Assembly (NCBI GenBank): GCA_041178425.1
Contig: JBEGVH010000002.1
Span: forward strand, 1-27,352
Source of the DNA: Pseudomonadota bacterium
Lineage (GTDB): Bacteria; Bdellovibrionota; Bdellovibrionia; Bdellovibrionales; Bdellovibrionaceae
Reading direction: 5' to 3'
DNA length: 27,352 nucleotides
This document shows positions 1-27,352 of the stretch, piece after piece (within the stretch, counting starts at the first letter, position 1; every line of letters starts with the position of its first letter). The position numbers were made by a program, and so were the translations under genes. The notes beneath the pieces are model-generated. The model had not been told where the DNA came from, ran no database searches, and was given only the letters and a program-made list of their open reading frames with translations.

Positions 1-74
1 CCTTCACCAAAGATCCATAGCTCTGCAAGTATTCTTATGATAGAAGGACAAGGTTATTCATTTTTTATCCATTT

Positions 75-419
75 GGGGGCGTAACGGCTTCGACGTGGGT
101 GCTGAAACATAAGGAGCATACCGGGGCGCATGAGGACCTCGTTAAAAATGTGCATTTTGTAATTGGCAACGATTACGCACTTGCAGCTTAATTGACTGCA
201 CGATCTACCTTGAGGTGGTTGCGCTCTTGGATAGATTGTCATTTAGTGACCTCGGCGTGTTGGGTTTTCTCCAGCAGACTCGCTTAAATTTACTGGGGGA
301 GTGTTTATGCTGATTTTGTTAGTGGAAGCTTCATAAACAAACTAAAACACTGACTAAGTATGTAGCGCCTTATCGTGGATCGCTTGCGGACGGGGGTTCA
401 ATTCCCCCCGCCTCCACCA
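75..419 (+). ncRNA. ssrA: tmRNA (transfer-messenger RNA)
   Basis: 5' GGGGGCG (75-81) pairs with CGCCTCC (409-415), including the G3:U alanine identity pair. The 5' end continues ..GGCTTCGAC; the T-arm is GGGGGTTCAATTCCCCC; the encoded 3' end is ACCA (416-419). Internal tag ORF GGC AAC GAT TAC GCA CTT GCA GCT TAA = GNDYALAA* (165-191). Confidence 0.98.
411..419 (+). repeat. attL core (CCTCCACCA, tmRNA 3' end)
   Basis: The identical 9-mer recurs at 3431-3439 in direct orientation. Confidence 0.8.
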
Positions 420-424
420 CTCTT

Positions 425-455
425 ATCGGGGGTCTTTTGGCCCCCGGTCTTTTTC
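425..455 (+). terminator. Intrinsic terminator of ssrA
   Basis: Hairpin ATCGGGGGTC-TTTT-GGCCCCCGGT (includes G:U pairs) followed by CTTTTT, a few nt after the CCA end. Confidence 0.85.
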
Positions 456-477
456 AAGCACTTAAATCAGATTTTTA
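452..477 (+). promoter_or_regulatory. Tandem IHF-like sites at the left islet end
   Basis: TTTCAAgcacTTA (452-464, one mismatch) and AATCAGatttTTA (465-477) versus the consensus WATCARNNNNTTR. Confidence 0.5.
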
Positions 478-536
478 ATAATTCCCAATGATTTTAATAA
501 TTTGTGTTACAAAAATATCCGCCATCCCAAAGCTAC

Positions 537-596
537 AAAACAACGAAGCATTTTAATATGAGGCCCAAACGAAGACCGCTGGGCTTCGTTGGTTTT
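537..596. repeat. Putative integrase arm-type repeats, left end
   Basis: CAACGAAGC (541-549), ATATGAGGCCCA (556-567), AAACGAAGACC (567-577) and an inverted copy (577-592, reverse complement CCAACGAAGCCCAGCG). Confidence 0.6.
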
Positions 597-658
597 AATT
601 TCTCATAATTTACTAGATATGTAGTATTTTTTCTGGTGATCCGCTACTTTTTAAGAGT

Positions 659-979
659 ATGAGCCTAAGAACTTCAAAGGTTCTTCCCAGTAAGGAAGGC
701 CGACTTTTAAGAAAACTAAGAAAAGACAAAAAGCTCTCGATGCGAAGCCTTGCCCAAGCAGTGAGTGTGACTGACAGCTACATCGCACAGATGGAAACAG
801 GGCGAGCCAATGCCCCCAAAGGTGAAACCCTTTATCGAATGCTGATGGCCCTTGGAACCAATGAAAAGGCTTTTAAAGAAAGGCTCCGCAATTTTAAAGA
901 GGATCGCACCGATGCATACTTATCTCTATTGATATCAAATCGATCCGATATTCTAAAAAGCCATTTTTCGGCCTCATGA
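659..979 (+). CDS. XRE-family helix-turn-helix regulator (C-terminus possibly truncated)
   Basis: LRKLRKDKKLSMRSLAQAVSVTDSYIAQMETG is a canonical HTH_XRE pattern. Confidence 0.85.
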   Translation: MSLRTSKVLPSKEGRLLRKLRKDKKLSMRSLAQAVSVTDSYIAQMETGRANAPKGETLYRMLMALGTNEKAFKERLRNFKEDRTDAYLSLLISNRSDILKSHFSAS

Positions 980-1050
980 AGCCTAGGAGCATCAGTCAGT
1001 TCATATCTCTCAAGAATGAGGCTTGGTGTGGCTTGGGTTTTCATTATGGA

Positions 1051-1893
1051 CTACCAGCGACCTTCAATATCTTTTAACTCTTTGGTAAGCACGGTAAAGG
1101 CTTCTTCGAATGACCGAGCAGAAGATATTGAAGCCACTGCACTTGACCACCCTTTTTGAAGCCGACTTGTGTTGAGCTTTTTAACTTCATCAAAGAAACT
1201 ACTTGGAACTTCCGTCTCTCTGAACTCGAAACAATTTTTAATGGCTTTCTTCAATGTCTTCGGATCTGCTTTGGGAAGAAAAACTGCCAAATCGTGAACA
1301 TCTTTAGACCGTGAATTCTGGTCCCCATGAGATATGAGGGCATGAAGCTTTTCCGCACAGATAGTTTCAATGGGATAGACCGACCAACTCATAGATTCTT
1401 GCCCTATCAAGGTATTCACTTCTACCTTTTGGGGGCCAGGAGTGATTGGATCACCAATTCCAAGGTCAAAATTGATAATCTGAGCCTTCTTGATATTTTT
1501 AAAGACTTCACCAATGCCCGCACGATATACATGTCGAATACCGCCATATTCACCTTGAGTCGTAAGGTCGACTTGGGTTTCAAAGCGAAACCAAACTCCA
1601 TCATCAAGATCATGCTCGGCTTGTTTCCTGACCTGTTCGAGGGTCTGCTCGATATTTGATTTTATGAGTAGTGCATCTAAGTCCACTGTGTAGCGAGGAG
1701 ACTCATAAACCTTCAGGCCCACAAAACCTCCTTTAAATACGAGCCGGTCAGAGAGTTTTTTATCAGCAATAAGTCTTGCGACAAGTCTTTCAATCAAAAA
1801 GACGGTTTCAACATCTCTGTATTTGGCCTCAAGCTTTTTGGATATTGTGGTGAGTTTTTGGCGAACAGATTCGCCCTTAGCTTTAGTGGTCAT
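1051..1893 (-). CDS. abiEii: AbiEii/AbiGii-family nucleotidyltransferase toxin (type IV TA)
   Basis: Motifs FKGG, RYTVDLD, AEKLHA and RSKDVHD. ATGA overlap with the upstream antitoxin gene. Confidence 0.92.
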   Translation of the reverse strand: MTTKAKGESVRQKLTTISKKLEAKYRDVETVFLIERLVARLIADKKLSDRLVFKGGFVGLKVYESPRYTVDLDALLIKSNIEQTLEQVRKQAEHDLDDGVWFRFETQVDLTTQGEYGGIRHVYRAGIGEVFKNIKKAQIINFDLGIGDPITPGPQKVEVNTLIGQESMSWSVYPIETICAEKLHALISHGDQNSRSKDVHDLAVFLPKADPKTLKKAIKNCFEFRETEVPSSFFDEVKKLNTSRLQKGWSSAVASISSARSFEEAFTVLTKELKDIEGRW

Positions 1894-2474
1894 CCTTCGA
1901 TAGCTCCTATGATGGCCTCGAAGTATTTGGTGAGATAAGCATCTAGACCTAGCTCTTTTGCCATCACTCCGATTTTTTTAAGTGTTGTCTGCTTTTGTTG
2001 AATGGCTATTCGAGCTGCTTTGATGGCGGTTCTTTCTCCGATTTTACTGGCAAGCTTAAAACCCTCTGCGATGGCTCTTTCGATGGATACAATTCGAAAA
2101 CCATCACCATGAATAATTCCAATATCAAGAGGAGTCTTTGTGCGAATCAGGCGATAACCCTTGCTACTTGTTCGTTGTTCTGGCGACACAAGAATCCATG
2201 TCTGCTGAGGAACTTGATTGGCAAGGTTATAATAAGAAAGAGCTGTCAGGCCGCCGACCACTGAATCTGGTCCGAACTTAGTACAGGCGATTTGAAAATC
2301 AATTTCTCTGGAAGCCTTGGCCTTTGGATGCAGGTATATACCCCTCTCCATCCTGTGGAGCTTTTCTTCTTTTACAAGCCTTGATAGTTCTTGATGACTA
2401 ATGCCAATCGCTTTCGCTTGTTCAAGGGTAAAAGGGCCAAGTTTTTTGAGCTTTGCTTCTTGAGCTGGTGTCAT
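1890..2474 (-). CDS. abiEi: AbiEi-family antitoxin / transcriptional regulator (type IV TA)
   Basis: N-terminal wHTH (FTLEQAKAIGISHQELSRLVKEEKLHRMERGIY), then GGLTALSYYNL and SIERAIAE. The start is placed at ATG 2474 because the longer ORF start (2501) lies inside the promoter/operator. Confidence 0.9.
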   Translation of the reverse strand: MTPAQEAKLKKLGPFTLEQAKAIGISHQELSRLVKEEKLHRMERGIYLHPKAKASREIDFQIACTKFGPDSVVGGLTALSYYNLANQVPQQTWILVSPEQRTSSKGYRLIRTKTPLDIGIIHGDGFRIVSIERAIAEGFKLASKIGERTAIKAARIAIQQKQTTLKKIGVMAKELGLDAYLTKYFEAIIGAIEG

Positions 2475-2495
2475 AGTTCTATTATCGGCATATTT

Positions 2496-2519
2496 TGACA
2501 TTTTTCAATAAAAATGTCA
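2496..2519. promoter_or_regulatory. Palindromic operator over the divergent abiE / HEPN promoters
   Basis: TGACATTTTT-CAAT-AAAAATGTCA, a perfect 10-bp inverted repeat. It overlaps minus-strand TTGAAA-16-GATAAT and plus-strand TTGACA-17-CATTTT. Confidence 0.75.
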
Positions 2520-2551
2520 TTTTTAGCCAAGGGTGGAAAGGGGTGATTAAA

Positions 2552-3232
2552 ATGGAGAGTCAGGTCATTTTTTTTGAAATTGATGGTGATAGACAAGTAG
2601 AGGAGGTCAAAAAACAAGTCTTAAGACTTCTCATAACGAAGTAGGACTTAGAGTCCACCACCAATACATTGGTTGAAATTATTAAACTGCTAAGACAGCC
2701 CACTCAAGTCAGCCCAGTTGTTATTCAATCTATGACTATTTGTGCAATTGTATCTTATAGCAGATGTTTTAATAGTTCCTTTAGTTATACCCTTAGTCCT
2801 GATTTCTTTGATAACACCACCTTGAGCGATAGAGCGACGGAATCAGCCGAAGAAAAAGAAATTACTGAGCGAATGTTCCATAACTTAGTAATGAACTACC
2901 GAAACAAACACATTGCCCACTCTGACGATTTTCTCAAATCCGGAACTGTCGGAGCTTGCAGACTTGGGAAAGACTATGCGATTGCACCCCTTATAGCTTC
3001 AAGGGTTCCTCAAGAGGATGTTTCCTTTTATAACTCGCTTGGGCGACTAACAAGCAAAGCCTTAGGAAATGTGGAGGCTAGATTGAAATCTGCCCAAGAG
3101 AAACTTCTGAGCCTCCTACAAAGCGGTCAGGCTAAGATTTCGAATAGAGAGTCAAAATTAGTTCCAATTCCTTTGGAAGTGGATGCTCTAGAAATGTGGG
3201 GACTAGCAGAAACTTATACTGGCGAAAAGTGA
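2552..3232 (+). pseudogene. HEPN-like (RxxxxxH) protein interrupted by an in-frame TAG at codon 31
   Basis: SD-like AAGGGGTG precedes ATG 2552. The frame reads MESQVIFF...LLITK*DLES, in frame with the 2669-3232 ORF. Motifs AIVSYSRCF and RNKHIAH (2900-2920). Confidence 0.7.
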
Positions 3233-3258
3233 CATTTTTTAAAGAAAATGTCACTTTT
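3225..3258. promoter_or_regulatory. Second copy of the operator palindrome (may double as a terminator)
   Basis: AAAAGTGACATTTT-TTAAAG-AAAATGTCACTTTT; same TGACA-N14-TGTCA geometry as 2496-2519. Confidence 0.65.
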
Positions 3259-3311
3259 ATCCATCTTACCCAGAGCAGCAGTGTGGGTAAGAAAATTAAA
3301 GTGGCCAAACT

Positions 3312-3335
3312 TCACATTTCTTAGCAAAAATGTGA
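3312..3335. promoter_or_regulatory. Third, degenerate copy of the operator palindrome
   Basis: TCACATTTCT-TAGC-AAAAATGTGA; same 24-bp geometry, with reciprocal changes in both outer arms. Confidence 0.55.
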
Positions 3336-3371
3336 TATTTCACCCACTGGCCTTTTCAGGATTTAATATTT

Positions 3372-3416
3372 ATATGAAGCCCAACGAGGCCCAGTGTGAG
3401 GAAAATCAAGGGGTTA
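3372..3416 (+). repeat. Putative arm-type repeats plus IHF site, right islet end
   Basis: ATATGAAGCCCA (11/12 match to 556-567) and CCAACGAGGCCCAGTG (14/16 match to the reverse complement of 577-592). Perfect IHF consensus AATCAAggggTTA at 3404-3416. Confidence 0.65.
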
Positions 3417-3430
3417 GAGGCTAAAAAATA

Positions 3431-3439
3431 CCTCCACCA
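3431..3439 (+). repeat. attR core (CCTCCACCA)
   Basis: Exact copy of the last 9 nt of the tmRNA, at the boundary between cargo and the doxX-like gene. Confidence 0.8.
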
Positions 3440-3458
3440 ACCGTGCCCAACCCATTCC

Positions 3459-3839
3459 TTACTTCATGGCAAGGACTGGCTTGAATTTCTCCCACACCCC
3501 AAGAGCTGCCAAGCTCTGCAAAATCACGATCACAATCGACATCGCCGAATCAGCCGGAGTGTAAACAACATGAAACAAGAAAATATTCACAACAATCGGC
3601 GATAATAACAATAGCGCCAGTGGCACATAGAGCCCCGCCAAGAGGGCTATTCCAGCAATCACCTCTATCCCCTTCACCATAGGAAGCATGTAGGAGAGAC
3701 CAAAGAGACCGCCAATGGCTTTTCCGGCCTCTTCTGCCATGGGAGGCATAGGCAGAAAATGCAAAAACCCATTAAGCCCGAAAACAGCAAAGAGTAATCC
3801 TAAAAGAACTCGTGCACCTAAAGTGATTTTGTTTTTCAT
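3459..3839 (-). CDS. DoxX-family membrane protein
   Basis: ARVLLGLLFAVFGLNGF...VKGIEVIAG...PIVVNIFLFH; four hydrophobic segments. Confidence 0.9.
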   Translation of the reverse strand: MKNKITLGARVLLGLLFAVFGLNGFLHFLPMPPMAEEAGKAIGGLFGLSYMLPMVKGIEVIAGIALLAGLYVPLALLLLSPIVVNIFLFHVVYTPADSAMSIVIVILQSLAALGVWEKFKPVLAMK

Positions 3840-3930
3840 ATTAGATCTCTTGTTTCTTGGGCCGAGCCCAGTGTGTGGTTTTTATTCTTAATCTTTGAAC
3901 AAATTATCCAGTGTGGCAATACGCCGATCC

Positions 3931-4236
3931 TTACTTCCAGCCTTTCGTGATGCCATCGGTAGATTGGCGAGAGCACTTAAAGCGAGTTGTTTTAAAGCCT
4001 CGCTTCGCTTCATGCTTGAGTTGTCCCTGATGGTGAACGCGCTTGCGCCAGCGTGCGAAAGCGTATGGGCTCAATTGGTTGCGCATAATCTTTACAAACT
4101 CATTCTCTGAAAAACCAAACTGGACTTCAATAACCTCAAAGGTGGTTCGATCTTCCCACCCCATTCGCACCAAGCGATCAAGATCTTCAGGCAAAAGTGC
4201 TTCGATTTTTTCTTTAAAGGTCCGCGACTGTCCCAT
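3931..4236 (-). CDS. TIGR03643 / DUF2805 family protein
   Basis: Signature DRLVRMGWEDRTTFEVIEVQFG...WRKRV. Start at ATG 4236 after SD GAGGAG. Confidence 0.88.
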   Translation of the reverse strand: MGQSRTFKEKIEALLPEDLDRLVRMGWEDRTTFEVIEVQFGFSENEFVKIMRNQLSPYAFARWRKRVHHQGQLKHEAKRGFKTTRFKCSRQSTDGITKGWK

Positions 4237-4240
4237 GCAC

Positions 4241-4768
4241 CTACTCCTCTTTATTCTCAATCTCGACAGGCAATTTCATAAGGTCCTCTTGGGCGAGCAT
4301 CAGCTCGAGCATCAAATTGGCCGAACCGATCATCTCTTGAAGCTCATTAACTCTTTTTTGATTAAAGATCTCTGACTTAGCCTCGACTTGATGGAACGAA
4401 GAAAAATCGCTAGCAATTTGCTTGAGCATTTTTGATTCACGCGTTTTCAGAATATCGTGAATCACTTCGTTGATGTTCGATACAGCTTCATACAATTTAG
4501 TCTTTTCGTTGGGGGCTGGCGCCTCACGGATCAAACGATACTCGCAAAGTTCTTCGAGGGCAGGGCTAATGAGGGCCTTTGATAATCCTAGTCGCGCAGT
4601 GAGGTCGGTGCAACTAAGTGGTTCGTTGGAAAGGTACAACTGCGTCCAGATAGCACCGTGTATACGCCTGAACCCCCAATAACGGATAAAGTTACCAACA
4701 GAGAGCGAGAGTTTTTGTAGGTTTTTACCGCCTAAGTGGGCCTTAGAAGTTTTCTTCATAATGTTCAT
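4241..4768 (-). CDS. GbsR/MarR-family transcriptional regulator
   Basis: GNFIRYWGFRRIHGAIWTQLYLSNEPLS...LGLSKALISPALEEL pattern. Alternative start at 4759. Confidence 0.85.
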   Translation of the reverse strand: MNIMKKTSKAHLGGKNLQKLSLSVGNFIRYWGFRRIHGAIWTQLYLSNEPLSCTDLTARLGLSKALISPALEELCEYRLIREAPAPNEKTKLYEAVSNINEVIHDILKTRESKMLKQIASDFSSFHQVEAKSEIFNQKRVNELQEMIGSANLMLELMLAQEDLMKLPVEIENKEE

Positions 4769-4790
4769 ACTACCGTGAACATTATGAAGA
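4753..4790. promoter_or_regulatory. 15-bp perfect inverted repeat, probable autoregulatory operator
   Basis: TCTTCATAATGTTCA-8 nt-TGAACATTATGAAGA, overlapping the regulator's start codon. Confidence 0.75.
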
Positions 4791-4850
4791 GTCAGGCAAA
4801 AACTGTATTAAACAGGGCAAACCCAATTAATTCATCCTTTTAACAGAATT

Positions 4851-6149
4851 TTATTCAATCGCCACAGAGTGAAAAAATTCAGTATCCGTTCCAATTAGTG
4901 CCTTGTAGGCCGCCCTTTCTGCTTCCTCAAGCTTCACTTTGTTCAGCTTTCTCTTCCAAACTATTTTCACTTGTGAGTCACGAACCTCAACACTTTCAAC
5001 ACTATCTCCAACAATTGGCCTCAAACTCAAAATGATACTATTACTTTTTTCCTGTTCAGATGTCATTTTCCTGTACAGCTCTAGCTTCACCATTTGGGAG
5101 AGTTCACTTCTCTTCACAAATTTCTCTGCCAAGTCTTCTAGAGAAAAGTTTTCGGGCATAAGGTTAGTAATACTCAGGCTTACTCCACTGAGACCCGAAT
5201 AATTTGCAAGATGTGATTCAATGATCTCTCTTTGTTCTTTGGTAATTTCGTCACCAAAGATCTGAATTTTTATTCGCGGCGCAGACCAGTCAAAAACCGC
5301 CTCTTTTTTTGCAATCATCGTGTTTGGTAGATTAAACTCAGAACTGATAAAATCTGCGACATTATTCTCGAACTGCGTCTTTTTGTGTAAATACCAAGCC
5401 ATAATAATACTGGGTATGATGAAAACAAACGACCCCCAAGTCATGTATCGATGGATCACTCGATCGCGTCGCGGATTTCGATCCTTTTTTAATTTAAATC
5501 CTAAAAAGCGAACAAAGAGATAGGTGGAAATTAAAATGAAGATCGCATTGATTGAAAAAAGATAAAGTGCACCAACAACATAGCTAAACTCAAAATGGGC
5601 AAGCCCAAAACCCACAGTACAAAGTGGTGGCATCAGCGCTGTTGCAATTGCAACACCCGGAACAGCATTACCCTTAATCCGTCGGGTGTTGGCCACAATG
5701 CCGGCAGCCCCTCCAAAAAAAGCGATGAGAACATCGTAAAAGGTGGGCTGAGTGCGAGCCAGCAACTCCGACGTAGTCGCCGCGGAAGGACTGATTAGAA
5801 AAAACAGCGTTGACGTTACAATACTGATTGCCACCGCATAAAGAAGATTAGTGATCGATTTCTTTAAGAGTTCAAAATCATGAGTACCCAGAGCATAACC
5901 CGCACCCACGATTGAACCCATCAATGGCGAAATCAACATCGCACCAATAATAACAGCTGTCGAGTTTACGTTAAGACCAATGCTCGCGATGAAAATGGCA
6001 AAGATGAGGCCCCAAGCATTCCCGCTTCTAAACTCGGCCCCACCACTAACGAGGGAGTAAGTTCCACCCTCATCAAAATCTGACCTTAAATCCAAGAGCT
6101 CCTTGATAATTGAGTAAAGTCGAAGAACTTTGAATTTAATTTTTTTCAT
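4851..6149 (-). CDS. DUF389 / TIGR00341-family membrane protein
   Basis: IASIGLNVNSTAVIIGAMLISPLMG, ELLARTQPT and PGVAIATALMPPL. Start placed at ATG 6149 after GGGGA. Confidence 0.92.
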   Translation of the reverse strand: MKKIKFKVLRLYSIIKELLDLRSDFDEGGTYSLVSGGAEFRSGNAWGLIFAIFIASIGLNVNSTAVIIGAMLISPLMGSIVGAGYALGTHDFELLKKSITNLLYAVAISIVTSTLFFLISPSAATTSELLARTQPTFYDVLIAFFGGAAGIVANTRRIKGNAVPGVAIATALMPPLCTVGFGLAHFEFSYVVGALYLFSINAIFILISTYLFVRFLGFKLKKDRNPRRDRVIHRYMTWGSFVFIIPSIIMAWYLHKKTQFENNVADFISSEFNLPNTMIAKKEAVFDWSAPRIKIQIFGDEITKEQREIIESHLANYSGLSGVSLSITNLMPENFSLEDLAEKFVKRSELSQMVKLELYRKMTSEQEKSNSIILSLRPIVGDSVESVEVRDSQVKIVWKRKLNKVKLEEAERAAYKALIGTDTEFFHSVAIE

Positions 6150-6316
6150 TAAAATCCCCATGAACAAAACACGAATTGAAGTGTTGATTTCGCTTTTTCT
6201 CAAATTATAGGTTGGGAGTCCTCACGAGGGAAACTCCTTTTTATGCCAAATAAAGGATTTTAATTTTTTGATTCTCATTTATCATAAAAATAGTATTAAC
6301 ATATGGGGGAAGCTCA

Positions 6317-6898
6317 ATGGATAAACGAATCGATGTTTTCATAGAAACTAGTAGACTCTGGCCCCTTGAAATGGCGGAATTACGCAAAATTATTTTATCG
6401 ACGAAATTGAATGAACAACTTAAGTGGAATTTACCTTGTTTCTCTTACGAAAAACATAATATTGTCATTATCCAACCCTTCAAAAAGTGCCTAGCCTTGA
6501 TGTTTTTCAAAGGCGCCCTCCTGAAAGATACCCAAAATTTGCTTGTCTCAAACGGTCCAAATTCTCATTTCGCGAAGCGATTGGAATTTCTATCGATCGG
6601 CGATGTAAAGAAATCCTCCGCATCAATCAAGCGGTATATCAAAGAGGCCATCGCGCTTGGCTCATCAGGTGAGACTACTAAACCCAAGAAAAAACCCGAA
6701 CAAATGCCAGAGGAACTTACGACAGCACTGGCAAAGAATGCTAAACTAAAGTCGGCCTTCTTATCTTTAACACCAGGTCGCCAAAGAGCCTATATCCTTT
6801 ACTTTTCTTCTGCGAAACAATCAGCCACACGAAGGACGAGAATTGAAAAATATATTCCTCGCATCTTAGCAAAAAAGGGCTTGGCTGACCGCGAGTAA
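6317..6898 (+). CDS. YdeI/OmpD-associated (DUF1801) protein
   Basis: LKWNLPCF, FFKGALLKD and C-terminal FLSLTPGRQRAY...AKQSATRRTRIEK. Confidence 0.9.
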   Translation: MDKRIDVFIETSRLWPLEMAELRKIILSTKLNEQLKWNLPCFSYEKHNIVIIQPFKKCLALMFFKGALLKDTQNLLVSNGPNSHFAKRLEFLSIGDVKKSSASIKRYIKEAIALGSSGETTKPKKKPEQMPEELTTALAKNAKLKSAFLSLTPGRQRAYILYFSSAKQSATRRTRIEKYIPRILAKKGLADRE

Positions 6899-6904
6899 AT
6901 AGTT

Positions 6905-8080
6905 TCAAACAGATATCAGCACAACGAGGGCCACAACCAACCAAGAGGGCAAACACCAAATTTCAAGCATGATAAAACCTACAAGAACATAAATAACGTC
7001 TTTTGCGCCAGAAACAGCACTGACCCAAACGGGGTCGTAGAGGGCTGCAAGCAAAAGACCCACCACCGCCGCATGGATACCAAGCATGGCACTCTGTACC
7101 TTTTTGACCGAGCGCAGATGCTCCCAAAACGGCAGACCCCCAAAAACTAAAAGAAAAGAGGGTAAGTACACCGCCAGCAAACAAACCGCTGCCCCCAACC
7201 AACCATGAGGTTCCTGCGAAGACACCGCACCCAAATAGGCCGCAAAAGTAAACAGGGGTCCGGGCAACGCTTGCGCTAGCCCATAGCCCATCGTAAATAA
7301 TTCTTTGCTGATCCATCCAGTAGGGATCACTTCTTCTTGCAATAATGGTAGCACTACATGACCACCACCAAACACAAGAGACCCTGCGCGATAAAAACTA
7401 TCAATGAGTGCTATTGATGAGGAGGGGTTTAACTCTCTCCAAAGCGGCAAGAGAAACAGTAGCGCCGCAAAGATAACCAAGGCGAAAGCTCCAAAGGTCT
7501 TACTGAGGCCACTTTTTTGGAACTCGTGAAACGATTGTGTTTTAGTTTCGAAAAAAACACTTCCCACTATGCCCGCGACCGTGACCACAAATATCGGAAC
7601 AAAGACTCCTTTAAAAGACAAAATTGATAAGCTCGAAACAAAAGCGATTAAAATGCGACTACGATCGGGACAAAACTTTTTTGCCATTCCCCAAACCGCC
7701 TGAGCCACCACCGACACAGCCACTAATTTTAGACCATGGAGCCAAGAAAGCGGATGGCCTTGCTGAACAGAGTCTTTAAAAAATAATCCCATCAAGACTA
7801 AAAAAATAGCCGAAGGCAAGGTGAATGCTAACCAAGCGACCAGAGCTCCAACCAATCCACCTCGATAAAGTCCAATCGCCAAACCAACTTGGCTACTCGC
7901 TGGACCAGGGAGAAACTGACAATGAACCACCAAATCGGCATACGTCTGGTCACTCAACCATTTTTTTCTTTTCACAAACTCATCATAAAAATAGCTGAGA
8001 TGAGCAACCGGTCCACCGAAAGAAGTTAAGCCCAAACGTAAAAATGTTAAGAACAACTCTAGTCGCTTCAAGGCTGCCAC
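6905..8080 (-). CDS. chrA: Chromate efflux transporter (CHR family, long chain)
   Basis: GLTSFGGPVAH, CQFLPGPASSQ, GSLVFGGGHVVLPLL and AQALPGPLF. Confidence 0.93.
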   Translation of the reverse strand: MAALKRLELFLTFLRLGLTSFGGPVAHLSYFYDEFVKRKKWLSDQTYADLVVHCQFLPGPASSQVGLAIGLYRGGLVGALVAWLAFTLPSAIFLVLMGLFFKDSVQQGHPLSWLHGLKLVAVSVVAQAVWGMAKKFCPDRSRILIAFVSSLSILSFKGVFVPIFVVTVAGIVGSVFFETKTQSFHEFQKSGLSKTFGAFALVIFAALLFLLPLWRELNPSSSIALIDSFYRAGSLVFGGGHVVLPLLQEEVIPTGWISKELFTMGYGLAQALPGPLFTFAAYLGAVSSQEPHGWLGAAVCLLAVYLPSFLLVFGGLPFWEHLRSVKKVQSAMLGIHAAVVGLLLAALYDPVWVSAVSGAKDVIYVLVGFIMLEIWCLPSWLVVALVVLISV

Positions 8081-9204
8081 GATCTAAGTTTCGAAAGGCC
8101 TACTATACGGCGAACATAGGGAACATTCTCCATCACCCAATCAGCAAAGTCTTTATGTTTATGCTCGGGGTTTAAGACGGGCTCCAATAAGGGGAGAAAG
8201 TTATGAAACCCACAAAGCTTCAGCATCTCAGTCTGCACAGCCAACGACCTCTCATAGTAAGGCTTCAGGTCTGACTCAAGAAATACGGTTGGAACCAACG
8301 CAGAATAATAACCTGTGGGTGTGCGAATGAACATGTCATTTACGGCTCCGCAAAAACCCAGTTCCGGCTTCATATAGGGTTTAATCTCTTCTGGAAGCCC
8401 AACGGCCCAGCCTAAAAGAAGCACTCCTTGCCATCCCTTGATCACTCGTTCAAACCGATCGGTTTTTTCTTTTTCAATGGGCTGAACATTTTTGATCTTT
8501 TGGGTCTCCACAAAATTTCTTTCGAAATTCAAAAGGCGAACAGCGCCCGAATTTCCCGATTGGGTTTGAGATGTACTTATAAGCTGACTGATTTTCCGAA
8601 TGGCGAGTAGGCCTTCTTTGGTATCTCCCTTAAGATGCATTTTAATAAGATGGGCTTGGGCAAGTTTAATGAGAGTTGGATTGATATCAATCAGTTTTGC
8701 TATATGAGCCACGCGAGCACTTGCGCCTGAAACGAGCGCTTTGCCGAAAAGCCCTTCGTAATTCAAATTGCTGCGCAAATCCCACAGTCCATACTTTTGA
8801 ATCGAATTGAGCCAATCGGTGTAAAGGAATTGGAGTCGAGGATTTGCCATGAGATTTTTAAAATACTCTTCATTTTGGACGAGAGCCGTCAATTGAGACT
8901 CCATCTCTTGGAGCGCGATTCCTTTGGTATTGAATGGGTCGTCGTAACCCAGGTTAGAGATTTGCTCGTCGATGAAGGGTTCAGCGTTGTGCACATTTTT
9001 TGCTGGGCTGAAGAGATTCTCCTTTTCGAGAGCTTTGAGATCGTCGATCAACGCTGGTAACTGCGATTGAACAGCATCCGTGGCCGATTTTAGGTTAGGG
9101 AGATAGGAGCAGGAGACGTAACTAAAACAAGTTATCACCACAACACTATAAAAACCGAAAATTGAGAGAATGATCTTTGCGAACGTTTTGAGAGCTTTAT
9201 TCAA
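8068..9204 (-). CDS. Hypothetical membrane-anchored exported protein
   Basis: 378-aa ORF with an N-terminal hydrophobic segment. TTG start preceded by GGAGG. No recognised family. Confidence 0.75.
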   Translation of the reverse strand: MNKALKTFAKIILSIFGFYSVVVITCFSYVSCSYLPNLKSATDAVQSQLPALIDDLKALEKENLFSPAKNVHNAEPFIDEQISNLGYDDPFNTKGIALQEMESQLTALVQNEEYFKNLMANPRLQFLYTDWLNSIQKYGLWDLRSNLNYEGLFGKALVSGASARVAHIAKLIDINPTLIKLAQAHLIKMHLKGDTKEGLLAIRKISQLISTSQTQSGNSGAVRLLNFERNFVETQKIKNVQPIEKEKTDRFERVIKGWQGVLLLGWAVGLPEEIKPYMKPELGFCGAVNDMFIRTPTGYYSALVPTVFLESDLKPYYERSLAVQTEMLKLCGFHNFLPLLEPVLNPEHKHKDFADWVMENVPYVRRIVGLSKLRSWQP

Positions 9205-9426
9205 ACACTGCCTCCGTCAAACCAGATTAGAGAAACCAAAATACGGCCCCATCACTCACTTATCCTCGGCAAGAATCAAAAAACCTGCAAGTGGCAACTC
9301 TGCGAATAATCATATCTTCGCTGTGAATTTCATTTTTTTTCAGCTCTTCACTTAGAATAAATTATGATGTATAAAGCGGCTCGACAACGAATACCTTTTC
9401 TTGTTAAAGCCCAATCGGAAGGTAAA

Positions 9427-9654
9427 ATGAATCAAGAACCGAGAAAAGAAACCTCGAATGCTGTTATTAAGGATTTGGTGAAGGTTTTTCTTTTACCAAC
9501 CCTTATTAATAAATTTTTTATGCTCTATTTTGGTTTAAACTATTCTGAACATCCTGGCGAAGGTTATGGTTATGGCTTGGTAGCCACTCTTTTATTTTTA
9601 GCATTCACCATCGGCCGCTTTTTGTGGAAGTATAAAGACATCGAAGATCCATAA
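9427..9654 (+). CDS. Small two-TM membrane protein
   Basis: ATG 9427 after GGAAGG; two hydrophobic segments flanking YSEHPGEGYGYG; 25 bp upstream of the ATPase gene. Confidence 0.7.
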   Translation: MNQEPRKETSNAVIKDLVKVFLLPTLINKFFMLYFGLNYSEHPGEGYGYGLVATLLFLAFTIGRFLWKYKDIEDP

Positions 9655-9679
9655 ACATTTAGATCAGTAAGGAGTCGTC

Positions 9680-12085
9680 ATGAAGGAGCTACTTGGACTT
9701 TCCAGCGAAGAAGCTCAGCACCGATTCCGAGAATACGGCCCCAACGAGATTGTTCCCTCAAGGGTTGAATCTCGATTGGCCGAAATTAAAAAAGTTCTCC
9801 TCGATCCCATGGGTTTAATGCTCCTTGCCCTCGCCGCGGTCTACGCACTCCTCGGCAACAGCTCAGACGCGATCGTATTACTTATTGCCTATGTTCCGGT
9901 AACCGCCGTTGATGTGTTTTTAGAGCTGCGCGCCCAAAAAGCCTTGCAGTCATTAAAATCCAACCTGGCTCGCTCGGCGAAAATTATTCGCGACGGGAAT
10001 ATACAGGACATTCCCATTCGTCTCATCGTACCGGGCGATGTGATTGTTTTTGAAGAAGGACAATCATTCCCTGCCGATGGAAAAATTCTCGAGGCCGAGC
10101 AAATTCTCGTTAATGAGGCCAGCCTTACCGGCGAATCCATACCCATCGATAAAAATAAAAGCGACCAATTCGCTGCTGGAACAATGCTTATTCAGGGTCG
10201 TGGATTGGGTTTTGTAGAAGCCACCGGAAAACAAACTCAATTCGGCAAAATTGCGCTTCTCCTCGAAAAAACTCTGGCGGATTCGACTCCGCTTCAGAAA
10301 AAGGTTCAAACGCTGGTAAGGAAGCTTCTGATTGTCGCTTTTGTTTTAGCCTGTGGACTCTTTGCGCTTGATTATTATCGTCATCAAAGCTTTGGGCACA
10401 GCCTCATCATTGCTTTAACCTTCGGAATGTCGGCCGTGCCCGAGGAATTCCCCTTGGTCTTTACCCTCTATTTGAGCATTGGTGCTTGGCGACTATCTCG
10501 CCACGGCGTGCTCGTGAAGTCACTTCCAAGCGTCGAAGCCCTCGGAAGTGTCGATCTCATTTGTACCGACAAAACTGGCACCCTCACCGAAGGCCGCTTC
10601 GACTTGGAGAAAATTGAGCCCCTTCATCCTGCGTTTTCATCAGAAACTTTATGGATGATGGCCCTCATGGCTTGTGAGGAAAAAGCTGTGGATTCTATGG
10701 AAATTGCGATCATGGAAAAGGGCAAAGACTCCCTCGAAGCACTCAACCATTGGAAGCTCAAATGGGATTATGCTTTTGAGCCTCATGGTAAACACATGTC
10801 GCACGTTTGGGAATTCAATCATAGCGAGCGGGCCGTCATCGCGATGAAAGGTTCTGTTGAGGGCGTGCTAGAGCATTGTTCTATCACTGAGCAAGAGCGA
10901 TTAAAAATTCAGACTTTGGTAGATCAGTATGCCGGCCAAGGAAAACGTCTTCTCGCACTCGCCTACCGCGAAGGTCCGATGACCGGTGACCGCCTCAGAG
11001 ATGAATCGAATCTGCGATTCCTTGGTCTCATGGTTTTTCATGATCCAGTAAGACCCTCCGCTGTTGAGGCCATTCATAAATGCCAACAGGCTGGCATTCA
11101 AATTAAAATGCTTACTGGCGATCACCCCTTAACAGCCCACGCTGTGGCCGATCAAACGGGAATCTCTCACACTCATGATGATTTTTTTACGGGGCATGAT
11201 CTTGCCGCCATGGCCAAAGAGGACCGTTGGAAATCCTATCAACGAGGATCGATTTTTTCTCGCGTTCTCCCCGAACAAAAACACGAAATGATTCAAGCAT
11301 TCAAAGCGCAAGGCCGAATCGTTGCTATGACCGGAGATGGTGTGAATGATGCTCCAGCTTTAAAGCTCGCCGATATCGGAATCAGCATGGGAACTAATGC
11401 TACAGACGTAGCACGATCAACCGCTCAAATGATTTTGATGGAAAATGACTTTAAAGGAATTGTTGAAGCTGTCTTTGAGGGTCGACGCATTTTTGCTAAT
11501 CTTCGTCGCAGTTTTTCTTATCTGGTTTCGTTTCACCTTCCAGTGATTCTTTTGACTCTAGTGCCGCCAATCTTCGGATGGGGTGAAATTCTCCTCCCCA
11601 TTCATATAGTATTACTCGAAATGATCGTTCACCCTATTTCAGCCTTTTCGTTTGAAAATCTTCCTTCGGAAACCAATGTTGCCAATGAGAAGAAGCTTCT
11701 TCCAACAAGACGGTTTCTAGAGGCTCTGCTTGGCGGAGCCTTTTTGAGCTTTGGTAGCCTTTACCTTTTTCGAAAGTGCGAACTCAATTTCACAAACGAA
11801 ACAGCACGCGCCGTAGCGCTCTCAACCGTTCTTTTGGGTAATATCTTTTTTGTCATTGTTGAAACGTGGCCCCATAAAACGCCGAGAGTTCTCATCACTC
11901 TTGTTTCGCTATTGGGGCTGTCGCTTTTTATCACCGAGTTCAGGCCTGCCTCCAGCCTATTACATCTTGGTGAGATTACTTCTTCGCAGTTTTTTGAAGC
12001 GCTTTTCGTATCACTACTCGCCTCAGTCCCTTCGTTTCTCCTGCGAAGAAGTCAGTCAATGGTGCATGAAAACCAAGTAATTTAG
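9680..12085 (+). CDS. Cation-transporting P-type ATPase (type II-like)
   Basis: TGES, PEEFP, DKTGTLT phosphorylation site, TGDH and MTGDGVNDAPAL. SD AAGGAG. Confidence 0.95.
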   Translation: MKELLGLSSEEAQHRFREYGPNEIVPSRVESRLAEIKKVLLDPMGLMLLALAAVYALLGNSSDAIVLLIAYVPVTAVDVFLELRAQKALQSLKSNLARSAKIIRDGNIQDIPIRLIVPGDVIVFEEGQSFPADGKILEAEQILVNEASLTGESIPIDKNKSDQFAAGTMLIQGRGLGFVEATGKQTQFGKIALLLEKTLADSTPLQKKVQTLVRKLLIVAFVLACGLFALDYYRHQSFGHSLIIALTFGMSAVPEEFPLVFTLYLSIGAWRLSRHGVLVKSLPSVEALGSVDLICTDKTGTLTEGRFDLEKIEPLHPAFSSETLWMMALMACEEKAVDSMEIAIMEKGKDSLEALNHWKLKWDYAFEPHGKHMSHVWEFNHSERAVIAMKGSVEGVLEHCSITEQERLKIQTLVDQYAGQGKRLLALAYREGPMTGDRLRDESNLRFLGLMVFHDPVRPSAVEAIHKCQQAGIQIKMLTGDHPLTAHAVADQTGISHTHDDFFTGHDLAAMAKEDRWKSYQRGSIFSRVLPEQKHEMIQAFKAQGRIVAMTGDGVNDAPALKLADIGISMGTNATDVARSTAQMILMENDFKGIVEAVFEGRRIFANLRRSFSYLVSFHLPVILLTLVPPIFGWGEILLPIHIVLLEMIVHPISAFSFENLPSETNVANEKKLLPTRRFLEALLGGAFLSFGSLYLFRKCELNFTNETARAVALSTVLLGNIFFVIVETWPHKTPRVLITLVSLLGLSLFITEFRPASSLLHLGEITSSQFFEALFVSLLASVPSFLLRRSQSMVHENQVI

Positions 12086-12094
12086 CTTCTAGAT

Positions 12095-14077
12095 TCAATC
12101 TTCGAGCGCCGTTTTAATTGCTTGAATGGAACTGCACTGATGATTTTGCTGTTCAAAAGAACTAATGGCGTCTTTCATTAGGGCGGTATTAAGTAAACTG
12201 TAACTAAACTGACCCTGTGAATTCTTATTGAGGTCGCTGAATAACTGACACTTAAAACTTGGATCTTGGGTGTTTCTTCCCTTCAAATAGCTATCAACCC
12301 AATCGACGGGCACGATCAATTTTTCTTGTACAAGAATCTGATAGAGCTGAAAAGTGGCAAGCCATGCTTTATATTCGCTATGGAGGCCACGTTGAAAACC
12401 CCATCGAATCCAATTTTGAACACTTTCTCTATCGGCCGCGCTTAACTGCGCCAACGTTTGGAATTTAGCGGCGAGGCCCGCCATCGTGTTTTGACTGTCT
12501 TGCGTGCTAAAATAATAGCTGGCCTTCACTAACTCCGGGTCTAACCGATGGAGCGTTTCATGGATAAAAATAACCCACCACGAATTGTGGCTCATCTTAG
12601 AAAAATCCATAAAAATATTTTGATGGCGTCGATGCTCGCCAGCGGCCGCTTCGGAGGGAGTTAAACGACTCAAGCCACGAAGATCAAACAATGTCCATGC
12701 TCCCTTGGAATCAAAAAGTTGAAGGGCAGAAATATAACTGGCCACCTGTGTGTTTATACTCTTTGAGAACGTGCCAATGGTCTCTTGGTAAAACACACTT
12801 CGCAAGGTATTCATAAAATCAAGTGTTTCGCCGGTGTCAGACAAACAACTCTCAACTTGAGTTAAATCGATTTCACCCTTCATCGAGCGGGAGAACAGCT
12901 CCTTCGCCACGGCTATACGGACTTCGTACTCTGATTCCCAACTTTGAGACACCGTTTTGAAGTTGTTATCCAAAGGAGCCCAGGAATTCAGCGAGAGCCG
13001 TGCGGCCACCGCCGCCTTCCAAGGCTTTAAAATCTCACACACAACGGCGTTAGAACGAGTTGCAAGACTCTTGGTCGCACCCTGTTCGATAAGGCCTTTC
13101 GATTGAGAGTCTTTGTAAAGTTCACCCTGCACACAAGACATATAATCGAATTGATTCACAGTAAACTGGGTAGGCTGATTCGAAACGGTATCAAAGAGAG
13201 GTGTCTTCGTTCCAAAGTCAGACGGAAATATAGGCACAAACCTTGCCTTGTACTTTTCGGGGTCGACAATAGGACGGTTATCCATATCGAAAATCTGATC
13301 ATTGCGCATAAATATTGGAAAGCCATTTTGGGTAATCAACCGAAAAGCTGGAGTTTCATCATCAGCAAAGTTAACTCTCACTTTTAAGTTGTATTGATTA
13401 CCAATGGCAGTGTTCAACTCACTGGAGGGGTCTTCTTCGGCATCAAAAGAGGAAAGCGCCATTGATTTTAAAACAACCTCTTTGCTCGATTCGCTGGGCT
13501 TGGATTTCCAACCCGTTAAGTAACCTAAAAAGCAGTGATAGGCGATTTGTCGATTAGCTTCGTCAGTTATGTCGGTTGAAATCGTGCCCAGCGACTTAAA
13601 AAATTCGTAGGTCACCACAAAGTTGGGATCGGCCCCCGAGGCTTCTGCAAACTTTGGATCTTCAAAGGCACTAAACATCGATTTCACAACTTCAGCATCT
13701 AAGAGCCTACAGTATTTTGTTTTTTGAATACCGTCGATTTGCATCTGCAGCTTAGGATAGGCACCCATCACTCCCCGAGCAGAATCCCCAAACTGGCAGG
13801 TGCGCCAGCTACTTTCAACGTTAGCGGCAAAGATTTCTAATCCTAAGGTTTCACTTTGGTCGATGGGCGGGATGATTTCAAATTTTAAATGCGGGCCATT
13901 GTAACCGCCTCCGTTGCCCGAATAGGAAAACTCGCTAGGAGCCTGAAAGAGCGAACCTACTGAATCATAAAGAGTATACGGCTGGCGCCCACAGTTTGTG
14001 TAGGCAACCCCAATGAGGGCACTTCCCAAAAGCAGTGCCAAGAGAGAGTAAACTCTTTTTATTTTTACTTTTCCCAT
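12095..14077 (-). CDS. Hypothetical lipoprotein with C-terminal HExxH zinc-metallopeptidase-like motif
   Basis: Signal peptide ending VAYTNC, then GNGGGYNG; IHETLH with a downstream SEYKAW. SD AAGGGG. Confidence 0.8.
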   Translation of the reverse strand: MGKVKIKRVYSLLALLLGSALIGVAYTNCGRQPYTLYDSVGSLFQAPSEFSYSGNGGGYNGPHLKFEIIPPIDQSETLGLEIFAANVESSWRTCQFGDSARGVMGAYPKLQMQIDGIQKTKYCRLLDAEVVKSMFSAFEDPKFAEASGADPNFVVTYEFFKSLGTISTDITDEANRQIAYHCFLGYLTGWKSKPSESSKEVVLKSMALSSFDAEEDPSSELNTAIGNQYNLKVRVNFADDETPAFRLITQNGFPIFMRNDQIFDMDNRPIVDPEKYKARFVPIFPSDFGTKTPLFDTVSNQPTQFTVNQFDYMSCVQGELYKDSQSKGLIEQGATKSLATRSNAVVCEILKPWKAAVAARLSLNSWAPLDNNFKTVSQSWESEYEVRIAVAKELFSRSMKGEIDLTQVESCLSDTGETLDFMNTLRSVFYQETIGTFSKSINTQVASYISALQLFDSKGAWTLFDLRGLSRLTPSEAAAGEHRRHQNIFMDFSKMSHNSWWVIFIHETLHRLDPELVKASYYFSTQDSQNTMAGLAAKFQTLAQLSAADRESVQNWIRWGFQRGLHSEYKAWLATFQLYQILVQEKLIVPVDWVDSYLKGRNTQDPSFKCQLFSDLNKNSQGQFSYSLLNTALMKDAISSFEQQNHQCSSIQAIKTALED

Positions 14078-14178
14078 TTTAACCCCTTGAACTGGCCGCC
14101 AGTCCTTTGGCGACTCTTAAATCATAATCGGCTTTTTTATAAAACTAAAGAAGTTACCAATTCACAATCCAGTTTTCG

Positions 14179-14454
14179 TTAGAACGTTAAGCAAGAAAAC
14201 ACGAGGTTATTCTTAAAAAGAGACAGTTGCTTTCCCTCAGCATTCCCTACGGCAATACTGTCGGCCATCTGACTCATGTTTGGTGCGATGGAAATAGTAA
14301 GTTGGTCACCCGAATAGCTTGCATAGAAACTTTGACCATTCACTTTGATCGGCTTATTGTTGCTAGCGTGCTTTAAAACGACACTCTCTCCTATATTAAT
14401 GGTTTGTTGAATATGCACCAGCGGGGTGTAGACGAAGAATTTTTGCAAATCCAA
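14179..14454 (-). pseudogene. Probable 3' remnant of a gene (no credible start)
   Basis: Protein-like C-terminal ~83 aa. The TTG start has no SD and lies inside the upstream fragment, in another frame. Confidence 0.4.
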
Positions 14455-14596
14455 GGCGCTGCTCGCGCTGCAATCTAATCTTGGTGAGAATCGATTTTAC
14501 CTGCTTTTTTACAAGTTCGGTTTTTCCCTCTTTGATCAGAGCATCCCACTCATCTAATTGCGCTCTTAAATCATCCTTACCTTCTTGCTGTTGCAT
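14396..14596 (-). pseudogene. Probable 5' remnant of a larger helical (TPR-regulator-like) protein
   Basis: Amphipathic helical N-terminus (LDEWDALIKEGKTELVKKQV...FAKILR), then an abrupt short tail. Family assignment is from recall only. Confidence 0.4.
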
Positions 14597-14854
14597 AGCC
14601 TTTAATTAAGGTTTTTAAATGCACCAAAAGCAAGCTCAAATTCCAAATCTTCTGTTTGGCTCCGATCAATCGATTCAAATACTTACGGAAGATGCAGCCT
14701 CTTTTTGAGACGCCTTCGTATTCGCCCAGAATACGCTATTTAAGCTACTGAACTACTATAAATAGAAATACCTTACTGCGTGTTGCAAACTGTTTTTAAG
14801 AGCATCACACCTGAACGTCATCACCGCTCAACAAACTATAAAAAGGGAGCAACG

Positions 14855-16162
14855 ATGAACAAATCAAACAACAACATAAATACTCTCCGAACAAAGATGA
14901 TTCTGAGAATGTTAACGGCTTCAACCTGCCTTATCGGCTGCGCACAGAGCCCCTTTGATCTCTCTCGGCTCAATGCCAATGAAAAGGAGCTTTATTCTTC
15001 TGAACTTCTCAAGCAATCCGAGTCACGCTCAACTTTATCCACTGAAACTACTCCTGGTGTGTCAGCCGGGAACACAGGAACTGATACAATAGTTCCTATT
15101 GCGCCCCCAATAGACCCTTGTCAGCTTTCTGGGTTTCAACTTTATCAGGACAAAAATCTTGATGGTCAGATCAGCGACGATGAATACTTAGGCTTACTAG
15201 CTGCCTACTCTGGCTCTCTCTCAGCAGCTCAAAATTACGGTTACTCTAGCGCGTCCGCCCACCCCAAAGCGGGCCCTCAGCCGGAGGCTTTTAAAAGTAA
15301 GCTCTTTCTCTATACTGATTCTGAGGGTACTCATCTCAACTTTTTCAATAATGTCGACTACGACAAAGCGAAGGCTGGATCGGCACATAATAAGGTCGCT
15401 TGGGATATTACGGTCAAAGGCAATTCCTTGGTGGACGATGTTAAATTATCAGACGATAAACTTGAACTAAAGAAAATACCGATGGCTCTTCAGCAGATTT
15501 ATCCACCGGCACCCATTAAGGTTAATAAATATCAAGCACGATGGGAGTACTGGCGAAATACCGATGGCGGCATTATTGGCCCCATTAAAGACTCCTCCTC
15601 AGAAATTAAAATTGAGATGAAAACACTAGGCGACTTAAAGAGCGTCGAATTCGCATCGGCGAACGGATCTGTAACGAAAGTACTGGCCAGCCGAAAGGGA
15701 CTGAGGTTTGTGATAAAATCGCAACTCACGATTGACCAGCCAATGACTACCATGACATCGGCGGATGGAGTCGCTTCGAGCTTGCCCATCTGTGGACCAC
15801 AAGAACCAGAAGTCTCCTTAGTGATCAACCCTGTTTCTAAAGTAGATATTCTGACTTATGACCAACTGTGCGATAGCAGACCAGGCATGATGTGCCCAAT
15901 GATGATGAGACTGAACGATGTGATAGTTTCGGGCCTTGTTAATGGTGGCTTTGTCGGAGGTGCTGGTTCTAGCCCGCAGGCCACAGTTAAATTTTCTCAA
16001 AGGTACCTTGAGTGCGAAGCCGAAGCCAAACAAGCCCTCGCCCTAAAATTACCACTCGTAATTAAGGGACATGGCAATGGTTTCGCGAATACAACCAACG
16101 AGGTTATTAATCTCTCAGATATTACCGCTTGTTTCGTAGATAGGCCGGCTAAAGCTCTTTAA
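14855..16162 (+). CDS. Hypothetical lipoprotein with EF-hand-like loop
   Basis: SD AAGGGAG before ATG 14855; lipobox LIGC; Ser/Thr/Pro linker; DKNLDGQISDDE; Cys-containing C-terminal domain. Confidence 0.8.
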   Translation: MNKSNNNINTLRTKMILRMLTASTCLIGCAQSPFDLSRLNANEKELYSSELLKQSESRSTLSTETTPGVSAGNTGTDTIVPIAPPIDPCQLSGFQLYQDKNLDGQISDDEYLGLLAAYSGSLSAAQNYGYSSASAHPKAGPQPEAFKSKLFLYTDSEGTHLNFFNNVDYDKAKAGSAHNKVAWDITVKGNSLVDDVKLSDDKLELKKIPMALQQIYPPAPIKVNKYQARWEYWRNTDGGIIGPIKDSSSEIKIEMKTLGDLKSVEFASANGSVTKVLASRKGLRFVIKSQLTIDQPMTTMTSADGVASSLPICGPQEPEVSLVINPVSKVDILTYDQLCDSRPGMMCPMMMRLNDVIVSGLVNGGFVGGAGSSPQATVKFSQRYLECEAEAKQALALKLPLVIKGHGNGFANTTNEVINLSDITACFVDRPAKAL

Positions 16163-16188
16163 AACTGATCCAAATAACCATCTCGTCA

Positions 16189-16221
16189 CCCTCCGGACCA
16201 AAACCCTCTTGGTCCGGAGGG
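16189..16221. terminator. Hairpin between convergent genes, probable bidirectional terminator
   Basis: CCCTCCGGACCAA-7 nt-TTGGTCCGGAGGG, a perfect 13-bp stem followed by CTTATTT. Confidence 0.75.
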
Positions 16222-16227
16222 CTTATT

Positions 16228-19200
16228 TCAATTATAGGTGAAGGTGATTCTCAAACCCATCGCATTCACCTCTCCCGAAAACCATCTCTCTTTTTTTGCC
16301 GTTAAACGAAGGCTAGTTAAGCCACCGTGAGTGGCAAAAAAATCAGTCTCTTTCAGAGAGGGATAGTAGCCACGAAGAATCGATGCCATTACGCTTCGCA
16401 TTTGTGGATCATAGGGATTTTGCTGATGCTGCACACGACCATTAATTAATTGAGAACCTGCCTCCCATCGATAGACAGAGTCATAATTGTAATAGGTGAA
16501 CAGGTGTTTTAGCCCTTTTTGATCCTCGATATGGGCGAAATTTTCGAGTTGAATTTGCCAATGAATAGAATTCGCCTCAACATTTTCGCTAAATAGACTC
16601 TGAACGACAAAAGTCGGCTCAAGTATTTCGATGTTTTTAATGCGAATGTTTTTACGTTCCGATCCGTAAAACTCTTTACCCAGTTTTAAAGAAAGACTTC
16701 CGTTCTTATTAAGCTCTCGCAGCTGTAGTTCTGTGAGGAATAAATCTTTTGATTGCACCCGGGACATCTCTAAAGGATTTTTTTCGAGATATCGATCGAC
16801 AGAGTTGGCCACGCTATCCACGGCCATCATATAAACCTCTTTTACCTTTGCGAATCTTTCTTCAACCGGTGCCGTAGCCAAGGCCGTTCGCACCTGATTA
16901 GTGATCATTCCAAGATTGAGTTTATTCTGCACTGGCTGGAGGGCATAGTATTCGAAAGATCGAGAGAGCATTTGATAGTAATAAAGAAGTCGGTCTTCGG
17001 CCTGGCTCGCTAAAAGTTGCAAAACACCAGTCAATTCTGCGTCGAGGACCCGAACATCTGACATCAAGGCCTCAACGCCTTTACTCTTGATAACAATCAA
17101 AGATTGAACTTTTTCGGTCATTCTCATGAGGGAGTCGTAGTTCGCTTTGAGAATCACGAACATCTCCTCTCGCTTTTTGATCACTTGCTTTAATTGAGCG
17201 ATGAGTCCTTGAAAGGTAGGATCACTCGCCTTTAGCCTTTCCAAAGCTATTTGAAACTCCGTGGGAGAGACGGCCGTTTTTTCAAAAGATTTCACTGATT
17301 TCTCAATTTCCACTAGGAGTGGCTTTGATGAGTCATAGAACTTTGTAAAACGCGCAAGAGCCTCTTCATCACTTAGTTTTTTATAGGTTTCGGGTTTGAA
17401 ATTACGAAAGTATTCCATAAGGTCCTGTTGTGCCCGATCCCATGAGGCCTCTTTTTCAAATCTAGAAAAAGCGCCTCGATTTTTATCGATGTACTCAAGG
17501 TAATCTTCGACCGATGCCTGTTCGGGAACCCTGATCAAAGTTTCCAGCGCTGTCCCGAAGGACACTAGAGTGGGTTGGCCCGCCGGAAAAACTTTCGATA
17601 GGGCGGCAATAGTTTTCAGACCTTGCAGAATTTTTCGATTTTTCTCCGACGATTCAGCGTCGCGACGAGCACTTTCATTGATTTTGTTTTCAACCTCAAT
17701 GAGTTGCTCTCGTAAAAACTTTTCCTCTTTTTCTAAATTGGCAAAGGCAACCTCAAGGCGACCGCTATCAATGGTCGCAACGTTTTGGTATTCAATCGAC
17801 GCCGCCAATTCTTTTTCTGCGCTCTCAATCATCGATTGCAGCGCCGCTCTTTTTTTGTCTAGGTTATCGCTTTCGGTCTCAAGAATACTCGCCAGCGACA
17901 TCACTCTCAGACTCGCATCGATTTCTCTAAGAAATCTCGCCATATCGATATCCACCGAATAGAGCGGTGCCTTTGATAACTCATCCCCAAAATAGTCTTG
18001 GCTGTTAAGAAGCTGCAAACGAAGTCGCTGTATTTTATTAAATTCGACAAACAGAGGTAAGACCTGCGCCCGATCGGTGAATCGAAGCGCTAAATGATCG
18101 AGTTCTTTTTTCACGCGTTCGTAGTCTCCCCCCAGGTAAAGATCACGAATCCAAACAAGCTTGTTCGAAAGGTATAGTTTTGAGAGCTCTCGCAATCTTT
18201 GCACCTCAATCTGAACCCTGCCCGCCGGCGAAGTGGTCGCAGGGCTTCTTGGAGAAACGGCCGATCGACCCTCCTTCGATTCGCGAATATCCACAAAATA
18301 ATGACCCTGATCGGTCCCGTTATTTTTGCCTCTCAATATAGCCGCTCGCCGAGGCTGTCCCGCAGCTCCACCTGGGTTGTCGGGTGCTACCAGACCCGGT
18401 AATCCAGGAGACACATCAATCCAAGTTGAGGGAATTTCGATCGGTTTGGACGTATGAATCGAAACTAATCCACCTGCGCCGCCAGGGCCCGGATGACCAG
18501 CAGAAATAGCGTCACCTCCATCACCTGGAAACACAACACTGCCTTCAGCATACGACTTGAATTCTGTTTTGCCACACTCAGTGACCCATCCACCACCCCA
18601 CGGCCAATCACCACGACAATGCTTAACCCATTTATAATGTCCGTCTTCTCTGCCAATGTATTCCGACGCCTGAACGGGAGGGCCTACAATTCGAATCACC
18701 GCTTTAGGTGTTGTTCCCAAAGCAAGAACACTCTGACCGGCCTCACCCGAACGCCCCATGCCCGCGTTTTCTCCGCTGCCACCACGAGCAATAAATCGTG
18801 GCGCAGTTGAACTTCCCTCCAACACTAATTGATTGGTATTTATGATGAGGTCTCCGGCCGAGGTGCCTGGGCGACCATCACGTCCCTGGTTTTGTCCCTT
18901 CGTGTAAGCAGGAAAAATCGAAGGATACCCAAGTGGGGTGATATCTAAAAAGGCTCCTTCCTCGATGATTATTTGATCGGCCTGTAATTTAATTTTCGCT
19001 CCCGGTACTCGCCAATCTGTCGCAAGATAAATTCGATCGGCGTTGATTTTTAGTTGTCTTATGGTTCCGTTGGTCAAGAGGCTCCAAGGCGGAAGCTTCT
19101 TGTTGATGTGAATTTCAACTCCGGCGACTTCTACATCATAGATGGGTGATTCCGGATTGACCGGCCGATTATTAAATGAATCCACCGTATCAACTGGCAC

Positions 19201-19389
19201 CTTCACCAGTTTAAGGTAGGCTGACGACGAGGGGTTTGCCCAAGCTCCCAAAAAGAATTTTTCCGACAAAAGAGCATCCTTTTTTGAGTGACTGCTCGAG
19301 CCCTCTTTGCCACCTATTTTTAAGTGAGTCTTCTGGCAAGCCTGAAGAACCACACACAAAAGTACTATATAAATAACTTTTGTTCTCAT
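16228..19389 (-). CDS. Large lipoprotein: Gly-rich repeats, coiled coils and C-terminal beta domain (Tc toxin A-like layout)
   Basis: Lipobox LQAC; start ATG 19389 forms an ATGA overlap with the upstream gene. GxxG-rich tracts and long heptad regions. The product call is inference. Confidence 0.75.
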   Translation of the reverse strand: MRTKVIYIVLLCVVLQACQKTHLKIGGKEGSSSHSKKDALLSEKFFLGAWANPSSSAYLKLVKVPVDTVDSFNNRPVNPESPIYDVEVAGVEIHINKKLPPWSLLTNGTIRQLKINADRIYLATDWRVPGAKIKLQADQIIIEEGAFLDITPLGYPSIFPAYTKGQNQGRDGRPGTSAGDLIINTNQLVLEGSSTAPRFIARGGSGENAGMGRSGEAGQSVLALGTTPKAVIRIVGPPVQASEYIGREDGHYKWVKHCRGDWPWGGGWVTECGKTEFKSYAEGSVVFPGDGGDAISAGHPGPGGAGGLVSIHTSKPIEIPSTWIDVSPGLPGLVAPDNPGGAAGQPRRAAILRGKNNGTDQGHYFVDIRESKEGRSAVSPRSPATTSPAGRVQIEVQRLRELSKLYLSNKLVWIRDLYLGGDYERVKKELDHLALRFTDRAQVLPLFVEFNKIQRLRLQLLNSQDYFGDELSKAPLYSVDIDMARFLREIDASLRVMSLASILETESDNLDKKRAALQSMIESAEKELAASIEYQNVATIDSGRLEVAFANLEKEEKFLREQLIEVENKINESARRDAESSEKNRKILQGLKTIAALSKVFPAGQPTLVSFGTALETLIRVPEQASVEDYLEYIDKNRGAFSRFEKEASWDRAQQDLMEYFRNFKPETYKKLSDEEALARFTKFYDSSKPLLVEIEKSVKSFEKTAVSPTEFQIALERLKASDPTFQGLIAQLKQVIKKREEMFVILKANYDSLMRMTEKVQSLIVIKSKGVEALMSDVRVLDAELTGVLQLLASQAEDRLLYYYQMLSRSFEYYALQPVQNKLNLGMITNQVRTALATAPVEERFAKVKEVYMMAVDSVANSVDRYLEKNPLEMSRVQSKDLFLTELQLRELNKNGSLSLKLGKEFYGSERKNIRIKNIEILEPTFVVQSLFSENVEANSIHWQIQLENFAHIEDQKGLKHLFTYYNYDSVYRWEAGSQLINGRVQHQQNPYDPQMRSVMASILRGYYPSLKETDFFATHGGLTSLRLTAKKERWFSGEVNAMGLRITFTYN

Positions 19390-20222
19390 TGAGCACCCCA
19401 AAATACTCTGAGGACTTCGTCGTTTTCAGCGCATAAAATAGTAACTTTTTTATCTACTTCTTGAACTTTAATTTCAAATTTTTGTTCGTAGGGATCAGCG
19501 ATCGTTAATTGATCTGGATAGCACTTTGTGTAGTTTGATTTGCTCTTCCAAACTGAACATAAGAACTGGATCTTTTTGGAAATATCTAAAATCTCTTTAT
19601 TGGAGTGCACAGAAAAGAAATCATCTTTATTAAGGCTCTGATAATACTGTAAAAGTAACGAGCCAATGTACCCCCTCACCAAGTTCGGCTCCACAGTAGC
19701 CGCCTGGGATTCTGGGCACTTGCTTTCTAAAGGAAGAAGGGCCGAATAACCAGTCTCTACATTGGCATTATGAGACTGGGACGAATCCAAATACGTCGAA
19801 GAGAAATTCGATAAAAACGACTCGACTGTCGCCGAGTGTAGGCCCTGGAGATTATAAAAATCAGGACCAAGAATAACTCTCGTTAAAGGCGTTAAGCGGC
19901 AAGTAAAACCCTGTGATTCTTTTTTGAGTACTTTATAAAACTCATGGCTTTGATAGATTCGATAAATCTGATCTCCATCAATCCACCTTTGCGAGCCACT
20001 CCTGGACCATCCAAACACTGTTGACTGAAACTTAGGTTCACGGGAAAACCGGTAGAGATCCTGTAAATAAGAAATCGCATTTTTTTCTAAAGCCAGATCA
20101 CACTCGTCAAAGAGGTGAAACTCCACCGATGGCGGAGAGGGCTGAAAACTTTTATGGTCTTTTTTGGATTCACAGGCCGAAATGGCCCAGCAAAAACTTA
20201 GTAGAATGAACTTAATCCTCAT
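19386..20222 (-). CDS. Hypothetical Cys-rich lipoprotein
   Basis: SD AAGGAGG; lipobox ISAC; translationally coupled to the large downstream gene. Confidence 0.8.
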   Translation of the reverse strand: MRIKFILLSFCWAISACESKKDHKSFQPSPPSVEFHLFDECDLALEKNAISYLQDLYRFSREPKFQSTVFGWSRSGSQRWIDGDQIYRIYQSHEFYKVLKKESQGFTCRLTPLTRVILGPDFYNLQGLHSATVESFLSNFSSTYLDSSQSHNANVETGYSALLPLESKCPESQAATVEPNLVRGYIGSLLLQYYQSLNKDDFFSVHSNKEILDISKKIQFLCSVWKSKSNYTKCYPDQLTIADPYEQKFEIKVQEVDKKVTILCAENDEVLRVFWGAQ

Positions 20223-20373
20223 CTGGTCCCTCCTTTTAGGGTTGCTAAAGAGAATCTCTTTGCAAACCCAAGGAACCAGCCTGAGTTCAATGAATACACA
20301 TTTCAGGTTCGGTGTCCGGACAGCCTCGGTCGAAAACCGGACATCCGGACATGCAACAAACGAAAGTAAAAAT

Positions 20374-22356
20374 CTAGAGGCTCAATGCCGCCTCAACGAT
20401 AGACCCAGCATCGATATGGTGATGGCGATAAAGTTCAATGGCATTATAAGCACTTCGACCAAATTCTTCTCGGACTCCCAAAGATTTAACCTGGCAAGTA
20501 ACTCCCGCATTCAGGAGTGCCTGACAAGCAATCGCTCCAAAACCACCGATCAATTGATGATCTTCAACCGTCACCATTTTTCCTGCGGTTTTAGCGAGTA
20601 CTGATTTTAGAGTCGAAACATCGAGGTGGTTCATGCAGACAGCATCCACGACCACCGCGCCAATTCCCTTGGCTTTTAATCGAGCAGCAGCCTCGAGAGC
20701 CTGTGGAACCAATGAACCAACTGTTAACAAAGTAATGTTTTTGTCTTTACCAGACTCATCCAAAAGCACATTGGCCTTCGTCAGTGAGTGGGTGCTAGAG
20801 CCAAAAGACTTCGCAAAATTTTCACGACCCAAGAAGAACACATAAGAACAAGCCTCTTCGCCTTTTTTACGCTTTTCAACCAATTCATGAATCGCTGCCG
20901 TCACCAAGGCCTCTGCTTGTTCTGAGCAATTTAGACCAATCGCTCTAACCCCCGGGATTCCTGCCACCATCGATAAATAAGTGAGTGCTTGGTGAGAGGC
21001 GCCATCGGCAGCATCTTGAAAGCCAGTGTGTGAAAATACGCAGATCATCGGACTTTGCGAAAGCATCGCCATCGTCAATGGCAGAGCACCTTTCGTTACA
21101 CCAAACTGTGCAAAGGTATCAACCACAGGAACAAATCCCTGCTTAGCAAAACCGGCCGCCGCTGATATCATGTTCGATTCGGCAATACCCACATCGAAGG
21201 AATCATTTGGAAATTCTTTTTGAAAAGCCGCTACTCCCGTTGAACCCGGAAGATCAGAGGTAATTGAAACTACAGGCAAACCAGCTTTTCTTGCTTTGAT
21301 CATGGCGTTGGCCACACCCACCTGGATTTTTTCGCCAGTGTCTTTAACCGCTGTCGCTTTAATTTTTTTCTCAAGTTCAATAAGCTCCTCAGACCACTGA
21401 ACAAATTCTTTTGGCACTTCTTGAGTTCCGTAAATTTCTTGTACAAAAGCCAAGACTTCTGTGGCTGATTTGCATGGGAAACCGTGGCCACCAGAAGACG
21501 ACTCGGCCGTTTTCTTGGTCCCAATGCCCTTAATTGTGTGAGCATGGATTGCTACTGGCACTTTTGGATTCTCTCGCGCCAACTTGATCGCGTGCTCAAT
21601 AGTAAACAAACATTGTTGAAGACTATGGCCATCTTTTAGTTCAAGCACATGCCAGCCTAAAGTTTTTAGAGATTGAAACGTTGGCTGCATGGAAAAGCTA
21701 TCTTTATCAATTCGACCAGAAAGTTTTGTATTGTTATCACTGATAATAAGAACGTACGGAGCCAATTTTCCTTTTTGCGCAAAACCAGGAATAGCGGCCA
21801 TTGCCTCGCGCGCTTCACCTTCCATACAAGCGCCATCGGAAATCGCTGTTACCGTTACGCGCGCCTTATTAGCATAGGCATCAGCCATGGCTAAACCCTG
21901 CGATTGCGGAAACGCAGACCCCAAAGGACCATTGCTCAAAAGAACACCTTCTGGAAATAAATGAGATTCACCATGGCCCGTAAGTCGGCTTTCGATAGAA
22001 CGGAATTTTTTAAGTTCATCGACGCTGAGACCTGCAAAACCATAATTGGCACGTAGAGCGTAGATGCCATTTTCACAGTGACCCGCATCGTTTACAAAAT
22101 TGAAAATCTCATGCCACTCCTGCTTTGTTTCACGCGATTCCCAAAACATTACCGCATGAAGTGCCGACATAATTTCAGCAAAAGCCGCTGGCCCACCGTA
22201 ATGGCTGGCTGCCCCACCAAGAACCGCATTCATATCCATCAGAGACACCATCGCACGCGTGGCTTTGGGATCAGCCAGTTTAAATTTGTTGCCGTGGGCG
22301 TGGGAAACTTCAACATAAAACTGAGGCTCTTTTACCGGAGTAGATGCTAAACTCAT
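20374..22356 (-). CDS. tkt: Transketolase-family TPP enzyme (single chain)
   Basis: SHYGG, NDAGH, LTGHGE, GPLG, TPP motif SDGACMEGE...DNN, GIAESNM, DGASHQ and TVEDH. SD AAGGAG. Confidence 0.85.
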   Translation of the reverse strand: MSLASTPVKEPQFYVEVSHAHGNKFKLADPKATRAMVSLMDMNAVLGGAASHYGGPAAFAEIMSALHAVMFWESRETKQEWHEIFNFVNDAGHCENGIYALRANYGFAGLSVDELKKFRSIESRLTGHGESHLFPEGVLLSNGPLGSAFPQSQGLAMADAYANKARVTVTAISDGACMEGEAREAMAAIPGFAQKGKLAPYVLIISDNNTKLSGRIDKDSFSMQPTFQSLKTLGWHVLELKDGHSLQQCLFTIEHAIKLARENPKVPVAIHAHTIKGIGTKKTAESSSGGHGFPCKSATEVLAFVQEIYGTQEVPKEFVQWSEELIELEKKIKATAVKDTGEKIQVGVANAMIKARKAGLPVVSITSDLPGSTGVAAFQKEFPNDSFDVGIAESNMISAAAGFAKQGFVPVVDTFAQFGVTKGALPLTMAMLSQSPMICVFSHTGFQDAADGASHQALTYLSMVAGIPGVRAIGLNCSEQAEALVTAAIHELVEKRKKGEEACSYVFFLGRENFAKSFGSSTHSLTKANVLLDESGKDKNITLLTVGSLVPQALEAAARLKAKGIGAVVVDAVCMNHLDVSTLKSVLAKTAGKMVTVEDHQLIGGFGAIACQALLNAGVTCQVKSLGVREEFGRSAYNAIELYRHHHIDAGSIVEAALSL

Positions 22357-22513
22357 GGATGGATCTCCTTTTAAAAAATTTTAACGGTGTCTGATTTTTA
22401 ACGGGGGCTCTCGTTCAGGGTCAATCATTGCGAATCACAAGTTATTCACGACTGAGTGCGCCGTATTCCTATCTGAGGTATCATCACCCGCACACTTCCA
22501 TTAGCATTTAAGT

Positions 22514-23524
22514 ATGCAAGACACACTCTGTCCTAAAGTTGAACTTCACCGCCATCTTGATTGCTCAATGCGCTTTTCAACCATGTTAGATATCGCCAAA
22601 GAACTCGATATGAAGCTGCCAGCTTCAGTCGAAGAGCAAAAGAAGTTCTTTCTCTTAACCAACCCCCTCGAAAACCTAGGGATGGTGCTCGGTAAGTTTC
22701 GGATGGCCCAACGGCTTCTTCACAGTTACGATGTTCTGGAACGATTAGCCTTCGAGACTGTGACAGAAGCGGCCCTCGAAAACACTAAACTTTTGGAATT
22801 GCGATACTCTCCAACTTTTATTCAAGATGGACACCCCCAGCTGCAATGGGATCTCATTCACCAAGCTTTCGTTCGAGGAATTCATCGGGCCCAACAGAAT
22901 CACGACATCGGTGTTGGGATTATTATTATCATCCAAAGAACGCTTCCCGTGGCTATCGCCGATTCGGTGACCGACTTTGCGATTAACAATAAAGATTCGA
23001 TCGTGGCTCTCGATCTTGCCGACAACGAAGATGGGTTTGACGCCAAGAGTTTTGAGTCTACTTTTCAGCGGGCGCGATCGGCCGGACTTCATATTACCGT
23101 TCATGCAGGCGAAGTCCCCACGCCTCAATCAGTTATTAACGTCGAGGAGTCGATTTTACGCCTTGGTGCCGAGAGAATCGGACACGGGATTCAATCCATA
23201 AAATCTGAAAAAGTAATTAAACTTCTAAGGGATAAAAATATTGCTCTGGAGGTTTGTCCGACGAGTAATTACCTCACCCAAGTCGTACCCAAGCTGGTGC
23301 AACACCCTCTGCGAAACTTACAAAAACAAGGCGTCGCCCTCACGATCAGCACTGATGACCCAGGTGTTTTCGATTACACCCTTACCCAAGAACTCGACGT
23401 GGTAAAAAATGTGCTTGGTTTTTCTGATTCTGAAATTTCGCAGTTTCAGACCATCGCCTTTCAACATAGCTTTATTCCCAGCTCAACTAAACAAAAATAC
23501 GCTCGTCTTTTTGAGGTCCCATGA
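22514..23524 (+). CDS. add: Adenosine deaminase
   Basis: PKVELHRHLD, ELRYSP, HAGE, RIGHG, CPTSN and STDDP. Confidence 0.93.
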   Translation: MQDTLCPKVELHRHLDCSMRFSTMLDIAKELDMKLPASVEEQKKFFLLTNPLENLGMVLGKFRMAQRLLHSYDVLERLAFETVTEAALENTKLLELRYSPTFIQDGHPQLQWDLIHQAFVRGIHRAQQNHDIGVGIIIIIQRTLPVAIADSVTDFAINNKDSIVALDLADNEDGFDAKSFESTFQRARSAGLHITVHAGEVPTPQSVINVEESILRLGAERIGHGIQSIKSEKVIKLLRDKNIALEVCPTSNYLTQVVPKLVQHPLRNLQKQGVALTISTDDPGVFDYTLTQELDVVKNVLGFSDSEISQFQTIAFQHSFIPSSTKQKYARLFEVP

Positions 23525-24474
23525 GAACACTCTTTCCAAGTATCGAGCCCTTTCAAAAACACCAAATTTCTGTCTCTAACATACACTCCATCTACTTTGA
23601 AGAAAGTGGAAATCCTCAAGGCACACCTATTGTTTTTCTTCATGGCGGCCCGGGAGGAGGAACAGAACCTGATCACCGACGGCTCTATGATCCGCAGAAG
23701 TTTCGAATTATCCTTGTCGATCAACGAGGCTGTGGTCAAAGTACACCCTTTGCCGAGCTTCGCGAAAATACCACCTGGGATCTGATCAAAGATTTAGAAA
23801 AAATCCGTGAAACTCTGGGAATAAAAACCTGGTTAGTCCATGGGGGCAGTTGGGGCTCTACACTGGCGCTTGTTTATGCTATTCAACATCCAAGTTCTAT
23901 TCGAGGATTGATACTCAGAGGGGTCTTTCTCTGCACCCAAAAAGAACTCAAGTGGTTTTACCAAGAAGGTGCGAGTTGGATTTTCCCTGAGGAATGGGAC
24001 TCTTTTGAGAAATTTATCCCCGAAAAAGAGCGCCACGATCTTATGGCTGCTTACACAAAGCGACTTCATTCTGCCGACGAAGAAACCGTTTTGGAAGCGG
24101 CTCTCCTGTGGAGCCGCTGGGAAGCGAGCACATCAAAGCTTGTTCCTTCTCTGGGATTTATTCAAAAATATGAGAACCCTAAAAAGGCTCTTCCGTTTGC
24201 GCGCATAGAGGCCCATTACTTTAGCCATGGGGCGTTCTTGCCTGCAGATAATTTTATATTAAAAAATGTAGGGGCCATCAAAGATATACCCACTCGCATT
24301 GTACATGGACGTTACGATGTAGTTTGCCCGATTAGAACAGCCTGGAAGCTTCATAAAGCTCTGCCTCAAAGTGAACTAAAAATAACACCCGAAGCAGGCC
24401 ACTCTCTTTTCGAACCTGCAACACTGAGTGCGGTGATTGAGGCGTGTGAAGAACTAGAAATGCTTACTCGATAG
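23521..24474 (+). CDS. pip: Prolyl aminopeptidase (proline iminopeptidase)
   Basis: HGGPG, DQRGCG, nucleophile GGSWG, GRYDVVCP and AGH. ATGA overlap with add. Confidence 0.95.
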   Translation: MRTLFPSIEPFQKHQISVSNIHSIYFEESGNPQGTPIVFLHGGPGGGTEPDHRRLYDPQKFRIILVDQRGCGQSTPFAELRENTTWDLIKDLEKIRETLGIKTWLVHGGSWGSTLALVYAIQHPSSIRGLILRGVFLCTQKELKWFYQEGASWIFPEEWDSFEKFIPEKERHDLMAAYTKRLHSADEETVLEAALLWSRWEASTSKLVPSLGFIQKYENPKKALPFARIEAHYFSHGAFLPADNFILKNVGAIKDIPTRIVHGRYDVVCPIRTAWKLHKALPQSELKITPEAGHSLFEPATLSAVIEACEELEMLTR

Positions 24475-25222
24475 ATCGGTGACTTGAAGCTTTGATATTG
24501 AGATTTCCGGAGCCGGCTTTAAACGATACAAAAAATTTGGCATCTTCAAAATCACCTAGCTCATTAAAAGCATCACCAGATCCCACAAGAACTCGGCTGT
24601 GAACCCTCATCTTTGCCGGCAGAAATAGTGTCGCATCTCCCGATCCGGTCTTAATGTCGACCTCACCCTTACCGGGGTCTTTAGAGTAGCCCAGCTTGAT
24701 ATCACCGGAGCCCAGTTTGATATTTGCACTTCCGACCATACCCTGAATATCGAATGATCCTTTGCCCGCAATAGCGTTGAGGTGATCAACGATCGATTGC
24801 ACCTTTACGTCACCGGCTCCAACCTTGATTTCTAATTCACCCTTCGTTCCCGCAATATCGACAGGGCCCTTGAGGTTTTTAAGTTGAATCTTCATTTTTT
24901 TAGGAATCACCAGAGAAAAGTTGGCCTCGCAGTCAACATTGCTTAACATCGATCGCTTACCACCTTCGATTTCAAGAACCTTGTCCGTTTGCTTAAAACT
25001 GAGGAGACACTTTTCTCCAAAATTAACTTTATCGACTTTAACGATTATCTTATCGGTGGCTTCACCAATAATACGAATACGGCCTCCTTGATTGGTTAAC
25101 TCTAACCTCACCAATTCTTTAGCCATAAACTCTTTTGTTTCACTTGAGGCGAGGGCTTTACAAACCCCTCCAATGGCAACTACAGCAATAGCCACAGCAA
25201 CCTGCAACACCCCTCTGAACAT
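24464..25222 (-). CDS. DUF4097-like beta-strand repeat secreted protein
   Basis: Signal peptide (..CKALA) and repeated xxGSGD/GAGD beta motifs. Confidence 0.8.
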   Translation of the reverse strand: MFRGVLQVAVAIAVVAIGGVCKALASSETKEFMAKELVRLELTNQGGRIRIIGEATDKIIVKVDKVNFGEKCLLSFKQTDKVLEIEGGKRSMLSNVDCEANFSLVIPKKMKIQLKNLKGPVDIAGTKGELEIKVGAGDVKVQSIVDHLNAIAGKGSFDIQGMVGSANIKLGSGDIKLGYSKDPGKGEVDIKTGSGDATLFLPAKMRVHSRVLVGSGDAFNELGDFEDAKFFVSFKAGSGNLNIKASSHRSIE

Positions 25223-25331
25223 AAATACCCCCCACTGAGATTACTGTTCGTTTTCTCAGCGCTCGGAGGTTCTAGGCAAAAGCTCCAAAGAGGTCAACCC
25301 CCACAAAAATCGAGGGTCATAAGGGTGCCTT

Positions 25332-27245
25332 TTATTTAGACTGTATTTGTTTCAAATAGCGTCCTAATGCCATTAAAGTGAAGGATTTGGGATAAGCTGG
25401 GTATTCCATGGGTACAATTCTTGGATGCCCTGTTCCAACAAAACTGACGTCAATCCATCGTCCTTCATTACGATACTGGTGGGTTAGATAGCTCGCTGCA
25501 CCCTTGCTTGCGCTCGATCGACCACGCCCGCCTTCGAGCAGGGCCATCAAGGCCCATGCTGTTTGAGAAGCGGTGCTTCGGCCTCCGCACTTAAAGTTTT
25601 CATGAGTGTATGATTGAAAGCTTTCACCAAAACCACCATCAAATCGATTCGGACAGCGCTCTAGCCAATTCAAGGCTTTTACAATCATGGGATCACTCGC
25701 AGGAATTCCGACCTTCATAAGACCAATTACCGCAGCTGATGTTCCATAAATATAGTTTACTCCCCAACGCCCTTCCCAACCGCCGAAACTGGTGTTTTGA
25801 TTTCGACGAAGATAATCAATGGCCTCTCTCACCTCTTTAGAATTACTGACGTTGTACCCATATGCGCCCAGCGCCTCAAGAATGTGTCCAGTGACATCGG
25901 CTGAACTTTCATCGAACAGATCAGCCGAATCGAGAAAGTCTTTGGTCATTCGCTCCAAAAAGAAATTGCCATCGTTGTTCTTAGCAAAAGCACCCCAGCC
26001 GCCATCGGAGTTCTGCATTTCAAAAAGCCAAGCTAAGGCCCTGCGATGTTGCGGATGCCAATAGCCTGCCTTTTTGTAGAATAACAGAATTTCGGCTGTA
26101 TCATCGGTGTCTTCATAACTTTCAAAGTCGTAACCAAAGCCGTATCCACCGCTCTGTTCATTTTGAATCGTCATTAAATAATCAACCGACGAACGCAATT
26201 CTCGGGCAGGAATCCCTGCTTCGATAAGACCTTGCCCCACTAGAGCCGTATCCCAATATCGACCGTCACAGGCAACGCCCTTGTAAGCTCCTTCGGGATT
26301 TCTCACAATCATCTCTTCGAGAAAATCAAATCCGGATCGCATCGCTTGAGCGAGACGAACACTCATAGTAGAGCTCAATCGAGCCCGATGAATCAGGTGA
26401 TCTATCACTGCCATTGAGAGCTGGGTGGCAGGTGTGTAACCACCAAAACTCCCGTGTGGCTGCTGCTTACTGAGCAAAATCGGAACCAATTCAATATCGT
26501 CGCTCTCTGGCTTATGGGAGACTGTCATTTTCACCGATTCATTACTTCTTAGCTTGAGCTCGTCTAACTGAAAACGACTTCCGAGATTTTTAAAAACCTT
26601 ATTTTTTTGAAGATACGCAATTGCAATCAGATGCGAACCTACCCACTGGGCAAATTGGTGTTCATTCACCGGAGACCATCGATCAAACAGCATATAAGGT
26701 ATCGATGGAAAATCCTCCCACGACAAATTATTAAAGAGACTCAAAAAGACACGAGTAAACTGAGAGGCTTTTTGTAGCCCTCCTTTTGACAAAATAAAAT
26801 TTCGTGCTTTAACCATAGCAGGCTCGCTTACGGGAGTACCCATCACCTTCAAAGCCCAATAGTGATAGATAGTGGGATTAATATCACCCACTGGCAAATT
26901 CGCTTCGTGAATAATCTCCCAAGACCCATCTGGGCGCTGGCTGGTAACAATCAAATTCTTGAGCTTCTTCGCATCAAACTCCGATTGTTTATCGAGTCCG
27001 AGCCAATGAGACATGAGGTAATACTGGCTGGCATACATCATTCCAATGTAGCTAGGATACAACCAATAGGAATTGTCTTTCCGTTCGGCCATAATATCTG
27101 AGGTCGCCTTTTTTAAGACACTTTCAACTTCAGTGGTGCCAACGACACTAATCAACGCTTCAGTCCGGCCAAAAAACGGAACCAAAACCATTAAAGTGAT
27201 CAACAACAATTGTTTTATGCTTTTAGTAAAAAAGACGTTTTTCAT
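25332..27245 (-). CDS. Squalene-hopene cyclase-like class II terpene cyclase with N-terminal signal-like extension
   Basis: Catalytic DTDDTA (26100-26111); QW repeats (QRPDGSW, QNSDGGW); WDT, DVTGH, RWGVNYIYGT, STASQTAWAL and LMALGRY. Confidence 0.92.
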   Translation of the reverse strand: MKNVFFTKSIKQLLLITLMVLVPFFGRTEALISVVGTTEVESVLKKATSDIMAERKDNSYWLYPSYIGMMYASQYYLMSHWLGLDKQSEFDAKKLKNLIVTSQRPDGSWEIIHEANLPVGDINPTIYHYWALKVMGTPVSEPAMVKARNFILSKGGLQKASQFTRVFLSLFNNLSWEDFPSIPYMLFDRWSPVNEHQFAQWVGSHLIAIAYLQKNKVFKNLGSRFQLDELKLRSNESVKMTVSHKPESDDIELVPILLSKQQPHGSFGGYTPATQLSMAVIDHLIHRARLSSTMSVRLAQAMRSGFDFLEEMIVRNPEGAYKGVACDGRYWDTALVGQGLIEAGIPARELRSSVDYLMTIQNEQSGGYGFGYDFESYEDTDDTAEILLFYKKAGYWHPQHRRALAWLFEMQNSDGGWGAFAKNNDGNFFLERMTKDFLDSADLFDESSADVTGHILEALGAYGYNVSNSKEVREAIDYLRRNQNTSFGGWEGRWGVNYIYGTSAAVIGLMKVGIPASDPMIVKALNWLERCPNRFDGGFGESFQSYTHENFKCGGRSTASQTAWALMALLEGGRGRSSASKGAASYLTHQYRNEGRWIDVSFVGTGHPRIVPMEYPAYPKSFTLMALGRYLKQIQSK

Positions 27246-27352
27246 AGGGCCTTTGTAACTTTTCTCGGCCCCTTTGAATAGGTCTGCAAGAGCGCTTTGA
27301 AATCTCTAGACGGCATAGACAAAACCGGGCAATTTACAATTGTTAAAACAGG

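Follow-up and report, generated by a model that had tools for sequence, protein, structure and literature searches.

Organization of the locus

The window, i.e., the whole 27,352-nt stretch of DNA that was analysed, starts where its contig starts and has just 74 nt before a tmRNA gene, and a small islet containing an AbiE gene pair lies directly behind this gene (Table 1). All ORFs of at least 40 aa in 420-3439 were listed and the relevant ones were scanned with Pfam and PADLOC, which gave an HTH protein, AbiEii, AbiEi, and one unknown protein, with no recombinase among them; tblastn with three ssrA-type integrases gave no match on the window contig. The sequence-only reading had claimed that the last 9 nt of the tmRNA recur at the distal end of the islet with no recombinase in between, and both statements are borne out, the distal repeat being an exact copy on the same strand.

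Table 1. Coordinates of the features at the ssrA locus of the window
Feature	Position	Strand	Evidence or remark
tmRNA gene ssrA, tag peptide GNDYALAA	75..419	+	ARAGORN; Rfam RF00023, 184.3 bits
attL core CCTCCACCA	411..419	+	Last 9 nt of ssrA; left-end homology of G009:C73 and L034 begins here
Intrinsic terminator, element-supplied	425..458	+	10-pair stem 425-448, then CTTTTT
Left-arm motif ATATGAGGCCCA, candidate arm-type binding site	556..567	+	Same position in G009, G012, G184
XRE-family HTH gene, island left end	659..979	+	Pfam HTH_31, HTH_3
Gene X remnant, 43 codons, gene downstream of abiEii	916..1044	-	Sequence comparison with relatives, tblastn
abiEii, DUF1814 nucleotidyltransferase toxin, full length, 280 aa	1051..1893	-	Pfam PF08843, E 5e-31; PADLOC AbiEii, E 5.4e-50
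abiEi, antitoxin and repressor	1890..2501	-	Pfam AbiEi_4; PADLOC AbiEi, E 8.2e-29
Palindrome TGACATTTTT-N4-AAAAATGTCA, candidate AbiEi operator	2496..2529		Repeat family D1
Gene of 226-aa family	2552..3232	+	In-frame TAG 2642-2644 (codon 31), Q in homologs
Palindrome copies 2 and 3	3230-3263; 3312-3345		Same repeat family D1
Right-arm motif ATATGAAGCCCA	3372..3383	+	47 nt upstream of attR core
attR core CCTCCACCA, distal islet boundary	3431..3439	+	Similarity of G004:C56, X3, and X4 ends here
DoxX-like gene, first beyond islet	3459..3839	-	Pfam DoxX, E 3.4e-4, below curated cut-off

The HTH protein is native in residues 1 to 86 (98.8% and 97.7% identity to G009 and G184, respectively), and its last 20 residues are foreign and derive from the DNA past a junction at 915/916; the protein has 116 aa in intact relatives. 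The gene of the 226-aa family is intact in G078, and the X3 contigs have C at 2642. No family was found for the 226-aa protein in Pfam, PADLOC, or NCBIfam, and a Foldseek search of its structure model (pLDDT 74.8) against the PDB returned nothing at E ≤ 0.001. In VIA-align, the model resembled generic helical bundles, and the HEPN chains scored Z values of 7.3 to 8.0, which are within the stated noise for helical proteins. A HEPN protein is thus at most a tentative idea, prompted by the Rx4-6H motif of that family.

AbiEi and AbiEii are both intact, and their genes overlap by the sequence ATGA at 1890-1893; the ATG at 2474 may be the true start of abiEi. A promoter-like site (2508-2481) is located inside the first palindrome, and AbiEi would probably repress the operon via the palindrome that covers its promoter. 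In G070, the half-sites of the palindrome change jointly to TCACA...TGTGA. AbiE is described as a type IV toxin-antitoxin and abortive infection system (PMC3985639, PMC7319586), and the pair shares with the systems described there the bicistronic abiEi-abiEii arrangement, the overlapping stop and start codons, the DUF1814 toxin, and the inverted repeats at the promoter, the last of which would here be the palindrome and its two further copies. It differs in having three palindrome copies that are split by an inserted gene and in its Bdellovibrionaceae-type host; toxicity, phage defence, and stabilization are putative functions of this pair.

Ends of the islet

CCTCCACCA is present exactly twice in the window, and the identity of the two copies is limited to these 9 nt, as the preceding trinucleotide is CCG at the tmRNA copy and ATA at the distal copy. 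The 3,063,009-nt assembly contains 51 copies on both strands, about double the 23 expected for a uniform distribution, and the 9-mer is frequent in Pro/Gly-rich coding sequence, which would be in line with a chance match at the distal end and with 420-3439 being ordinary chromosome. On either strand alone, the density is about one copy per 120 kb, which gives a probability of roughly 2.5% for a same-strand copy within 3 kb; the repeat taken alone is suggestive but not decisive as att evidence. The boundaries seen in relatives decide the matter. G004:C56, from the same genus, shows a 93% match to window 916-3439 and diverges immediately past the core, and the X3 and X4 contigs, from an unrelated study, match through 3439 and then continue with unlike sequence; three independent sequence sets therefore lose similarity at exactly the same nucleotide. 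At the other end, the core, the terminator, the arm motif, and the HTH gene are preceded by non-tmRNA DNA in G009:C73 and L034, i.e., the left end is found behind a bare core. Of 182 family genomes, 12 have the right-end signature, which consists of the core and the upstream arm motif, and 4 have the left-end signature; the reversed control patterns gave 0 in both cases. Judged from these comparisons, the repeats are real island ends and the similarity breaks coincide with them, and a chance match is extremely improbable. The genes past 3439 had been called ordinary in the sequence-only reading; similarity to relatives does stop there, but no ssrA-adjacent backbone match was found in the relatives.

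The sequence ATATGARGCCCA occurs just twice in the entire 3.06-Mb assembly, both times inside the islet, and no other locus with the islet ends was found in the assembly. Further 12-mer copies of CCGCCTCCACCA (one on C7 and two on C31) were rejected as att sites because they lie in coding or low-complexity sequence. The 68 nt of the right end are identical at 65 to 66 of 68 positions (96-97%) in G004, G070, and G078, whereas the abiE DNA of G070 is identical at just 1000 of 1464 positions (68%). This conservation could reflect an att arm that is still in use, which would fit a still-moving element.

Intact and reduced relatives

G012 and G184, two genomes of the same bacterial family, have the tmRNA and the same left end, followed by a tyrosine integrase of the 450-aa type. 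The island on G012:C75 is assembled through to its right end, and the order is tmRNA, left end, HTH gene, an integrase of 450 aa, cargo of the restriction-modification type, a homologous right end where only a divergent AbiE-like pair is present, and the core, which is located 15.3 kb downstream. G184/L033 matches window 73-916 at 83% and then continues with an integrase that is 72% identical to that of G012. An integrase of its own beside the att site, which the window islet lacks, is present in G012, G184/L033, and L034. Pieced together from several relatives, an intact island would start with the tmRNA core, the element-borne terminator, and the arm motif, followed by the XRE HTH gene convergent with the integrase of about 450 aa and by variable cargo; gene X, abiEii, abiEi, the palindromic operators, the second arm motif, and the 9-nt core would form its distal part. 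On this evidence, the family uses the last 9 nt of ssrA as its integration site in Bdellovibrionaceae-type genomes. No conjugation genes were found in the examined parts of the parental elements.

The 915/916 junction of the window joins codon 86 of the HTH gene to codon 43 of gene X. In G004 and G078, gene X continues past the position of this junction, and longer forms of gene X encode 144 aa (G078) and 270 aa (G126). G009 retains a 57-aa C-terminal remnant of the integrase between the HTH gene and abiEii, which is 81% identical to residues 392-448 of the G012 integrase and is fused in frame to gene X. The integrase stump of G009 and the junction of the window are what an origin by internal deletion of an integrative element leaves behind, and one such deletion in the window lineage would have removed the integrase and the cargo while sparing the att sites at the two ends and the AbiE pair. 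The 2.6-kb islet of G070 also lacks an integrase and consists of the tmRNA, a Gp49/HTH toxin-antitoxin pair, a 28-codon piece of gene X, abiE, the arm motif, and the core. The G009 contig ends within abiEi, and its right end is outside the assembled sequence. Reduced AbiE islets were thus observed in three genomes examined (the window, G009, and G070), each with its own deletion junction, which favors repeated decay with retention of the toxin-antitoxin pair over the spread of one mini-element.

We therefore regard 420-3439 as what is likely left of a site-specific genomic island after the loss of its integrase. Of the two readings first offered, the one of a decayed island kept by its AbiE module is supported by the integrase-bearing relatives, the integrase stump, and the 915/916 junction. 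AbiE appears to be kept while its neighbors erode, presumably because loss of a toxin-antitoxin or abortive-infection pair is counter-selected. In its published description, AbiE helps to stabilize the integrative and conjugative element ICESa2603 (PMC11062541), and the pair reported here likewise resides on an integrated element and could favor its maintenance. As the islet lacks an integrase, it would be unable to excise by itself and would move only if a cognate integrase arrived, for example with a relative that integrates in tandem.

CIMEs are ICE-derived cis-mobilizable elements of streptococci, and their mobilisation by accretion has been shown experimentally. The islet resembles them in being flanked by att sites, in having no recombination or transfer genes, and in deriving from an integrative element by deletion; mobilisation by accretion would be only a putative property of the islet. 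The small size of the islet could be an adapted state, that of a functional nonautonomous CIME or satellite-type element that is still excised and integrated by a cognate integrase, supplied either in cis by tandem accretion or in trans. The two cores and the two arm motifs are intact, the right end is far better conserved than the adjacent abiE DNA of G070, and tandem arrays occur at ssrA in G009, in L034, in G012, where a second integrase gene follows, and in G051, where a G070-type left end follows; integrase-less ssrA islands of Dehalococcoides have moreover been proposed to be cis-mobilizable (PMC3146451). However, the three reduced islets differ in their internal junctions, and G070 differs in its left part, which points to independent deletions; the HTH gene is truncated and the neighboring 226-aa gene is broken; the integrases of the assembly are at most 27-30% identical to the ssrA type, and the islet ends are found at no other locus. 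We consider a functional element improbable for these reasons. Decay and mobility could also be combined, in that the ssrA hot spot of Bdellovibrionaceae-type genomes repeatedly yields mini-islets anchored by toxin-antitoxin pairs, which keep their att arms and AbiE or another such pair, have lost integrase and cargo, remain recombination-competent, and are shuffled by incoming integrase-bearing relatives via tandem accretion. We put this forward only tentatively and rather doubt it; it would account for the strong conservation of the 68-nt right arm across genera when the neighboring genes fall to 68%.

Searches for an integrase, an empty site, and a circular junction

A PF00589 search of the assembly identified four places and no cognate integrase. 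Three of them, i.e., frames of 330 and 294 aa and a 182-aa fragment, were unmatched by ssrA-type integrases, and the two frames are, at a guess, Xer-sized. At the fourth place, on C19, lies a 381-aa integrase that is 25-30% identical to ssrA-type integrases. The search for an integrase-bearing island with shared ends in the same genome was thus negative in the assembly.

An empty site, in which the tmRNA would be joined to doxX, was found neither in a DNA search of 41 genomes (G000 included) nor by protein search in the five nearest genomes or tblastn of tmRNA neighborhoods, and a degenerate pattern of the doxX end had 0 matches in metagenome contigs. Matches of the DoxX protein in the five nearest genomes are just 28-53% identical and none lies beside a tmRNA, and the DUF389 protein has no match there. 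A related AbiE element has a 12-nt core, and in its case the tmRNA flank of G003 corresponds to the DNA past the right end in G015:C208 (86% mean column identity in a 165-column alignment). The circular junction also proposed as a check was not found: the 27-nt pattern of right end, core, and left end had 0 matches in metagenome contigs, and the contigs of four runs contained no 419-to-3440 or 3430-to-420 joint; contigs of either kind drop rare forms, so that a rare junction may still exist.

The terminator and a second tmRNA

The terminator is conserved behind the bare cores of G009 and L034 and behind the tmRNA of G012 and G184, and its presence after a core without a tmRNA shows that the stem is element DNA. 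The claim of a terminator inside the islet thus holds in substance, although the stem spans 425-448 and not 425-455. The further claim that the host ssrA depends on element sequence stands insofar as the terminator is element-borne, and it is weakened by another complete tmRNA in the assembly, which has a terminator of its own and lies on contig C11 in conserved upstream context. The two tmRNA genes of the assembly are reciprocally mosaic; in a bolder side reading, they would mark a further element with its own complete tmRNA that recombined inside ssrA.

The second tmRNA and the contig start shortly before the first one would also fit an assembly chimera, in which the tmRNA body (1-389) comes from a different molecule and the islet lies behind another island or the other tmRNA copy. 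At 74-207, the X1 and X2 contigs have no alleles other than those of the C11 type, and the unitigs break at 419; several organisms share the tmRNA 3' end, which makes the connection of the tmRNA body to the islet ambiguous in de Bruijn contigs. On the other hand, an X1 contig (390-2523) has 30 nt of the tmRNA 3' end before the islet with 0 differences, an X2 contig (74-416) is C2-type from 232 onwards, and the tmRNA is joined to the same left end in the independent assemblies of G012 and G184. A chimeric junction is therefore very unlikely, and the ends and content of the islet are unaffected by the choice of tmRNA body. The provenance of window 1-231 is uncertain. No shared k-mers connecting C11 and C2 were found at the contig ends, and the remainder of the gene at the C11 end is missing from the assembly. 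A search for a phage source of the tmRNA copy gave only short att-like matches in two phage records, and the upstream 24-mer occurred in 0 viral contigs.

Relation to known systems and implications

As described by McMurdie et al. (2011, PMC3146451), the ssrA islands of Dehalococcoides lie directly downstream of the single tmRNA gene, often in tandem, and their boundaries are ssrA itself and a short direct repeat that copies its 3' end; fifteen of them lack integration genes and were suggested by the authors to be cis-mobilizable elements or fixed relics. The islet resembles them in its position behind the tmRNA, in the short 3'-end repeat, and in the integrase-less form. By that description, the Dehalococcoides islands have the serine recombinase DsiB, a 20-bp repeat with an insertion point in the T-loop, and reductive dehalogenases as cargo, whereas the relatives of the islet have a tyrosine integrase of about 450 aa, and the islet family has a 9-nt identity at the extreme 3' end and defence and toxin-antitoxin genes.

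No general concept is changed by these findings, since integrase-less ssrA islands and elements stabilized by toxin-antitoxin pairs are already known, and the relic type is not new, having been published for Dehalococcoides. The locus is a clean sequence-level example of the decay of a site-specific island, in which deletion junctions, the stump of an integrase in a relative, and a nonsense mutation can be read and the toxin-antitoxin pair has outlived everything else. It also defines a family of tyrosine-integrase ssrA islands in relatives of predatory bacteria, of which our literature search found no description, and the left- and right-end signatures of this family are usable to map defence islands in these genomes.

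Ends of the islet

The window contains a single tmRNA gene, ssrA, as predicted by ARAGORN. There are exactly two copies of its terminal 9-mer, CCTCCACCA, in the window (see the table), and the identity between the proximal and distal copies is exactly 9 nt, in line with the sequence-only reading, which had noted an exact second copy of the tmRNA 3' end. The 9-mer is not rare (51 copies over both strands of the 3,063,009-nt source assembly), so that a same-strand copy within 3 kb is expected by chance at about 2.5%; taken alone, the repeat is suggestive as a mark of island ends. The boundary, relative, and deletion evidence presented below makes it decisive. The remaining copies of the 12-mer CCGCCTCCACCA in the assembly were rejected, as they lie within coding or low-complexity sequence.

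Features of the islet and of the loci compared with it (window coordinates unless a record is named)
Feature	Position	Strand	Remark
tmRNA gene	75-419	+	
attL core	411-419	+	
Terminator with T-run	425-448		inside islet
Arm motif, left	556		137 nt behind attL
XRE-type HTH gene	659-979		
Gene X	916-1044	-	L040 2585-3397; L039 398-832
abiEii	1051-1893	-	Pfam E 5e-31; PADLOC E 5.4e-50
abiEi	1890-2501	-	PADLOC E 8.2e-29; ATGA overlap with abiEii
Palindrome, 24 nt, three copies	2496-2529, 3230-3263, 3312-3345		
Family-less ORF	2669-3232		full frame opens at 2552 (2552-3232)
Arm motif, right	3372		47 nt before attR
attR core	3431-3439	+	
Empty site	L013 (G003) 1380-1530		
Occupied site	L008 (G015:C208) 100-262		
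Reduced islet in G070	L035 (G070:C297) 1979-4584		behind tmRNA
Second tmRNA gene	L002 (G000:C11:494-839)		

The ORF listing and domain scan of 420-3439 contained no recombinase gene, and tblastn with three ssrA-type integrase queries gave no match on the window's contig, which bears out the earlier observation that no recombinase separates the repeat copies.

The boundary search covered 41 genomes, including the source assembly. In G004, a genome of the same genus, contig C56 matches window 916-3439 at 93%, stops right behind the core, and continues with unrelated DNA. Contigs of X3 and X4, two sequencing runs from another study, match 1264-3439 and are dissimilar beyond that. On the left side, contig C73 of the related genome G009 carries non-tmRNA DNA followed by CCGCCTCCACCA; behind this 12-mer, the terminator, arm, and HTH gene of the window recur at 88%. 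In the Bdellovibrionaceae MAG L034, this left end is preceded by the bare 9-mer. Because the left end follows non-tmRNA DNA in both sequences, and given the right-end breaks, all DNA from the core on, including the terminator, belongs to the element, as had been proposed for the terminator. It also follows that tandem arrays occur at the site.

In the whole assembly, the candidate arm motif ATATGARGCCCA has just two copies, one near each core. Among 182 family genomes, the pattern core-N125-150-motif was found in 4 and the pattern motif-N40-70-core in 12, from 9 genera; the reversed control patterns gave 0 matches across the same genomes. Of the 12 right ends, 11 have ATA immediately before the core. 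Over 68 nt, the right end of the window agrees with those of G004, G070, and G078 at 65, 66, and 65 positions, respectively, and the corresponding values for abiE DNA are 1360/1451, 1000/1464, and 1354/1451. This conservation is the best argument for an arm still under selection.

Integrase-bearing relatives and loss of the integrase

In contig C75 of G012, the same left end stands behind the tmRNA; its HTH gene encodes 116 aa (71% identical) and converges with a gene for a 450-aa tyrosine integrase, beyond which lies cargo that encodes ResIII, Eco57I-type, and N6_N4 methylase domains. After the cargo come a divergent AbiE-like pair (the AbiEii-like frame is 31% identical; the AbiEi-like partner was recognized by reading of the sequence) and a right end homologous to that of the window with CCTCCACCA, 15.3 kb from the tmRNA. 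A second integrase gene (422-aa frame; L029 901-1200) starts directly behind this right core, which makes the arrangement a tandem array at ssrA. The N-terminus of this second integrase presumably resembles those of P4-type integrases. The Pseudobdellovibrio MAG G184 (L033) matches window 73-916 at 83% and continues into an integrase 72% identical to that of G012. A further integrase, 84% identical to that of G012, is represented in L034 by its C-terminal 198 aa. The 28.8-kb island of G051 encodes a different integrase (approximately 30% identical) next to the tmRNA and has, at its far end, gene X with abiEii and abiEi, followed by the arm motif and the core.

Gene X is a conserved third gene directly 3' of abiEii in these islands; it is 270 aa long in G126 and 144 aa in G078 and has no Pfam family. 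In the window, left-end homology ends at 915 and G004-type homology begins at 916. The HTH protein is native only up to residue 86 (98.8% identical to G009 and 97.7% to G184), and gene X, on the opposite strand to the HTH gene, is cut after 43 codons from its start at 1044; in G004 and G078, it continues beyond the 915/916 cut point. The islet is thus the product of a single deletion that reaches from the 3' end of the HTH gene into gene X. A different deletion is present in G009:C73, where a 57-aa C-terminal piece of the integrase (81% identical to residues 392-448 of the G012 protein) lies between HTH and abiEii as an in-frame fusion to approximately 80 codons of gene X. The third reduced islet, in G070 from another genus, is integrase-less and 2.6 kb long, with the order tmRNA, Gp49-like protein with HTH partner, 28 codons of gene X, abiEii, abiEi, arm, and core. 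Its left part equals the element that comes after the AbiE island in G051; the islet probably arose when a deletion fused two tandem elements. It consists of two TA pairs only (Gp49-like with HTH; AbiE).

Candidate AbiE operator and the interrupted 226-aa gene

At the start of abiEi, the palindrome TGACATTTTT-N4-AAAAATGTCA and a promoter-like site overlap. The half-sites of the palindrome covary among copies and among genomes, and in G070 both are altered together. AbiEi autorepression through inverted repeats has been described (PMC7319586), and the palindrome may serve it here. The 226-aa gene lies between palindrome copies, and contigs of run X1 (depth approximately 6) have joints of 2523/2524 to 3352/3363, i.e., variants without this gene.

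Homologs of the family-less ORF are 208 to 229 aa long, share the invariant motif NYRNKHIAHSDDFLKSG, and adjoin abiE in several elements. In the frame from 2552, codon 31 is a TAG (2642-2644), which is Q in homologs. X1 and X2 contigs do not differ from the window at this stop, and X3 reads C. The G004 copy appears to be frameshifted, and the counterpart in G078 is intact. The interrupted gene represents further decay of the islet. A fold search with its product returned generic helical bundles only, with HEPN matches that did not exceed the noise.

Searches for mobility

The sequence-only reading had proposed looking for an integrase-bearing island with the same ends in the same genome. The assembly contains no cognate integrase (the best candidate, a 381-aa integrase on contig C19, is 25-30% identical), and the arm motif is confined to the islet. 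Its other two proposals, an empty site and a circular junction, likewise yielded nothing: no empty site for the window locus was found in the relatives searched or in metagenome contigs, and neither a circle nor an empty-site joint was found in contigs of the four runs or in metagenome contigs. In none of the relatives examined do the genes beyond 3439 adjoin ssrA. A related AbiE element, whose core is 12 nt long, does have an empty and occupied pair across genera (G003 vs. G015:C208); the DNA behind the G003 tmRNA is that behind the right end in G015:C208 (mean column identity of 86% in a 165-column alignment). In G015, the native tmRNA terminator of G003 follows the right end of the element.

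The second tmRNA gene

Position 1 of the window is the end of a contig. A second complete tmRNA gene on contig C11, also at a contig end, is 93% identical to window 75-419 with compensatory changes; it has its own terminator and an upstream context conserved in relatives. Among 61 family genomes, only the source assembly has two tmRNA matches above the Rfam cut-off, and neither contig is redundant with the remainder of the assembly. Runs X1 and X2 contain the islet and flank with 0-1 differences and only C11-type alleles in the tmRNA 5' part (74-207). One X2 contig spanning 74-416 is a hybrid, C11-type in 74-207 and window-type from 232 on. A further tmRNA-bearing element may have recombined inside ssrA to give a reciprocal mosaic, a model that fits the two tmRNA genes and the X2 hybrid; strain mixing would fit them as well. 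The ambiguity leaves the islet ends unaltered. At the C11 end (L002 1-294), a gene convergent with the tmRNA encodes the C-terminus of an approximately 330-aa protein, AraC-like according to one source and also found in a chromosome of Bdellovibrio bacteriovorus. The assembly lacks the N-terminal 246 residues of this protein, and DNA is thus unassembled at that place.

Relation to known islands

Integrase-less ssrA islands are already known as a kind from Dehalococcoides (PMC3146451), in which ssrA islands stand in tandem with a short repeat at their boundaries; 15 of these islands lack integration genes and were suggested to be cis-mobilizable or fixed. Those islands use a serine recombinase and a 20-bp repeat, whereas the relatives of the islet encode a tyrosine integrase and the window repeat is 9 nt. 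AbiE belongs to the type IV TA/Abi systems (PMC3985639) and contributes to stabilizing an ICE (PMC11062541). The initial observation of an integrase-free islet with both cores is confirmed. Of the two origins first considered, a decayed island or a mini-element mobilized in trans, the decayed island is supported by the integrase-bearing relatives, the integrase remnant in G009, the deletion junction, and the TAG; the conserved 68-nt right end is the main point against regarding the islet as a pure relic.
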